From a virus: DNA of 64,000 nt. Within the stretch, counting starts at the first letter, position 1; every line of letters starts with the position of its first letter. The notes under the pieces were generated by a model. The model did no database searches and had not been told where the DNA came from. It was given only the letters and a program-made list of their open reading frames with translations. The translations under genes were made by a program, and so were the position numbers. The DNA is taken from the IMG/VR virus record IMGVR_UViG_3300031975_001631. One strand, 5' to 3'. Below, in pieces: positions 1 to 64,000 of this stretch.

Positions 1-162
1 CTTGCAAATTCTTTTGCATTCTGGAGCCCTTAGTGAGCTGCATTCAATTAAACACTCATAATAATCATTCAATCTTTCTTGTTCCTCTACTGCGAAATCG
101 TCAACTGGGGTTTCTGCAATTTTCCACTCATTAAGTTGAGCCATTGATAATAGATTGTGCAT
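1..162 (-). CDS. Small conserved cyanophage-type hypothetical protein with C-terminal CxxxC...CxxxC motif (3' partial)
   Basis: Hand translation MHNLLSMAQLNEWKIAETPVDDFAVEEQERLNDYYECLIECSSLRAPECKRICK..., open to the window edge; TAAATA at 230-235 upstream. Confidence 0.7.
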   Translation of the reverse strand, partial: MHNLLSMAQLNEWKIAETPVDDFAVEEQERLNDYYECLIECSSLRAPECKRICK

Positions 163-229
163 TTGAATCACCTTAGTTATTGAATATAATATAGAGATCT
201 CAGATCATGGTAGTAGTCAATTCTGTTAC

Positions 230-235
230 TATTTA
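230..235 (-). promoter_or_regulatory. T4-type late promoter (TAAATA)
   Basis: tattta on + strand, just past the gp23 terminator and upstream of the 1..162 ORF. Confidence 0.55.
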
Positions 236-276
236 GTCAGCGTATGCTAACTTAATGAAGTAAATTAAATATGCAC

Positions 277-301
277 AAAAAAAGAGACCCTTTCGGGTCT
301 C
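277..301 (-). terminator. Rho-independent terminator of gp23
   Basis: GAGACCC-GAAA-GGGTCTC hairpin followed by T7 on the minus strand, ~25 nt after the gp23 stop. Confidence 0.92.
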
Positions 302-325
302 AGTGTTAAGTATGTGAGATATAAA

Positions 326-1771
326 TCACATGAGGTTCTTAACAACAGTACGCTGGTAGTAGCGGTTGCTGTTAGAGGTGATACGACCCAAACCTTGAGT
401 GGTGCCTTCAGCGTAAGGGTTGGAGACAAGACCATAACGGGTCTTGAAGCCAATTTTGGGCTGGAAGCTGTTCTCACCAACGGCGCGAACCATCTGGAGG
501 GGAACATAAGGACAGTAGAAGAGACCAGCATCATAAGGGCTAGTACCCTTATAACCAACAACATAGTACTGGTTAGCGGCAGAGTTAGCAGCGAAGGGGT
601 CGATGTAGACTCTGTACTTACCGTTGATAGTACCAGCGAAGGTGTTGCCGGTGTCGTCAACCTGAAGGTTAGCGTTAAGAGCAGGGGTGTAATCAAGTAC
701 ACCAGCCATCGTCAGAGCGGAAGCAACATCAGCAGATGTCATGATGATGTTACCCTTCCCTCTACGAGTTCTTTGGGCGATTCTGTTAGCATCTCTTTCG
801 ATGTTAAACAGAAGACCTTTGAACTTCTCAACTGACCAACGACCGTTGGAGTCAACATCGAGGTCAAAGAAACCAGCGTTGGCAACATTTGCCTGTGAAC
901 CAGCTTCAGCAGTCTTATAGATGGTACGAATAACTTCGCGGTTGATTTCAGCAAGGATTTCGCTAGACAGGATGTTAGCGAGTTCTGCTTCAGCGTTAAG
1001 ACCGTGGATAGCACGAAGGTCTTGTGCCAATTCCATGCTGTACTCTGCTTTCAGAGCACGGGACTTAGCGGTGACCGTGACTTTCTCGATCGAGAATGCC
1101 ATCTCGTTGAAATCGCCATTGCTGCCGTCTCCGAGTGCCTCAGAGTCGCCAGTTGCCATACCTTGACCCAGTGAATACTGAGCTTGTACAGCGTCGGAAG
1201 CAGTGCCTTCCAGGATAGCGGGGTTAGTACCACGCTGAGTACCAGTAGAACCGAAACCAACGGTGCCGTCGTCATCGGTAGCAGCGGTGTAATCACCTTG
1301 GGTTGCTTGACCGATGTTGGTGCCTGCCTTGTTCGCAGAGAATGCGGAATCGGGCTCGTCGAAGAACGACTCAGTACCAGCTTGATTGGTGTAGCGTGAA
1401 CGCATTGCGAAGATCAGTCCGGTAGGACCGTTCATCGGCTGAACGCCAGCGAGTTCATAAGCAACCAGATTCGGCATCGAGCGGCGAATCAGGCTGATCA
1501 GAACGGGATCGAAACCGGCGGTAGGACCAGCAGCAGCAGAACCGCCACTGAAAGCACCAGAAGCACCTACAGCGTTGCCGCTGTTAGTAGGAGCAGCTTC
1601 TGAGAGCATACCGTTGCCGCTTTCAAAAGCAGATTGCTCTTTGAGGAAACGCTCTTGGTTCTCAAGGAGAACAGCAGTTGTAGCACGGCGATGTGAGTCC
1701 TTAATAGGATCAACTCCATCGGCGTCGAGAAGTGGACCCCACTTCTCCATTAATGATTCTTGATTGTACAT
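326..1771 (-). CDS. gp23: Major capsid protein
   Basis: 481 aa; GFDPVLISLIRRSMPNL, VQPMNGPTGLIFAMR, FSIEKVTVTAKSRALKAEYSMELAQDL, FYCPYVPLQM, QPKIGFKTRYG; probable protease site LSE58/A59. Confidence 0.99.
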   Translation of the reverse strand: MYNQESLMEKWGPLLDADGVDPIKDSHRRATTAVLLENQERFLKEQSAFESGNGMLSEAAPTNSGNAVGASGAFSGGSAAAGPTAGFDPVLISLIRRSMPNLVAYELAGVQPMNGPTGLIFAMRSRYTNQAGTESFFDEPDSAFSANKAGTNIGQATQGDYTAATDDDGTVGFGSTGTQRGTNPAILEGTASDAVQAQYSLGQGMATGDSEALGDGSNGDFNEMAFSIEKVTVTAKSRALKAEYSMELAQDLRAIHGLNAEAELANILSSEILAEINREVIRTIYKTAEAGSQANVANAGFFDLDVDSNGRWSVEKFKGLLFNIERDANRIAQRTRRGKGNIIMTSADVASALTMAGVLDYTPALNANLQVDDTGNTFAGTINGKYRVYIDPFAANSAANQYYVVGYKGTSPYDAGLFYCPYVPLQMVRAVGENSFQPKIGFKTRYGLVSNPYAEGTTQGLGRITSNSNRYYQRTVVKNLM

Positions 1772-1801
1772 TAGTTTTAGTGTTTAAATTTGCGGAGTTT
1801 T

Positions 1802-2848
1802 TTACTTCATCCCAAGGGCTTTCAAGTACTGGGTCATTGAAGCAGATGCCTCAACACCAGTCTCTGAGGTTACGCCCTCAGAAAGTGTTTCCACTTTGTT
1901 AGAAGAAAGTTTTTGCTCACTGGGGAAATAAGATTCCTTCAGTGTAACCAGCTTCTCACGATAAGATTCTTCACCCTCAAACTCAACACCTTCAGACAAT
2001 GCGACTAATTTCTCTCTTTGTGTTACAGCAAGACCCTCGGTTACTTCACGGAAAATTCCATCAGCTGTAGATTCGCCAAGGCGCTTGTTAAGAGAAATGT
2101 TAGCTTCGATCTGTTCGTTAAGTCTGCCTTCCATTTCATCAAGTTTGGAGACCATACTCTCCAGGACATCGTATTTGTCGTCAGCAATTGTTACATAATG
2201 ATCTTCAAATAGACCCTTCATTCCAGAAAGGAATGATTCAGTCATTTCGGTCTTAAGACCGTGCTCTACTTCGATCTTGTTCTCGGAGATCCACTCTTCT
2301 GAAACATACTCAAGGTATGCATCAACGCGCTCTACAAGTTCAGACTTTACAGTCTCAAGATGTTCAGTAAGTTGCTCTTCGTATTGTGCAGCCATCTCTT
2401 CTTGGACTTCAGTTACTTTAGCAGTAACTACAGCCTCAAAGATTGTGCGAGCTTTTAATTGAAATTCTTCGGAAAGTTCTTCGCCACCAAAAAGGGCAGA
2501 AAGATCTTCTTCGATATCAACAGAAGGAGTTACCTCCTCTTGCGTGGTCTCATCTTCAGCTACAACTTCTTGCTCGCCTTCTGCTTCGACGGTATCGCCA
2601 GCAGAAAGACTTTGCATCGGTTCAGCAGCTTTAGCGCCACGATTTACGACATCTTTGACAGTTTTAACTTTGGGTTCTGCGAGTTTCGCGGAATCATCGT
2701 CGGCTTTGTAGTTCTCGGGGGTAGGCCCACCAAGATCTTGAACAGCAGCCAAACCAGTTCCAGGATCAGAAAGCTTAGGCATAGCCTCAGCTCCTTTCGC
2801 ACCCCTTGTTACGGGATTTTCCATTTCTTGTAATTCCTTAGCGGACAT
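1802..2848 (-). CDS. gp22: Prohead core scaffolding protein
   Basis: 348 aa acidic coiled-coil; LSEEFQLKARTIFEAVV, VDAYLEYVSEEW, TESFLSGMKGLFEDHYV; lies between gp21 and gp23. Confidence 0.96.
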   Translation of the reverse strand: MSAKELQEMENPVTRGAKGAEAMPKLSDPGTGLAAVQDLGGPTPENYKADDDSAKLAEPKVKTVKDVVNRGAKAAEPMQSLSAGDTVEAEGEQEVVAEDETTQEEVTPSVDIEEDLSALFGGEELSEEFQLKARTIFEAVVTAKVTEVQEEMAAQYEEQLTEHLETVKSELVERVDAYLEYVSEEWISENKIEVEHGLKTEMTESFLSGMKGLFEDHYVTIADDKYDVLESMVSKLDEMEGRLNEQIEANISLNKRLGESTADGIFREVTEGLAVTQREKLVALSEGVEFEGEESYREKLVTLKESYFPSEQKLSSNKVETLSEGVTSETGVEASASMTQYLKALGMK

Positions 2849-2889
2849 TGGTGAACTCTCCGATTATAATCGTTGATATAATCTATATT

Positions 2890-2897
2890 TATTTATA
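2890..2897 (-). promoter_or_regulatory. Late promoter TATAAATA
   Basis: Perfect T4 late consensus upstream of gp22. Confidence 0.85.
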
Positions 2898-2899
2898 AA

Positions 2900-3550
2900 T
2901 TAGAGACTTGACAGGAAATTATTGAACAGTGCCAACTTGTTTTCTTCAAGTGCTTTTTGATCGACCAAGGTATTAATTTGCTTGTAGGTCTTCTCTACAA
3001 GCCTTTCTCTGACGATTCCACCATCCATTACCCAGTCTTTTCCTTCCATAATTCCTGATACAAATGCATCAGGTGCGGATGGATCTGCTACAATATCTGC
3101 AGCAGTTGCAAGCATAAAATCGTTTGAGACGACTTTAATACCATTCTCATTTACCGCTAAAGTTCCAAGTCCACGGGAAGAAACACCCAACTTTACACCT
3201 TCATCGATAAGATTTTGTGCGATCTTACCCATGGGGGTATTGAGAATTTTAGCTTTACCTATAAAATTAGTTCCCTCTTCTCTGAGAGATGTAATTTTAT
3301 GAGATACTCGATCCAGGTTGAGAGTAGGTCCTTCGGGATGACCGAGTTCACCAAGAGCTCTGCCTTTGCTGACAAAACTTTCGTTGTAACGACATACTTC
3401 TCTGCGAAGAGTATCCATAGGATACATCCGACCATTTCGGTTCTGAATGTCTCCCTGAAGGAATACTCCTTCGATGAACATAGATTTCTTACCGTTGCGT
3501 TCTTCAACGATAAGTTCGACCTGTTCGATTTCTTCCGTGATCAGTTTCAT
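2900..3550 (-). CDS. gp21: Prohead protease
   Basis: IEGVFLQGDIQNRNGRMY, ALGELGHP, GVSSRGLG, ADIVADPSAPDAFV. Confidence 0.98.
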   Translation of the reverse strand: MKLITEEIEQVELIVEERNGKKSMFIEGVFLQGDIQNRNGRMYPMDTLRREVCRYNESFVSKGRALGELGHPEGPTLNLDRVSHKITSLREEGTNFIGKAKILNTPMGKIAQNLIDEGVKLGVSSRGLGTLAVNENGIKVVSNDFMLATAADIVADPSAPDAFVSGIMEGKDWVMDGGIVRERLVEKTYKQINTLVDQKALEENKLALFNNFLSSL

Positions 3551-3554
3551 TTGA

Positions 3555-3821
3555 TTACCCTGTGAATCCTACTTTAGCTACTTTAAGTGCTCCTCCAATG
3601 CCATAGATAATATCAGAGGCTTTCTTTTCGATCAATTCAGATGTATTGTTAAGCATGGTAATAGAACCAATGCCAGAAAAAGAAGAATCCTGAACATGAA
3701 GAACAACGGTACTACCAGAGTCATTTAATACTCTGACAACAGTAGCGTTACCTACGGAAGTACTATTACCAATACCAGCTGCCAGCGGAGTTTCCGCAGC
3801 AAGGATTAAAGTTCTTGCCAT
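3555..3821 (-). CDS. Small hypothetical head-gene-cluster protein
   Basis: 88 aa ORF coupled between the gp67-like ORF and gp21. Confidence 0.75.
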   Translation of the reverse strand: MARTLILAAETPLAAGIGNSTSVGNATVVRVLNDSGSTVVLHVQDSSFSGIGSITMLNNTSELIEKKASDIIYGIGGALKVAKVGFTG

Positions 3822-3988
3822 TATTCTTCCTCAGTTTCTTGTGATGGTTCACCAAACAAACTAGCTGCAGTTGGTTGACGCAAAGCATCTACTTTAGAAG
3901 CAGCTTTTTGGTAAAGGAGATCTTTAATTTGGTCGCTAATATTCACAGCAGACGAATCCGTCGCAATCATATTTACTAGCTCTTCCAT
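3821..3988 (-). CDS. Small prohead core protein (gp67-like by position), not in ORF track
   Basis: 55 aa MEELVNMIATDSSAVNISDQIKDLLYQKAASKVDALRQPTAASLFGEPSQETEEE; ATAAATA at 4012-4018; TAATG overlap with the next gene. Confidence 0.75.
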   Translation of the reverse strand: MEELVNMIATDSSAVNISDQIKDLLYQKAASKVDALRQPTAASLFGEPSQETEEE

Positions 3989-4017
3989 GGATATAAGTCA
4001 GATATATAACTTATTTA

Positions 4018-5676
4018 TCAGATTTCCCCTTCTGATGCTTTTGGTAATTGGGGTTGTGGAGCTTGACCTGGCAATGCATTGGGATCTTCTTGCCCTTGCA
4101 GCATTGGGTCTCCTGCTTCCATCTCAAGCATTTGTTGATTTGGATCTGGGAGAACCCCAGACGCAATTTCCTCTTCAATTTGTTGATCAATCTCAACAAT
4201 TTCTTGATCTCTTTGACGCAGAACTTGACGACGGATGTACTCCGTGGAGTAATAGCGACCAGCATAAGGTTCAATCATTGCAAGAAGTCCAAGACGGCCT
4301 TCAAGTAATTCTTTGTCCTTAAGCTCTGCAAAGTGATTATCATATAAGAAGTCAAACTGAATGTGCTCAGACATCACTTCCCAATCTGAGGGAGTAACAA
4401 TATTCTTAAGAAGCAATTGTGTCTTGAGCATATCCATAAACATTGCACTAAAACGCTTACGGAGACGACCAACAAACTTAGAGAACTTCAGTTCATCTCT
4501 TAAAATTTCAGAAGAACGACCTAGATTGAAACCGTCACCAGAACCAGCGATTCTAGATTCAGGCACACCTAAAGATCTATAGAGTTTGGATTGGAAGTAT
4601 TCAATATCAGCAAGTTCGCCAAGATTTTGACCACCAGGAAGTGTGGTAATTTCTGTGCCACGACCACCCTCACGGCGAGGAAGCCAGAAGTCTTCCAGCA
4701 TACTCATCATTTTTTTGTCGTCACGAATCTCACCGCTGTTGGAATCATACACCAACTTATTACGGTAGCGCATCATTACTTCACGGAGGTATTGCTCTGC
4801 TTTTACCTTAGGAAGATTGCCAACATCAATGTAGAAAATACGGCGCTCTGGTGCGCGTGACAATCTATAGATGACAAGAGAATCTTCAATCATTCTAAGT
4901 TGATTGAGAGACTTGATTGCCTTATGAAGATAAGAAAGTCCTGATCCTTTGTTTCTATCTACAAGACCAGAAGTGCAATATGTAATTGCATCTTTTGTGA
5001 TCTTTACTCCCTTCATTGCGGTGCTTCCGCCAGGAGTTGCAATATTTGTTGGGTACTGAGGTTTGGGAGTATACATGAAATACTCTTCAATCTCAGGGAA
5101 GGCTACTCTTTGCTCTTCTCTTTCGCCTCTACTTGTAAAAATATCATTTCTATCATTTGGTCCTTTCTTCTCTTTACGAACATAGCGCATTTTGAGAGGA
5201 TCAATATATCTAAGCTCTTGAATACCTTCTTGTGGATTTTGAATGTCAATTACTTTATTATAGTATAGTCTACCATCAACATACCAATTTCTAAAAATCT
5301 CATGAGACTTGAGATCAAAGTCTAAAAGATCTTTAATGTGCTTAAATTCTTTGCGGATAATATTTTTAATACCATCACTCGCATTAAGATTTTCTAGATC
5401 AATCTCTACCGGAGAATCATTTTGATCTGAAACAATAGCTTCATTTACAACATCTTCGATTGCATTATCCACCTCTGGGTGGAGAGACATCTCTCTATAT
5501 CTTCTAATCAGTTCATGTTCTGATTTGTAGATTCCTTCAATATCTACAACTTGACTAGAAAAACCCCCTTGGATATAGTAATCAGCCCCACCCTCACCTG
5601 TAGTGGGAATGGGACTGACTACACCCTTGGGGGTCTTTTCATTATCTTCAATAGAAAATCCGAAGAGTTTCGACAT
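4018..5676 (-). CDS. gp20: Portal vertex protein
   Basis: 552 aa; RNWYVDGRLYY, NQLRMIEDSLVIYRLSRAPERRIFYIDVGNLPKVKAEQYL, EDFWLPRREGGRGTEITTLPGG. Confidence 0.99.
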   Translation of the reverse strand: MSKLFGFSIEDNEKTPKGVVSPIPTTGEGGADYYIQGGFSSQVVDIEGIYKSEHELIRRYREMSLHPEVDNAIEDVVNEAIVSDQNDSPVEIDLENLNASDGIKNIIRKEFKHIKDLLDFDLKSHEIFRNWYVDGRLYYNKVIDIQNPQEGIQELRYIDPLKMRYVRKEKKGPNDRNDIFTSRGEREEQRVAFPEIEEYFMYTPKPQYPTNIATPGGSTAMKGVKITKDAITYCTSGLVDRNKGSGLSYLHKAIKSLNQLRMIEDSLVIYRLSRAPERRIFYIDVGNLPKVKAEQYLREVMMRYRNKLVYDSNSGEIRDDKKMMSMLEDFWLPRREGGRGTEITTLPGGQNLGELADIEYFQSKLYRSLGVPESRIAGSGDGFNLGRSSEILRDELKFSKFVGRLRKRFSAMFMDMLKTQLLLKNIVTPSDWEVMSEHIQFDFLYDNHFAELKDKELLEGRLGLLAMIEPYAGRYYSTEYIRRQVLRQRDQEIVEIDQQIEEEIASGVLPDPNQQMLEMEAGDPMLQGQEDPNALPGQAPQPQLPKASEGEI

Positions 5677-5706
5677 TTTAAATATTTTGTCTTTGATATC
5701 AAAGAC

Positions 5707-5713
5707 TATTTAT
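5707..5713 (-). promoter_or_regulatory. Late promoter ATAAATA
   Basis: Abuts the gp19 stop, 31 nt upstream of gp20. Confidence 0.75.
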
Positions 5714-6333
5714 CAAGCGACATCTCCACCATTTCCGGCAGATTCCCACCACTGTACTTGAAGAGTAACTGTGAACTCTTCAACAGCGTCTGCAGAATCG
5801 TAAGATAGGTCTAACTGTGAGATGTTTGTTGGGAATACGCTATAGAACTTATAAGTTCTAAGAACAGGAAGATTTGCGTCAGATTCCTGAGAATTAGGTG
5901 CAACCGCAGATCTGCCTAATTGATAAACATAAGCATCTTTGGTATAGCTTTCAGGATTAGTAGTACCCGAATTATCAGATACTTTCGACATGGAATTCAT
6001 CCATCTCTCAAAAGAAGAGCGGATTGCAAAGTCCGTATCGTTAATAACAGTAATAGTCCATTCGTCAAAGGTTCTGTCGCCAGCGATCTTAAGAGTACGA
6101 CCTCTAAAAGGAACACTAATTGGTGCAATGTTTGACGCAGGAAGAGCAGCTGCCTTCACAAGAAATCTTGCTTTTGCATCAAGATCATTTACTGAGGAAT
6201 CTACTACTCCGTCTGGAAATGCCAAGACCACCTCAAAGAGGTTAGGTCTTGCAATACCACCAGACAGTCTTGACTTAAACTTGTCAATTGTCCTGTCTGA
6301 AGTCTTTGGGGGATTTTGTTGGTTGATAGCCAT
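5713..6333 (-). CDS. gp19: Tail tube protein
   Basis: ARPNLFEV, FLVKAAALPAS, FRGRTLKIAGDRTFDEWTITVINDTDF, FPTNISQLDLSYD. Confidence 0.97.
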   Translation of the reverse strand: MAINQQNPPKTSDRTIDKFKSRLSGGIARPNLFEVVLAFPDGVVDSSVNDLDAKARFLVKAAALPASNIAPISVPFRGRTLKIAGDRTFDEWTITVINDTDFAIRSSFERWMNSMSKVSDNSGTTNPESYTKDAYVYQLGRSAVAPNSQESDANLPVLRTYKFYSVFPTNISQLDLSYDSADAVEEFTVTLQVQWWESAGNGGDVA

Positions 6334-6368
6334 TGTTTGGGTTCTCCTATGAGTTTATTATAAGGCGA

Positions 6369-8735
6369 TCAAACTCGACCAATAACTTCTTCAAAACTGA
6401 CTCCCGTGCGGGTAGCGACGAAGGTCAGACCGATGAAGTTAATCGACCTAGCAGGTTTGATAAAGATGTCAGCAACAAATTCGTTGTTGTCAATTACCGC
6501 AGCAGTGTTATTTGTTTCATCGCAAATTACGACGAAATCGGTAACACCTCTCTTAGATTGTACATCGCGAAGGAAAGGTTCAACAATGTTCAGGAAGTTG
6601 AGTCTCGTAATCTCATCGTTGAACTCAAAGAGTTGATCTCTTGCGGCGGCTGAGATTGCTTTCTCTAAGTAAATAAACAGACGACGGACATTGATTCTGT
6701 CGAATGCCGAGGATTTACCAAGAGCTGTCTTATCACCAAAGAGGATAATACCAGCACCAGGCGAGAAAATTACTGGGTTAACTCTTGCAGAGTATAACTT
6801 ATCCCTCTCAGCTTGTGAGGGAGTGTACGCTAATTTTACAGCGTTGAGGATTGCACCTCGTGTAGTTCCACCCGGTGAGAACCAGGGGAAGTTATTGATA
6901 TCATTTCTAGCGCAAAGGCCAGCAATATCACCATTAAGGGGTACATAACGGAACGCTTTACTGAAGCGATCATACATGTACTTGTAACCACTATCAAGAA
7001 TAGCGTAAGAAGATGAGGTTACTGAAGAGTAGAAGGCAGTTATAGCAGAAGTAACAGTATCGGAACTTAGCGTTAGGTCTTCTCCATCTCCAGATGTAGC
7101 AAGGAATGCTTGTCTATGGGGAGAGATGCATGCAACACAATCTTTTCTAATTTCTGCGACTGCAATTAGTTTATTTGCAAGAGCTTGTGATGCCTCTCTA
7201 CCGTGAGCAGCAGATCCCATCATCAGGAAATCTAACTCGTATGCATCTTTATTTGCAAGAAGATCGTAACCACTAGAAAGGTCTCCTACGCTTACGCTAA
7301 GAGCACCTGTACTGTTGATTCCAGCTTTGCCGCCATAGTTAAGACCCATGGCAAATGATGCTTGATAGTTTCCGATGGAAGCGAAAGAAACATTCTCAGT
7401 ATCTTGATCCCATGCAACATCAGTCTTAGGATCAAAGTTTGCATCCAGGTCTGTTGTTACAACACCTGCGGGAGCTCCACCGCCAAATGCATACTGACTA
7501 GAAACTTCAAAAAGTTTTCTCCAGTAAGAAGAAGAACCAGCAGAGTATACTGAATCTTTTGCTTTAGATGCTGAGATATACTTCTCAAGAAGTGTACCAG
7601 CGTTGCCGGTGATTTTACCAGCGTCGTCAATCAGAGCAACATGAACTTCATCGTTCTTGGCGTTTCTGGCTGCAGCGAATGCAGAAGTACCGGGTCTATC
7701 TGCAAGGGAATTCCAAGCAATTGTAGATCCATTGGTAAGAGTAATGGTTTGATTGTCGAACCAATCGGTAGCACCAGTGTAATCGATGTCTCCATCATAT
7801 GCTGCAGCTGCAACCCAGCGAGCATCTCCACTAGTAATACCTGCACCAGTCAGAGCTGTGAAGAAATCACTAGATGCAAAACTAGAACCGTAAGAAACTG
7901 TTCCTGATACCCAACCAAGTTTGGAAGAACCTACAGTGGATTGAACATGTAGTGAGAATGAACCAGTATTCTGGAATTCATAAACTCCACCAGGAGTATA
8001 TTCAACAGAAGTTTCTGTTCCAGCAGAACTGACATGTGATACAAGCTTAACTGAAACTTGACCAGAACCAACTTCTGTGATTACACCCTTAAGGTATCCA
8101 TCAAGCAGTGAGGTAGCGCCAACACCAGCAACAACTGTTCCAGCAGGTACTGCCTGAGTGACACCCAGACCTACAGTCAGATCAATATCTGAAATACCGT
8201 TTTCGTATCCGGCAACAGCAGCAAGACCGCCATTAGCAGTAGAAGAAAATCCAAGAATAGCACTAGTGTCAACACCAGTGATGATTTGATCTGCAAGACT
8301 GTCTAGGATGGCAACCTTAATTCCATTTGCCCAGGAACCAGGGTTTCTAGCAGCAACAACAACATTAGTAATGTTGTTTTCAGAATATCCTTTGTTGATA
8401 TAATCGTCTACGCTTTTAATCGTGACGCTGCTAGCAGTACCAACAAAGGAGTTCTTGAGCTCTGTATCGTTAGATCTAACAACGCGAAGTACGCCGCCAT
8501 ATGCTAGGTACGATGAAGCTGTCAACCAATATTCGTAGTGGTTGCTGTCTTTGTATGGTGAACCGAAGGTCTCTAGAAGATCCGCCTCGGTTTCGATAAG
8601 TGTGGGTTTCTCGACTGGTCCTTTTGCAAAGGGAGCTACGATACCTGCAGCTAGAGTAGAAGTGGGGTCTACTCTACCTTGGGTTAGGTCAACTTCCTTT
8701 ACGACAATTCCAGGAGATGCTAGGTTGAGCGGCAT
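6369..8735 (-). CDS. gp18: Contractile tail sheath protein
   Basis: 788 aa; LASPGIVVKEVDLT N-terminus, PWFSPGGTTRG, SAFDRINVRRLF, FVADIFIKPARSINFIGLTFVATRTGVSFEE. Confidence 0.98.
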   Translation of the reverse strand: MPLNLASPGIVVKEVDLTQGRVDPTSTLAAGIVAPFAKGPVEKPTLIETEADLLETFGSPYKDSNHYEYWLTASSYLAYGGVLRVVRSNDTELKNSFVGTASSVTIKSVDDYINKGYSENNITNVVVAARNPGSWANGIKVAILDSLADQIITGVDTSAILGFSSTANGGLAAVAGYENGISDIDLTVGLGVTQAVPAGTVVAGVGATSLLDGYLKGVITEVGSGQVSVKLVSHVSSAGTETSVEYTPGGVYEFQNTGSFSLHVQSTVGSSKLGWVSGTVSYGSSFASSDFFTALTGAGITSGDARWVAAAAYDGDIDYTGATDWFDNQTITLTNGSTIAWNSLADRPGTSAFAAARNAKNDEVHVALIDDAGKITGNAGTLLEKYISASKAKDSVYSAGSSSYWRKLFEVSSQYAFGGGAPAGVVTTDLDANFDPKTDVAWDQDTENVSFASIGNYQASFAMGLNYGGKAGINSTGALSVSVGDLSSGYDLLANKDAYELDFLMMGSAAHGREASQALANKLIAVAEIRKDCVACISPHRQAFLATSGDGEDLTLSSDTVTSAITAFYSSVTSSSYAILDSGYKYMYDRFSKAFRYVPLNGDIAGLCARNDINNFPWFSPGGTTRGAILNAVKLAYTPSQAERDKLYSARVNPVIFSPGAGIILFGDKTALGKSSAFDRINVRRLFIYLEKAISAAARDQLFEFNDEITRLNFLNIVEPFLRDVQSKRGVTDFVVICDETNNTAAVIDNNEFVADIFIKPARSINFIGLTFVATRTGVSFEEVIGRV

Positions 8736-8771
8736 CTTTAACTCCCAATAGAATCCAATTTTGTCTACTAA

Positions 8772-8777
8772 TATTTA
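8772..8777 (-). promoter_or_regulatory. Late promoter TAAATA
   Basis: 37 nt upstream of the gp18 start. Confidence 0.75.
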
Positions 8778-8817
8778 GAGTTTAGACCTTTTTGAGTGGG
8801 GAAACCATACATGAACA

Positions 8818-9048
8818 CTACCAATCTGGATAGCACCAATACAATAATTTATCTTTTTGTTTCCTTGTCATAACTACTCTTTCTTTAGTGCATGACTTGC
8901 ATTCATATGAATATGCTGATGGAGAATCTCCTCTATCTTTATGAGTTCTATAAAAATCATTCATCAAATCTTTCATCTTATTGCAAGTCCTACATTTCCT
9001 CTCAGAAAGGTATAGATGACCTAATTCAAATTCATCATCTATTTCCAT
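8818..9048 (-). CDS. CxxC...CxxC zinc-finger protein
   Basis: CRTC...YECKSC; likely start is the ATG at 9048 overlapping the gp17 TGA (ORF track extends to 9063). Confidence 0.75.
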   Translation of the reverse strand: MEIDDEFELGHLYLSERKCRTCNKMKDLMNDFYRTHKDRGDSPSAYSYECKSCTKERVVMTRKQKDKLLYWCYPDW

Positions 9049-10712
9049 CAGTTGTAATCCCACATGTAAGACATATCACCATATGTTGATGACATCTCCT
9101 TATCTACAGTCCACCTATCTCCACCTTCAACAAATGTCTCATCATCTAATCCATCACTGATAAATCCAAAAGGTGCCATATCTTGTTCGATCTGATCTTT
9201 CTGATCTTCATAGATTCTCTTGCGGACATCATTGTCCGTCATCTCTCTGAAGTAATCTTGAGCTACTAACCATGCAAAAATAACTAAACACATTGCAAGG
9301 TCATCGTGGCATCCATCTTCCGCTTCCCACGACTGTTTCTTCTGGATGAATGTCGTCAATTCTGCAATGATATCATAATCACTGGTTACGAGTTTATCTT
9401 CTTCTATTAATGCCTTTAGATTTGAGCAACCAGTCTTCTTTACAGCAGCGGTCATTCGGACACCCAGTTGGGTTTTCTTACCACTGAAACCTGTACCTAC
9501 TTGTTGACCTGCTCTACCTCTCATAGAGCACATCAGCATATTCTCATATTCTAGATCGTATTGTAAAATTGATGAAACCTGTTCTCCAATATCATTAACC
9601 TCAACCAATACATAAGCATTGTTATAAGCTTTCGCCATATCCAAAATAATATTTGGGAATAGCATGGGCTTAATTTCATTATTCTTATATCTTGCTACAG
9701 TTTTATATGGGAACTCTGAAATATCAAAAATTACAAATGCCGAATAGTCATGATCAATGCCACGCGCAGTGTCAACAGTTACGATATAATCACGATCCTT
9801 CTTTGGTTCTTCATATACCACGAGTCCCTTTCCATTGTTTTGTATTGGGTCGTCAAAAACAAGATTTCTTAATTTAGCAACACTAATAAGAGTATCAACG
9901 GATCCAAGGAATTCGCATTCAAACTCAACTTTAAACTGTTGGTCTGAGGTGTTGGCAATGGTTTGTGCCTTCCACGCTGCATCCCTACCAGGGACTTCAG
10001 ACCAGTGAACTTCTGTTGCAGTATATTCGTTTTTTCCTCTTTGTGCATCATGCCAGTATCTGTAAAAATGGTTCATGCCGTGAGGCGTTGAAACCATGAT
10101 TACCTTTGTGCTTTTACCAGAAGTAATAGTAGGATAAACAGAGGCAAAGAACGACTCTGCAATATGATTTGGAACGAACGCAAACTCATCGAGGAAGATG
10201 ATGTTAAACGACATACCTCTGACAGCACTTGCAGATGTAGATGCTGCCAATATCTTACTGCCATTTTCTAGCTCCATACTACCTTTGTTCCAGGATAGAA
10301 TACCCTGTTGCATCCACTTTGGCAAGTTCTCATATGCAGTTTGTAACCTACTTAAAAGCTCTCTTGCTGTTGCTGCTTTGTTGGCAAGTATACCAACATT
10401 GACACTATCATTAAAAACAATAAAATGTAAAAGATAAGATACGCAAGTTGTAGACTTACCAGTCTGTCTTGGCATCTTACAGATATTAAATCGTTTCTCA
10501 TGGAAATTGCGAATTAATTTCTCTTGAAATCCCCACATCTTAAAAGGTACAAGACCTTCATCCAGAGAAACAATTTTTACATAGTTCTTTGCAAAATATA
10601 CTGGATCATCTTTACATTTTAAATATTCTTTGACATCTTCTTTGGAAAATTCTACAGAAGTATTTGCTTTTTTTAGGTTAGGATTACCTAAGTAAATTTC
10701 ATTTGAAGACAT
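9048..10712 (-). CDS. gp17: Terminase large subunit
   Basis: 554 aa; Walker A PRQTGKST, Walker B IIFLDEFAF, VSTPHG, VDTARG, HDDLAMCL. Confidence 0.99.
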   Translation of the reverse strand: MSSNEIYLGNPNLKKANTSVEFSKEDVKEYLKCKDDPVYFAKNYVKIVSLDEGLVPFKMWGFQEKLIRNFHEKRFNICKMPRQTGKSTTCVSYLLHFIVFNDSVNVGILANKAATARELLSRLQTAYENLPKWMQQGILSWNKGSMELENGSKILAASTSASAVRGMSFNIIFLDEFAFVPNHIAESFFASVYPTITSGKSTKVIMVSTPHGMNHFYRYWHDAQRGKNEYTATEVHWSEVPGRDAAWKAQTIANTSDQQFKVEFECEFLGSVDTLISVAKLRNLVFDDPIQNNGKGLVVYEEPKKDRDYIVTVDTARGIDHDYSAFVIFDISEFPYKTVARYKNNEIKPMLFPNIILDMAKAYNNAYVLVEVNDIGEQVSSILQYDLEYENMLMCSMRGRAGQQVGTGFSGKKTQLGVRMTAAVKKTGCSNLKALIEEDKLVTSDYDIIAELTTFIQKKQSWEAEDGCHDDLAMCLVIFAWLVAQDYFREMTDNDVRKRIYEDQKDQIEQDMAPFGFISDGLDDETFVEGGDRWTVDKEMSSTYGDMSYMWDYN

Positions 10713-10795
10713 TATTTTCTATAAGGTAGTGGCCAAGTAATGTGCATTGCAAAACATAGCAATGAGACAAAAGAAAATACAAATACTGCGCTCAT
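10712..10795 (-). CDS. 27-aa single-TM microprotein, not in ORF track
   Basis: MSAVFVFSFVSLLCFAMHITWPLPYRK; ATGA overlap upstream and TAATG overlap with the gp17 start. Confidence 0.65.
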   Translation of the reverse strand: MSAVFVFSFVSLLCFAMHITWPLPYRK

Positions 10796-10980
10796 GATCT
10801 TGGCTTAGAATCGGGACTGGGGATTAATTGATATGCCATTTTGTCTCTTAATTTATTTACACGCTCTTCGTTGTACTGCTTGAAGTTTCCTCGCTTCTCA
10901 ACTTTCTTGTAGTAATGTAATGCATTAAGGATGATAGCATAGTCATCCATATCTAATTCAAAATTCATAGTTGATATCAC
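10792..10980 (-). CDS. Hypothetical protein
   Basis: 62 aa ORF in a coupled gene chain; probable start MNFELDMDDY. Confidence 0.7.
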   Translation of the reverse strand: MISTMNFELDMDDYAIILNALHYYKKVEKRGNFKQYNEERVNKLRDKMAYQLIPSPDSKPRS

Positions 10981-11051
10981 ATGTTAGTTCGCATTTTTCT
11001 CCTCCAAACTCAGAGTCTGGGATAAAGACACTAGATCCACAGACAACACTT

Positions 11052-11510
11052 CTACACCATCGTGCCGTGTGCCCTTCTGATTTCTCTGAGTGCTTCAAGG
11101 TCCATGTTTTTTGTTCCTCCGTCATAAGCATGAGCATAACCCTCCTCAATCATTTGCTCGTTAAGGGACACACTGTCGTCCCCAATGTAAAGCCAACCCA
11201 GAAGACGCCCGTATTTGCCAGTGCCACCAACAAGTTCAGTCCTAACAGACAACTCATCATCACCAGCCAAAGTGCCTTCGAGTTTTTCTTTGAGCCAGTT
11301 GGTTGCGTCGATTCCAAGTGCCTTCTCCTCTAAGTTTCTGGTCCTCTTCTCTGGCGTATCAACTCCTGCAACTCTAACTCTTTCTTTCTTGTATAGATCA
11401 AACCCGAGGTCGATAGTAACATCAATAGTATCACCATCAAGGACACGATTGATCTCCGTCACTCGGAAGTTGTAGCAACTCTTCCTGCTCGGTGGTGTCA
11501 TGGCTCCCAT
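11052..11510 (-). CDS. Thermonuclease (SNase-like) endonuclease
   Basis: RVLDGDTIDV, RVAGVDTPE, GKYGRLLG, LNEQMIEEGYA. Confidence 0.9.
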   Translation of the reverse strand: MGAMTPPSRKSCYNFRVTEINRVLDGDTIDVTIDLGFDLYKKERVRVAGVDTPEKRTRNLEEKALGIDATNWLKEKLEGTLAGDDELSVRTELVGGTGKYGRLLGWLYIGDDSVSLNEQMIEEGYAHAYDGGTKNMDLEALREIRRAHGTMV

Positions 11511-11640
11511 TTTCTTTTTCGTCGATTCCTAGTATATAGTAAATGACATAAAGAGCCATACAAACAGAAAGAAATACCATAAAGATCACCGACCATACAG
11601 GATCGTTTACATTAGTATGTGGTTGTAATAGTAAATTCAT
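11437..11640 (-). CDS. Small TM hypothetical protein
   Basis: MNLLLQP...WSVIFMVFLSVCMALYVIYYILG hydrophobic helix; 3' end overlaps the nuclease start. Confidence 0.6.
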   Translation of the reverse strand: MNLLLQPHTNVNDPVWSVIFMVFLSVCMALYVIYYILGIDEKENGSHDTTEQEELLQLPSDGDQSCP

Positions 11641-12020
11641 GATTTTAACCACCTAAGTCTAGAAGTATCTTTCCGTTTTTCTTTCATTAGAAATCTATTA
11701 ACAGAGAGTAAAGACTTCCCACCATGCTCCTTAATTTTAACACGCTTATTCTTATGATCACCACCAAATAATTTACCATAGGTCATCACTGGTTTAGGAT
11801 CTTTAAATGTTTTGGGGTCAGACAGTTCAAGATTTCTCTTCAAAAGTTTTTTAACTCTTGAAGTCTGCTCTACATTTTCTGGGAATTGTTTATTAACATA
11901 ATCCTTTCCTAAATTCAATCTATGTTGAAGCATTACATCTTTATCAAAATCAAAGAGAACTTCTATATCCTCAATAGTAATATTTTCTGCTGTTATTTTT
12001 TTACCGTTATATTCTATCAT
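11637..12020 (-). CDS. Hypothetical protein
   Basis: 127 aa ORF, coupled to its neighbours. Confidence 0.7.
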   Translation of the reverse strand: MIEYNGKKITAENITIEDIEVLFDFDKDVMLQHRLNLGKDYVNKQFPENVEQTSRVKKLLKRNLELSDPKTFKDPKPVMTYGKLFGGDHKNKRVKIKEHGGKSLLSVNRFLMKEKRKDTSRLRWLKS

Positions 12021-12021
12021 T

Positions 12022-12969
12022 TTAAACTAGCGGAAGTCCTAAACCTTGAAGTTTGCGACGATTATTAGATCCAGGTTTAGCCCAGTCACTTAATCCCTTT
12101 ATAATGTTTTGCTTCATGTAAGCAGGAGTTGCTGGACTTTTATATTCATTAATCATTTCCCAAAGAGTATCAGGACCCATAGCGATTGGTCCTGGATAAT
12201 AATTTGGATCGCCAATACCATCCCGACTTATAACCGAAGCGACTCTTTTTGATTGTGATCTTACACCTACATCAGTCATTACTGGATTTCCTTTGGGAAT
12301 CCCACTCCCATCAACTGGAATCAATAATGTATACGGATATAAAACTCTTGATGCATGGGGTGCAACATTACTTGTACCAGGTGGGTAATATGCGGCACCC
12401 CCTCTGCACTGACCAAGCAAACAATCTATACCCGACCACATGTAAATTGTTTTTTGTGTAAAATTTCCTTCTGTGTAAGCTTGAGCAAATTTTCTAGCAA
12501 ACTCATTATAACTTACACCAAAAACATTACTCAATTGATATACATGGTTATACCCATTCTCATTAATATACCCAAGAGAAGTTCCAGTCAATGCCATACT
12601 ACCAGAAAATGCCATAGCATATGGTGTTCCAATATACTTACTGCCGTCACTGGTTTCAATTTGAGGCATTTCTAATCTAGGTTGGGTAACCCCATTAATA
12701 TCTGTAGTCTGCAATTGACTAAGATTTGGAAGAACACCCGGAGTACCATCTCCTTGAGCTGCACTATCCCATACAAAAGAACTTAGGTCAGAAAAATCAC
12801 CAAGAGGTGCTGGCTCAAATGTTGGTCCAACCTCAAGCACTTCGGGGGATGTATCCACTACAGAATACATACCGGCTGTTACCATCTTCTCTTTAAGAAA
12901 AGCAATCTTCTCATCAATTTTAACAAGTGGTTTTGTGTATTGTATTGCTTTTTGATACCTATTCATCAC
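12022..12969 (-). CDS. Hypothetical late (possibly virion) protein
   Basis: 315 aa; TAAATA at 12988-12993 upstream. Confidence 0.75.
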   Translation of the reverse strand: MMNRYQKAIQYTKPLVKIDEKIAFLKEKMVTAGMYSVVDTSPEVLEVGPTFEPAPLGDFSDLSSFVWDSAAQGDGTPGVLPNLSQLQTTDINGVTQPRLEMPQIETSDGSKYIGTPYAMAFSGSMALTGTSLGYINENGYNHVYQLSNVFGVSYNEFARKFAQAYTEGNFTQKTIYMWSGIDCLLGQCRGGAAYYPPGTSNVAPHASRVLYPYTLLIPVDGSGIPKGNPVMTDVGVRSQSKRVASVISRDGIGDPNYYPGPIAMGPDTLWEMINEYKSPATPAYMKQNIIKGLSDWAKPGSNNRRKLQGLGLPLV

Positions 12970-12986
12970 AACAAGTGACTTTATAA

Positions 12987-13166
12987 TTATTTAGATACCC
13001 TTCTAGTTTTATTGAATGGTTCCCAGTGCTGCCATCCATACCTATGTACTAAATCCATCCCTACAATAGGTACAACAATTAGTGCAAGACTTAATGCACC
13101 AACTCCAAAAGGGTTATTGAGTGTAGCAGCAGCAAAGTGTGCTGCCTTGAGGGCTATATTGGTCAT
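12987..13166 (-). CDS. 59-aa membrane protein of cyanobacterial type, not in ORF track
   Basis: MTNIALKAAHFAAATLNNPFGVGALSLALIVVPIVGMDLVHRYGWQHWEPFNKTRRVSK; ATGA overlap. Confidence 0.75.
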   Translation of the reverse strand: MTNIALKAAHFAAATLNNPFGVGALSLALIVVPIVGMDLVHRYGWQHWEPFNKTRRVSK

Positions 13167-13372
13167 ACATATCCTCCCCAGGTTTTCCAGAAGTCTAAAA
13201 AGTAAAAGTTAATCTCACTTATAGTTCCATTAGGTGCTTCTTCATTCTCAGTCTCAGACCACTTTTTACAGAATCTAGAAATATCATTTGAAGCCATTAC
13301 ATGATTTACGCCAAACATTCTAGCGAATGCACTCATAGCAAAATCATAACGCAGTTTAATGTGCTGTTCCAT
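13163..13372 (-). CDS. Hypothetical protein (true start ~13372/13378, not 13489)
   Basis: MEQHIKLRYDFAMSAFARMFG...DFWKTWGGYV; the upstream part of the track ORF is occupied by ndhP in another frame. Confidence 0.65.
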   Translation of the reverse strand: MEQHIKLRYDFAMSAFARMFGVNHVMASNDISRFCKKWSETENEEAPNGTISEINFYFLDFWKTWGGYV

Positions 13373-13493
13373 TTCCATCATAATCATCGCTTTCATAATA
13401 AAAATTTTCTCCCCGATAAAATGCGAAGAATACTGTCGATAATACAAATGGAATTGAAATCCACAGTAATATGTTTCCGAATAATCCACTCAT
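13356..13493 (-). CDS. ndhP: NdhP-like subunit of cyanobacterial NDH-1L, not in ORF track
   Basis: 45 aa MSGLFGNILLWISIPFVLSTVFFAFYRGENFYYESDDYDGNGTAH: one TM helix plus the YxSDxYxGNGxAH C-terminus I recognise from NdhP; ATGA overlap with the upstream gene. Confidence 0.85.
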   Translation of the reverse strand: MSGLFGNILLWISIPFVLSTVFFAFYRGENFYYESDDYDGNGTAH

Positions 13494-13681
13494 AGCTTTA
13501 ATTCTAACCAAGGTAACAGTGGTGGTATTATGCCTATAAGTCTAAGGAGACCCTCAGCAAATAAAGCGAGAACAACCCAACCGACACACATAGAAATAAT
13601 TCCAGCATTACGGTTGTGTCTACGAATTGCGTCATCGATCATCCCTTGACATTGTTCTTTTGTTATGTAACTTTTGGACAT
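13490..13681 (-). CDS. 63-aa membrane protein
   Basis: MIDDAIRRHNRNAGIISMCVGWVVLALFAEGLLRLIGIIPP; start abuts the petE stop (TAAATG). Confidence 0.8.
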   Translation of the reverse strand: MSKSYITKEQCQGMIDDAIRRHNRNAGIISMCVGWVVLALFAEGLLRLIGIIPPLLPWLELKL

Positions 13682-14005
13682 TTACTCCACATGAATTACG
13701 CCTGTCATGCCTGCACCTTGGTGAGGACCACAGAAATAATTATAGTCACCTTTATCAGCAAATACAACATCTTGTGATTCGCCAGGAGCAAACAGTAGTG
13801 CTTCTCTTGAAAGATCTGCACGACCTTCAACAATAATGTTATGAGGAGGTAGAGCCTCATTAACAAAATGAACTGTGTCACCTGCAGAGATTGTGATCTC
13901 ATTCGGTTCAAATACTAGATTACCACCAGCACCCATTGAGACATCAACTGCCCATGCAGGAATAGCAAAAAAGAATGTAACTAGAAAGAAACAAATAGCT
14001 CTCAT
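13682..14005 (-). CDS. petE: Plastocyanin (auxiliary metabolic gene)
   Basis: Signal peptide ending AWA; LVFEP, PPHN and YFCGPHQGAGM supply the His/Cys/His/Met copper ligands. Confidence 0.97.
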   Translation of the reverse strand: MRAICFFLVTFFFAIPAWAVDVSMGAGGNLVFEPNEITISAGDTVHFVNEALPPHNIIVEGRADLSREALLFAPGESQDVVFADKGDYNYFCGPHQGAGMTGVIHVE

Positions 14006-14076
14006 TGAGTATTATGCAACTGTACTATCTAGCACATTCTTAGTAGTTTATTCCTAAAATTATTAGGGTTTCAGAA

Positions 14077-14382
14077 CTAAAAACCCATCTCCTCTCCGAA
14101 GTCTCTCATCTTCTCCATAGACTCTTTTTTCTCCTTAATTGCACCGTCAATAAATCCCGCTCTATATGCCCATGTTACACCGCCTTCAATACCTTTTGAT
14201 GGATTGATGCATTGTTCATTACCTAACTTGTTACAGACTAAACCAGCAAGGTCTAATTCACTACCTTCGTTAGCAGTACCTCTCCATACATGCTTTCCAT
14301 TAATCCAAGTTGCCCCACATTTTTCGCATTCTTCACGCTGCAGCTTGAGGTCCGAAAATTTATCGTCAGCCATTGTTATCAC
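14077..14382 (-). CDS. Cys-rich hypothetical protein
   Basis: CEKCGATWING...LAGLVCN...CINP. Confidence 0.75.
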   Translation of the reverse strand: MITMADDKFSDLKLQREECEKCGATWINGKHVWRGTANEGSELDLAGLVCNKLGNEQCINPSKGIEGGVTWAYRAGFIDGAIKEKKESMEKMRDFGEEMGF

Positions 14383-14560
14383 TCCGGGAGAAAATTCCTA
14401 ATTCTTTTTCTAATTTTTTTTTCATAAAATAAAGCTTTACTTTTATAATTGCATATCTGATAGTAAGATCAATATAATGAATTAGCTTCATCGTTTCCTC
14501 TATGCCCCCATAGGCAATGAGTAAAACGAAACATGCTACTAGTAGATAAAATCCTGTCAT
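14366..14560 (-). CDS. Small TM hypothetical protein
   Basis: 64 aa with N-terminal hydrophobic helix; ATAAATA at 14594-14600. Confidence 0.7.
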   Translation of the reverse strand: MTGFYLLVACFVLLIAYGGIEETMKLIHYIDLTIRYAIIKVKLYFMKKKLEKELGIFSRSDNNG

Positions 14561-14648
14561 AAGAAAAGTATCAACTCTATACCATTATAGAGATATTTAT
14601 TTGATCTGTCTGTTATTTTTACACATAAAAGTCATGGATTCCAATCAA

Positions 14649-15926
14649 TTACCTTTGTTCAATCCAGTTTAATACTGCGAGTGCTTTCTTGTTAGTATTA
14701 GGTGAAGCACATGCTAAAGTGTATATATCACTTATCGTTCCAATACCAGTTCTACCGATTTGTAGTGCTGCCTTATCATCAACTTCTACAAGAGAAGAAC
14801 CACCAGAAATCGTAAATCCACTCAGGACAATATTTCCACCAGCTGTAGCAGTAGCACTTGTGTCGTATTGCATAAAGGAGTTTGGATTTGAACCATCTGT
14901 CCAATTTGCACCAGTTAATGTTGGGTTCTCAATCAATCTCCAATAGACATTAGTATTATCATTCGTTACTGCTTGTAGAGATCTAATCAGAGCAACAGCA
15001 CCCAATTGATCCTCTTTTAATCTGAGACTTACGACTGGATAAAATGTATTTGCAGCTGCCAGTGTAGTGCCAGTAATAGGATTAGCAATACTTTCAAGAA
15101 TACCAAGTTTCTCTGGTTCACCTTCTTGAATTAGAGAGTTAGATCCTTGATACAGGTAATGAGTTCCAGCAACACCAGTTATATTTTCAATCTCAACACG
15201 AATGGGAAGGAACGGAGTGGAACACCAAACAGTATCCAAAGTATTTGAGTTCTCAAATGTATGAGACGGAATTGTCTCATTTTTCATTAACCATGCAAAC
15301 TCTACAAGACCAGCACCATACCACTCATAGTTGATGGAAATCATCTGCTGTTTTGTTGGATCAGCAGTTACACCACTATATCCATTACCATCAAACTTCT
15401 CACCGTTCCAATCGTCTCTGTATACTCTTCTTTCAGTAACAATACCTGTCGTATTACTACGAATTACATAAGCATAAGTTCCACCATTATCCTCAAAATA
15501 AGCACCATTATTATCATCAAACAATCCAAACCTTCTACGAATACCGACTTGTGGAGTATCAAGACGAATTGAAAAGGCAAGAGTAGCACTTCTACCAGGA
15601 ATGTATCTCATTACATTCTTAGTCTGACGAACTACACTACTACCAGCAGCAGAACCAACTTCCATTACTACATTACTGGATGATGCATTAAAGGTAGCAG
15701 TTGCACCGACTCCGACTAATCTTTCATCCCATACATCAGTTTCTTTGCCGTACTGGAAGGTATTGAAGAAGACTGTTTGATATGGAGAAACCTTTAATCT
15801 ATTGTTATTAGAAAACTGAGGTCTCCAATCTGTCTGGTTTCCCCAGTGATCAGCAATATTATATACTTCAAAAAGGGTTCTTTCTTGATTGAGAAAGTCC
15901 TGTGTATTCTTATTCCACTGTGCCAT
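14649..15926 (-). CDS. Putative virion structural protein
   Basis: 425 aa beta-rich ORF, last gene of the late operon behind TAAATA 17148-17153. Confidence 0.75.
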   Translation of the reverse strand: MAQWNKNTQDFLNQERTLFEVYNIADHWGNQTDWRPQFSNNNRLKVSPYQTVFFNTFQYGKETDVWDERLVGVGATATFNASSSNVVMEVGSAAGSSVVRQTKNVMRYIPGRSATLAFSIRLDTPQVGIRRRFGLFDDNNGAYFEDNGGTYAYVIRSNTTGIVTERRVYRDDWNGEKFDGNGYSGVTADPTKQQMISINYEWYGAGLVEFAWLMKNETIPSHTFENSNTLDTVWCSTPFLPIRVEIENITGVAGTHYLYQGSNSLIQEGEPEKLGILESIANPITGTTLAAANTFYPVVSLRLKEDQLGAVALIRSLQAVTNDNTNVYWRLIENPTLTGANWTDGSNPNSFMQYDTSATATAGGNIVLSGFTISGGSSLVEVDDKAALQIGRTGIGTISDIYTLACASPNTNKKALAVLNWIEQR

Positions 15927-15928
15927 GA

Positions 15929-16237
15929 TTAATCTTCAACCCATGATTGCATAGCTGGGTTAAATCTTTTTTTATTAACGACAGTAATGTCAGATTTTTC
16001 TTCAGAAACTGGATATATTTTCTGGACCATAGCTCCAGGATATTCCTTTTGTAACTGTTCGGATAATTCTTTTTCTGTTGGAAGAGAATCTCTAACAGTA
16101 GATAAATCCATACGATAGAGCTTACCTTCCCAAACTACATCAGCACCGAACTCTTCATTTTTGGGAGTCTCAATATCATCAGTATCAATAGTAATTGTAA
16201 TTTTGCTTTCCGACAAAAATTCTTTAAAGTTTTTCAT
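15929..16237 (-). CDS. Candidate head internal protein with a T4 CTS-like N-terminus
   Basis: Starts MKNFKEFLSE, compare T4 IPIII MKTYQEFIAE. Confidence 0.6.
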   Translation of the reverse strand: MKNFKEFLSESKITITIDTDDIETPKNEEFGADVVWEGKLYRMDLSTVRDSLPTEKELSEQLQKEYPGAMVQKIYPVSEEKSDITVVNKKRFNPAMQSWVED

Positions 16238-17118
16238 TAGTTACAGTCCCAAGCTCTAAGTGATTTGTTGATTCTGCTATCAGGATCTCTTGCTGTCTCA
16301 GCAGAAGTGAGTTTTTTCTTCATGCCTTTCATCCTTGCACAGAATGATGCTCTTCTCTTATTACCCTTCACTTTAGATGGTCGTTTTAAGTTATGTCCAT
16401 CTGCTTTGGCAGACTTTCGTCCCTTCTCATTGAGTCCACCCTCAGGATTCTGTCCTTCTTTGCGAGTCCATGCAGCACCTTCCTCTACTTTCTTAGAGAT
16501 ATTTTTAATAGCAAATGTGTCCCAATAGTCGGGACCATAAGCACACTCTTCTCTAGCTTCCATCTTCTCACACTTAGGACAGAATCTCATATCTGTCTCT
16601 TCAATTAACTTACCTTCTGGCTCGACAGATTGATTGAGCATTTGATTGGTCATCTTATCAATCCTCATCTTTCTATCACCAAGTTTGCCAGCAAGTCCTT
16701 GATTTCCAGTGGGACCCTTAACTTGTTTCTTAGCAAGTGGGTTTTTAATATCTAGATTGGGGTGACCAATATATCCGTCTCCAGGTTTGCCGCCAACAAC
16801 TTCACCAATCATATCACCTTCTGGTTGATAACCAGCCATTTGTGTTGATGGTTTCTTTTGAGCTAAAGGAGGAAGTTGTGCTCCAGATTTCTTTAAGAAC
16901 GCATCCTTCTCATTAGGATTAGTTGTGCTCTTTCCTTTATTATAAATCTTAGTACCTTTCATCGCTCCACGATGTCCAGGACCAATAGTAAAACTTCCCT
17001 CTGTAATTTTTACAGAAGAGTCATCAACTTTAGGAGATTCAAAATCTCCTGTAGTTGACGGTTTCTTCTTCTTTGATTCTGATAGGAAACTAGAAATATC
17101 GGAATATGACAGTGCCAT
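16237..17118 (-). CDS. Low-complexity late protein with a basic C-terminal domain (DUF6321-like, from memory)
   Basis: AWTRKEGQNPEGGLNEKGRKS...RRASFCARMKGMK...SRINKSLRAWDC. Confidence 0.65.
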   Translation of the reverse strand: MALSYSDISSFLSESKKKKPSTTGDFESPKVDDSSVKITEGSFTIGPGHRGAMKGTKIYNKGKSTTNPNEKDAFLKKSGAQLPPLAQKKPSTQMAGYQPEGDMIGEVVGGKPGDGYIGHPNLDIKNPLAKKQVKGPTGNQGLAGKLGDRKMRIDKMTNQMLNQSVEPEGKLIEETDMRFCPKCEKMEAREECAYGPDYWDTFAIKNISKKVEEGAAWTRKEGQNPEGGLNEKGRKSAKADGHNLKRPSKVKGNKRRASFCARMKGMKKKLTSAETARDPDSRINKSLRAWDCN

Positions 17119-17146
17119 GCCTAAAAACTATAGAACCATGATTCTA

Positions 17147-17437
17147 TTATTTAGGTTTATCTTCTGTCTTATCTAAAGTAGGTGCTTGCTTTGATTCATC
17201 CTTCTTTTTCGAGGCAACGACACCAAAAGTCGCTAAAGTTCCCGTGAACACGCTGGCTATAAAAGTCGGATCGATGTTTTTTTGAGGAATGCCAGGAACA
17301 GTTACATAATTAAGAGTCAGAATTGCTGCTGACCATCCAAGAATAATAACTCGGACGAGAGTTGATACACCCTCATCCGCCCACTCAAATTTATTTTCCT
17401 TTTTGGCTTCCTCTTTCTTCTTTGGATTTGATTCCAT
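17147..17437 (-). CDS. Two-TM membrane protein (holin-like topology, function unproven)
   Basis: Charged termini flanking LVRVIILGWSAAILTLNYV and FIASVFTGTLATFGVV; ATAAATA at 17459-17465. Confidence 0.7.
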   Translation of the reverse strand: MESNPKKKEEAKKENKFEWADEGVSTLVRVIILGWSAAILTLNYVTVPGIPQKNIDPTFIASVFTGTLATFGVVASKKKDESKQAPTLDKTEDKPK

Positions 17438-17461
17438 GAGTAAAGAGTCAGGCTCTTTTAT

Positions 17462-17665
17462 TTATTTTTCAGAAAAATTATATTCCATTAACATAGCAAA
17501 ATACTTATCTTTCATGTCCATAAGAAATTCTTGCTCCTCTATCGGTCTGGCAGGAGCTCCTGGCCACATCTTTAGGGAGTAATCTAAATGATTATACATC
17601 ATACGAACTTCATCAATCCCAATATTGACACTGCAGTACCACTCGTCAGGATCTAACCCCATCAC
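17462..17665 (-). CDS. Hypothetical protein
   Basis: 67 aa, overlaps the gp16 stop. Confidence 0.7.
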   Translation of the reverse strand: MMGLDPDEWYCSVNIGIDEVRMMYNHLDYSLKMWPGAPARPIEEQEFLMDMKDKYFAMLMEYNFSEK

Positions 17666-18069
17666 TTGTTTTTATTCATTTCCTTTAACATTTTTTGTAA
17701 TTCCGCAGTACTACCTACAAACATAGCATTATTTGTGACATTAGTTGTATTCTTTACTTCTTCTTTTACCTCCTTAATATCTTTCTGAAGCTTCATTAAT
17801 TTGTCGGTATTATCTGCCACATTTTTGAGTAATTGCCCTGCAACCTCATATGCCCTAGGAGACTGAGTTTCTTCAGCAAGCTCCATAATACCATTTAAGG
17901 CTTCTTGACCCTTTTCTATTAAAGAATATAAGTTTGCTCTAGTATAATCATAGTCTTTATCAGTATCGCTTTTTGTTAAACGATCTGGTTTCTCCTTTTT
18001 ACTGGGAGTTACATCAATAGTTTCACTAGTTGTATTTAATGATGCATCTATCTCGCTAAAATTATTCAT
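17662..18069 (-). CDS. gp16: Terminase small subunit
   Basis: DYDYTRANLYSLIEKGQEAL, PRAYEVAGQLLK, NAMFVGSTAELQKML. Confidence 0.95.
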   Translation of the reverse strand: MNNFSEIDASLNTTSETIDVTPSKKEKPDRLTKSDTDKDYDYTRANLYSLIEKGQEALNGIMELAEETQSPRAYEVAGQLLKNVADNTDKLMKLQKDIKEVKEEVKNTTNVTNNAMFVGSTAELQKMLKEMNKNK

Positions 18070-18866
18070 ACATCCTCTTGCCTAGTAGGACTGTATACTT
18101 TACCATCATCAAAGAAAGTAGTAGTCTCATTGAATCCAAAATCATCATCTGCATCTGCATCAATTGGATCAGGAGTGACCGTATATCTTACCTCACGCTT
18201 AGCAGTTTGTGTATCAGTATCAGAGTAGTAATCCAATTGTACTTTCTTGATAAGTCCGTCTGTACTTTCTGCAATAGGACCGAATAGGTATGTCTTAGCA
18301 CTAAAGTTTAGTGTATAGATTAGTACTCTTCTTGTAGAAAAATCCCCCTCATACTCATCGGTAAATGAAATATTTTCTAATATAATAGGAATATCTCTTT
18401 TTTCTCCAATTGAATTGATCAAGTCTACAGTAATATTAAATGATGGTTGAAAAAATGGAAGAATCTGCTCTACAATTTGCAAAGCATCGTCATTCAACTT
18501 TGTCATAATATTGAGTTCAAACCCAACATTATATGGAACTGGTAAAAATACTTTCTTTACTCGATCTTGATTATCAATAGCTTTGAATGTCTTCGTTACG
18601 GAAGTTTTTCTACTTGAGTCATAAGAAAGACTTGACATCTCAAAAGACATTCTGGGTAGAGTAATAGCAGTTGCTTTTGCTAACTCTTGTTGTTGCTGTA
18701 GCTTAGCAAGAAATTTGGATCTAGGACCATACCCTAAGGGAACTTTAATGTCACTAATAGTATTTCCGCCTTTGTCTTCTTTTTGAATGTGAATGTCGTT
18801 AAATAATGTTCCGAAAGACACAACTGTCTTGCGGAGAATTTCGTGATAAAAATAAGTGCCTAACAT
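18066..18866 (-). CDS. gp15: Tail sheath stabilizer / tail terminator
   Basis: YFYHEILRKTVVSFGTLFNDI, KVPLGYGP, LPRMSFEM, LQIVEQILPFFQP. Confidence 0.95.
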   Translation of the reverse strand: MLGTYFYHEILRKTVVSFGTLFNDIHIQKEDKGGNTISDIKVPLGYGPRSKFLAKLQQQQELAKATAITLPRMSFEMSSLSYDSSRKTSVTKTFKAIDNQDRVKKVFLPVPYNVGFELNIMTKLNDDALQIVEQILPFFQPSFNITVDLINSIGEKRDIPIILENISFTDEYEGDFSTRRVLIYTLNFSAKTYLFGPIAESTDGLIKKVQLDYYSDTDTQTAKREVRYTVTPDPIDADADDDFGFNETTTFFDDGKVYSPTRQEDV

Positions 18867-20296
18867 CAGAAGTTGCCAAAGGGATTACGCTCAGTGAAGT
18901 CAAGGATGCCATCTGCTTCAGTTTCAATTTCGTCATTGAAAGTAAATGTGCTTGTAGTATCAATTCCAGTATGATTTAAGATTTGATATCTAGCAGACGA
19001 TGCAGTTCCTGTAATAAACTCACCAGGGTAGAACACACCATTATTTATTGAGATTTCTAACTTTCGGTCAGTTGCATTAAAGGATCTCACATATCCTTCA
19101 GTTCCAGATTCGGATCCGACTACTCTTTCATTGAAGAAATATGTTCCAATTCCAAGAGAAAGAGGATCTCCAATCGTAATTAATGGAGCTTCTTCGTACC
19201 CAGATCCAGCATTTGTTAAGAAGATTCTACTTAGACTATCTCCATCTAAAATTGAGATAGCAGTAGCTTGTACCTGACCGGGTTTACTACCAACGGTTGC
19301 ACCAGTAGTTCCGATAGCAACATTTGCGGGATGTTGAATAGTAATTAACGGTGGGCTTACATAATTTGTTCCCAGATCTGTAATACGAATTGAGGTAATA
19401 CCACTGTTTGTAAGAGATGCTGTTGCAGCTGCACCTACACCAGGACCACCAAATGTAAATGCCGGTGCCTCTGTGTATGCAAATCCAGGGTTTTGTAGGA
19501 CTACTTGATCAATAGAATATAACCCGGACCTTTCGGTTGTGAATGCAAAGGCACCTGCTCTAGATGAAGTAACACCAGCAGGAGAGGGTCCGATAGTGAC
19601 ACTGGGTGCGCTAGTATAACCGTATCCATCATCGTTCAGGAAAATTTGTCCTAATGCTCCTTGACTAGCGAAGGAATCAACAACAGCAATGGCTGTTGAA
19701 CCAATGCCTGCCAAAATGACAGTACTGGTCTCACCTTCTTCCATTCCTCTCTCATCAATACCATATACTCCGGTATCAATATACTCATCTTCATAGCGAA
19801 ACAGTTCGCATTGAAGTTCGTAGATATAGTTCTTACCTAGTTGATAAAATGGGTTTTCAAATTCTACATGTTTAATTTCAAATATTCTTTCTCCTAACGG
19901 GAAATAAATTAAATCTCCCTCTTTAGGTCTCTCACCAAAAATAATATCTGTGCCAGCATTTTTGGCATTATGGGTTACAACAAATGGGGCAATAAAATCT
20001 TCATATCTTTCCCTGGAAACTGTGAGAGTAATTTCGTTTTGAAGATTAATGCCAAACTTGGACATGATATCACTACCTTTTGCATATCCCTCATAGTTAT
20101 TGAGATAAGCTTCTAAAATATATGCGTCATTAAATTTAGATGACTGAACTTCTCCGAGCACATCATCAGTGATAATCATTTTTCTTGGAATGTAATAACA
20201 ATCCAATCCGAACATTTTTAAGTGTTCGTCAATAAGTTGTTGAACAAGGCTCTGTTCGTTTGGAGATCCTTGAAGAAAAAACGGATTTAATGCCAT
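18866..20296 (-). CDS. gp14: Neck protein with Gly-rich insertion
   Basis: FGLDCYYIPR, RPKEGDLIYFP, FYQLGKNYIYELQCELF, DFTERNPFG. Confidence 0.95.
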   Translation of the reverse strand: MALNPFFLQGSPNEQSLVQQLIDEHLKMFGLDCYYIPRKMIITDDVLGEVQSSKFNDAYILEAYLNNYEGYAKGSDIMSKFGINLQNEITLTVSRERYEDFIAPFVVTHNAKNAGTDIIFGERPKEGDLIYFPLGERIFEIKHVEFENPFYQLGKNYIYELQCELFRYEDEYIDTGVYGIDERGMEEGETSTVILAGIGSTAIAVVDSFASQGALGQIFLNDDGYGYTSAPSVTIGPSPAGVTSSRAGAFAFTTERSGLYSIDQVVLQNPGFAYTEAPAFTFGGPGVGAAATASLTNSGITSIRITDLGTNYVSPPLITIQHPANVAIGTTGATVGSKPGQVQATAISILDGDSLSRIFLTNAGSGYEEAPLITIGDPLSLGIGTYFFNERVVGSESGTEGYVRSFNATDRKLEISINNGVFYPGEFITGTASSARYQILNHTGIDTTSTFTFNDEIETEADGILDFTERNPFGNF

Positions 20297-21117
20297 TACC
20301 CAATCAAATCAAGGGGTGGAAGTTCGTAGGTAGACAACATTCTATCTTCAATACGCTGCAATTCCATTACAGCATCTTCATAAATTTGTCTGCCATTTAA
20401 TTCAATACCTCCAGGGAGTTTAACTCCTTGGAATTTAGTTAAGTTTGTACCCCACTGTTTCTTGACTAGTTGAGTAAAATACTTCTTTAAAAAAGAATCA
20501 TTGTATACACCAGCATAATTTGCTGGGTCCATGATTCTTTGGCAGTCAATGATTATGTATGTTCCTTCTGATACTGATCCCCAATCAACATCGAGATACA
20601 AACGATTATTTCTTTTGTTATATCTAATCTGCTTGTTTGTTGAAAGTAAGAAATCAATGTCTTCAATATATGTTTTAGTCATCGCATAACTGAGAAGACC
20701 ACTGTATCCCAAATTGAAAGCTACATCATTTAAAAACAACTGATATTTAAAGCTAAACATGTTGTTTGAAATAAAGCTAGAATCAAACAAAAATACTTTC
20801 TCAACTCCGAGGACCGAATCAGGTACACTCAAATAATTTGTGTTTTCCTCAAAGTCTCCAGATGTTGTAGTAGAAGTAGTAATACCAAGAGATTCGCCAG
20901 CACCTCTTGCTCTGCCTCTTTTGATGTCATCTGCTGAGACCTTATACTTGAGATAAACTCTTTCAACGCCATCAAAATGACGCTCATAAAAAAGTTGCAG
21001 AGCATCATCTAATGCATCATCTACTTGCTCATCAGCTACATTTATTTCTAAGACAGGATATCCAAGTTGCCTTAAAGCATAATCTTTTAATCCGTCTCTA
21101 GTAGTTGGTTTTGTCAT
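20296..21117 (-). CDS. gp13: Neck protein
   Basis: YALRQLGYPVLEINV, QWGTNLTKFQGVKLPGGIELNGRQIY. Confidence 0.96.
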   Translation of the reverse strand: MTKPTTRDGLKDYALRQLGYPVLEINVADEQVDDALDDALQLFYERHFDGVERVYLKYKVSADDIKRGRARGAGESLGITTSTTTSGDFEENTNYLSVPDSVLGVEKVFLFDSSFISNNMFSFKYQLFLNDVAFNLGYSGLLSYAMTKTYIEDIDFLLSTNKQIRYNKRNNRLYLDVDWGSVSEGTYIIIDCQRIMDPANYAGVYNDSFLKKYFTQLVKKQWGTNLTKFQGVKLPGGIELNGRQIYEDAVMELQRIEDRMLSTYELPPLDLIG

Positions 21118-24100
21118 CAGAATGTACCTCCATCAACACTATTGGACCAAATTGGAATGTTGTTTTCATCTGTGGTTAGCATGTAATTAGAGGTTGTTAA
21201 GAACCCTACTGTACTAAGACCACTAACCAGTCTTCCATCTGCCTCAAAGAATGCAACACCGTTAGGTCCGCTATACCCAATACCAGTTAATCCACCTTGA
21301 TCTGATCTGTAATAGAGACCGTCGCGGAATGTACCGTAACCGATTACGCTTAGATTATCTTGGACAGTTACCTGACCAGCAGCAGAATCAAGAACAAGTT
21401 CTCCAGTATTGGTATTTATTTTGGTTGAGGAAGAACCAGCACCAATTGTGACATCGGAGATCGTTGTTACACCAGTAACTCTAAAGTTGTTAGTAGTGAG
21501 AATGCCAGAGACATTAATGTTGATTGCTTCAATACCAGCAGAACTGGTTACAATTCCGGTAAGGATTGTTCCTTGATCAACAGTCAGTGTGGAGTGGATG
21601 TTTGCGTTAGTAGCAACATCAATTGTTCCCGTTTGAGTCTGACCACGAACACTAGCACCAATAGCTAGTGTCTCGATCTTAATGCCGTTGTTATAGAACA
21701 GAGTAACGGCACCATCAGCAGTAAAGTTGGCAAGAGTTTCGCCAGTGTACTTCTGAAGTTCTACCTGATTAGAACGGATAGCAAGTGTACCAGTTCCCGA
21801 ATCATCAATGTATGAGTTGTTGCCATCATGATAGATGGACAGATCATCATCATCACCAAAGTGTGCCTTTACATTATCCTTGAAGGAAACAATTCCAGTG
21901 AATACTGCGTTTGTGACAGCAATACCAGTAAGTTTTGCATCAAATGCATCAAGAGCTTCTGCATCAATTGTGGTGATCGTTGCAGCAGTACCAACAGTAT
22001 CTGTTACCGCAAGACCAGTGATGTTGACATCTTTAGCATCTAATGTTTCAATATCAACCGTAGTGATGGTGGCATATGTACCGACCAACGAGGTTACAAC
22101 ACCAGCAGTGATCTTAGCGTCAACTGCGTCGATGCTAAGGTTAAAGTCAACTCTCTCAGCAAATGTAGATACGCCAGTTACATCGAGTCTCTCAAACTTA
22201 GCAGTGTCGAGGACATCAAGTCTCTGTCTAGGTGCGGCAGTACCGATACCCAACTTCTGATTAGCGTCAAGGCGCATGCCCTCAACATTATCAGTGTTGA
22301 ATCGAATAGTACCGTTAGCACCTGAGTCATCCAGAGCGATGGAAGTATCATTCTTCTGGAATGCATCGAGCTGGATGGTTGTCGCAGTCAGGATACCCAG
22401 GACATTGACATCACCAGTGATGTTAATTGAACCAGCACCAGCTGGATCAATATTAATATCACCTGAGGTAGATTCAATATTGTTACCAGCAATCTGGATG
22501 TTACCAAATGTACCGCTTGTAGGAGTAATAGTGCTGCTATTAGATCCGTCAGTAATCTGAAGAGATGAAAGTGCTTGGAGGCTGGTTACTTGTTGTGAGA
22601 ACGATACCGTACCGTTTTCTTGATCAACAAAGAATGCATCTCCAACTCTGAAGTCTCCTCTTTGGTCGATACTAACGAATGATATATCACCGTTATTAAT
22701 TTCGGTAACTTCATTAGCTTGAATTGCCAGGTTAGGATCATTAGAGAAATCTCCACCAGCACCAACATGATTGAAGTTGAGAGCAAACAGTCTCAGAGAT
22801 ACGCCATCACCATCAGCAATAACACCCTTTTGACCATACTCAACAGCACAACCAACGGAACGCATGTCCGCACCGAACTGACTGTAGTCAGCAAGGATAA
22901 CCTTAGTTGCAGTTCCGATACCGCCACCAGCTTGAGTGATGCGGATATCCTGGTTGCGGATTACATCGTCGGTGGTTGTTGTTACGCCACTCGCACCATC
23001 AAAGGAGAGTAAGAGAACTGTGTCCTTATCACCTGTGTGTGCAGCAGTCGGAGCAGTGAAGTTTGTATTGTACTTGGCAACTCCTCTCTCGATTCTAAAG
23101 TCGTCAATCCAACCAGTGACATTTTGACTTGCGCCATCAAAGTCAGCACCGATGACCAGACCTTTAGATGCACCGTAGTTAGTTGTATCAGAGGTCTTAA
23201 TGCCTCTCTGAGTACCGTCAACAAACAGTCTAGTGTTTGTACCCTCTCTAGCGAGTGCATAGTGCTTCCAGACGCCTGTAGCGATGCCTGCGCCAGAGCC
23301 AGTGATAGCGGTTGTAGTACCAACCCGCATGTCAACTTCGCCAGCAGCACGGAAGGCAACGCTGATACCCTCAGCATCAGTGCCAGTGTCTCTTAAGTCG
23401 AAGAGAGTTGCGCTGGTCAGACCAGTTGTATTTGCGTATGCCCAGAATTCAATCGTGAAGTCTGTATTGGTGCCGAAACCAAGATCACCGCTAGAAGGAG
23501 CACTGATAGAATCATTTGTTCCGTCAAGTGCTAACGATGCACTGCCAAATTTCTTAACTGTAGTGTCTAGTTGAGCACCATCGTTGAAAGTAATAGCTTT
23601 AGCAGTTCTGGCATTGAGAACTTCAAAACCAGTTTGCTTTCCAGTTACATCCAGGTATGTTCCGTCATAACCAGAAACAATAGCAGTTGCAATACCAGTA
23701 GTTCCGTCAGTATCAAAGACAGTAATTGTGTTACCAACACCAACGGTTGTAATACCAGTCAGTCTCAGTCTGGTCTCACCAGCGGAACTGATACCAAGAG
23801 AACCAGATGTGCCCTTGATAGCTTCAGCAGCGAAGTAGGAGAAGCAATTCAGGTACTCACTGCGAGCACCGTTGGTCATAATCAGACCTTTGCTGTTCGG
23901 TACAATGAAAGTAACTTCATTGAACAAGAACGCTGCCTCAAGAGATCCTGATGCTACCTCAGAACCATCAAGGTAAGCACCACCACCAGCGATGTAGGAG
24001 GAAGGATTTGCATCAGCTGAACCATAACCATATGGATCACTAGCAGAAGTATTACTACCTTTGTTGAATACAGTTACGCGCTGAATATAAGGAGATCTGC

Positions 24101-27100
24101 TTGTGATCGCGATACCAGGAGCAAACTTAAACGCATAACCCTGATTGCCAGCAGTATCGAAGTACATGTCACCGATAGTGACATCCTCAACAACAGATCT
24201 GTCGTTCATCAAGAAGCAGTCCTTCTGCTTGGTAGCAACAGTAGGACAAATCTTGGTAGCACGGAGTCCAGCACCCTTAACAGTTAATCCAGCTGGAACA
24301 GTCAGTGGGAAGACTTCTTCATAAACACCAGCGGCGATGTTTAATACATCGTTTACACCAATATTAGAGATTTGAGACAGAGCGTATGCAATCGTTCTGT
24401 ATGGCCTTTCTGCAGTGCGCCCACGAGATGCGTCACCGTCGTCAACACCATTAGTAGAAACATACCATGTGTCAAGCTTGGCATTGATTGTGGCAATACC
24501 AATCTGTGCAGGTTCGCGCCAGGTGATCGTGCCATCTGGATTGGTACTCAGCATATGCTGAGTGTTCAGACCAACAACACCAGTGGAATCATACAGTGAT
24601 GTGATGAAACCAGCTTGAACGAATGCAGAAGTTGCAATGCCAACCGAAATGGTAGCATTCAGAATGTCTGCGACTTCAAAGTCAACTGTAGTGATAGTTG
24701 CGGCAGTACCAACAATATCAGTGACTGCTAATCCAGTAATATTTGTCTGTCTTGCATCCAGGGTCTCGATATCGACCGTGGTGATCGTAGCGTAGGTGCC
24801 AACCAGAGAGGTTACGATACCGGCAGTGATCTTAGCGTTGACAATATCGCCTTCTGTGGCGTCAATCGTTGTAATAGTAGCAGCAGTACCGACAATATCG
24901 GTAACAGCTAAACCAGTAATATTTGTCTGTCTTGCATCGAGTACATCGATATCAACAGTTGTAATTGTCGCGTATGTACCAACTGTTGAATCAACAATCA
25001 GATCATCAACACGAGCAACGCCGTCGATGTAGATATCTCGCCACTCTTTAGTAGCACTACCGAGATCAAAGGTGTCATCATCGTCAGGAACGATGTCAGA
25101 GTCAACTTCACCAGTAAAGATGATGTTGTCTGTAGTAGAGTCGCCAAGACCGATTGTGCCACCGTTAAAGGTTACATTACCAGTAAAGGTTGTAGCTCCA
25201 CCAACTCTGAGATCACCAGTAATCTCAACATCACCAATGGTGGCAGCAGTGCCAACCAAGCTTGTGATGATACCAGCAGTAATCTTAGCATTAACAATAT
25301 CACCTTCTGTTGCATCAATCGTTGTGATTGTTGCAGCGGTTCCGACAATATCAGTAACGGCAAGACCAGTGATGTTTACATCTTTGGCATCAAGAGTCTC
25401 AATGTCAACCGTTGTGATGGTTGCATAAGTACCAACCTGACTAGTAATAATACCAGCAGTAATCTTGGCATCTAGAATGTCAGCAGCATCAAGATGTGCT
25501 GTGCCATCAATATAAATGTCTCTCCACTCTCTATCAGTAGTACCAATATCCAGAGTGCCGTCTACACTAGGAGTGAACTTAAGATTAGACTCCCATGCCT
25601 CTCTAGATTGGTCGTATAAAAATTCTTTATCTGTTGTTCCCTTAAGGATGATACCGCCGTTATCGGCTGTAGCATCAGCATGTCCACCAGTAGAACTGAA
25701 TCCAAGTTCAATGTTCTTATCGGTTATTTGTACAACCGAACTCTGAACAAAACTCGTAGTTCCATTAACCGTCAGATCACCAACAACAGTAAGAGCTCCA
25801 CCAACTCTGACATCTTTCTGGAAGTCAGCGTCTTGGAAGGTTACATATGTACCTGTCAGTGAGGTGATGATGCCTGTAGTAATCTTGGCATCAAGTGCAT
25901 CAAGATTAGCAAAATCGCCAACAGTATATGTTAAACCATAACCAATAATAGATGTTACAACACCAGCAACAGTTTTGAGGGTGTTGATATCACCTTCATT
26001 AGAGTCGAAGGTTGTAATCGTGGCATAGGTGCCAACCAGAGAGGTAACTAAACCTGTAGTTACCTTAATATCCTTGAGATCAGCAACCTCAGTATCAAAG
26101 GTTGTAATTGTGGCATATGTACCAACCTGACTGGTGATAATACCAGCAGTGATCTTAGCTGCCTCAATATCTGCATTTACGAAGTCTACATTCGTAATAG
26201 TTGCAGCAGTACCAACAGTGTCAGTAATAATACCTGACTGAATCTTAGCGTTGGTAATTGCAAAGTCAGTTGCTAAACCAGCAGTGACCTTGATATCTTC
26301 AACACCGATATCGTTAGCATCGATTTGCGGAACAGATGTTACGCCAGAGATTACTGTATTACCAGTGCCCTTATCAATGATGAATACGCCACCAACATCG
26401 AGCAACCCGAAGGGTCGTGTGGTGCCGATACCGACATAACCAAGTTGGTTACCGTCGATCCAGTTAATATTTTGATTGCCAATTACGAGCTGATTATCAC
26501 TATCTCCGATAGCAACATTTCGCTCATAACCGATGATAACATTACCACTGCCAAGAGTATCGTTACCAGCAGAGTAACCAATGGCAATGTTCTTGCTACC
26601 GTCTACACTGAAGAGAGTGTAAGGACCAATAGCAATATTTCTTTGCTGCTGTCTGGTTCCTGTACCACCACTCAGGAAGCGACCATTCTTGCTGGTTACG
26701 CTACCTGTAAGAGTCTGGAAACCAAACGGCATGGTGAATGTATCACCAACTTCGTAACCATCGCCAGGAGCCATGATTTGGATGTTAGTAATCAGACCAG
26801 TAGCACCAGTCTGCAACCTAACTAACAGACCTTGACCAGATCCACTGGTTTCTGTTACATCTTCGGTCTGATCATAATCTGCAACAGCAGTTTGATCGCC
26901 AACATTAACGCTGAGAGCTACCCCATCAACAACAGGGAAAGTCTCACCATACATCGACTGGTTACCCAGAGCGATGTTCTCATCGTTGCCGCTAGAAGAT
27001 AAGGCAAAACCTACCTTATCACCAATCATCAGGTTCTTAGTACCTTGCAGTCTATAACCTGCAAAGTTACCTAAGACGATGTTAGATTCTAACTCGTCAC

Positions 27101-27899
27101 TGCTGGAAAGAATACCAGCATATTGCATTGCACTGGCACCAATCGCAATATTGCGACGGTTAAGGACAGTTTGTCCAATACCAGCACCAGCAAAGTCACC
27201 AATAAAGATTGAAGAGTCAGCACTGCTAAGACCTACAGCAGCATCACGACCAACTCTAATAACATCATTGGAGAATGTAATATTACTGAAGGATGATACC
27301 CCAGTAATTTCTACATTATTTGCAGTAAGAGCATGACCTACATTTACTTCGTAGTAATCAGCACTAGTACCGCTTAGCGTTGTTACAACGCCAACGACTG
27401 CACGGAAATCAGTTACACCAAGAGTAGAGAATCCAGCAGCACCAACATCTAATGTTGCTGCAGTTGCAATACCAGATACATTCCAGTTTCTAGCATTAGC
27501 CTCGTCATAAACGAGGTCTCCTGTTACATTGAGGTTTCCACCAACACTAAAGTTGCCAGCAACTGTACCAACGCCAGAGGTGTAGAAATCATCTACAACT
27601 GTCCAAGAAGCAACTCTACCTTGATTATCTAAGACAACAACCTTAGAAGCTTCTGGAGTACCGAAACTAGCAGGATTTTCTGGGAATAGACTGGTGTAAT
27701 ATTCGCCGCCAATTGCAATCGGAGCTGCAGACGGACCAGACGGGTTACCAATATATAATTTTTTGTAAGACTTACCAGCGCCTACATCACTGGTATCGTA
27801 TGCGTATACTAGTTCACCGAACGATACGCCAGTACCAACGGGAGCAATGTTTGGAGGGGAAGTCCCAAGTGTCCTTTTTAAGAGAATCGTTGCGGACAT
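21117..27899 (-). CDS. Large tail-fibre-like protein (30-aa repeats, GxxA-type repeats, LamG/ConA-like domain)
   Basis: 2260 aa; repeated VGTxATITTxD; LamG-like DFTIEFW...WKHYALAR...LFVDG...IDDFRI; WYVSTNG...PYRTIAYAL module. Confidence 0.85.
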   Translation of the reverse strand: MSATILLKRTLGTSPPNIAPVGTGVSFGELVYAYDTSDVGAGKSYKKLYIGNPSGPSAAPIAIGGEYYTSLFPENPASFGTPEASKVVVLDNQGRVASWTVVDDFYTSGVGTVAGNFSVGGNLNVTGDLVYDEANARNWNVSGIATAATLDVGAAGFSTLGVTDFRAVVGVVTTLSGTSADYYEVNVGHALTANNVEITGVSSFSNITFSNDVIRVGRDAAVGLSSADSSIFIGDFAGAGIGQTVLNRRNIAIGASAMQYAGILSSSDELESNIVLGNFAGYRLQGTKNLMIGDKVGFALSSSGNDENIALGNQSMYGETFPVVDGVALSVNVGDQTAVADYDQTEDVTETSGSGQGLLVRLQTGATGLITNIQIMAPGDGYEVGDTFTMPFGFQTLTGSVTSKNGRFLSGGTGTRQQQRNIAIGPYTLFSVDGSKNIAIGYSAGNDTLGSGNVIIGYERNVAIGDSDNQLVIGNQNINWIDGNQLGYVGIGTTRPFGLLDVGGVFIIDKGTGNTVISGVTSVPQIDANDIGVEDIKVTAGLATDFAITNAKIQSGIITDTVGTAATITNVDFVNADIEAAKITAGIITSQVGTYATITTFDTEVADLKDIKVTTGLVTSLVGTYATITTFDSNEGDINTLKTVAGVVTSIIGYGLTYTVGDFANLDALDAKITTGIITSLTGTYVTFQDADFQKDVRVGGALTVVGDLTVNGTTSFVQSSVVQITDKNIELGFSSTGGHADATADNGGIILKGTTDKEFLYDQSREAWESNLKFTPSVDGTLDIGTTDREWRDIYIDGTAHLDAADILDAKITAGIITSQVGTYATITTVDIETLDAKDVNITGLAVTDIVGTAATITTIDATEGDIVNAKITAGIITSLVGTAATIGDVEITGDLRVGGATTFTGNVTFNGGTIGLGDSTTDNIIFTGEVDSDIVPDDDDTFDLGSATKEWRDIYIDGVARVDDLIVDSTVGTYATITTVDIDVLDARQTNITGLAVTDIVGTAATITTIDATEGDIVNAKITAGIVTSLVGTYATITTVDIETLDARQTNITGLAVTDIVGTAATITTVDFEVADILNATISVGIATSAFVQAGFITSLYDSTGVVGLNTQHMLSTNPDGTITWREPAQIGIATINAKLDTWYVSTNGVDDGDASRGRTAERPYRTIAYALSQISNIGVNDVLNIAAGVYEEVFPLTVPAGLTVKGAGLRATKICPTVATKQKDCFLMNDRSVVEDVTIGDMYFDTAGNQGYAFKFAPGIAITSRSPYIQRVTVFNKGSNTSASDPYGYGSADANPSSYIAGGGAYLDGSEVASGSLEAAFLFNEVTFIVPNSKGLIMTNGARSEYLNCFSYFAAEAIKGTSGSLGISSAGETRLRLTGITTVGVGNTITVFDTDGTTGIATAIVSGYDGTYLDVTGKQTGFEVLNARTAKAITFNDGAQLDTTVKKFGSASLALDGTNDSISAPSSGDLGFGTNTDFTIEFWAYANTTGLTSATLFDLRDTGTDAEGISVAFRAAGEVDMRVGTTTAITGSGAGIATGVWKHYALAREGTNTRLFVDGTQRGIKTSDTTNYGASKGLVIGADFDGASQNVTGWIDDFRIERGVAKYNTNFTAPTAAHTGDKDTVLLLSFDGASGVTTTTDDVIRNQDIRITQAGGGIGTATKVILADYSQFGADMRSVGCAVEYGQKGVIADGDGVSLRLFALNFNHVGAGGDFSNDPNLAIQANEVTEINNGDISFVSIDQRGDFRVGDAFFVDQENGTVSFSQQVTSLQALSSLQITDGSNSSTITPTSGTFGNIQIAGNNIESTSGDINIDPAGAGSINITGDVNVLGILTATTIQLDAFQKNDTSIALDDSGANGTIRFNTDNVEGMRLDANQKLGIGTAAPRQRLDVLDTAKFERLDVTGVSTFAERVDFNLSIDAVDAKITAGVVTSLVGTYATITTVDIETLDAKDVNITGLAVTDTVGTAATITTIDAEALDAFDAKLTGIAVTNAVFTGIVSFKDNVKAHFGDDDDLSIYHDGNNSYIDDSGTGTLAIRSNQVELQKYTGETLANFTADGAVTLFYNNGIKIETLAIGASVRGQTQTGTIDVATNANIHSTLTVDQGTILTGIVTSSAGIEAININVSGILTTNNFRVTGVTTISDVTIGAGSSSTKINTNTGELVLDSAAGQVTVQDNLSVIGYGTFRDGLYYRSDQGGLTGIGYSGPNGVAFFEADGRLVSGLSTVGFLTTSNYMLTTDENNIPIWSNSVDGGTF

Positions 27900-28111
27900 T
27901 AGAAGACACCTCCGTCAATGATGGCAGCAGGGAAATTTTTTGTTGTTATAAAAGCGTTAGAAGAAGCTTCGTAAACTAGAATGCTTCCGTCCTGTAGATT
28001 TGATGCATCAACATCGGCAAGCAAAGTCAATCTTCCGCCAGAGCCGCCGCCGAGGGCACCGCTGGCAATAACTTTTACTTGATTCGATGTGCCGATTCGT
28101 AATGATGGCAT
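27899..28111 (-). CDS. 70-aa fibre-associated protein
   Basis: LADVD...DGSILVYEASSNAF motif, ends IDGGVF; coupled to the fibre gene. Confidence 0.7.
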   Translation of the reverse strand: MPSLRIGTSNQVKVIASGALGGGSGGRLTLLADVDASNLQDGSILVYEASSNAFITTKNFPAAIIDGGVF

Positions 28112-28449
28112 TACCTTGTTACTCCTGCTCTGACTAGGACCATTCCTTCGACGACCTTATATTTAAATCCGCCAGAGTCTTCAAGTGTCACATCATAAAC
28201 ATATCGCCCTGGTTTAATGTCAGCTGTTAGTGTTGAACCCAGTGAAATTTGGATTTGACCAACTTCGGGGTCAGTAACAGTAGACGCAAAAGATACAGCA
28301 GTAGAACTACCAGCCCACTTCCTCATTTGAGAAGTCGCTGTATAGTTCGTTAGGTTCAAATAAGTGCCTGTGTCGTTATCTCCTAGACTGAAACCGTGTT
28401 GAAAATCAACTCCAGAATCAACTTGAAGGTTAGCAATGTAAACTGCCAT
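28111..28449 (-). CDS. Small virion structural protein (Ig-like/BppU-N-like)
   Basis: LTNYTATSQMRK...GQIQISL...IKPGRYVYDV...VVEGMVLV; TAAATA at 28478-28483. Confidence 0.7.
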   Translation of the reverse strand: MAVYIANLQVDSGVDFQHGFSLGDNDTGTYLNLTNYTATSQMRKWAGSSTAVSFASTVTDPEVGQIQISLGSTLTADIKPGRYVYDVTLEDSGGFKYKVVEGMVLVRAGVTR

Positions 28450-28472
28450 TCTTTACATCACGGATTATCCTA

Positions 28473-28637
28473 TTAGGTATTTAGTTTCCTTAATTCCTGT
28501 AATACCTGATTGAGCGTGAATTTAATTTCTGCAACATCAGCTTTTAGCATATCAATGTCTGAGTGATGCATATCTTGAGTATCATGAGTCTCAAATCCAT
28601 GATACTTTAAAAATTCAGAGTGTGGATTTCTACTCAT
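28473..28637 (-). CDS. 54-aa hypothetical protein, not in ORF track
   Basis: MSRNPHSEFLKYHGF...LKADVAEIKFTLNQVLQELRKLNT; ATGA overlap. Confidence 0.65.
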   Translation of the reverse strand: MSRNPHSEFLKYHGFETHDTQDMHHSDIDMLKADVAEIKFTLNQVLQELRKLNT

Positions 28638-28837
28638 AACTTATCAACAATTTTGGATAACATACTTTTAATATCATCAATATCTTTTTTCATTGAATCA
28701 AGCTCTTTTCTTTCATTTTTCTTTGCATGCTTTTCTCTTAAGTATGAATGATACCCAGAGTCATCGCCATTGACGATGGCTCCGGTATCAGAATCTCTCC
28801 AAAGATTAGAATGCCCTTCAACGGGAATCAAACTCAT
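28634..28837 (-). CDS. Small coiled-coil protein
   Basis: 67 aa; VEGHSNLWRDSDTGAIVN followed by a heptad-like tail. Confidence 0.75.
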   Translation of the reverse strand: MSLIPVEGHSNLWRDSDTGAIVNGDDSGYHSYLREKHAKKNERKELDSMKKDIDDIKSMLSKIVDKL

Positions 28838-31800
28838 GCTACCGCAATTGCTCTCAAATTCTTAATTACAGGATGTTTTGCTTGATTAGTTCCAGTGAAT
28901 ACAATTTTGATTTGTAATCCATTGAAACTTGGCAAATCATCTACAGAGTATGTATATTCTCTGTATTGAGTATCATCAGCACTTACAAAGGAGTCTGACA
29001 TACCATCATTTTGTTTGGGATCAATAACTTGATCACCAATACCATCTCCATCAGTATCAAGAAGATTTCTAAATCCAGGGAATAGTTCAAAATCAGGTGT
29101 TACTTCACTAGAGTCTGTTTTCAGAATACTGTAGAGAACTCTAAACTCACATTCAATTGGTCTGCGAGCTTCAAATATAACTTTAATTGAAGTTGCGGGA
29201 TTCTTAGTATAGATCGGTTGGGACATATAATAAGAAGCATGTGGATCATTAAATCTAGACTTAACTCTAGGATCCGTTCTATAATCAGAAATAGGATTAT
29301 TCAATCTGTTTTCATAGAAGAGTGCATTTGCCCCTTCAAGATTTACAGTAGGTGAATTAAAGCTATCTCCACTATTTGCGAGTTCAACAGTAAACGAGAA
29401 AGATTTGTTTCTAGGTAAAGAACCGAGTCTAACAGACTCATTGGTTCTAGAAGCGACAAGTCTTGTGGTCTCAAGAGTGTTGATTCTATTGAGGTTAAGA
29501 TCTTCAAATCCATTATCGATGAATGAAGTCTCTGATCCATCAGGAGATGTACCTGTAACGCTTCTCATCTGCAATGAGATGAAGTCTGTGGGTCCAAATG
29601 TAGAGGCATCGAGAAGAGGTCTTACAGCGTCAAATTGGATATTTTTAGAAGCATGTACATTTTGACCACCACCAGCAGCTTCTTCTTTGAAAGAAACCTG
29701 AGGAATGTTATTTGAGGTATCATCAACTGATCTACTTGATCCTCTATCAATTTTCAAGTAGTAATCATCAATACCTCTAAGAATACTAGAGACATCATGC
29801 TCAGCATTAATCCTTCTCAAAGAAACGCCGTTGTACTCATACTTTTGAATAATGTCATCTTTAAGATGATTCAATGCATTAGTTGCATCTACACCTCTTA
29901 CAACGCCACCCAAACTAGAAATGCCAACACTTGTATACGAAAGGATCTCACTGTTGATAAATGCATATCCAGTATTTGCTGCACTAACTACCGCACCCTC
30001 AAAGGTATTGAATTGTGATGTTGATGCTACAGAAATAGCGGTTTCATTCGATAATACATCTACGGTTAGTTCAGTAGGTACAACATCAGATTCCACATCA
30101 GAAAGAATAACCCTATTCAAAGAACTATGCATACCATGATTACGGTGAGATAGTCTGAAGTACTCTCCAGTGTAAACACTTCCGGTCGCATCAAAACTTA
30201 CAATATCCAAACCAGTTGCAATTATGCTACCAGATGCATGATTGTATGTAACTTCATTGCCTGGTGCAACATCAAAAGTTTGTGCTTGAACATCTGTCAA
30301 ATACAGAGTATCGATACCTCCAAGAGAGTTGATACCAATACGAACACCAGAACCAGATCCTCCCATAGATGCAGTTTGAAGACCAACTACATCACCAACT
30401 TTGTATCCTCTACCAGAAGATGCAATAGAAACTGCAGTAATAGCTGAGATGCCAGCACCGACAGTTGCGGTTAATGTGAGTCCATCACCATCACCATTGA
30501 TGTTATATGTTGGTACAACAGCAGATGGTGTACCATAGTTACTACCACCATTAAGAATTCCAACAGTTCCTAAGACTGGACCACCTTTAGTTTCAATGTG
30601 CCCATAACGGAATGTAGATGTTTGCTCGCTAATTTTTCTACCAGGAGTAAATACCGTACCAATTAATCCAGAATTGGATGTGGTGACAATACCAAGCTTT
30701 CCTTTTTTAGGGACACCTACAATTGGATCAAATCCTAGTGGAGGAAGAAGACCATTATTTGGTTCGATCGGTGGGTTGAAGAATGTCAACAGACCTTGTT
30801 CGGCAGTATAATCCGCTCTATACAAAGTAAATGTAAGGTCTTCAAACTGTGTGGGTGTCCAAGTGGCACCGTTTTGTGACTTGAACAGAGAACCCATTGC
30901 AAATTGCTGGGAGTAAATCTTACCCTTAGCAGCTGGAAGAGATTGAGCGTTCAAAGCTTTTTGACCCATTTCACCACAATATACCTCATACTCATCACTA
31001 TCTGACAAGATAACGATGGCATAAGATTCGTCTGGATCTAAGTAGAAAGGAGTGTCAAATTTAATGTTAGTTGCAACCGATCCATCGGCAGATGTTGTAA
31101 TATCCGAAGGGCGAATAGTTGCTTGAGCAGCTCTATCAATAACGAATAGAGTTGGAGTACCCAGTTCAACTGTTCTAACTTCAACCCTTACTGGAGTTGT
31201 TCCTTGATTCTTAGATGCAAAGAATAGATCAAGCGATGTAATCCAAGCTCCTTCTGGTCCAGTCACAATCGTTTGTGCCAGAGGGTCTCTTCTTCTTACA
31301 CGGACAACACGAGTTCTATTAATAACTCTAGTACGGTTTCTAATAATCGTTCTAGTTCTATCAATAACTCTAGTATTATTGATGATTACTGGCGGTGGTG
31401 GTGGAGGAGGACTTGGAATTGTTCCTCTAATATCAATCGTAGAAAGATTGGTAATAGTTGTAGTTTCAAGAGTAGTAATTCTAATATCAGTTTGAACTAC
31501 TCTCGTTGTACCAGTCGCAGTATAGCGACCTGTTGCATGAGAGATTAAAGTAGATCCTGGTAATGGATTTGCATTAGTTTGACTAGAAGTTAATCTAAAG
31601 TCTCTATTGCCTGATCTAATCCTAACCTGTGGTGTAGGTGTCTGATTAGGGTCTCTTAAGAAGATAGAACCAATAAGATCACCAAAGTCATCAGATACTA
31701 GTCTTACACCTGCTACAGTCGCTTGAGCGCCGCTTGTAAGACCTCTCATTACCATTCCGGTAGGAGCAAATCCAAAGAAGGCACCTTGTGCCTGAGCAGC

Positions 31801-34800
31801 TAATGAAGTGGTGTCGATGTTTAAAACAGTTGATGCTTGAGAGTATCCATTTGGAAGAGTGGCTGCAGGACTATATGGGTTAACCGTGAATGTTTCTGTA
31901 GGAGCATTGAATGGTCCTTTCTTATGGTTTGGAGCAGCTAATCTAAATTCAAAAACAGTAGCGCCAATTGTTCCGCGAATTGTTTCTCCAATTTGGAAGG
32001 AACCAGAAACACTACTGACTTCCAATAACTTAGGAATGATATCAACTCCACCCTGATTATCAAAGAAAGGATAAAAATTAGTAAATGGTTTTAAACCAAT
32101 AGCAGCGAATTCGATATTTCTAGAACGACAGAAAGGATCGAAAGTTTCTTCTGCAATAAAGGTGTTTTCAGACCTAATGTCATCTCTCTGTACCGTTCTA
32201 CCAACTTCTCTGGTACTTACAGAAGCAGAACCACCAAGAGCTCCACCTCTAGTCAAACTAAAGTTCGCAGCAACTTGATTATTGAATACTGTAATACCAA
32301 TAGTATTACGAATAACATTCTGAGTCTCTCTGGTATTAATCCAGTTATCTAATGAAGGATTAAGCTTTAGTTCACCTGTAAATGCAACAACATGGAATGG
32401 ATTGATGTTATTGACTTTGGTTGCAAATTCTTGCTTGATGTATTCTTTTTCTTGATACTTGAGTGATAACAAATTACCCGTCTTTTGGGTATTTGCATCA
32501 TCTAACAATAAGAAATTAGAGCTAAAGTCAATCTGGGATACTGGAATATCATCTTTAGGTGCAACCTGAAGTGCCGAAGAATCAAATTCTCTCAGTGGTC
32601 TTAGTTCGCCAAGATCTCTATCAATCTCACATGGTGAGCTTGGATGCATGAAATCAAAAGTCTTAAAGTTGTCAACAAAGAATCCAGATTTGAATCTTGT
32701 AAGACCTTGGGAATCTCTAATTTGTAGAGACTCAGCACTCTTCTCTAAAAGATTGAGACTGGTAACAACTTCTAGATTTTCCACTCGGTCGGCAAGATCT
32801 CCAATATCTCTCATCGTATAACGACGATTATCTTTGAGATAAACTCTTGCTTCCTGAGTATCTCTAAGGTATGCTGGAAGAAGGACTGTCCCAACTTCCA
32901 TCCCTTTACCAGATACTACTGGAGGAATTGGTTGTCTAGCCGGTTTACCTTTAATAAGATCAAAATTGCCATCTTGAAGTAATACTAGTTTGTCAATTCT
33001 AGGAAGATAGAAGTCATAGTCAAAAGTCATTGACTCGTTAGGAGTCAAGATTCTATCTGGTTTCCCTACAAAATCTCTAGATGTATAGAAGAAAGGAGAC
33101 TCTGATGCTGAAGCTGGATTATATGATGCAACTCTAGGTCTAAAATCTAGAACATCATGGGCTTCAATGCGAGAAGGTCCAATTTGGGGAATATCTTTTT
33201 TATATCTTTCTTCATCATAACTATTAACTGTGAATACATCTCCAGTGTCTCCACTAGGAACATCATATCTGTTGTAAATAATAGTAAGTTGTCTATGAGG
33301 AATATATGCTCCTCTATTTCTTACGACTCTAGAGTAATCGTAATATTGATTTCTTTGTCCCTTGTCTAGCAAGTAGCTAGAAGTGACATCTCTATATTTT
33401 CCAGGAGCAGTTCCTTGCAGAACAGCTGTAGTATTTGACTCCTCAAAATTTAAAGGTTCTAATGTTGCAAATCTATCTCTAGTCAGATATACAACACTGA
33501 TTTGATTATTACCAGCATCAATAGAAATTACCTTTGCAATTGCATTAGTTGAAGTGCCAAAAATATTTTCCCCAATAATAGCACTAGTAAATACATCATC
33601 AGTAGATGTGAAATTTAATTTGTCTAAAATAGGAGCAGATGCATCCAGTGATTCATAGATAGCTATGATATCAGTAGCATCTGGTTCATTGAGAGAAATA
33701 TCTCTATCCTGAACTCTTAATCCATAAAGATCACTATGATTAAGTCCATCATTAACACTCGTAGATGGGTCACTTCCAGATCTTCTATTGGTTGATCTAG
33801 TTACTGATACTTGCTGACATCGTTTGAATTCTTTTACTTTATTTTTAATATTTGATTTAATAACAGTGACATTAACTGTCATTCCAGTTTGTGAAGGATT
33901 GAGTCCAGTAATTGTAAGTTGTGTTGGACTTACTGTTACTTGATCTTCTTCAATTACAGCAATAGTTCCGTTAGAATATTGTGCTTGATATCTCTCTTCA
34001 TCAAAAGCTGCAAATGACGCATCATTAAGATCTACAGAAGCAATAGGAAGAATTAATTGACCAAGCGAATTTGTAGATTCATTCTGAACCTGTGCAGAAA
34101 GCAATAATGAAGATCCAGTAAAATCAACATTAGAAATATTGAGATCTGGTAGAACAGTAATCAAAGATGCATTTTCGTTGCTACTATCTTGAGCTCCAAG
34201 TGAAATTTCACCAACATACCCATTAACACCACCATCAAACAAATTTGCAACTGTTGTCATAGCTCCAACAGTCATTGACTGAAGATCTGAAGCAATCGAA
34301 GTTACAACATTTTGAAACTGAGTCTGTGTGCCGTTCTTAGTGTCGGTATACCTAATAATATCACCGGCTTTGAATCTTTGGAAACTATCGATTCTAGGAG
34401 CAGTTACTGTTGCCCCAGCACCAGATACTGCAATGGTTACCTGACCAGTTCCCAATCTAGGAGGAATTCTATCGTTGAGCTTCTTGTTAGCTGCAAAACT
34501 ACTACCACTCTGAGCAAACGAGAAAACATCGTTAATACCATAACTAGTGATTGACTCAATAGTTCTAGGAGATTCTTCAGAACCATTAATTAAGATTGGT
34601 TCGCCTACTCTAAAAGAACCAGATGTTTGGGTAACTTGGATTGAACTAGAACCAGCACCTGCAGCAACTGCAAATGCATTAGCCCCACTTTCTTTACCAA
34701 CAATAAATGCCGATTTAATTAGTTCTGTGGCGCTTACATTATCACTGAGTTTTAAGTTCGTATATGTTTGAACATCGTACAAATACAGATTAAATTCTGT

Positions 34801-36156
34801 AGATGCGTCTTCATACTTCTGATCTCTTAATCCAAAATTATATACCTTAGCATCACCAATTTTATTAGAAGTTCCTGCCACAAGTCTTGTGGAACTCTCA
34901 AATGGACCACTAAACAGATCAATTCTGTTGGTAAAAGTTGTAATACCAGTTATATTATTTACAATAAATTTATTTCCCATCTCAAATGGGAATGATTTGC
35001 CTTTTACTTCTTGAGTTTCTCTAGGTTTGAAGAAATCAAGTACCGTAGGACCATCAGTTGATACATCATATCCGTTAACATATGCCTTACCAGCACTAAT
35101 TTTTAAGCAGGCAAGATCTTCATCTGGGGTATTTCCATCAAAAGTTGTTTGATCTGAGAAATAAACGCCGTCATTACCTTGTCTATCGTTAAGACATTCG
35201 GTAACATCTAATAGGAACTTATTGACAGTATAGTTACCAGACTCATCAAAAGTTCTTCCTGCGAGATAATCTCTAATTTTTGAATATTCTGTCTCTTTTT
35301 TAATGACTAAAACTTCGCCATTATTGACACGAACAACCTCTACAAAATCAGTGTCATTAAAATCTGTAATAGGTTTCTTACTAAGAACTAGATTAATTCT
35401 TAGTCTATCGGCACCAGGTGCAGCAAAGTTAGAAAATCCCTTGGCATTATCATAAAGAGACTCGTCTCCTTTTGCAGATACCGTTGTTTCAATTACACTA
35501 AGACCAACTCTGAAAGTGGGTTGAGAGCTGTACTGGTCTAAAATAATAGTCTGTTTTTTTACTTTTACAAAATTACCTCTAACAAAGATAATTCCTTCAT
35601 CAATAGAAACAGAAGATCCAATGGTGCATGAATTTAGATCAATCGTAGATGCAAAAGTACCACCAACATTAATTGTAGTGTTACCATATGTAAAAGAATC
35701 TTCTGTGACTAAAATTTCAGAGTCATTAAAGAAATTAAAATCTCCAGTAAGTGAAGAGTTAATATATTTTACAAAGAATGTATCATAATCATTATCAGAC
35801 TCGGAAGCACTAATAAAATTAATTACTTTTGCAGTAACACCAGTGGTTTGACCCCTAATAGTCTTACCAATAACCTTACTAGCATATACTCCAATATCAA
35901 CACCGAGGTGAGTTGGATTTACTTGGACAGCATAATACTGTCCATCAAATGTCACAGACCCAGGAACGACAATCGATCCTTCCTTGAAGATATGACTACC
36001 AAATTTTTCTACTTGATTTTGTAGAATAGATTGTAAGGTAGTAAGCTCTCTAGCTTGTACAGGGAATCCCGGCTTAAAAAGGACACGATGATAACCCTTT
36101 TCAGGATCAAAATCATCATAGTATGGACTTACATTGAGATTAGTCTGTGTTGGCAT
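28834..36156 (-). CDS. Large virion/baseplate protein, DUF4815 (VrlC-like)
   Basis: 2440 aa; NLNVSPYYDDFD...LFKPGFPVQARELTTLQSILQNQ, RTFDESGNY, RRYTMRDIGDL, RFKSGFFVDNF, DPLAQT. Confidence 0.88.
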   Translation of the reverse strand: MPTQTNLNVSPYYDDFDPEKGYHRVLFKPGFPVQARELTTLQSILQNQVEKFGSHIFKEGSIVVPGSVTFDGQYYAVQVNPTHLGVDIGVYASKVIGKTIRGQTTGVTAKVINFISASESDNDYDTFFVKYINSSLTGDFNFFNDSEILVTEDSFTYGNTTINVGGTFASTIDLNSCTIGSSVSIDEGIIFVRGNFVKVKKQTIILDQYSSQPTFRVGLSVIETTVSAKGDESLYDNAKGFSNFAAPGADRLRINLVLSKKPITDFNDTDFVEVVRVNNGEVLVIKKETEYSKIRDYLAGRTFDESGNYTVNKFLLDVTECLNDRQGNDGVYFSDQTTFDGNTPDEDLACLKISAGKAYVNGYDVSTDGPTVLDFFKPRETQEVKGKSFPFEMGNKFIVNNITGITTFTNRIDLFSGPFESSTRLVAGTSNKIGDAKVYNFGLRDQKYEDASTEFNLYLYDVQTYTNLKLSDNVSATELIKSAFIVGKESGANAFAVAAGAGSSSIQVTQTSGSFRVGEPILINGSEESPRTIESITSYGINDVFSFAQSGSSFAANKKLNDRIPPRLGTGQVTIAVSGAGATVTAPRIDSFQRFKAGDIIRYTDTKNGTQTQFQNVVTSIASDLQSMTVGAMTTVANLFDGGVNGYVGEISLGAQDSSNENASLITVLPDLNISNVDFTGSSLLLSAQVQNESTNSLGQLILPIASVDLNDASFAAFDEERYQAQYSNGTIAVIEEDQVTVSPTQLTITGLNPSQTGMTVNVTVIKSNIKNKVKEFKRCQQVSVTRSTNRRSGSDPSTSVNDGLNHSDLYGLRVQDRDISLNEPDATDIIAIYESLDASAPILDKLNFTSTDDVFTSAIIGENIFGTSTNAIAKVISIDAGNNQISVVYLTRDRFATLEPLNFEESNTTAVLQGTAPGKYRDVTSSYLLDKGQRNQYYDYSRVVRNRGAYIPHRQLTIIYNRYDVPSGDTGDVFTVNSYDEERYKKDIPQIGPSRIEAHDVLDFRPRVASYNPASASESPFFYTSRDFVGKPDRILTPNESMTFDYDFYLPRIDKLVLLQDGNFDLIKGKPARQPIPPVVSGKGMEVGTVLLPAYLRDTQEARVYLKDNRRYTMRDIGDLADRVENLEVVTSLNLLEKSAESLQIRDSQGLTRFKSGFFVDNFKTFDFMHPSSPCEIDRDLGELRPLREFDSSALQVAPKDDIPVSQIDFSSNFLLLDDANTQKTGNLLSLKYQEKEYIKQEFATKVNNINPFHVVAFTGELKLNPSLDNWINTRETQNVIRNTIGITVFNNQVAANFSLTRGGALGGSASVSTREVGRTVQRDDIRSENTFIAEETFDPFCRSRNIEFAAIGLKPFTNFYPFFDNQGGVDIIPKLLEVSSVSGSFQIGETIRGTIGATVFEFRLAAPNHKKGPFNAPTETFTVNPYSPAATLPNGYSQASTVLNIDTTSLAAQAQGAFFGFAPTGMVMRGLTSGAQATVAGVRLVSDDFGDLIGSIFLRDPNQTPTPQVRIRSGNRDFRLTSSQTNANPLPGSTLISHATGRYTATGTTRVVQTDIRITTLETTTITNLSTIDIRGTIPSPPPPPPPVIINNTRVIDRTRTIIRNRTRVINRTRVVRVRRRDPLAQTIVTGPEGAWITSLDLFFASKNQGTTPVRVEVRTVELGTPTLFVIDRAAQATIRPSDITTSADGSVATNIKFDTPFYLDPDESYAIVILSDSDEYEVYCGEMGQKALNAQSLPAAKGKIYSQQFAMGSLFKSQNGATWTPTQFEDLTFTLYRADYTAEQGLLTFFNPPIEPNNGLLPPLGFDPIVGVPKKGKLGIVTTSNSGLIGTVFTPGRKISEQTSTFRYGHIETKGGPVLGTVGILNGGSNYGTPSAVVPTYNINGDGDGLTLTATVGAGISAITAVSIASSGRGYKVGDVVGLQTASMGGSGSGVRIGINSLGGIDTLYLTDVQAQTFDVAPGNEVTYNHASGSIIATGLDIVSFDATGSVYTGEYFRLSHRNHGMHSSLNRVILSDVESDVVPTELTVDVLSNETAISVASTSQFNTFEGAVVSAANTGYAFINSEILSYTSVGISSLGGVVRGVDATNALNHLKDDIIQKYEYNGVSLRRINAEHDVSSILRGIDDYYLKIDRGSSRSVDDTSNNIPQVSFKEEAAGGGQNVHASKNIQFDAVRPLLDASTFGPTDFISLQMRSVTGTSPDGSETSFIDNGFEDLNLNRINTLETTRLVASRTNESVRLGSLPRNKSFSFTVELANSGDSFNSPTVNLEGANALFYENRLNNPISDYRTDPRVKSRFNDPHASYYMSQPIYTKNPATSIKVIFEARRPIECEFRVLYSILKTDSSEVTPDFELFPGFRNLLDTDGDGIGDQVIDPKQNDGMSDSFVSADDTQYREYTYSVDDLPSFNGLQIKIVFTGTNQAKHPVIKNLRAIAVA

Positions 36157-36160
36157 CTTC

Positions 36161-37735
36161 TTAGAATTCTAAAACGATTTTAATGTCTTCTTTTTGACGC
36201 TCGTTCCTAGCAATAGATGGCCTATTGTCAAGATAAAGTATCTCACCAGTCCTTTTATTTATTTCTTCTGGAGCAAGACCGTTTGTAAACTGTACTCCTA
36301 GGTCAACAACTTTACCTGATGGGGTAGTTGTTGAAATGCCGGTAAATCCAGAGTCGATGTTTACACTGAAACCACTTGGACCCGTAACAGCATTTCCTGT
36401 GGCAGAAAATGGAATTACATCAGCATCTCCACCAACACCCAAACTATCGGTTGCATCATATAGACTAGGGTTGAGATAAAGGTTTCTATCTTGGAAATAC
36501 TTAATTACTTTTGTACTTGTATCGTAAGAAGCAACATAAGCTTTTGCAGTGCCAACGCCAGAAATATTCTGTGTAATTTCAGAACCAATTGCAAGAGTTT
36601 GTACAGTACTACCACTAAATTTGAGTGATTTAGTAGATGAAAACTCAGATGTATTGATAATCGCTGTAGATCCAGCACCAGCAGCGATTGGGTTCTTAAT
36701 TACCCCAAGTTGCGAAAATGTAGTATCAGAAATAAAGTCATAAGAAGAACTATCAAATCTAGAATAGATAAGAACTTTATCTGTTCCTAATTCTTTATAT
36801 AAATCAAATCCATGTCCTCTTGATGGAGGGATAATCGGGGTCAGTTTAGCAAATTTTGTAGCTCCATTATTAATAGACGAAAGATTGACTCTTCCAAAAC
36901 TATACCCTTGTCCACCAGTAGTTACAATTGCAGAAATAATTTGACCGTTTGTATTTGTTTGAACTCTGACTTTGCCCCCAGTTCCATCTCCTAGAATATC
37001 CAATTCTACTGGGGACGATAAGAATGAGTATCCTTCACCCTGTTCGTCAATCGATACAACTTTAATTTGATTATTATTTAACTGAGAATCTCCATTATCT
37101 CTTACAACTTTAACTTCATTTTCAGTAGAAGTGTTCCATTCGTTAGGAACAGCTACATATTCGGTTGAGTCGAACTTGACAATATCAGCGGGAGGAACAG
37201 TAAAGAGGTACTTCCATAGATAACCGTCGCCACTCGTCCCAGCTGCGGATGGTTCCAAATCAGTAAATGTCGGTTCATCTAACGAGGCGTTTGCTGAAGA
37301 TGTAATTCCGGCAGAACCATTATTAATACAAATATAGACCCTAAAGTCTTTATTCATAATGTAATAGTTTGCAGAGTAAAGTCTACTGGAGTTAGATACT
37401 AATGATCTATTATTAGTATCATAATCGTGTCGGTACATATCATAAGATGTACCTTTTGTCCACTGAACTTTACGAATCAATCTTCGCACATCACCAGGCA
37501 ACACTTTTCTTCCGAAAAGCATGGTATCATAAACATGATTAACATAGCTAATATTATCAATAGGTGCTGGTGGTTGAACCGTAGTGCTATTCCAGGTACT
37601 AGTTCTTCCATAACCCGCGATAGTCGGGTTTGCAAGACTCAAAAAGGTAAAATATGAATTAGTACCGCTAAGTATGGAGTCTACAAAGTTATTCGCATTA
37701 ATGACCCTGAACTGGTCGGTGATAATGGCTGCCAT
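36161..37735 (-). CDS. gp8: Baseplate wedge subunit
   Basis: WTKGTSYDMYRHDY, YICINNG, GDGYLWKYLF, GEILYLDNRPSIAR...EDIKIVLEF. Confidence 0.93.
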   Translation of the reverse strand: MAAIITDQFRVINANNFVDSILSGTNSYFTFLSLANPTIAGYGRTSTWNSTTVQPPAPIDNISYVNHVYDTMLFGRKVLPGDVRRLIRKVQWTKGTSYDMYRHDYDTNNRSLVSNSSRLYSANYYIMNKDFRVYICINNGSAGITSSANASLDEPTFTDLEPSAAGTSGDGYLWKYLFTVPPADIVKFDSTEYVAVPNEWNTSTENEVKVVRDNGDSQLNNNQIKVVSIDEQGEGYSFLSSPVELDILGDGTGGKVRVQTNTNGQIISAIVTTGGQGYSFGRVNLSSINNGATKFAKLTPIIPPSRGHGFDLYKELGTDKVLIYSRFDSSSYDFISDTTFSQLGVIKNPIAAGAGSTAIINTSEFSSTKSLKFSGSTVQTLAIGSEITQNISGVGTAKAYVASYDTSTKVIKYFQDRNLYLNPSLYDATDSLGVGGDADVIPFSATGNAVTGPSGFSVNIDSGFTGISTTTPSGKVVDLGVQFTNGLAPEEINKRTGEILYLDNRPSIARNERQKEDIKIVLEF

Positions 37736-37768
37736 TATGATGAACGGGCGGAAGGTCTAACTTTTCTG

Positions 37769-37776
37769 TATTTATA
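37769..37776 (-). promoter_or_regulatory. Late promoter TATAAATA
   Basis: Perfect consensus overlapping the gp7 stop, upstream of gp8. Confidence 0.8.
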
Positions 37777-40700
37777 ATATCTTCGGCAATCCTCCAGTTC
37801 CTCTCAATCCAACACCACGCCTTTGAACGATAGGATAGTTTGTTAACTCTGGATCAAAGTCAATACCTTTAATATTTGCATTAACTGGTTGTGTTTGATC
37901 TCTAGTAACATTACTGAACTTACCCCAAGTGAAATGAGCATAAGGAATTGAGGTAGAACCAACTCCAACAAAATCACTTACATTAGTATAAGATGCAATA
38001 TTAGCAGTGATAACTCCCACACGACCACCATTTCGTGTGGTTACTGCATGGACATAGTAAATGTTGTCACCATTGAATGTACTGATACCTACGATGTCAG
38101 TATCGTGCGTATCGATGCTAGTAACAGCAGCACTAACCGTGTTAATACCAGTTCCATAAAGCTTGAATGGTTGTCCAGTAGTTAATCCAGCAGTGCTATT
38201 ACCATCATTCACATACTCTTGAGCGTCAAACTGAATGAGAAGAGCAAGATCAGTTCCAATACCAGGACATGTACTGATACCAGTAACAACTCCAATAAAT
38301 CCTTGAACATTCGCAACTAATGGTTCAATTCCTGTGATGTTCTCATAGTTTATTCCATAAACTGCGGTTGTACCGAATCCAACTTCTGCAATATACGCAA
38401 GACTGAATGACCCGGTTAAACCATTATCAGTATCTCTGAACATAGCAGTAGAATCAACATATACGAAGGAATCGGTTGTAGTTAAGACTCCAATTACATT
38501 TGCAATCGGAGTAATCTGTGCTTCAATAGAATCTCTAGCTTTTGATACTAGGGATCCGTCAATGATAATATCTTTTTTCTGCTTAATCCAATCCATCGGT
38601 TTATAGTTATCATTGCTGATACCTACACCCTGATAGAACGCAGTTTCTACTGTAGCTGCACTATCAATTCTCTTAACAATTCTATTAGCACTTTGGGCAA
38701 GATTTTCAGTACTTTGAGTGACTTGATTTAACTCAATCTGGGCACTCTTTCTCAGTCTGAGATTATCACCGACTTTAATAACCTCATTTACATCAAATAA
38801 GAAGCTATCTTGCCCGATTGTTCCTCTATAGAAGAAAATAACGACATTATCTTCAGAAGTAGGAGCACTCGTAAATTCAATAACGGAACCACCATCAAAT
38901 GTGTAGTTAATGCCGGGTTCTTGAATAACACCATTAATAAAGATGAGAAGAACTGCAGAAAGGTCGATTTCTTTAGAATCTCGATCCCCTCTATCAATTT
39001 CAAAACTAACTAGTGATTGCTGATAATAAAGAAGGAATCTCTTCTGATTACCATTTTGGAATGGTCGAATGTTATCAAGGTAATCGATGTTACCAAACTG
39101 CCAAGAAGAAACTTGGTCAGTAAATACATCAACAACTTCTAACTCAAATGGACTGAACTTGTCTCCAGCATAAGGATCAGTAGAAAGACCAGTTACGGTG
39201 AACTTATCACCGCGTTTGAATCCGTACCCCTTCTTACTAAATTGGAATTCAGATACTTCAAATAATGTTGATCCAATTCCAGTTGCTGTACTCACTCCTG
39301 CGATTTGAATAGTGACGGAACAACCAACACCGGTTAAAGTTGTATTTCCAAGTCCAATTCTAGAAACACCAACAATCGGGAGATTTTCTCCATTGGGTTC
39401 TGGAGTAATGACAATATCATTTTCCGTATAGTTTGTACCTGGTCCAGTAACACTGAACACCAAAGATCCACCAGCACCTACAACAGCAGTAACAGTAGCT
39501 CCTGTACCTGTGGATGTAGTAACAGCAATGCCAATAGTACCAAGGTTGGTATTATATCCAGACCCAAAAGTAAGTGGGAAGAAAGGTGCAGCAGTACCAC
39601 CACTCACATAAGTGTGTGGGATTGTAGACGGACCAACTTGAACTTTGAATTGAGTAGCAGAAATAATACCAGCAACAGAGAATGGATCATTATGCTCTGG
39701 GAAAATAGTAGTCGTAACGCCAGCATGAGCTGCACCACAAGTAAATGCAATGCCAGTCAGTTTTACTTGATCTTCGACGAGAAGACCATGGTTCGCTGAA
39801 GTAGTAACGGTCATGATGCCCGTTCTCTTATCATAAACAGCGTTACTAAGAGATACAGAAGGACCTGTGGTGGAGATCCCGACAATACCAGTGATAGTAC
39901 CGCCAGCACCAACATTAAGACGGACATCAGCTCCTTTAAACGGTGCATAACCTACTCCTGGAGTAGACGCAATAGAAACGATAACACCGCCTCTAGGGAG
40001 TTGGTTCTGGTTGATATCATCTATATCGATAATTAAATCGGTGAATCCAACTGATGTGATACCACTAAATTGAACACTAGCAGCTGTAGAAACGGGATCT
40101 TCAATAATTTTAAAGTTAGAAACTCCTTCGTTATTTTCTCCAAATGGTGCTTGGAAAATACCGTTAATGAACAGAACGCCATTACCACCAGTAGAACCAA
40201 TACCAGTTACAGCAGCGCCAGTAGCAGTTAGTGGGAAGGTATTTTCAAGTCCATCAAACTTGTCCGAAAAATCATCAAATAGTTCATTAGTTCTATAATC
40301 ATTTCTTAAATAAGTTCTGCCACCAAAAGATGCTCTAGGGTATGGTAAGTTCTGTGGGTCAATAACTCCTAGGTCACCACCAAGAGGAGCTTCTGTAAAG
40401 TGAACTTGACTATTAAGAATTTGGAAAGATCCCCTATGAATTCTTGCAATAGAACCAGCAGCATGATCAGTAGCTGCAGATCCAACAGCACCCCTTTCAA
40501 CCTCAACGATACTCCAAGTGCCGATCCCTGTAATAGGTCCAGTTGGTTGAGTAGCAAAACCAACAGTTCTTACAATTGAGTACTCATCAGCAAGTTTTAA
40601 CAGATCACCAGAAGTAACTGTACTTAATCCACTAAGTGCAAAAGAAGTAACAATACCATTTACTGCAACATCAAGATCGTAAGTGATTTGAGTGTATGAA

Positions 40701-43700
40701 ATTGGTTTTTGAACAATTCCATTGAGAGCGATGATCGTTTTTTCATCTCTCTTATCCATAGTAAATCTATGCTTGTTTCCAGCAGAGGTTCCTGGTTGGA
40801 AAGTAACAGCTATTCCAGATCTTGCATCAGTAAGATTGGTGGAGATGAAGAATTGATCATTGTTATTTTTAATGATAAAGACTGTGGATGGGAGAGATGT
40901 GTGCCCATATCCAGTAACATATTGAAGAGCACTAGCAGCAACACCAACAATATTAGAATCTGGTTCATATGTAACTGGTTCTGCATTCGAGAAGAAATGC
41001 TTGAAACTAATAAGACCTGTTCCAAAGTCAATTTGACCTGGGTCTTGTGGGTTTAGATCTCTTTCATAAATTGGTGTTCCTTCATATTTGAGATCGAATG
41101 TTCTAATGTTTCTATTATTGATTCCTAAGTAAGTATTTTGGGTAACATTTTCAAATACATTGCCATAGTCAAATGAACCGATACCTGCAAGTGTTCCGTT
41201 TGGATCTGGGTCTTTATACAAGACTTCGTTGTAAGAATAGATGCTTACAATTCCTGTTACTCCAGAATCTGGATAGAATTCCAGATTTACATTGCTTCCA
41301 CTAAATTCTGCTCCAAATGTGCCGATACCAGTAGTAGTGCCAATAGCTGCGATTGGTTGCTGTGATATGTAAGTATCAGCTTTTTCTGGATCTGACAATA
41401 CATAGATTTGATGTAGTGTCTGAGTTGATCCATAAGAAACATGTACGGTTGACTTGAATGATAAGTTAGTAAAGCTACTGACACCAACAACTGTAGAAAT
41501 TCCAGTAGTAGCAGATGCACCAACAATAACTCTAGCTGTTCTCTCAGTACCTTCTGGAGTAAATTTAAGGTTGAGGTGTCTTATTGAAGTTGTACCAAGT
41601 CCAACATTCTCGAATGATACAAATTTACTTCTAATTGCGAGAGTAGAACTCTCATTGTGAATATAGTCAATTTTAACAACTCCACTTTCAATAGAAGAAG
41701 TAAATGTACCCATGAAGTTGGGACTTGAAATACCACCAAGACTTTGGCGAGTATTAAACGATGCGAGTTCTGTTAGGTAAGTATCTGTACCATCATGTTG
41801 GAGAGCTAACTCAACATAATCAATACTCTTCGCTGCAGAATCTACTATAAGAAAATGACCAACACCACCAACAAATGTAGTAGTACTAAATCCGATAACT
41901 TGCGTGGTAGACCCAGATCCTACAAGAACATTGGCAGATGAGTTTACAGCATTGCCGGTATTGGTAGATCCGATTCCTACATCAGCAGAAAAACCTTGCT
42001 GGAATGTCTTAATATCGTAATTAGTATCAAAAGTTTCATAAGGTTTAATTCTTATTTCAGTAAGATCATCGTCAGCATTGTAAAATGAGAAGAACTCTGC
42101 ATATCCAGTTGAAAGACCAACATTGTTGGTATTGTTGATATGTGACTTCTGTAAAAGATAAGTACTCTTATCAACTGTTACTAGAATAACCTCATTTAAT
42201 TGATACTGATTATTCAGAGGATTTTCTGCCGAATGAGTTGTTTGAATAAGATATCTTGAGAAATTTCTTCCAGCAACAATCCCAGCAATAGTTCTATCAT
42301 CACTTAAATCGTTAGATTCGTTACTAATGAAATTTGGACTAATATCATCATGAATAAGGACTCTATTAGTCTTATTGAGAATAAAATCCGCAAGTCTTGT
42401 AGATTTAAGCTCTAGGAATTTAGATGTATTGTTGTTAGCATTAACATCTCTAGAAAGATCGAAATTATAAATCCCATCAACTCTCAATGGATCACTAATA
42501 AAGTCAAGAACAAATCCACCAGCATCATCGGCAGGTTGTACTGATTCTCCAGCATCACCGATCGATAAAATTTGAGTATTTGCAAAGTTCTTCATCCCAG
42601 CTGGATGAACAATATCATTTACATAAGTAATAATTTCATCAAATGTCTTATCACTTTCGATAGCATAAGACATATTCTGATAGTAGTCATTATCGGGTAA
42701 GAATTGATTACTATCACCAATTAGTCCAATATTATCAGACCATCCAACATTAGTATCAATAGTAGAATCGATATCATAATATCCATCAAATACTGTAACT
42801 GATTCTACTTCTGCACGATCACCACTATTAGTGCCGACAAGATTATCATCAGGTTCCAAAGGTCTAGAACCTTCGATGACCATAATCCCAGTATTTGTAT
42901 CAATAGATCTCAAAATTAGATCAGTTTCATTATCATTGTTTCTTCTTAACGGTTCGTTCTTAGCAAATGGTGAGAAAGATATTGTAGATGAGAACTGTGC
43001 AAGGTCACCTGCTTTAACAATTTGACCAAAGCCAGGAACTACAGTTGCTCCAGTACCAACATTTGTAGTTAATCCAGTATACTTAAATGATACTTCTCGT
43101 GGATTTACTGCTGAGTTGTAGGTATCAATTTTAAAATTAGTGAATAAGTAGTCGCCAGAGTTAAATCCATCTCCGTCATTATTAAATTCAATTCCTTCAA
43201 GATATACTTCTTCCCCTGCAACAAAAGGTTCGTCAACATATCCAAGAATTGGGGTAGTAATTTTGCAGGTAACAACACCAACATCAGAGAAAGCTTCAAT
43301 AATGGAAATACCATTACTGTTTCTTAGTGGAGCAACGCCATAAGCATTTGCACTCAAACCTCTAGGTTGAACGACAACCTTAGCACTGTTTACAGCGGAA
43401 TCACTAAGTTCACAAGTAATCAAACCATTATTGACAATAATTCCGGTAGATTTATCGTAAAGGACAAGAGAAGGTGCATTCAAGTAAGATTTGCCACCAA
43501 AGGTAACATCTACATCGATTACTCTATTTGCATTTTTAGCCTGTACAGATCTAGGTAAGAATGCATCTGGTTTTAAAGTATTGTCTGAGGGATATCCAAA
43601 AACATCAGTGGGGACTGTTACGCCTTTCAATTGATTGATCGAGGGACCGGTCAGAAGAAGATTTCCACTAATTCCACTATTCCCAATAGATGTAACTGCA

Positions 43701-46700
43701 GGAATTCTATCGTATCCAAATCCATTATTAATGATGCGAACTTTTGCAATTCCGCCAGTTGCTCCAATAGATGTCGTGGTGTAGTAAATCTCTTCACAGT
43801 CTTGTGCTGAATATTTTGATTGCTCTGATTCAGTTGCAAGGATTGCAGTAAAGGTAGTTGATCCTACACCGGTAACACTATATGATCCGGTATATGTACT
43901 ATCAATAAAACTAATTCTAGTAAATCCAACAACCTCAGTATCAGAGGTTGACATATATCCACCCTTTTCAAATCCATAATATAGCTCAGTTTTAATATTC
44001 TCATTATAATTAATTGTCAATTTGGACATATCTTCTGCAACTGTTGTTCCTAGACCAACAGTATTGACTCCAACAACTTCTAAACTAGAAGTATTTCCGG
44101 TCCCAACAAATTCATTGAAGTAGTTGCTGTCATAAAAAATCTTTAATACACCGCCAAGTAAAGATGAGTCGTTTAAATTGAATACTATATTGTTATTTTT
44201 AGTTACTTTAATTGGTGGGTTGATTGGATTTATAGTTTGTCCAGTAGACCCAACACCAGTTACACTGACAATTTCAGGAGGATCAAGAAATAGTTGAGAT
44301 CTAGAATCTGATAATTGGAATGTATCATTATCAATTTTCAAGACAAAATATGTTCTTTGGAACAAACTGTCAGGAAGGCTACTTTCATCACCAAAAGGAC
44401 CATAAGCTAAAACTTTAAATCCAGTTTCAAGACCATGGTTATTAGCGGTAAAGATGTTAGTAACCGTATTGATTCCCGTTGTAGCAATTTCTACCGGATT
44501 TAAAATTAAGTTTCCATCTAGTAGTTTTACTGTAACATCTTCTGCCTGTCCGATACCAGTTGTAATTCCTGGTTTTACTACAAGAGATACCTGGTCATTA
44601 ATGCTTAAGTTATGAGAATTAGATGTCTCTACGGTTAACTCGCTTCTTTCAATATTAGATATCTGCTGCGTATAATTCGTTTGGAAATAATAGTTTGAGC
44701 TATCGTCTCCAGTCGTCGTAAAGAACAACTCAGAACCATCAGGAGAAGTTTTAAGACCAATTGTGTTGCTAGTCTTGCGAACTACATAAAGACTTGCTGG
44801 AAGGGCACTGGGAGCAATGTATGGATCAATCGAAGCAGTTGCATTGATAACAGCATTTCCATTTCTTTCAAAGGTGACTAAATCATTGGTTTTTAGATCA
44901 TGCCCCTCAATAAAGATGGATTGAGAAAGAATTGATCTTGTTTTAGTTACTCCATTTAATGAAACATTAACGGATGTTGAAAATCCTACAGTAGTGCCAA
45001 CTCCAACTGATTCTTTTGGATTAAAATAATATAAATCTTGGAATTTAGAATCAATAGTGGATGTTTCTGAAATTGGTAGAGTAAATTTACTTGTAAAATA
45101 AGTAACAGCTGCTCCAACAGAAGCTGTAGCAAATCCAGCGGATCTTTCTACTCTAACAATTTTTTCAGATGGGAATGCATTCAAAATACGGACAGTTTCT
45201 GTTCCGATACCAATAGAATCTCCGGCAGAAACATTTGGAGGAACAAGGCTAACCTTCAAGTCTGTAATGATACCAGTGTACCCGTCTTGATTTAGAGTTG
45301 CTTTATATGATTGTACTGAAATTTTGTGATAAGTCTCAAGTCCTTTAACATAAGTGGAAATACCACTAACTCTAATGACATGACCATCACTAAACTCATG
45401 ATATGGAGAAACTTTAAATTCTGCGGTTTCTCTCCCCATCTTAAAAGGTACATTTAAGAAAGATACCGTATTGCTACTTACCTGATTGATATCAGATCCA
45501 AAAACTTTACTGACTTCCGCAGATAAACCGCCCCCAGTTGTGTTGCTATTGTCAAAAATGATATTATCATTGACACTGTAACCAGATCCTCTAAAATTAA
45601 CCTGGATATCAGTAATTGATCCTATGCCAAGATTATCTGGAACAGATTCTTGATTATTTGACCTATATGGTTGAAAAACATAATCATATGATTTACCGTC
45701 ACCAAACATATTGTATGGGAAGGTATTTCTGACTAGTTTTGAAGATTCAAAGTCAAAATTGGTTTGATCGATGACCAATCCCCTAACTGTATTTTCGGGA
45801 ATTGCGAAACTGCGGAAAGTGTCTCCAATAAAGTATGGAAATAGTGGCTTATTATTAATATCTACAGTTGCAAAATAAGCATAAACTCCTTCAGGAAAGT
45901 CTGGAGTTTTTGTGAACTTACCATTATGTTCATCTAAATCTCCAGATCCATCATAGGAATAATCTTTAACTAGAGATCCATATGGGAAAACTGATATTGG
46001 AGGTCTATTTGTAATGTTAGTTGAGATAATATTATAACTAGATTCTTGCCTCTTAACATCAGACTGGATATTATTGGGGTCAGATAATCCATATGGACCG
46101 TATATTGGGTTGCCATCATACGCCCATCCAATAATTGGAGAATGGCTAGAACCATCATCTTCAAAGAATTCTCTAATAGAATTTCCATATCCAATATAAT
46201 TTACAGCAACACCTCCCGAGAAAGGAGCGAGATAATCTAATTCAGTATCATTCAGACCAAATGCCTTATTAATTACCAAAGATCTTAATTGAGCTTCAAG
46301 TTTAAGACTTGAACCTGGATTAATGATACTGGTGGTTGTTGTACTAGCAGCATATCCAACTCCGCCAGAAATAACCTTTACTTCAGTAATAGATCCATTT
46401 TCTACTACTGATCTAAGAATAGCTCCGTTTGCCTCTGAACTGGCACTAGAAACTATAATATCTGGTGGACCAGAATATCCAGATCCCCCAGCTTGGACAA
46501 ATGCTGAGATAATTCTACCATTTGAAAAAATGAGTCCAACTTGACCTAGTGTACCACTCTCAACTGAAATTGTTGGTGGGTTTTGGAAATCGACGACAGT
46601 AGATCCATAATTTCTACCTCTAGCATATAAAGGTGCGTCAACTACATGACCTCTAACAATTGGAGTGGCTACAAGATCTTGTTCTTTCTGATCTTCTGTT

Positions 46701-49700
46701 AGTACTTTTATATTACATTCAATTTTAGGATAACTAAATCTTTGGAATCCCGATCCCTGAGAATCTAGGAATGTGTGGATTTTTTTATTGTAGTTATCAC
46801 CAGATACTTTCGCATCCCCTTTATTGCCAACTTCTGCTAATCTGAATGCATCGTCATTAACCTTTAATACTTGATACTGCTTGGTAGAACTAAGTCCTGT
46901 AACAGCAGTAGTATCATATGAATAATTTACAATATCCCCATCTTTAAATCCGTGTTCTTCAAAGCTCACATAATCTCTAAAAGTATTGATACCTGCTGGA
47001 TTCACTAAAATATTTCTGCTAGCATATCCACTACCAGAATTTTCTACAATAATTCTACCAATAGTAGTTTTCTTTTCAAAAGTTCTGAAGATGTGTTGAC
47101 CAGCATTAGATCCAGCTGCTTCCTCAGAAATTGATATGGTATTAATACCAACAACAGCATCTTGTTTTGTATAATGTAAGTAGATGGATTTATCGCCAGA
47201 AGATCTTACATAGTAGTCTTGACCACTCATTAGGGTCAATTCTTCATTTGAAGCTCCGGTAGTTGCGATACCTAAATTATTGTTTCCATTATTATTGTAA
47301 ACAATTCTACTACCAGATACTAAGTTATGATTTGAAAGGAAAGTAAACCTATCGTTTATTGCTTCTACAGCACCGCCAGAAAGGGTACTGACGCCACTGA
47401 AAGATATCTCCCGGTATCTTTCCTCAAGTAGTGCCCTTCCGAATGCTCCAGTGCCATTACCACCAAAGATCTCAACACTAACAACTTGATCAATATCAAA
47501 TTCTACAGGGTCAATATAAACAGAAGTGACAGTTCCCGCAAGACTGACAATAGATCCGGCAGTATTAGCTGCACTGACCAATGGGTCTGAAATAGTAATA
47601 TTGGGAGGATTTTGGACATCATACCCAACACCACCATTAAGAACATTAATTTGTCTTAATGGTCCATAGTATACTTGATTTTCGCCTTTATAATTTAATA
47701 CTTCAAGACCATTGACAAGCATACCTGTGTTGCCGTCAGCAGTAATCTCTGATGTAGTTGTTGATTCTCTACCACTTTTAAGTTCTTGTTCTAGAGTAAA
47801 TCTACGAATAGGTCTGGATGGAAAAATTTCCCGCTTACCCTGACTAGCAAGAATGAAATCATGTGTTCCACCAACACCAGTAGGATTGAAATATTCTGGA
47901 AGATTTGCTTTGATGAAAGCTCTAGATGTATATAATTGAATCCTATTAGCAGGACTTAAAACTTTTACAAAATATCCCTTTTGCTCAAGACCAATAATTC
48001 CGACAGTTCCTTCAGATGGAACATATAGAACTTCTTCGCCAGTTTTAAATGGAACATCGTTGGTAAACGCTAGGACAGTATATGCATCTTGTGTGCTATC
48101 ATATCCATCAAAGTTCCCGAGACCAGCACTAGGGTTAACTAATGTAGATCTAACTTTATCTACAGTAATCAAATAATTAGGTAAAGAGCTAGATGCTACA
48201 TAACCTTCTCTTTTACCAGTGCTAGACTCATTTTCTGTCTCAATATAAGTATTATTAATGTCCGATAGTAATTGATTTTGACCACCTCTAATCGGTACAA
48301 TATTAGAATTTGCTTTTTTCTGTACTCTTCTTAAATCATAAAAAAGTGACGAATCTAAAGTGGGAATAGCACCACTAAGAGTGACAGTATTTGTAGATGT
48401 GTTTACGGAGGATACTCTTAAAGCTGTAGCAGCTACTAACTCAGAATTTCTGTTGACAATATCAACAAGATCATTCTTTCGGATACTACTCTTATCAATG
48501 TTTCCATCTAATACAAAACCCGATCCAGAAAAGGTAGAAATCTCATATCTTGCAGATGTATTGTAAACCCAAGAATTAAAAAAGATTTCTTCGTATGATT
48601 TATTAGTATCTGGGTTCTCAATTAATCTTCCCAGGTTTCTAATTCTAATAGAAGAGTCTTTATCTAGATTTCTAAGATCTGCATTAGATAAGAACTTACT
48701 AAGAACACCAGTAACCTTAAATTCTACTCTTTTAGAAGAATCGCCATTCTCAAACCCATAAACAATGTTAGGAGCAGAGATATCTGTGTTGTTTATAATG
48801 TTCGTCGATACTACAGGAGTAACATCAAAAAATTGACTTATGCTTTTAGTTGCATACGAATATGTGGTTGATCCAATCGATAAAGTTCCAGTGCTGGAAA
48901 ATCCAATTGTGGAGTCAACAGTAATTACAGACGCACCAATCCCAATATCACCAATATTACGAGTTTTACCAGGAACAACAAATGTGCCGTCAGTTAATGA
49001 TCTCTCATCAAAACCAGTGAATAGAGAGATTTTGTAGTAATTATCTCTGATGTTACTAACTTCTGAAATCGGACCAGAAGCTGCATTAACTTTATCATTT
49101 GTAGGGTCATTATCTTGATATAATGTTTCGCCAACCAAATTTGCTGGGTTACCGGAAATTAACTCAAGAGAAAGTGTTTTTCTTCTTACATAATTTGCAT
49201 ATGATGGTTTGATCAGGTACTTTTCAAGATCATTGATTTTTGGATCGATTCCAAATAAAGCTTTGAACAGAATCTTAAATGAATCTTCTGTACCCTTCGA
49301 TTCATAGAGACTTCTTGCCTCTTTGATGAAATTATTAATATCCAGCTGTGGTGATAGGTTTACTCCCTCTAATCCAGGAGTATACATCGCCTTCAATTTT
49401 TTATAGAACTCTTTTAAGAAAAGAGCACTAACATTTTGAACTATTGATCCTGTAGTATGTGAGGAAGCAACTGTTGATTCCCATACTAGATCTTCATTAT
49501 TATTAGGTGCAGTATAGGAACTAATCCCGCTGAACCCTCTCGTACATCCAGTAAAACTATTTTCAGTCTTGTCTGCATAAGTTATAATTTCACTATCAAT
49601 CTTAATAAGACCATGTTTTTCGGGATATCCATCCGTGCTTGTTACCGAGATAGTATCATCACTATCTGAGATATCACTAGCAAGATTTGTACCTCCTTTG

Positions 49701-49912
49701 ATGACATCTACAGTAAGATTATCAATCTTAAGATATGCGTCAATATTCTCAGCAATATCTGCCGGACCACCTTGATAATCTTGGGAGATATAATATTGTT
49801 TTAGAAACTCAGCAAATTTTGGGTTTTCTGAGACCGCAAATTCGGGTATAGATTCAGAAACAATCTGATAAGTCTTTACTCTTGGGCTTAGCGGGGAGTT
49901 TGTCTCTATCAT
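37772..49912 (-). CDS. gp7: Baseplate wedge initiator (giant cyanophage form)
   Basis: 4046 aa between gp6 and gp8; FIKEARSLYESKGT, HSPIIGWAYDGNPIYGPYG, DLDEHNG, YYQNMSYAI, VHPAGMKNF; many GxGY repeats. Confidence 0.88.
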   Translation of the reverse strand: MIETNSPLSPRVKTYQIVSESIPEFAVSENPKFAEFLKQYYISQDYQGGPADIAENIDAYLKIDNLTVDVIKGGTNLASDISDSDDTISVTSTDGYPEKHGLIKIDSEIITYADKTENSFTGCTRGFSGISSYTAPNNNEDLVWESTVASSHTTGSIVQNVSALFLKEFYKKLKAMYTPGLEGVNLSPQLDINNFIKEARSLYESKGTEDSFKILFKALFGIDPKINDLEKYLIKPSYANYVRRKTLSLELISGNPANLVGETLYQDNDPTNDKVNAASGPISEVSNIRDNYYKISLFTGFDERSLTDGTFVVPGKTRNIGDIGIGASVITVDSTIGFSSTGTLSIGSTTYSYATKSISQFFDVTPVVSTNIINNTDISAPNIVYGFENGDSSKRVEFKVTGVLSKFLSNADLRNLDKDSSIRIRNLGRLIENPDTNKSYEEIFFNSWVYNTSARYEISTFSGSGFVLDGNIDKSSIRKNDLVDIVNRNSELVAATALRVSSVNTSTNTVTLSGAIPTLDSSLFYDLRRVQKKANSNIVPIRGGQNQLLSDINNTYIETENESSTGKREGYVASSSLPNYLITVDKVRSTLVNPSAGLGNFDGYDSTQDAYTVLAFTNDVPFKTGEEVLYVPSEGTVGIIGLEQKGYFVKVLSPANRIQLYTSRAFIKANLPEYFNPTGVGGTHDFILASQGKREIFPSRPIRRFTLEQELKSGRESTTTSEITADGNTGMLVNGLEVLNYKGENQVYYGPLRQINVLNGGVGYDVQNPPNITISDPLVSAANTAGSIVSLAGTVTSVYIDPVEFDIDQVVSVEIFGGNGTGAFGRALLEERYREISFSGVSTLSGGAVEAINDRFTFLSNHNLVSGSRIVYNNNGNNNLGIATTGASNEELTLMSGQDYYVRSSGDKSIYLHYTKQDAVVGINTISISEEAAGSNAGQHIFRTFEKKTTIGRIIVENSGSGYASRNILVNPAGINTFRDYVSFEEHGFKDGDIVNYSYDTTAVTGLSSTKQYQVLKVNDDAFRLAEVGNKGDAKVSGDNYNKKIHTFLDSQGSGFQRFSYPKIECNIKVLTEDQKEQDLVATPIVRGHVVDAPLYARGRNYGSTVVDFQNPPTISVESGTLGQVGLIFSNGRIISAFVQAGGSGYSGPPDIIVSSASSEANGAILRSVVENGSITEVKVISGGVGYAASTTTTSIINPGSSLKLEAQLRSLVINKAFGLNDTELDYLAPFSGGVAVNYIGYGNSIREFFEDDGSSHSPIIGWAYDGNPIYGPYGLSDPNNIQSDVKRQESSYNIISTNITNRPPISVFPYGSLVKDYSYDGSGDLDEHNGKFTKTPDFPEGVYAYFATVDINNKPLFPYFIGDTFRSFAIPENTVRGLVIDQTNFDFESSKLVRNTFPYNMFGDGKSYDYVFQPYRSNNQESVPDNLGIGSITDIQVNFRGSGYSVNDNIIFDNSNTTGGGLSAEVSKVFGSDINQVSSNTVSFLNVPFKMGRETAEFKVSPYHEFSDGHVIRVSGISTYVKGLETYHKISVQSYKATLNQDGYTGIITDLKVSLVPPNVSAGDSIGIGTETVRILNAFPSEKIVRVERSAGFATASVGAAVTYFTSKFTLPISETSTIDSKFQDLYYFNPKESVGVGTTVGFSTSVNVSLNGVTKTRSILSQSIFIEGHDLKTNDLVTFERNGNAVINATASIDPYIAPSALPASLYVVRKTSNTIGLKTSPDGSELFFTTTGDDSSNYYFQTNYTQQISNIERSELTVETSNSHNLSINDQVSLVVKPGITTGIGQAEDVTVKLLDGNLILNPVEIATTGINTVTNIFTANNHGLETGFKVLAYGPFGDESSLPDSLFQRTYFVLKIDNDTFQLSDSRSQLFLDPPEIVSVTGVGSTGQTINPINPPIKVTKNNNIVFNLNDSSLLGGVLKIFYDSNYFNEFVGTGNTSSLEVVGVNTVGLGTTVAEDMSKLTINYNENIKTELYYGFEKGGYMSTSDTEVVGFTRISFIDSTYTGSYSVTGVGSTTFTAILATESEQSKYSAQDCEEIYYTTTSIGATGGIAKVRIINNGFGYDRIPAVTSIGNSGISGNLLLTGPSINQLKGVTVPTDVFGYPSDNTLKPDAFLPRSVQAKNANRVIDVDVTFGGKSYLNAPSLVLYDKSTGIIVNNGLITCELSDSAVNSAKVVVQPRGLSANAYGVAPLRNSNGISIIEAFSDVGVVTCKITTPILGYVDEPFVAGEEVYLEGIEFNNDGDGFNSGDYLFTNFKIDTYNSAVNPREVSFKYTGLTTNVGTGATVVPGFGQIVKAGDLAQFSSTISFSPFAKNEPLRRNNDNETDLILRSIDTNTGIMVIEGSRPLEPDDNLVGTNSGDRAEVESVTVFDGYYDIDSTIDTNVGWSDNIGLIGDSNQFLPDNDYYQNMSYAIESDKTFDEIITYVNDIVHPAGMKNFANTQILSIGDAGESVQPADDAGGFVLDFISDPLRVDGIYNFDLSRDVNANNNTSKFLELKSTRLADFILNKTNRVLIHDDISPNFISNESNDLSDDRTIAGIVAGRNFSRYLIQTTHSAENPLNNQYQLNEVILVTVDKSTYLLQKSHINNTNNVGLSTGYAEFFSFYNADDDLTEIRIKPYETFDTNYDIKTFQQGFSADVGIGSTNTGNAVNSSANVLVGSGSTTQVIGFSTTTFVGGVGHFLIVDSAAKSIDYVELALQHDGTDTYLTELASFNTRQSLGGISSPNFMGTFTSSIESGVVKIDYIHNESSTLAIRSKFVSFENVGLGTTSIRHLNLKFTPEGTERTARVIVGASATTGISTVVGVSSFTNLSFKSTVHVSYGSTQTLHQIYVLSDPEKADTYISQQPIAAIGTTTGIGTFGAEFSGSNVNLEFYPDSGVTGIVSIYSYNEVLYKDPDPNGTLAGIGSFDYGNVFENVTQNTYLGINNRNIRTFDLKYEGTPIYERDLNPQDPGQIDFGTGLISFKHFFSNAEPVTYEPDSNIVGVAASALQYVTGYGHTSLPSTVFIIKNNNDQFFISTNLTDARSGIAVTFQPGTSAGNKHRFTMDKRDEKTIIALNGIVQKPISYTQITYDLDVAVNGIVTSFALSGLSTVTSGDLLKLADEYSIVRTVGFATQPTGPITGIGTWSIVEVERGAVGSAATDHAAGSIARIHRGSFQILNSQVHFTEAPLGGDLGVIDPQNLPYPRASFGGRTYLRNDYRTNELFDDFSDKFDGLENTFPLTATGAAVTGIGSTGGNGVLFINGIFQAPFGENNEGVSNFKIIEDPVSTAASVQFSGITSVGFTDLIIDIDDINQNQLPRGGVIVSIASTPGVGYAPFKGADVRLNVGAGGTITGIVGISTTGPSVSLSNAVYDKRTGIMTVTTSANHGLLVEDQVKLTGIAFTCGAAHAGVTTTIFPEHNDPFSVAGIISATQFKVQVGPSTIPHTYVSGGTAAPFFPLTFGSGYNTNLGTIGIAVTTSTGTGATVTAVVGAGGSLVFSVTGPGTNYTENDIVITPEPNGENLPIVGVSRIGLGNTTLTGVGCSVTIQIAGVSTATGIGSTLFEVSEFQFSKKGYGFKRGDKFTVTGLSTDPYAGDKFSPFELEVVDVFTDQVSSWQFGNIDYLDNIRPFQNGNQKRFLLYYQQSLVSFEIDRGDRDSKEIDLSAVLLIFINGVIQEPGINYTFDGGSVIEFTSAPTSEDNVVIFFYRGTIGQDSFLFDVNEVIKVGDNLRLRKSAQIELNQVTQSTENLAQSANRIVKRIDSAATVETAFYQGVGISNDNYKPMDWIKQKKDIIIDGSLVSKARDSIEAQITPIANVIGVLTTTDSFVYVDSTAMFRDTDNGLTGSFSLAYIAEVGFGTTAVYGINYENITGIEPLVANVQGFIGVVTGISTCPGIGTDLALLIQFDAQEYVNDGNSTAGLTTGQPFKLYGTGINTVSAAVTSIDTHDTDIVGISTFNGDNIYYVHAVTTRNGGRVGVITANIASYTNVSDFVGVGSTSIPYAHFTWGKFSNVTRDQTQPVNANIKGIDFDPELTNYPIVQRRGVGLRGTGGLPKIL

Positions 49913-49913
49913 C

Positions 49914-51833
49914 CTACTGTCTGATTAGCGATCCGTTGGAGTAACTGGATGTGATTTGATATCCAATACCAGAGATTTGCTGGCCAGAGGAAATCGTGTC
50001 TCTCACGATATTTATCTCAGAATTTGAGAGATCTAGACTTAAATAGATATCCTTCAATCCGATAATATCGTTTGACTCAGGATATGCTTGAACTTCAACA
50101 ATATTATCACCAATCGCTGTAGAGCTAATGGTAACTGCATTGAGTAAAATCTCACCTTTTAAGTAATCAACAGTACCTGCAGACTTAACTACAACTTCTG
50201 CAGACTCACCTTGTAGTTTTGCTGGTTTAAATATAGCGATATCCCCATATCTACCATCATCTCTAGGAATATCAGTCAAATATACGATTTCTGGATCACC
50301 TGAAATTGTAAATCCACTTGATTTGATCGTACCACCTCCTGGCAGAATATTAAACTGGTTACCAAAACATAATTCGTATTGAGCTGTAGCATCTTTAATT
50401 ACTTTTAAGTCTCTACGAATTGTAACTTTTGTAATGTTAGATGTAATAGCAGAATTTGTCCTATCAATAATATTCTGAGACTCGGAATACTTAAATCTAC
50501 CCCCAAATTTGTTCAAATTAGTAGATTTCCCGTAAGTTGTTAAAGATTCGGTAATTTGTGCCTTTAATTCGTTCGCATCATCAAAAACATTGTTGTTATA
50601 ATAAACAGAAGTGTCTAATTCAATATACAAAACCCTCAAATCTTCAATTCTTTGGTTAATACCAGCGATTGAGTAATTTTTTAGATCATTTAAAATATTT
50701 TGCTTGGTAAAGTCAGATAAAAATGTACCATTTACAGGTTTAATACTTAAAACGACAGTTCCAAACTCTGGAGGGTCTAATTCTTCCCCACCAACAACAG
50801 AAACCGACTCTGTATTTGGATAAATCCTCTGAATAATAGATTCATAGTCCTTAGGTGTAACCGCTCTGTTTTGTGCGGAGTACATTCTAGGTGCAAAGTA
50901 TCGTATAGAGTCAATTGGCTCAATATCAGAACCATTACGGGCGGTCTGAGAGGTAACGATGTTAATAACATTAGTGGATGTTATAGAATTATTAGCATCG
51001 TTCCTTACATCGCCAGAAAAAGTGAAATTTTTTCCTTCGTTACCAAATTTTCCGTCAGTAATAATATAACTAATACTAATTTCATCACCCTGTTCTAATT
51101 TTGTACCAAAAAGACCATCTCCAAATAGCAATTCATAAGTCTCATTAGGAGCTTCTTGAATTAAGTAGATGTTTGAGTCCTTTGTGATGTTAGTAATATT
51201 GTCAACCTTTGAAAAAGATAGTCCTGCAGTCGCACCAGACTTCTTAACATCGACTCTGAGAGTATCAATATCGACATTTGAGTTTTCAATGATGAATCTT
51301 TGGTCTGAGCTACCATTTACTCCCCAAGATTTTGTTAAAAGTGATCCTTGATAAACTTTTATGTTAGAAAAGGTTGCTGTCCTTGGAGGATTTGCTCCCA
51401 CAACACCACCAACATCAATTGGACTGGTTGCAATGATGTCTTCTGGGATAGAAAAGACATAAGAAGTATTATCAATACCGCCAACTAATACTAAACCCTT
51501 CTTCAGAGTAACAGTTGTGCTGTTTCCATTGAATTTAAACGGAAAGCTAACGATTGCTTCTGCTGCTTTTCGTGATCTAGGAACATATCCAATGTTTCTT
51601 GCAAGAGAAACTACATTTTCTCGTAGAGTTGCTGAATCCAAGAAGGATTCATTAGCAACCATATTACTATTGAATGCTGTAATATAAGTATTATACGCTA
51701 AAACATCAATCAACAGCGAAATATTTGATCCATCAAAGTCAAAATCAGAAAATTCTGAGTTAGATCTCAGATAATCCTTGATCGAACTTTTAATTTGATC
51801 GAAATTTAGGTTGGTATACTTAAATGATGGCAT
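49914..51833 (-). CDS. gp6: Baseplate wedge subunit
   Basis: LNFDQIKSSIKDYL, FSDFDFDGSNISLLIDVLAYNT, ESFLDSATLRENVVSLARNIGY, QNRAVTPKDY. Confidence 0.97.
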   Translation of the reverse strand: MPSFKYTNLNFDQIKSSIKDYLRSNSEFSDFDFDGSNISLLIDVLAYNTYITAFNSNMVANESFLDSATLRENVVSLARNIGYVPRSRKAAEAIVSFPFKFNGNSTTVTLKKGLVLVGGIDNTSYVFSIPEDIIATSPIDVGGVVGANPPRTATFSNIKVYQGSLLTKSWGVNGSSDQRFIIENSNVDIDTLRVDVKKSGATAGLSFSKVDNITNITKDSNIYLIQEAPNETYELLFGDGLFGTKLEQGDEISISYIITDGKFGNEGKNFTFSGDVRNDANNSITSTNVINIVTSQTARNGSDIEPIDSIRYFAPRMYSAQNRAVTPKDYESIIQRIYPNTESVSVVGGEELDPPEFGTVVLSIKPVNGTFLSDFTKQNILNDLKNYSIAGINQRIEDLRVLYIELDTSVYYNNNVFDDANELKAQITESLTTYGKSTNLNKFGGRFKYSESQNIIDRTNSAITSNITKVTIRRDLKVIKDATAQYELCFGNQFNILPGGGTIKSSGFTISGDPEIVYLTDIPRDDGRYGDIAIFKPAKLQGESAEVVVKSAGTVDYLKGEILLNAVTISSTAIGDNIVEVQAYPESNDIIGLKDIYLSLDLSNSEINIVRDTISSGQQISGIGYQITSSYSNGSLIRQ

Positions 51834-51837
51834 TTTC

Positions 51838-52236
51838 TTACCTAGTTGGCTCTAAAAGAAACTCAAATTCTTGTCTTGGGAACTCCTCACCAACAATATC
51901 GTAACTAATTATAATATCAAATGCATTTCCATCAGGATTTGGTGTTACCACAACCTTGATGTTTGCAATTCTACCTTCAAAATTTGATAGAACATCAAAA
52001 ATTTGTTGAGAAATTAGATTTGCTGTACCAAAATCAACGAAATCGAACAGTGAACTAGTAATATCAGTACCAACCGAAGACTGAAACGGTCTCTCACCAG
52101 GAATTGTTTGGACTAAGTTCCTTACAGCACGCTTAATCGCGTCCTCATTCCTGAGAACTTGTATATCACCAGTAACAGGGTGTGCGTTAAAGGATAAACT
52201 GATATCCTGAAATGCCCGTGAATTGGTTTCAGCCAC
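51838..52236 (-). CDS. gp25: Baseplate wedge / sheath initiator
   Basis: AIKRAVRNLVQTIPGERPF; TATAAATA at 52260-52267. Confidence 0.95.
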   Translation of the reverse strand: MAETNSRAFQDISLSFNAHPVTGDIQVLRNEDAIKRAVRNLVQTIPGERPFQSSVGTDITSSLFDFVDFGTANLISQQIFDVLSNFEGRIANIKVVVTPNPDGNAFDIIISYDIVGEEFPRQEFEFLLEPTR

Positions 52237-52268
52237 TAAATGACACTAAATATCAAGCTTATTTATAG

Positions 52269-52418
52269 TCACTCTTGAAGGAGACCTGGTTCAGTATCAT
52301 CATTTTTATAATCACCAGCTACTTCACGAAGAATTTTGTCTGATTTTTTGCGATCAGTCTTAACTTCCCACGAACCACCAACGCCACCGTCCATATTTAC
52401 AATGAGATCGTCATCCAT
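52269..52418 (-). CDS. 49-aa hypothetical protein, not in ORF track
   Basis: MDDDLIVNMDGGVGGSWEVKTDRKK...; ATAAATA at 52444-52450. Confidence 0.6.
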   Translation of the reverse strand: MDDDLIVNMDGGVGGSWEVKTDRKKSDKILREVAGDYKNDDTEPGLLQE

Positions 52419-52446
52419 TTTCTTTATTATAATATTATAAGATTAT

Positions 52447-53100
52447 TTATTCCTTCTTCTCTGATTCTGTCTCCCAGAAATATTCATCAGTATCTCCTAG
52501 TCTACCCCATCTAATACCATTCTCTACTTGAAAGTAATGTGTACTTACTTTGAAGTCTGGTATAAGTGGTTCTTCAGGTGTAATGGACAAATCAAAGATT
52601 CGTGTTCGGTTATTAGGATACAAACAAAATTGACCATTCTCAAGCTCAATACAATTATGCGACTTATGTTCGTCAGGAATTTCACTCACATTGGTATTTG
52701 TAGTATCTGTGTCTGGATGAAAGTTATCTAAAGTGAAGCAATATTCGCCGTTAAGGGTGCCAAAGTTGCGTGTGCGTACTTGGAAGTCCATTGACCCGAT
52801 GAACTGCTTCTCAAGGCATCTGACGCCATAGTCCATACAGTTCCAGAACTGAAGGTTAGGTAGATCTAAATCAGGGTCAGGTGTCTCTGGACGCGAGCAA
52901 AAGGCGGAAATTGGAAGCTTGTCAAACATTGCTGCATACTTTGGTAAGTATGTCTCAAAATAAAAAGCGCGTCCAGGTATCGATTTACACGATACCCAAA
53001 CGCCCTCTACAAACTCACCAAATCCATCTTGGAAATCTCTAAGGTATTCTTTACGAACCCAGACTTTTTGCGGTGGAAGATTGATAATTAATTGACTCAT
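52447..53100 (-). CDS. Conserved hypothetical protein of the T4-like cyanophage gp25 neighbourhood
   Basis: 217 aa; NLPPQKVWVRKEYL, YAAMFDKLPISAF, HKSHN, FCLYPNNR. Confidence 0.85.
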   Translation of the reverse strand: MSQLIINLPPQKVWVRKEYLRDFQDGFGEFVEGVWVSCKSIPGRAFYFETYLPKYAAMFDKLPISAFCSRPETPDPDLDLPNLQFWNCMDYGVRCLEKQFIGSMDFQVRTRNFGTLNGEYCFTLDNFHPDTDTTNTNVSEIPDEHKSHNCIELENGQFCLYPNNRTRIFDLSITPEEPLIPDFKVSTHYFQVENGIRWGRLGDTDEYFWETESEKKE

Positions 53101-53254
53101 TTTCTATTGCCCAACTTGGAGGATGAAAAGCACAATACTCATTGAATGTAATCTTCATTTCTTTATTAGTTAGGTTAGCATTCCTAGCAGCTTTTGGTAA
53201 GTTCCACTTAGCAGAGAATAACATCTCCATGGATTCACGAGTCTCTGGTCTCAC
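53051..53254 (-). CDS. Hypothetical protein
   Basis: GTG start overlapping the upstream TGA; KWNLPKAARNANLT. Confidence 0.65.
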   Translation of the reverse strand: MRPETRESMEMLFSAKWNLPKAARNANLTNKEMKITFNEYCAFHPPSWAIENESINYQSSTAKSLGS

Positions 53255-53397
53255 TTACCTTGTCCACGATAACGCTTCTTACGAGCGTTCGCGCTCGTCG
53301 CGCTAAGTTTTGTATGCTTACCCATTCCTTGACGAGTTTTTTTGGGGGTCGCTTCGATGAATGAACCACCACTTAGCGATTTTTTTACCTTAGCCAT
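53251..53397 (-). CDS. 48-aa highly basic protein, not in ORF track
   Basis: MAKVKKSLSGGSFIEATPKKTRQGMGKHTKLSATSANARKKRYRGQGK. Confidence 0.75.
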   Translation of the reverse strand: MAKVKKSLSGGSFIEATPKKTRQGMGKHTKLSATSANARKKRYRGQGK

Positions 53398-53560
53398 TTT
53401 TAAGTTCCTTCATAATATGTGAAATTCTGTGAGGGGCAGGGGCACCTGTCTCATAAAATGAGAGAGCATACCCCTCCATGATATACATGAACTCGTCTTC
53501 ACTTACATCGGTGTGTCTCTCAGACCCATCAACATAGATTGTGTAGACTGTCCGTTCCAT
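53390..53560 (-). CDS. 56-aa hypothetical protein, not in ORF track
   Basis: MERTVYTIYVDG...; TGATG overlap with the GT-A gene. Confidence 0.65.
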   Translation of the reverse strand: MERTVYTIYVDGSERHTDVSEDEFMYIMEGYALSFYETGAPAPHRISHIMKELKNG

Positions 53561-54318
53561 CAGATAACCCGCATCTTCTCGTGACCAACTCTGATACGAG
53601 GATCACACCAAATATCGATTCCTGCTTCGATTGCATCCAGACAGAAACTCACATCCTCTCCACACATGTCCTGGACATCCCCAGACTCAAAGACTTGCAT
53701 CTTGGGTGCAAACCATGGATACTTCATTTCAGCATGCTCAAAGACGCCATGCTTGATGAGTACCCATCCGAAACCTGTGTAGTCTACCGTGAAAGGCTTC
53801 TTACGCTTAGTCATCGTTTCACCAGTCTCATGATTCATGACACCACCGTTATTACGGAAGTCTCCTTCATCCAACCAATGTGCAACAGAAGTAGTACGAC
53901 CATCTTCAGTCATGTACCAACCAGCTGCAATCTGTTTGTCCATGAGAACCAACTGCAAGAACTTCTCAGTATTGAATACAATATCAGAGTCGATCCACAA
54001 CTGATAGTCATACTTCAGTTTGCCGTCCCATGGAATCTGATCTGGTCCACGCAATACATTTGCTCCAAGACACTTACAACGAGCAAAGTTAACCATGCTG
54101 CTGTAGTCTTGTGAAATCTGAATACTCGCGCCCATCTGTACTAAGTCGAAACTTAGCTGCAGGAACGACTTCATGAATTGATATGAACAACCCCGACCAG
54201 GAAGACAGAATACAATTGCTTTGCCCTTAAGCATCTCACGGGCAGCATCATAATCCCATTCTGGTTCTTTATCCTTTGCTTGGGGCGCTTTTGCTTTAAC
54301 AGTAAATCCTTTAGCCAT
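53560..54318 (-). CDS. GT-A fold glycosyltransferase-like protein
   Basis: VFCLPG, VNFARCKCL, YQLWIDSDIVF (DxD), VDYTGFGWVLIK, GEDVSFC, RVGHEK. Confidence 0.75.
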   Translation of the reverse strand: MAKGFTVKAKAPQAKDKEPEWDYDAAREMLKGKAIVFCLPGRGCSYQFMKSFLQLSFDLVQMGASIQISQDYSSMVNFARCKCLGANVLRGPDQIPWDGKLKYDYQLWIDSDIVFNTEKFLQLVLMDKQIAAGWYMTEDGRTTSVAHWLDEGDFRNNGGVMNHETGETMTKRKKPFTVDYTGFGWVLIKHGVFEHAEMKYPWFAPKMQVFESGDVQDMCGEDVSFCLDAIEAGIDIWCDPRIRVGHEKMRVI

Positions 54319-54364
54319 AACGATTAATTACGCATCATCATTCTAACAGTTTATATATGATCCG

Positions 54365-54532
54365 TCAATAGGACGCATCTGGGTCAACATCACCCCTTAC
54401 CATCTCAACTTCGTGATCTGTCAGGTCGATTTCACTCCCTTTGATTTTCTCTTTTAATTGAGCTGGTGTGAGATTAGCAAAGATACATTCATTCCCTGAA
54501 TATACATGAAAGATAGTCTCAGTCTTCATCAT
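54365..54532 (-). CDS. 55-aa hypothetical protein, not in ORF track
   Basis: MMKTETIFHVYSGNECIFANLT...; overlaps the upstream AbrB-like stop. Confidence 0.6.
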   Translation of the reverse strand: MMKTETIFHVYSGNECIFANLTPAQLKEKIKGSEIDLTDHEVEMVRGDVDPDASY

Positions 54533-54698
54533 ATTTCTCTTCTAGGAAGATTCCATCTACATCAAGATTCATCGCAACCTCAGTACCCTCATACCAATCT
54601 AATTCATTAATGAAAGACTCAGGCAGACTCACGATATACTCATCAGAAACAGGGTCGATCCTTACACTGGTTAGAATTCTGTGAGATTTTTTTTCCAT
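54519..54698 (-). CDS. AbrB/MazE/SpoVT-like DNA-binding protein, not in ORF track
   Basis: 59 aa; YIVSLPESFINELDWYEGTEVAMNLDVDGIFLEE fits the swapped-hairpin pattern xxxLPxxxxxxLxxxEGxxV. Confidence 0.7.
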   Translation of the reverse strand: MEKKSHRILTSVRIDPVSDEYIVSLPESFINELDWYEGTEVAMNLDVDGIFLEEKYDED

Positions 54699-54845
54699 TA
54701 CGCGAACCTGGGAGTCATTCTTATATATCAGAATTTTTTTTTATTCCATTGATATATCGATCGCGAATTCGGTTCGTTGTAGGTTACAAGGACCCATCAA
54801 ATTTAAACCACTGTCTAATAAGAACTGTGTGCGTACTAAGTGATA

Positions 54846-54907
54846 CTCAGAGTGTCATGATGTAGGTCCCCCTCAATGATACTCAGAATACCTCAGAATG
54901 TCTCAGA
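54846..54907 (+). repeat. Left CTCAGA repeat cluster
   Basis: CTCAGA at 54846, 54882, 54892, 54902 plus degenerate CTCAAT at 54872 (10-bp period). Confidence 0.9.
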
Positions 54908-54981
54908 GCTGTTACATAGTGCCTGTGAGTGATTGATAGTCAGCTGGCATGTGATTGGTGTTCTTGGTGTGATGTCTCCAT

Positions 54982-55010
54982 ATTATACCATGATGACTGC
55001 CATAATGCAA
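54982..55010 (-). promoter_or_regulatory. Sigma70-type promoter
   Basis: TTGCAT-17 nt-TATAAT with a TGn extension. Confidence 0.8.
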
Positions 55011-55044
55011 TTGTGTCCTGTCTGTAACATAAAAATCCTGATAC

Positions 55045-55073
55045 TTGACAAACTGCGAGTCTCATGGTACGCT
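55045..55073 (+). promoter_or_regulatory. Sigma70-type promoter on the + strand
   Basis: TTGACA-17 nt-TACGCT with a TGn extension; no + ORF follows. Confidence 0.65.
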
Positions 55074-55177
55074 CGCTTAGCTAACATCGTGAGAGACCAT
55101 TTAAGAGACTTTTATAACATTTAAAGAAAACACGCAAGTATATTTAAAAAGACATTTAATAACTTTCCGCATACTCA

Positions 55178-55204
55178 CTCAGAGAGCACTCAGAGACACT
55201 CAGA
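55178..55204 (+). repeat. Right CTCAGA repeat cluster
   Basis: CTCAGA at 55178, 55189, 55199 inside CACTCAGAGA units. Confidence 0.9.
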
Positions 55205-55221
55205 GAGCACTTAAATATCAC

Positions 55222-55410
55222 TTACTTGCCCTCTAGTCTAATCACCTTATCCCACTGATGAGGGTACACACAGAGGCAACATTTAGTCTCTCCATACTTA
55301 CTACCAGGAGTAGGATAAGAGTTAAAACAAACGGTAATATATGCAGGGTCTATGAAGTTAACATAGCCCTCAGTATTACCGATTTTAACTAACTCTCCTT
55401 CAGTGAACAT
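55222..55410 (-). CDS. Early hypothetical protein
   Basis: 62 aa, last ORF of the early block. Confidence 0.65.
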   Translation of the reverse strand: MFTEGELVKIGNTEGYVNFIDPAYITVCFNSYPTPGSKYGETKCCLCVYPHQWDKVIRLEGK

Positions 55411-55574
55411 GATGTTGTTAGTTGATAGTGTGTGGAGTCTAATAAGTCTGTGATATGTGTTGGTAACTGTCCTTTATCATTCCATGTCATTTTGTACTGT
55501 ACGATTAATGACACTAACAGGGAGAGTTGCTGATGTGATAATTGTACTGTACTGATTGATTGTTGGGTCATCAA
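55389..55574 (-). CDS. Early hypothetical protein
   Basis: 61 aa ORF in the co-oriented chain. Confidence 0.5.
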   Translation of the reverse strand: MMTQQSISTVQLSHQQLSLLVSLIVQYKMTWNDKGQLPTHITDLLDSTHYQLTTSCSLKES

Positions 55575-55646
55575 TTTTTAGGGGCGCGATGGCATCATTG
55601 TGAGAGTAATACTTAACAATCTCTTGATAGAGATTATCATCATAGT

Positions 55647-55814
55647 TTACCATTTAGAGAGACATTCAAGTTTAATATATGAGGGGACAGATTCATCCAC
55701 TGTTGTATCATCTTGTGGGAATTGTTGCCCATCTTTATTATACCACATATCATCAGGAATGTCATCCATAATTGAATCAATCATGTGGTCGAAAATGAAA
55801 TCTAGCTTTGCCAT
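55647..55814 (-). CDS. 55-aa acidic early protein, not in ORF track
   Basis: MAKLDFIFDHMIDSIMDDIPDDMWY... Confidence 0.55.
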   Translation of the reverse strand: MAKLDFIFDHMIDSIMDDIPDDMWYNKDGQQFPQDDTTVDESVPSYIKLECLSKW

Positions 55815-55826
55815 GGTTAGTTACCC

Positions 55827-56135
55827 TTATTCAGTAAGAATTTCTAAATCGATAACATCGATGTCCTCTAACATTATATCACAGATACGGGCGATTTCCT
55901 TTTGAGATGATGCACCGAGTCTAAAGATATGCTGATTGTTGTCAATCCTTATAAGTTGTAGATTGACGAACTCCTCGTATTTAGCGATGAAATTTGCAAT
56001 TGTACGATGTGAACCATCGATGAGATTCATGCCTACGACAGCAATAGCTTCAGAATGAAACTCGATACCTTGTGCAAGTCTTTCGATTGAAAGTTTGTCC
56101 TTATGTGACATAATAATCATGTGAGAGTTTGACAT
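55827..56135 (-). CDS. Early hypothetical protein
   Basis: Start likely at 56135, just after the upstream TGA. Confidence 0.6.
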   Translation of the reverse strand: MSNSHMIIMSHKDKLSIERLAQGIEFHSEAIAVVGMNLIDGSHRTIANFIAKYEEFVNLQLIRIDNNQHIFRLGASSQKEIARICDIMLEDIDVIDLEILTE

Positions 56136-56136
56136 A

Positions 56137-56292
56137 TCAGTTAGAAGGGAATTGAGCGAGTTTTGCATCAGCGAGAGCAGCAATCATAGTCCATACTTTC
56201 TCACCTGACAATTGCTCTTGATCACAAATATATTCTACATTATCTTCCATCAATTCTAATACTTCAAGTGCTTGCAATTCGAGATCTGTCAT
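56137..56292 (-). CDS. 51-aa acidic early protein, not in ORF track
   Basis: MTDLELQALEVLELMEDNVEYICDQEQLSGEKVWTMIAALADAKLAQFPSN. Confidence 0.7.
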   Translation of the reverse strand: MTDLELQALEVLELMEDNVEYICDQEQLSGEKVWTMIAALADAKLAQFPSN

Positions 56293-56338
56293 GATTAGAG
56301 AAGGATTAGGATTAGGACGATTGAATAAAATCTACTTA

Positions 56339-56524
56339 TTAAATCTTGTTCTTGCCCTTCCATTTACCGCGATTAGTTGACTTATCAAGCATTGCATGCA
56401 ATGTTGCTGGTAGGGGTTTATTTGGTACTTTCACAAAACGACCTTGGACTTTAAGAATAGTGTAGTTCATAAAATGATCAATAGGAGGACAATTGAATAA
56501 AAGCGGGCATAGCATGATGCCCAC
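56339..56524 (-). CDS. Early hypothetical protein
   Basis: 61 aa with a basic C-terminus. Confidence 0.55.
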   Translation of the reverse strand: MGIMLCPLLFNCPPIDHFMNYTILKVQGRFVKVPNKPLPATLHAMLDKSTNRGKWKGKNKI

Positions 56525-56540
56525 TCTTTCTTAGTTTTAA

Positions 56541-56888
56541 TCATGCGAAGATATAACCGTTGTCGAACTCTTCAGTTACAAATACTTTATCAGTACCATT
56601 TTGTCCTGCAAACTTACGAACAAACCACTTAAAGTTTTTCTGAAAAACACCTTCTCCAGCAACACAAAACTCATCACAAAGTGCATTGAGGCGAGATTTT
56701 GTGGTGTTAGTCTGCCAACCACCGTCGAAAATTGTCATGTCATTATCAGAAACCTCAGCGATCTTGTTGCCATGAAGGCGAACAACAGAGACGCCAGTTT
56801 CAGGATCAAAGTGAACAGAAGTGTTAGCAGACTGCCAGTCGATGTTCTTTTGAACAGCGGCACACATTTGGGATTCGATCTTACGCAT
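56541..56888 (-). CDS. Conserved phage early hypothetical protein
   Basis: VRLHGNKIAEV...DGGWQTNTTKSRLNAL; first gene behind a box promoter. Confidence 0.8.
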   Translation of the reverse strand: MRKIESQMCAAVQKNIDWQSANTSVHFDPETGVSVVRLHGNKIAEVSDNDMTIFDGGWQTNTTKSRLNALCDEFCVAGEGVFQKNFKWFVRKFAGQNGTDKVFVTEEFDNGYIFA

Positions 56889-56946
56889 GATGAGAGAAGA
56901 GAAGAGGTTTAGAAGGTGTGGAAGGTGTTGCCCCCTCCACTCCTTT

Positions 56947-57001
56947 AATATACACGGTTATGGGGGTCTGTGCCATGCTCTTGTGCCACTAGCTCAACTG
57001 G
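56947..57001 (-). promoter_or_regulatory. Early box promoter 1
   Basis: CCAGTTGAGCTAGTGG-33 nt-TATATT; 5' hairpin GTGGAGGG/CCTTCCAC downstream. Confidence 0.8.
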
Positions 57002-57003
57002 TT

Positions 57004-57228
57004 TTATTTGCCGATCCCCATGGGATCATCTGCCGTTGCCTCTAGTTCAGAAATACTATACATTGTTGTTGGAAAGTTATCACAGACAGCATCACATAGC
57101 GATACGATTAGATCCTCAGCTCCATCTGCTGTGTGACCATATTTTTTCTCTATAATAGATTCAATGTCTTCCATGAGTTGTTCTCTGGCAGTCATGATAT
57201 TATGGAGATGTTGCTTCATGAGTGACAT
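57004..57228 (-). CDS. Early hypothetical protein
   Basis: REQLMEDIESII...LCDAVCDNFP. Confidence 0.7.
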   Translation of the reverse strand: MSLMKQHLHNIMTAREQLMEDIESIIEKKYGHTADGAEDLIVSLCDAVCDNFPTTMYSISELEATADDPMGIGK

Positions 57229-57234
57229 AATTGA

Positions 57235-57483
57235 TTAGAAAGAAACTGCGAAAGTGTTGTTAAGTTTGTCTTGAGTTACTGTCTCTTTACCAGACAACAT
57301 GCTGAATTGATCAAACACAATCCAAGCATCTTGGTCTTCTGAGATAACAGCGAAACCGAAGCATCCTGCCATTGGCATCATATATTTACCATGCGATTCT
57401 GCCTGCCTAAGAGAACTAAAACCACGGGCAGTGATAGTCCAATCTTTACCAAAGTAAGCACAAATGAAATCTTTCATGATCAC
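57235..57483 (-). CDS. Early hypothetical protein
   Basis: 82 aa, coupled. Confidence 0.7.
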   Translation of the reverse strand: MIMKDFICAYFGKDWTITARGFSSLRQAESHGKYMMPMAGCFGFAVISEDQDAWIVFDQFSMLSGKETVTQDKLNNTFAVSF

Positions 57484-57644
57484 TCTTCGATGGTAACAGA
57501 TTGAATTATAAAGTTAGGATTGAGGCGATTACATGTTGCAATCGCATCTTCTTTTGTTGCTTTAATGTAACTTAGACAGTCATTCATAACCCAACCATTA
57601 GTACGATGAAATTGACCATGAAGAAGGAATTTAGTCTCTTGCAT
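57480..57644 (-). CDS. 54-aa early protein, not in ORF track
   Basis: MQETKFLLHGQFHRTNGWV...; stop overlaps the next start. Confidence 0.65.
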   Translation of the reverse strand: MQETKFLLHGQFHRTNGWVMNDCLSYIKATKEDAIATCNRLNPNFIIQSVTIEE

Positions 57645-57649
57645 TGTTA

Positions 57650-57847
57650 TCAACCTCCGAACATGTCATCAAATAGCTGTTGCCCAGAACGCTCATCTTG
57701 CTCTGCTTTCTTTGCATATTGTGCCATGCGTTCTAGTGCTTCTTCGCGAGAGATTGAGTCGGGGAAGTAATAGTCGCGACCTGATGGAGTTGTGTAACGC
57801 ATAATTTTGAAAATAGAGAGTGAATTAAGTTGATCTTTGATATTCAA
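57650..57847 (-). CDS. Early hypothetical protein
   Basis: 65 aa. Confidence 0.65.
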   Translation of the reverse strand: MNIKDQLNSLSIFKIMRYTTPSGRDYYFPDSISREEALERMAQYAKKAEQDERSGQQLFDDMFGG

Positions 57848-58044
57848 TTTGATGCCTCCATGAATACATCATAAAAACAATCAAATGCAGCAGGATCATG
57901 ACAAAATGAAGAGATTCCACTTTGATCAGAAACCCAATCGTATGCCATATCAATGTCGGCACCGGTCTCAATCACAAAAGATTGCAGACCTTGAAGAGCA
58001 GAAATAAAAGCAGAATCGTTGAGAAGCATTGTGGTTTTGTTCAT
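57844..58044 (-). CDS. Early hypothetical protein
   Basis: 66 aa, directly behind box promoter 2. Confidence 0.7.
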   Translation of the reverse strand: MNKTTMLLNDSAFISALQGLQSFVIETGADIDMAYDWVSDQSGISSFCHDPAAFDCFYDVFMEASN

Positions 58045-58050
58045 GAATGT

Positions 58051-58105
58051 AGTATGGCAGAGATTTGGGCGAATTGCAAGCGATAGTGGACACTAGGTCA
58101 ACTGT
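58051..58105 (-). promoter_or_regulatory. Early box promoter 2
   Basis: ACAGTTGACCTAGTGT-10 nt-TTGCAA-17 nt-CATACT. Confidence 0.82.
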
Positions 58106-58112
58106 CACAGGA

Positions 58113-58301
58113 TCAGAAAGGGTTGCCCCATGACTCATATTTTTTCATGGTAATATAACCTTCCTTGCAAAGTTCATCAGTAAAGTATGACCATGCCAAA
58201 CGCTTAGCGATTGAATCAGTTGCCATTTTTGTGCCCTTAGTATCACATTTCCAATTGTAACGAAATTGCTCCAGTGCTTGTGCTTTGGTGATGGATCGCA
58301 T
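58113..58301 (-). CDS. Early hypothetical protein
   Basis: MRSITKAQALEQFRYNW...AWSYFTDELCKEGYIT; start 58301 lies behind promoter 3. Confidence 0.75.
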   Translation of the reverse strand: MRSITKAQALEQFRYNWKCDTKGTKMATDSIAKRLAWSYFTDELCKEGYITMKKYESWGNPF

Positions 58302-58325
58302 GAGGTGTGTTCCTTTGACTCTTAT

Positions 58326-58380
58326 AGTATTGCAGATTTTGAGGCATTTTGCAAGAGCTTGAGTCCAGTTCCCCAACTGG
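58326..58380 (-). promoter_or_regulatory. Early box promoter 3
   Basis: Perfect palindrome CCAGTT-GGGG-AACTGG-10 nt-TTGCAA-17 nt-AATACT. Confidence 0.82.
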
Positions 58381-58529
58381 TTTGGGTTGGTTGCTGGTAT
58401 GCTGTCATGCTGTCGCCGTCATGCCTTGAGAACCCTTGCCACCACTAGACCAAAGACCTGTTTTTTGCATAATTCTACTAGAAAGGGGCAACAGGTCATC
58501 CCCGCCGCCCCCGATATGGAAAAATCAAT

Positions 58530-58844
58530 TTATACAAAGAATGCCTCTAATCCTGTATAATTAATCTTCATCGATGTGTATTGTCTGGTATCATTAATGT
58601 CGATCAATTCTCCCTTTCTAATTGAGTTGATGGGGGAGTAGTATTGATCTTTCTTTGGATTATAGAATCCCCAGATAGTCCGAACGCGATCAGTAGTGTA
58701 AGTATAGACATCTGGATGGCATAACCAAATACGAAGCAAATTGCGCTTGTATTCCTCACATTCATAGTAAAATCCATCCGGGGCTTCATGATAGAAACTC
58801 GGTGGTAGTTCCATCAGTTGATTCATGATCAGAGGTGTCTTCAT
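58530..58844 (-). CDS. Early hypothetical protein
   Basis: MELPPSFYHEAP...IWGFYNPKK...YSPINS; TGG-TATAAT at 58852-58857. Confidence 0.75.
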   Translation of the reverse strand: MKTPLIMNQLMELPPSFYHEAPDGFYYECEEYKRNLLRIWLCHPDVYTYTTDRVRTIWGFYNPKKDQYYSPINSIRKGELIDINDTRQYTSMKINYTGLEAFFV

Positions 58845-58907
58845 TGTCTTCATTATACCAGAAATCGTGCCAATCGTGAGGTGAGTTTGTCACATCTTCA
58901 ATGTTAT

Positions 58908-59051
58908 TCATTTACAATAAGATGGTTGAATTTGACACAATTTGTCGTTTCTCCTATCAACAATATCTTGCATATTGTTAGCAAGATCAATACAAAGAAA
59001 TGCTGCGAAAAGACAAATAGAAGAAACGAGAATAAGTCTAAAAGCTATCAT
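58908..59051 (-). CDS. 47-aa TM/secreted early protein, not in ORF track
   Basis: N-terminal hydrophobic helix, C-terminal LCQIQPSYC. Confidence 0.6.
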   Translation of the reverse strand: MIAFRLILVSSICLFAAFLCIDLANNMQDIVDRRNDKLCQIQPSYCK

Positions 59052-59200
59052 TGAACAATCTCCACTAATTTATCCATGACTGGTTTAAGATCATGTTCTT
59101 CAGCATCACTCAAATCAATATACATTTGTTCAATACACCATAGAATTACATCTGCTTGCGCTTTAGTAACTTCAATTGTACTGAATGTGGAGGTTGTCAT
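59048..59200 (-). CDS. 50-aa early protein, not in ORF track
   Basis: MTTSTFSTIEVTKAQADVILWCIEQMY...; ATGA overlap. Confidence 0.6.
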   Translation of the reverse strand: MTTSTFSTIEVTKAQADVILWCIEQMYIDLSDAEEHDLKPVMDKLVEIVQ

Positions 59201-59227
59201 TTTTCTGGAAAGTGTGTTCTTTACTAT

Positions 59228-59365
59228 TTAATCGATTTGTTTTTGAATTGTTGAATCATAGTAGTTCATCATCTTAGTGTCACGCTCTGCTAGGAAGTTT
59301 AAGAAACCTACAAGGGCAAACATAACACAAATGCCCGAAAGTCCGTATTGTGTAAATTTACTCAT
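59228..59365 (-). CDS. 45-aa TM early protein, not in ORF track
   Basis: GLSGICVMFALVGFLNFLAERD; ATGA overlap. Confidence 0.6.
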   Translation of the reverse strand: MSKFTQYGLSGICVMFALVGFLNFLAERDTKMMNYYDSTIQKQID

Positions 59366-59616
59366 AGAGTCTCTCCTAGTTCATTATCAATAGCATCCAC
59401 AATTGCTGTGTGAATGTGATCATAGTCTTGCAAGTTGACTAACACTGTCTCACAAACTTCTTTGGGTTGATATACCTCATTACCCTCATCATCCCACTTT
59501 ATAACATCTTCGCTAGTGTAAATCCAACCTGCACAAGGTGCATCTTCTCCCTGTTGTTCAATGAGGCTTTGCACCCGTGATTGCAGTGCTTTGAGTGAGT
59601 AGAACTGTGATGACAT
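59362..59616 (-). CDS. Early hypothetical protein
   Basis: LIEQQGEDAPCAGWIYTSEDV. Confidence 0.75.
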   Translation of the reverse strand: MSSQFYSLKALQSRVQSLIEQQGEDAPCAGWIYTSEDVIKWDDEGNEVYQPKEVCETVLVNLQDYDHIHTAIVDAIDNELGETL

Positions 59617-59667
59617 GATGTTAGATAGAAGAACGAAGAATGAAGCGATTAGAGTGAGTTAATCGCT

Positions 59668-59853
59668 TCAATCACCAACGAGGGCGTAAGTTTGGGCGAT
59701 AGCATCAGACTTAAAGCGTCTGCATAACTTAAACAAGAGTTTCAAGTCATCCGCAATCACATAACGAAACGAGTCTGATTCAATGATAAACTTATCATCC
59801 TCCAACCATACTTGTGGGAGTTGTTTCTTGTAGATTGGGAAATCAGTTGGCAT
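59668..59853 (-). CDS. Early hypothetical protein
   Basis: MPTDFPIYKKQLPQVWLEDDKF...; start 59853. Confidence 0.65.
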   Translation of the reverse strand: MPTDFPIYKKQLPQVWLEDDKFIIESDSFRYVIADDLKLLFKLCRRFKSDAIAQTYALVGD

Positions 59854-59857
59854 GATG

Positions 59858-60022
59858 TTAGTTAGCAGGAGTGGAAGTGATTTCTTTGATAGTGTCCCAA
59901 CCATGATATTCATGGAAGAGTTTATCATTCAGTTTGTGAGCATTTAGAGGTTTGATGTTACTCTTGCGGTCAAATCGAGTGACTTGACCATCTCTATACT
60001 CTATGCGAATGTTGTATAACAT
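59858..60022 (-). CDS. 54-aa early protein, not in ORF track
   Basis: MLYNIRIEYRDGQVTRFDRKS... Confidence 0.6.
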   Translation of the reverse strand: MLYNIRIEYRDGQVTRFDRKSNIKPLNAHKLNDKLFHEYHGWDTIKEITSTPAN

Positions 60023-60027
60023 ATCAA

Positions 60028-60282
60028 TCACCAACGAGTTTGAATCAGTGCAGAGTTGAAAAGTTGTGGTTCTGTGTGAAGATCAGTCACTTCATACTTA
60101 TAACCCTCAACACGACTATCAACCTCTTTCTCAAATGATTCTTTGTTGATGTAGGACTTAGATTGCATGTCATTCATGAATGTCACAGTCTTATACATCA
60201 GACGCTCGCTGATACTTCCATCAGCATACTTGACGGGATAGAAGTCAACAACCATGTTTCCGTGCTGTGCTGTGAGTTGCAT
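60028..60282 (-). CDS. Early hypothetical protein
   Basis: MQLTAQHGNMVVDFYPVKY; behind box promoter 4. Confidence 0.75.
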   Translation of the reverse strand: MQLTAQHGNMVVDFYPVKYADGSISERLMYKTVTFMNDMQSKSYINKESFEKEVDSRVEGYKYEVTDLHTEPQLFNSALIQTRW

Positions 60283-60311
60283 GTGGTGAGGTGTGTTCCT
60301 TTGACTCTTTA

Positions 60312-60366
60312 ACTATACACGATTTTGGGCGCAGCACAACGGGGGCTATGCCACTTCGGGAAGTGG
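60312..60366 (-). promoter_or_regulatory. Early box promoter 4
   Basis: Perfect palindrome CCACTT-CCCG-AAGTGG-33 nt-TATAGT. Confidence 0.8.
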
Positions 60367-60852
60367 TTGGATGACGGAGAACCGTGATTGATAATTGTAT
60401 GCAAACCGGGTACGATTGCCATGGATACCCCACCCCAACCAATTGTAAGCATGTTTCATGTAGAAATCTACTGATTGTTCCTCACTCCTGAGATAAAGTT
60501 CATAACGATTCCATTGAGGTTCGTTCACCATATAACGCAATTGTGTTTCAATAGTATCAACATTTCCACCATACTTTTTAGCAAAAGCTCCTAACCCATA
60601 ATAACGATTGGGAGAGGTCCATTGAATCAAACCGAACCCACCTGATTTACATCCATGATAACCAGTCCTTGCCCCACCCTCACAAACTAGCGTGTCAAAT
60701 TTAGACTCTTGTTTAATGTTGCCCAACACGACAGCGAGTGCATTTTGATTACGAATCCCTCGTTTCTGAAGAAACTCAAGTGTTTTTTGTTCGTTTGTGG
60801 TGCAGTCAAAACACACTACAATCGGTGCAGGAGGTTGATTGTAATTGATCAT
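60346..60852 (-). CDS. Phage tail lysozyme family cell-wall hydrolase
   Basis: AVVLGNIKQES (catalytic Glu), GGFGLIQWT, TQLRYM. Confidence 0.8.
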   Translation of the reverse strand: MINYNQPPAPIVVCFDCTTNEQKTLEFLQKRGIRNQNALAVVLGNIKQESKFDTLVCEGGARTGYHGCKSGGFGLIQWTSPNRYYGLGAFAKKYGGNVDTIETQLRYMVNEPQWNRYELYLRSEEQSVDFYMKHAYNWLGWGIHGNRTRFAYNYQSRFSVIQPLPEVA

Positions 60853-61061
60853 AAGAATAATTTAGAAGAAGAAATACAGAGTAAGAATGATAGCATAAGA
60901 ACCACATCCCATGATTTAGTTCTTATAAAGTATGGCACTGATATTGCATCAGCTACCAACATCATCATAGCACCTAGAGTGGTACTTACATGAAGAACAA
61001 TGAAGTATGATATGATAGCTAGAGCACTACCAATAATCCTGGCAATGACATCAATTTTCAT
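60849..61061 (-). CDS. Small multi-TM protein
   Basis: 70 aa, almost entirely hydrophobic; ISVPYFIRTKSWDVV. Confidence 0.7.
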   Translation of the reverse strand: MKIDVIARIIGSALAIISYFIVLHVSTTLGAMMMLVADAISVPYFIRTKSWDVVLMLSFLLCISSSKLFL

Positions 61062-61246
61062 ACTGAAGTCTCTCGTTTGATATTTTTTTCGATCTCTTTC
61101 AAATACCTTGCCTTGCCTGGTGTCATAGATGTAACGACTACAGCACCGTTAGGACCGTGCCAAGTGTAGTGTTTACCGATCCGATACAAGGTGAAATCGT
61201 AAGATTTCATTAATTGTCGCAGTTCTTTGGGGATCTTAGTGGTCAT
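61058..61246 (-). CDS. HicA-like (dsRBD-fold) protein
   Basis: KELRQLMKSYDFTLYRIGKHYTWHGPNGAVVVTSMTP matches the HicA helix-R-x-G-x-H-beta pattern. Confidence 0.6.
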   Translation of the reverse strand: MTTKIPKELRQLMKSYDFTLYRIGKHYTWHGPNGAVVVTSMTPGKARYLKEIEKNIKRETSV

Positions 61247-61267
61247 GGAGGTGTCTTAACCTCACAT

Positions 61268-61322
61268 ATTCTAGCACCCCACCACTAGAGCGGCAGGGTA
61301 GCTAGTCCGGTTCGAGAACTGG
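61268..61322 (-). promoter_or_regulatory. Early box promoter 5
   Basis: CCAGTTCTCGAACCGG-33 nt-TAGAAT (TGn extended); GAGGT/ACCTC leader hairpin. Confidence 0.78.
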
Positions 61323-61536
61323 TTGATTTCTCTAACCTTTTACAGAGATTTAAGGCAGACTGATAGTTACGGCAGACCTTGTATTGTCTGCCCTGATATA
61401 CAACTACGAATTTTTTGCTATTTCCAAGCGGGACCGCCGCCACTAACCCGTTTTTGCTCACATATCCAGAATATCTTAGTTGTGCATCAAGGATGTGAGT
61501 ATTTGTATGATAGACTGACTGATAGTTATCAGACAT
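61285..61536 (-). CDS. Early hypothetical protein
   Basis: AAVPLGNSKKFVVVYQGRQYKVCRNYQSA. Confidence 0.7.
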   Translation of the reverse strand: MSDNYQSVYHTNTHILDAQLRYSGYVSKNGLVAAVPLGNSKKFVVVYQGRQYKVCRNYQSALNLCKRLEKSTSSRTGLATLPL

Positions 61537-61690
61537 TCATATTCACACGCATGATTTGCACATCACCATACTGAGATTCAACGATTTGTTCAGCACCTTG
61601 TTGATCTTGGCACTGAACATTAACAGTTTGCATTCCAGTCCTAGCAGAGTAGAATGTCACTTCAGCAGAGCGGTTGTTGTTTCCAAACAT
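61529..61690 (-). CDS. 53-aa early protein, not in ORF track
   Basis: MFGNNNRSAEVTFYSARTGMQTVNV...AEQIVESQYG. Confidence 0.65.
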   Translation of the reverse strand: MFGNNNRSAEVTFYSARTGMQTVNVQCQDQQGAEQIVESQYGDVQIMRVNMNV

Positions 61691-61705
61691 AATAAAAAGA
61701 GAGAA

Positions 61706-61870
61706 TTAAGCAGATGGGACGGTAGTTAGAACAGTTTCTATTCTACCATTAGGAACATCAATTGTAAACTGATCCTTAGCAGAGTCAACAGTATCTGCTA
61801 AGATTACTGCCTCTAATAGAGGTCCAGAACCATTGACTTTGTAAGAGATTGTGTGCTTGAACTTTGCCAT
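61706..61870 (-). CDS. 54-aa early protein, not in ORF track
   Basis: MAKFKHTISYKVNGSGPLLEAVILADTVDSAKDQF... Confidence 0.65.
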   Translation of the reverse strand: MAKFKHTISYKVNGSGPLLEAVILADTVDSAKDQFTIDVPNGRIETVLTTVPSA

Positions 61871-61872
61871 TT

Positions 61873-63138
61873 TTATGCGAATGAGTGGGCGGGAAGACCA
61901 TCAACAAAGATGAGATCAATAACTTTTTGCAAACGATTGCGCGTTGCTTGTGATGCTTTGCCACACAGGGGGACAGTCACAACACCATGAGATTTACGAT
62001 ATTGTGAAAGCTTACCAGGAATAATCCTACCTTCAGCAATATCTTTTGCATCATCCTTATGTAGACGAATGACACGACCAATTGTCTGTGCCATCTCAAT
62101 CACAGGCAGATTACGCAGTAGAATAGTATGCGTTAGACCAGGAACATTGATACCCTCAGACAGAATAGAATAATGAAAGACGATGAACTTTTTCTGATCA
62201 TCAGCACCCCATTCTTGAAGAGTCTCAAAGAACTTATCACGACCTACTTTGTCACGATTGATATATGCACCATGCTTAGATGTGATGTGCATAATATCAT
62301 AACCCATCTCATTCAAACTATCAAGAATATCTGTACGAGAAAGCATTGCCCACAATACACGGGTGTTAGGTGCGGCAACTAGAATCTTTGCAGCATCATC
62401 ATCACCAAGGTCATCAATAATGTCTAGTACCATCTCACGATCTACATCATGTGCATTATGCTTGTTACGCACAAGTTCTGTCTCATGAACAACAAGCTCG
62501 GGAGGAATAATGCTGCCATTGTTGATAAGTTCAGGAGCAGGAACAATCTCCAGAGTATTACCGAACACGACTTGATTGTTCATGCCATTTGCAAAAGGAT
62601 TGCGAGAATACTTAGGAGTTGCAGTAAAGAAATACGAATTAGATGCTAGTTGTGAAGTAGCAGCAACACCGACAAAGTGATTCTTTTGAATTGCATTGTG
62701 TGCCTCGTCACAATACATAACATCGACTTTGATGCCACTGTCAACAACTTTATGCAAACTGTGATAAGTGGTGAAGATAAGTTGATGAACATTTACATTC
62801 ATGCAAACATCATCATGACGCTGAATTTGATCGACTTTAGTAGTCTTAAAATGAGAAGTCTCACCACTGTGAATGTGCATCACAGTAAAGTTGTTGTTGT
62901 ACTCATAACCATCGATATTGTCAAGATACTGCATGAACTCACTACAAAGTTGTGAGGCAAGCAGAATGCGAGGAGCAACGACTACGATAGTCTGAGCAAC
63001 ATTAGCTGCATCAAGTCTGCGAACACAATCTTCCATCATGATGACTGTCTTGCCACCACCAGTAGGAACATAGACGCAACCTTTGTTATTACCAGCAAGA
63101 GCAGTGAGAGCGCGTTGCTGGTGTGGTCGTAGTTGCAT
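61873..63138 (-). CDS. SF2 (DEAD/ResIII-like) helicase
   Basis: PTGGGKT, APRILL, TTYHS, DEAH, FTATP, LSEGINVPG, QTIGRVIR. Confidence 0.92.
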   Translation of the reverse strand: MQLRPHQQRALTALAGNNKGCVYVPTGGGKTVIMMEDCVRRLDAANVAQTIVVVAPRILLASQLCSEFMQYLDNIDGYEYNNNFTVMHIHSGETSHFKTTKVDQIQRHDDVCMNVNVHQLIFTTYHSLHKVVDSGIKVDVMYCDEAHNAIQKNHFVGVAATSQLASNSYFFTATPKYSRNPFANGMNNQVVFGNTLEIVPAPELINNGSIIPPELVVHETELVRNKHNAHDVDREMVLDIIDDLGDDDAAKILVAAPNTRVLWAMLSRTDILDSLNEMGYDIMHITSKHGAYINRDKVGRDKFFETLQEWGADDQKKFIVFHYSILSEGINVPGLTHTILLRNLPVIEMAQTIGRVIRLHKDDAKDIAEGRIIPGKLSQYRKSHGVVTVPLCGKASQATRNRLQKVIDLIFVDGLPAHSFA

Positions 63139-63160
63139 TGAAGTTCTGTCGTATGCAATA

Positions 63161-63215
63161 ATTATAGCAGATCCATATCTTTTCGCTTGTGTCCCGTGTC
63201 CAGTTTGCGAACTGT
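63161..63215 (-). promoter_or_regulatory. Early box promoter 6
   Basis: ACAGTTCGCAAACTGG-33 nt-TATAAT (TGn extended). Confidence 0.82.
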
Positions 63216-63323
63216 CTTAGTATGTTCGTACCATGGATGCTCATAAGGTTGATTCATATTATTCTCTACCCATCTTTTAAGAGATTCATATCTCTCTTTC
63301 CAAATTAGTGCTTCTTCAGTCAT
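63162..63323 (-). CDS. 53-aa early protein, not in ORF track
   Basis: MTEEALIWKEIYESLKRW...; 3' end runs through promoter 6. Confidence 0.45.
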   Translation of the reverse strand: MTEEALIWKERYESLKRWVENNMNQPYEHPWYEHTKTVRKLDTGHKRKDMDLL

Positions 63324-63516
63324 TTTTGTCTAATACTTCAATGTGTGATAGGAACGAGGAGGGATATTGAAACCATATTGATTGTGCTATATCCCAAGCA
63401 TCAGTATTCAGTGACTCACCATTAGCTAATACAACTTTGTAGTTGTGTCTATCGTAGGGTTCATCACTAGAATTAGTGAAATAGCGAGGATCACTAGGAT
63501 CAATTAGTTGAGTCAT
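63316..63516 (-). CDS. Early hypothetical protein
   Basis: IDPSDPRYF...DEPYDRHNYKVV...LSHIEVLD. Confidence 0.75.
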   Translation of the reverse strand: MTQLIDPSDPRYFTNSSDEPYDRHNYKVVLANGESLNTDAWDIAQSIWFQYPSSFLSHIEVLDKND

Positions 63517-63537
63517 CTAATCTTGGTCTATGTCCAT

Positions 63538-63594
63538 ATTCTATCACAACCTCATCATGTTCAGTGTTGTCTGTTGTGACAGTTTTGTAAGTGA
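63538..63594 (-). promoter_or_regulatory. Early box promoter 7
   Basis: TCACTTACAAAACTGT-35 nt-TAGAAT (TGn extended). Confidence 0.65.
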
Positions 63595-63647
63595 TTGTAT
63601 ACTTCTCAGATAGCAATCTAGCAGCAGTATGCAAAGCCCATGCTAAT

Positions 63648-63866
63648 TCATTGTCCTTCGACATGTTTCTCTGCCTTTAATTGTCTGAAGTATAGTTTAT
63701 AATAGTTTTTCTTTATAGATTCAATCTTGAGCATATCTTCTTCAAATCCTAGGTATTTAAGCATCTGATATGACCCCTCTAACTCACTGATTAGTCTTGC
63801 ATAGTTAGCAGAACATCTCTCCTGTCCACCAAATTCATACTTACCCAACTCCATACAAGATTCCAC
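63648..63866 (-). CDS. Hypothetical protein
   Basis: GKYEFGG...RLISELEGSYQMLKYLGFEEDM...YYKLYF. Confidence 0.7.
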   Translation of the reverse strand: MESCMELGKYEFGGQERCSANYARLISELEGSYQMLKYLGFEEDMLKIESIKKNYYKLYFRQLKAEKHVEGQ

Positions 63867-63999
63867 CTTTGAATGTTAAATATCGTCGCGGAAGTGCCGC
63901 ATAATGTGCATCCCATTTTGCAGGATATACTTCTATCTCCTTATCTATGAATACGGGGCTAACTTTACCATGACAACCATTTGGAACTGGTTTTACTCT
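63841..63999 (-). CDS. 5'-partial hypothetical protein
   Basis: ...RVKPVPNGCHGKVSPVFIDKEIEVYPAKWDAHYAALPRRYLTFKGGILYGVG*, open to the window edge. Confidence 0.6.
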   Translation of the reverse strand, partial: RVKPVPNGCHGKVSPVFIDKEIEVYPAKWDAHYAALPRRYLTFKGGILYGVG

Positions 64000-64000
64000 C

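What the first reader, a model, noticed from the sequence alone, without database searches (positions are those of the whole stretch)
56947..63594. Early regulon: seven promoters share a 16-bp palindromic operator fixed 33 bp upstream of the -10
Seen in sequence: minus-strand boxes at 56986-57001, 58090-58105, 58365-58380, 60351-60366, 61307-61322, 63200-63215 and 63579-63594. Their consensus is about (C/A)CA(G/C)TT-N4-(A/T)A(C/G)TG(G/T), and two are perfect palindromes. Six lie exactly 33 nt from a -10 hexamer and one lies 35 nt away. All have a TG-extended -10, but the -35 is often poor (CTGCCG, CAAGCG, TGGCAC). Inference: a dimeric factor centred near -53 activates or later represses host RNAP at all these modules. 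The site does not match NtcA (GTA-N8-TAC) or CRP (TGTGA-N6-TCACA). An activator of immediate-early genes would have to be host-encoded or virion-delivered. From memory, upstream motifs at T4-like cyanophage early promoters and PeSL cassettes have been reported, so the motif may be known; I know of no identified binding factor.
Basis: partly seen in the sequence, partly recalled or inferred. Interest (0 to 1): 0.8.

Follow-up and report, generated by a model that had tools for sequence, protein, structure and literature searches.

The report
Cyanophage early-promoter upstream palindrome box
The seven boxes are real: they are this phage's copies of a conserved palindromic element that sits a fixed 33 bases upstream of the -10 at early promoters of T4-like cyanophages, an element that I recall was already reported, with its binding protein still unknown.

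Summary
All seven boxes are at the stated coordinates. Half-site (A/C)CA(G/C)TT; 33 nt (one 35) to a -10-like hexamer; no usable -35. A matrix built only from unrelated viral contigs finds 9 box-plus-(-10) sites in this 180-kb phage against 1.15 expected. Five more such promoters lie outside the window (talC operon, DUF6267, a 234-aa gene, peptidase, cobS).

The architecture recurs in S-PM2, P-SSM2, P-SSM4, P-HM2, in degenerate form in Syn9, and in over 200 IMG/VR contigs, with spacing peaking sharply at 33. In P-HM2, published RNA-seq places the genes behind strong boxes in the Early cluster.

It is not an RNA or DNA hairpin: 66% of sites cannot pair at the central S position. It is not enriched in 81 host-family genomes, and is absent from T7-like and sipho cyanophages and T4 (one weak match in S-TIM5).

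Best reading: a site for a dimeric, probably phage-supplied protein that recruits host RNA polymerase to -35-less early promoters. No binder was identified.

I believe, from memory, that this is the "novel regulatory element" of Doron et al. 2016 (not readable here), so it is probably already known. First readers of this scan noted the same motif in two other genomes.

The parts
56947..57001 (-). Promoter module P1: box 56986-57001, 33-nt spacer, -10 TATATT 56947-56952. Drives the Kyano_Gp96 gene at 56541-56888.
58051..58105 (-). Promoter module P2: box 58090-58105, 33-nt spacer, -10-like CATACT 58051-58056. The ATG at 58044 is only 6 nt downstream, so the mRNA is either leaderless or the real start is the ATG at 58029.
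58326..58380 (-). Promoter module P3: perfect-arm box 58365-58380, -10-like AATACT at 33 nt (or TACTAT at 35). Drives the gene at 58113-58301, the orthologue of Syn9 gp68, whose own promoter keeps the same 33-nt geometry.
60312..60366 (-). Promoter module P4: perfect-arm box 60351-60366, lying in the last codons of the 168-aa lysozyme-like gene. 33-nt spacer, -10 TATAGT 60312-60317. Drives the gene at 60028-60282 (phrog_500) and the small ORFs that follow.
61268..61322 (-). Promoter module P5: box 61307-61322, 33-nt spacer containing a -17.6 kcal/mol hairpin, -10 TAGAAT 61268-61273. Drives the genes at 61058-61246, 60849-61061 and 60346-60852.
63161..63215 (-). Promoter module P6: box 63200-63215, 33-nt spacer, TGc TATAAT 63161-63166. 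Drives the helicase gene at 61873-63138 (ResIII/DEAD; Syn9 gp75 orthologue) and three small ORFs.
63538..63594 (-). Promoter module P7: box 63579-63594, 35-nt spacer, TGa TAGAAT 63538-63543. Drives the DUF7441 gene at 63316-63516. The module lies inside the 54-aa ORF at 63500-63664.

Best explanation
The boxes are this phage's copies of the conserved upstream element of the early promoter class of T4-like cyanophages (Kyanoviridae). Each promoter has three parts. The first is a pseudo-palindrome, (A/C)CA(G/C)TT-N4-AA(G/C)TG(G/T), often followed by CACA in relatives. The second is a spacer of fixed length (33 +/- 1 nt) but free sequence, which is GC-rich and often holds the terminator hairpin of the upstream gene. 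The third is a TATAAT-like -10. There is no -35. With the -10 at -12 to -7, the box is centred near -53.5.

Shown: the element is real, conserved, fixed in position and specific to this phage family. In P-HM2 it sits in front of genes measured as early.

Inferred: a sequence-specific dimeric DNA-binding protein occupies the box and recruits unmodified host RNA polymerase. This would be class-I-type activation, as with CRP at -61.5 or P2 Ogr at about -55, and it would compensate for the missing -35. Neither the host genomes nor the tested cyanophages of other families use the box, and early promoters must fire at time zero. The factor is therefore more likely supplied by the phage (packaged in the virion, or made from one of the first transcripts) than a host regulator with its own regulon.
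For: - Boxes, spacing and poor -35 in the window.
- Independent matrix: 9 hits against 1.15 expected, all on the transcribed strand.
- IMG/VR scan with a free gap of 20-48: 33 nt 51 times, 32 nt 12 times, 34 nt 16 times. The looser scan also peaks at 33, with 116 sites.
- Sites anchored only on the promoter-proximal half still show a conserved distal half.
- Arms are conserved while loop and spacer are at random identity.
- Orthologous promoters (window P3 and Syn9 gp68) keep 33 nt with unrelated spacers.
- One box serves two divergent promoters, each with a -10 at 33-34 nt, in L001, P-SSM2 (three pairs) and P-HM2. This fits a two-fold symmetric binder.
- P-HM2: strong boxes precede PHM2_060, 061, 064/065, 068 and 135, and a weaker box precedes 136 (cobS). 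All are Early (A), at least in the light. Several boxes weak in one half (and one strong box, before PHM2_148) precede Mid (B) genes (PMC5082946 S2 Table).
- Near-consensus sigma-70 promoters without boxes exist elsewhere in the same genome, so the box class is distinct.
- Host family: 42 boxes in 81 genomes against about 218 for the reversed control.
- The composite pattern is absent from P-SSP7, Syn5, P-SS2 and T4; S-TIM5 has one match.
Against: - No binding protein was found. None of the genes behind the boxes that were scanned has a recognisable DNA-binding domain.
- A second class in relatives places the box 28 nt from the -10, directly upstream of a perfect TTGACA-17-TATAAT. That is half a helical turn off and has no need for activation.
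- The 3' CACA extension is one-sided, so the site is not strictly symmetric.
- Marine picocyanobacterial promoters often work with a -10 alone (my own knowledge), so activation may not be needed.
- The host control (the pattern read backwards) is crude.
Confidence: 0.5

Rival explanations
1. Shut-off operator. The -10-only promoters are constitutively strong for host RNA polymerase. The box binds a phage early or middle protein that later represses the whole early class.
For: - Early transcripts in P-HM2 peak at 0.5 h and then fall (PMC5082946).
- The 28-nt class has a consensus promoter that needs no activator yet keeps the box.
- Boxes cluster on many tandem promoters, which would allow cooperative binding.
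Against: - A site centred at -53 does not overlap the polymerase core contacts.
- Repression by occlusion does not need spacing exact to +/-1 nt.
- In P-HM2 strong boxes tend to go with the earliest cluster and several half-weak boxes with Mid (B); with one exception (PHM2_148) this looks like dose-dependent activation.
- The box class lacks -35 elements although the phage uses them elsewhere.
Confidence: 0.2
2. Direct polymerase element. The box and CACA are read by host RNA polymerase itself (alpha C-terminal domains or sigma), like an UP element, with no extra factor.
For: - The position, -46 to -61, coincides with the distal UP subsite known from E. coli (my own knowledge).
- The element works at time zero with no need for a delivered factor.
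- The spacing to the -10 is strict.
Against: - Host genomes do not use the sequence (42 against about 218 for the control).
- The tested cyanophages of other families that depend on the same polymerase lack it.
- UP elements are A/T tracts, not a G/C-containing palindrome with a free N4 centre.
- The 28-nt class shows the box is tied to CACA and not rigidly to the -10.
Confidence: 0.12
3. Mobile promoter/terminator cassette (PeSL-like). On this view the main role is to provide recombination points for shuffling small ORFs, and the box is conserved by common descent.
For: - The modules repeat between small ORFs of a hyperplastic region.
- P3 and P4 share a 5' leader that also occurs in Syn9.
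- 39% of related spacers hold a hairpin, against 7% of controls.
- PeSLs are described as composite terminator/promoter elements (PMC4122927).
Against: - Only the arms and the spacer length are conserved; spacers and loops are at random identity. This indicates selection on function, not recent copying.
- There is no consensus -35/N17/-10 as in PeSLs.
- The element also fronts conserved genes (helicase, cobS, talC operon).
Confidence: 0.06
4. Nucleic-acid hairpin. The inverted repeat would act as an RNA stem-loop (terminator, processing or stability site) or as an extruded DNA hairpin, like phage N4 early promoters.
For: Two boxes fold as 6-bp stems (-6.5 and -5.2 kcal/mol). The terminator scan flags two boxes on the opposite strand.
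Against: - In 119 sites anchored on one half, positions 4 and 13 are C/C 53, G/G 26, G/C 36 and C/G 4. So 66% cannot pair in the middle of a 6-bp stem.
- Three of the seven window boxes have this mismatch and fold at 0 to -1.6 kcal/mol.
- No T-run follows on the transcribed strand.
Confidence: 0.03

Closest known systems
Early-gene 'novel regulatory element' of T4-like cyanophages (Doron et al. 2016, ISME J 10:1437; Syn9 and P-TIM40). Recalled from memory; the paper is not held here.
   Same: - A conserved element upstream of early genes of T4-like cyanophages, distinct from host-like sigma-70 promoters, and abundant in genomes and metagenomes.
- In Syn9 the same box/33-nt/-10 architecture stands before gp63, gp68, gp73 and gp75.
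   Different: - I could not compare logos.
- Syn9's boxes are more degenerate (for example ACACCT-N4-AAGTGT followed by CCAC) than this phage's CCAGTT-N4-AACTGG.
Class I activator-dependent promoters: CRP at -61.5; P2 Ogr / P4 Delta sites (TGT-N12-ACA near -55)
   Same: A dyad-symmetric site at a fixed distance upstream of a promoter with a poor -35. A phage promoter class switched on as a group.
   Different: - No activator is identified here.
- The sequence is unrelated.
- This class is early, whereas the P2 class is late.
- A variant class exists at 28 nt.
PeSL (promoter-early stem-loop) cassettes of T4-like phages (Arbiol 2010; Comeau 2014, PMC4122927)
   Same: Repeated composite promoter/terminator modules between small ORFs in plastic regions. 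Related cyanophage modules often carry a terminator hairpin.
   Different: - PeSLs have near-consensus -35/N17/-10 promoters and a true stem-loop.
- Here there is no -35.
- The palindrome is not a conserved stem.
- When a hairpin is present it lies between the box and the -10.
T4 early promoters boosted by the injected Alt protein
   Same: A phage-specific way to favour early promoters at time zero.
   Different: Cyanomyoviruses lack alt, modA, modB, motA and asiA (PMC2984593). T4 has no box.

Membership tests
Kyanoviridae early-promoter upstream element | Conserved element at a fixed distance upstream of a -10, without a -35 | tested here: met
Kyanoviridae early-promoter upstream element | Conserved across T4-like cyanophages and marine viromes | tested here: met
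   Present in S-PM2, P-SSM2, P-SSM4, P-HM2 and Syn9. 186 of 229 motif-bearing IMG/VR loci share proteins with this phage.
Kyanoviridae early-promoter upstream element | Downstream genes are expressed early | tested here: inconclusive
   Met for the relative P-HM2. There are no expression data for this phage, so it is inferred from orthology and architecture only.
Kyanoviridae early-promoter upstream element | Matches the published logo of Doron et al. 2016 | not testable with these tools
   Paper not held
PeSL cassette | Near-consensus TTGACA-N17-TATAAT promoter | tested here: not met
   22 sigma-70-like sites against 21.1 expected; only 1 of the 7 modules is flagged
PeSL cassette | Conserved stem-loop terminator as part of the module | tested here: not met
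   The box fails the pairing test. Only one of the seven spacers has a strong hairpin. In relatives 39% do.
Class I activator-dependent promoter | Dyad site at a fixed position upstream of a weak -35 | tested here: met
Class I activator-dependent promoter | Identified activator that contacts RNA polymerase | not testable with these tools
   No candidate with a DNA-binding domain was found
NtcA / CRP sites | GTA-N8-TAC or TGTGA-N6-TCACA | tested here: not met
   Box sequences read directly
Sigma-54 promoter | TGGCAC-N5-TTGC at -24/-12 | tested here: not met
   Relatives show CTGGCAC, but no TTGC follows and the -10 lies 29 nt further on. Cyanobacteria lack sigma-54 (my own knowledge).
Intrinsic terminator / RNA hairpin | Base-pairing preserved by covariation, followed by a T-run | tested here: not met
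   66% non-pairing at positions 4/13; no T-run

The most novel reading that the evidence does not exclude
Kyanoviridae supply their own box-binding protein, either packaged in the virion or made from one of the very first transcripts. It recruits unmodified host RNA polymerase to -35-less early promoters. This would be a family-specific early activator filling the role that Alt/Mod play in T4. It would explain why early promoters fire before the host-like promoters of middle genes. The element has no counterpart in the host genomes sampled or in the tested cyanophages of other families.
Probability: 0.3. Interest if true: 0.75.

Novelty: already known. Interest (0 to 1): 0.38.

Why it matters
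T4-like cyanophages lack Alt, Mod, MotA and AsiA (PMC2984593), so how they order early and middle transcription on host RNA polymerase is unresolved. This element is the handle on that problem. It is short, sharply defined, fixed in position, specific to the phage family and missing from host genomes. That makes it a clean bait for DNA-affinity purification and a clean predictor of early genes in uncultured marine phages. Identifying the binder would settle how the most abundant marine myoviruses start infection. The motif itself is very probably already published, so this window adds another instance plus some constraints on the mechanism: not a hairpin, no host regulon, and boxes shared by divergent promoters.

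Tried and rejected
- RNA or DNA hairpin: rejected, because the central positions do not covary.
- Host transcription factor with a host regulon: not supported. The box is rare in 5 marine Synechococcus genomes and in 81 genomes of the host family. The four host sites I inspected have unrelated, mostly intragenic contexts.
- AbrB/MazE-like 59-aa protein (window 54519-54698) as the general binder: unlikely. The Pfam match is weak and homologues occur in only 7 phages.
- phrog_552 small basic protein behind the 28-nt promoter class: no Pfam family and no informative Atlas neighbour.
- PeSL membership: defining features not met.
- Sigma-54, NtcA and CRP: no match.
- Rfam: nothing relevant in 54000-64000.
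- Doron et al. 2016 could not be read by DOI, PMC id or PubMed id. Nine literature searches found no text describing the motif.
- Two motif-bearing IMG/VR contigs without protein similarity to this phage (L139, L019) could not be classified. Occurrence outside Kyanoviridae is therefore not excluded.
Full report
WHAT THE WINDOW IS. The window is the reverse complement of positions 83844-147843 of a 179.8-kb, 39% G+C virus record. It differs from that record at 222 of 64000 positions. The nearest public phages are T4-like cyanomyoviruses (ACG-2014b, S-MbCM100) at about 78-82% identity over parts of the region. The region 56.5-64 kb is a run of small minus-strand ORFs plus a ResIII/DEAD helicase. 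It also holds a Phage_lysozyme2-like protein and families known only from these phages: Kyano_Gp96, DUF7441 and several PHROGs of unknown function.

OBSERVATION. The half-sites are (A/C/T)CA(G/C)T(T/A). Two boxes have perfect arms. Six are 33 nt from a -10-like hexamer and one is 35 nt away.
- Two hexamers (CATACT, AATACT) lack the initial T.
- Only five promoters have a proper TGn extension.
- The arms are 75% identical between sites. The N4 centres (25%) and the 33-nt spacers (31%) are at random identity, and the spacers are G+C-rich (52% against 39% for the window).
- A sigma-70 scan that requires a -35 finds no excess (22 against 21.1) and picks up only one of the seven.

IS IT MORE THAN CHANCE, AND IS IT COMPLETE? 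To avoid circularity I built the half-site matrix from the distal halves of IMG/VR sites that were anchored only on the proximal half, CACA and TATAAT. With it, the whole phage genome has 9 box-plus-(-10 at 32-34 nt) hits at threshold 12 (simulated mean 1.15, maximum 4). At threshold 14 it has 6 (mean 0.28). The convincing hits are all on the transcribed strand.

Five further promoters of the same build lie outside the window:
- before a DUF7294 gene followed by talC (genome 65151);
- before DUF6267 (80025; 32 nt, weak distal half);
- before a 234-aa gene (82874);
- before a 714-aa gene at the position of P-HM2's 'peptidase' (155276, weak);
- before cobS (157491).
So the regulon is larger than the finding states.

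CONSERVATION. The gaps were 33 nt (51 times), 34 (16), 32 (12) and 28 (22), with all others at 5 or fewer. A looser re-scan of those loci again peaks at 33, with 116 sites.

A second scan anchored only on AA(C/G)TGGCACA, 29 nt and TATAAT recovered a strongly conserved distal half: CCAGTT 37, ACACTT 37, ACAGTT 11, CCACTT 10 of 175. Of the 229 loci, 186 encode at least one protein similar to this phage's proteins.

The same composite occurs in S-PM2, P-SSM2, P-SSM4 and P-HM2. Syn9 has it in degenerate form before gp63, gp68, gp73 and the helicase gp75, at 32-33 nt. Window gene 58113-58301 is the orthologue of Syn9 gp68 (65% identity). The two promoters keep the 33-nt distance and the leader AAGAGTCAAAGG, while the spacers are unrelated. 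That indicates selection on geometry.

Single boxes serve divergent promoters, each with its own -10 at 33-34 nt, in L001, three times in P-SSM2, and at the strand switch of the P-HM2 early cluster.

LINK TO EARLY EXPRESSION. Thompson et al. 2016 (PMC5082946, S2 Table) clustered P-HM2 genes by RNA-seq time course. Early (A) comprises PHM2_056-074 plus PHM2_135 and 136 (cobS); PHM2_071 is Early only in the dark, and 135/136 only in the light. Strong two-half boxes stand before PHM2_060, 061, 064/065 (shared), 068 and 135, and a weaker box stands before cobS. Boxes with one poor half precede the Mid (B) genes PHM2_048 and 053, and a strong box precedes the Mid (B) gene PHM2_148. This is the only experimental support I have. 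It concerns a relative, not this phage.

WHAT IT IS NOT.
- Not a hairpin. In 119 sites free to vary, positions 4 and 13 are C/C 53, G/G 26, G/C 36 and C/G 4, so two thirds cannot pair in the centre of a 6-bp stem. Three of the seven window boxes have this mismatch.
- Not NtcA, CRP or sigma-54.
- Not a PeSL in the defined sense. PeSLs carry near-consensus -35/N17/-10 promoters and a true stem-loop. The resemblance in lifestyle is real, though. In relatives 39% of spacers fold at -8 kcal/mol or better, against 7% of controls, and 17% add a T-run. So the terminator of the upstream gene often sits between box and -10.
- No Rfam family matches.

WHO READS IT?
- Host genomes do not use the box. There are 0-2 copies in each of five marine Synechococcus genomes, and 42 in 81 genomes of the host family, against about 218 for the reversed pattern. 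The four copies I inspected are in unrelated contexts. This phage has 3 strict copies in 180 kb and none of the control pattern.
- Cyanophages of other families on the same hosts (P-SSP7, Syn5, P-SS2) and T4 have none; S-TIM5 has one.
- Near-consensus sigma-70 promoters without boxes exist elsewhere in this genome. The box class is therefore a separate class that lacks a -35.

Together these points favour a factor specific to this phage family over a host regulator or an intrinsic polymerase element. They do not prove it.

I found no candidate:
- None of the box-driven genes that were scanned has a recognisable DNA-binding domain.
- The small basic phrog_552 protein is uninformative. In relatives it sits behind the 28-nt class, where the box is followed by CACAC and then a perfect TTGACA-17-TATAAT.

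MECHANISM. With the -10 at -12 to -7 the box spans -61 to -46. Five features are those of class-I activator sites such as CRP or P2 Ogr (my own knowledge): strict spacing, absence of a -35, two-fold symmetry, sharing by divergent promoters, and a rough gradation of timing with box quality. I therefore commit to activation by a dimeric, probably phage-supplied protein, at about 50%. Rivals are a shut-off operator (20%), direct polymerase recognition (12%), a recombination cassette as the primary role (6%) and a hairpin (3%). The 28-nt class and the one-sided CACA extension are not explained by a simple symmetric class-I model.

NOVELTY. From memory, the abstract of Doron et al. 2016 states that a novel regulatory element controls early-gene transcription in Syn9 and P-TIM40, that host-like promoters drive middle genes, and that these elements are abundant and conserved in T4-like cyanophages. 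The element here is the only conserved feature before Syn9's and P-HM2's early-region genes. I put about 85% on the two being the same thing. I could not read the paper. First readers of this scan noted the same motif in two other genomes. I file it as already known. The binder remains an open and tractable question.

Noticed in passing
window 58302-58325 and 60283-60311; L121 (Syn9) upstream of 46370 and 47287: P3 and P4 share a near-identical 5' leader (AGAGTCAAAGGAACACACCTCA). It also follows the -10 of the Syn9 gp63 and gp68 promoters. It may be a conserved translation-initiation or leader cassette that travels with the promoter.
   Followed up: partly
window 58044-58056: The -10-like CATACT of P2 ends only 6 nt before the ATG at 58044. 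The mRNA is either leaderless or the true start is the in-frame ATG at 58029.
   Followed up: no
IMG/VR loci such as L006:2920-3208 and L036; P-SSM4 173202-173250: A second promoter class: the box and CACAC are followed directly by a perfect TTGACA-17-TATAAT, with the box 28 nt from the -10. It stands mostly before a conserved 71-aa basic protein (phrog_552). In this phage the homologue (genome 5659-5880) has only the proximal half-box, at 33 nt.
   Followed up: partly
81 host-family genomes: The box pattern is about five-fold rarer than its reversed control in Synechococcus/Prochlorococcus-family genomes (42 against about 218). This could be composition bias or avoidance; it was not resolved.
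   Followed up: no
related sites, 5 nt before the -10; genome 157491; Syn9 gp75 promoter: Many related promoters have TGCCC directly before TATAAT, with TG at about -17/-16 rather than the canonical -15/-14. CCC is the commonest triplet before the -10. Spacers are C-rich.
   Followed up: no
window 61274-61306: The P5 spacer forms a strong hairpin (-17.6 kcal/mol) inside the last codons of the upstream 83-aa ORF, with no T-run after it.
   Followed up: no
window 58381-58529: A 150-nt gap between genes lies upstream of the P3 box. It holds a TAGAAT preceded by ATGACC at 16 nt, and a possible 19-codon ORF. Its function is unknown.
   Followed up: no
window 54519-54698; P-SSM2 69246-69407: The AbrB/MazE-like 59-aa protein occurs sporadically, in 7 phages. 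In P-SSM2 its homologue lies about 435 nt downstream of a box promoter (68758-68811). Here it follows a sigma-70-type promoter without a box.
   Followed up: partly
window 59641-59670 (minus strand): An 11-bp stem-loop with a T-rich tail stands right after the gene ending at 59668. It is a likely terminator inside the long P4 transcription unit.
   Followed up: no
L139/L187 and L156 (IMG/VR contigs of 35 and 50 kb): These contigs carry two or three box promoters each but show no protein similarity to this phage at E below 1e-8 and no PHROG hits for their larger ORFs. They may be a divergent lineage that uses the same element.
   Followed up: partly
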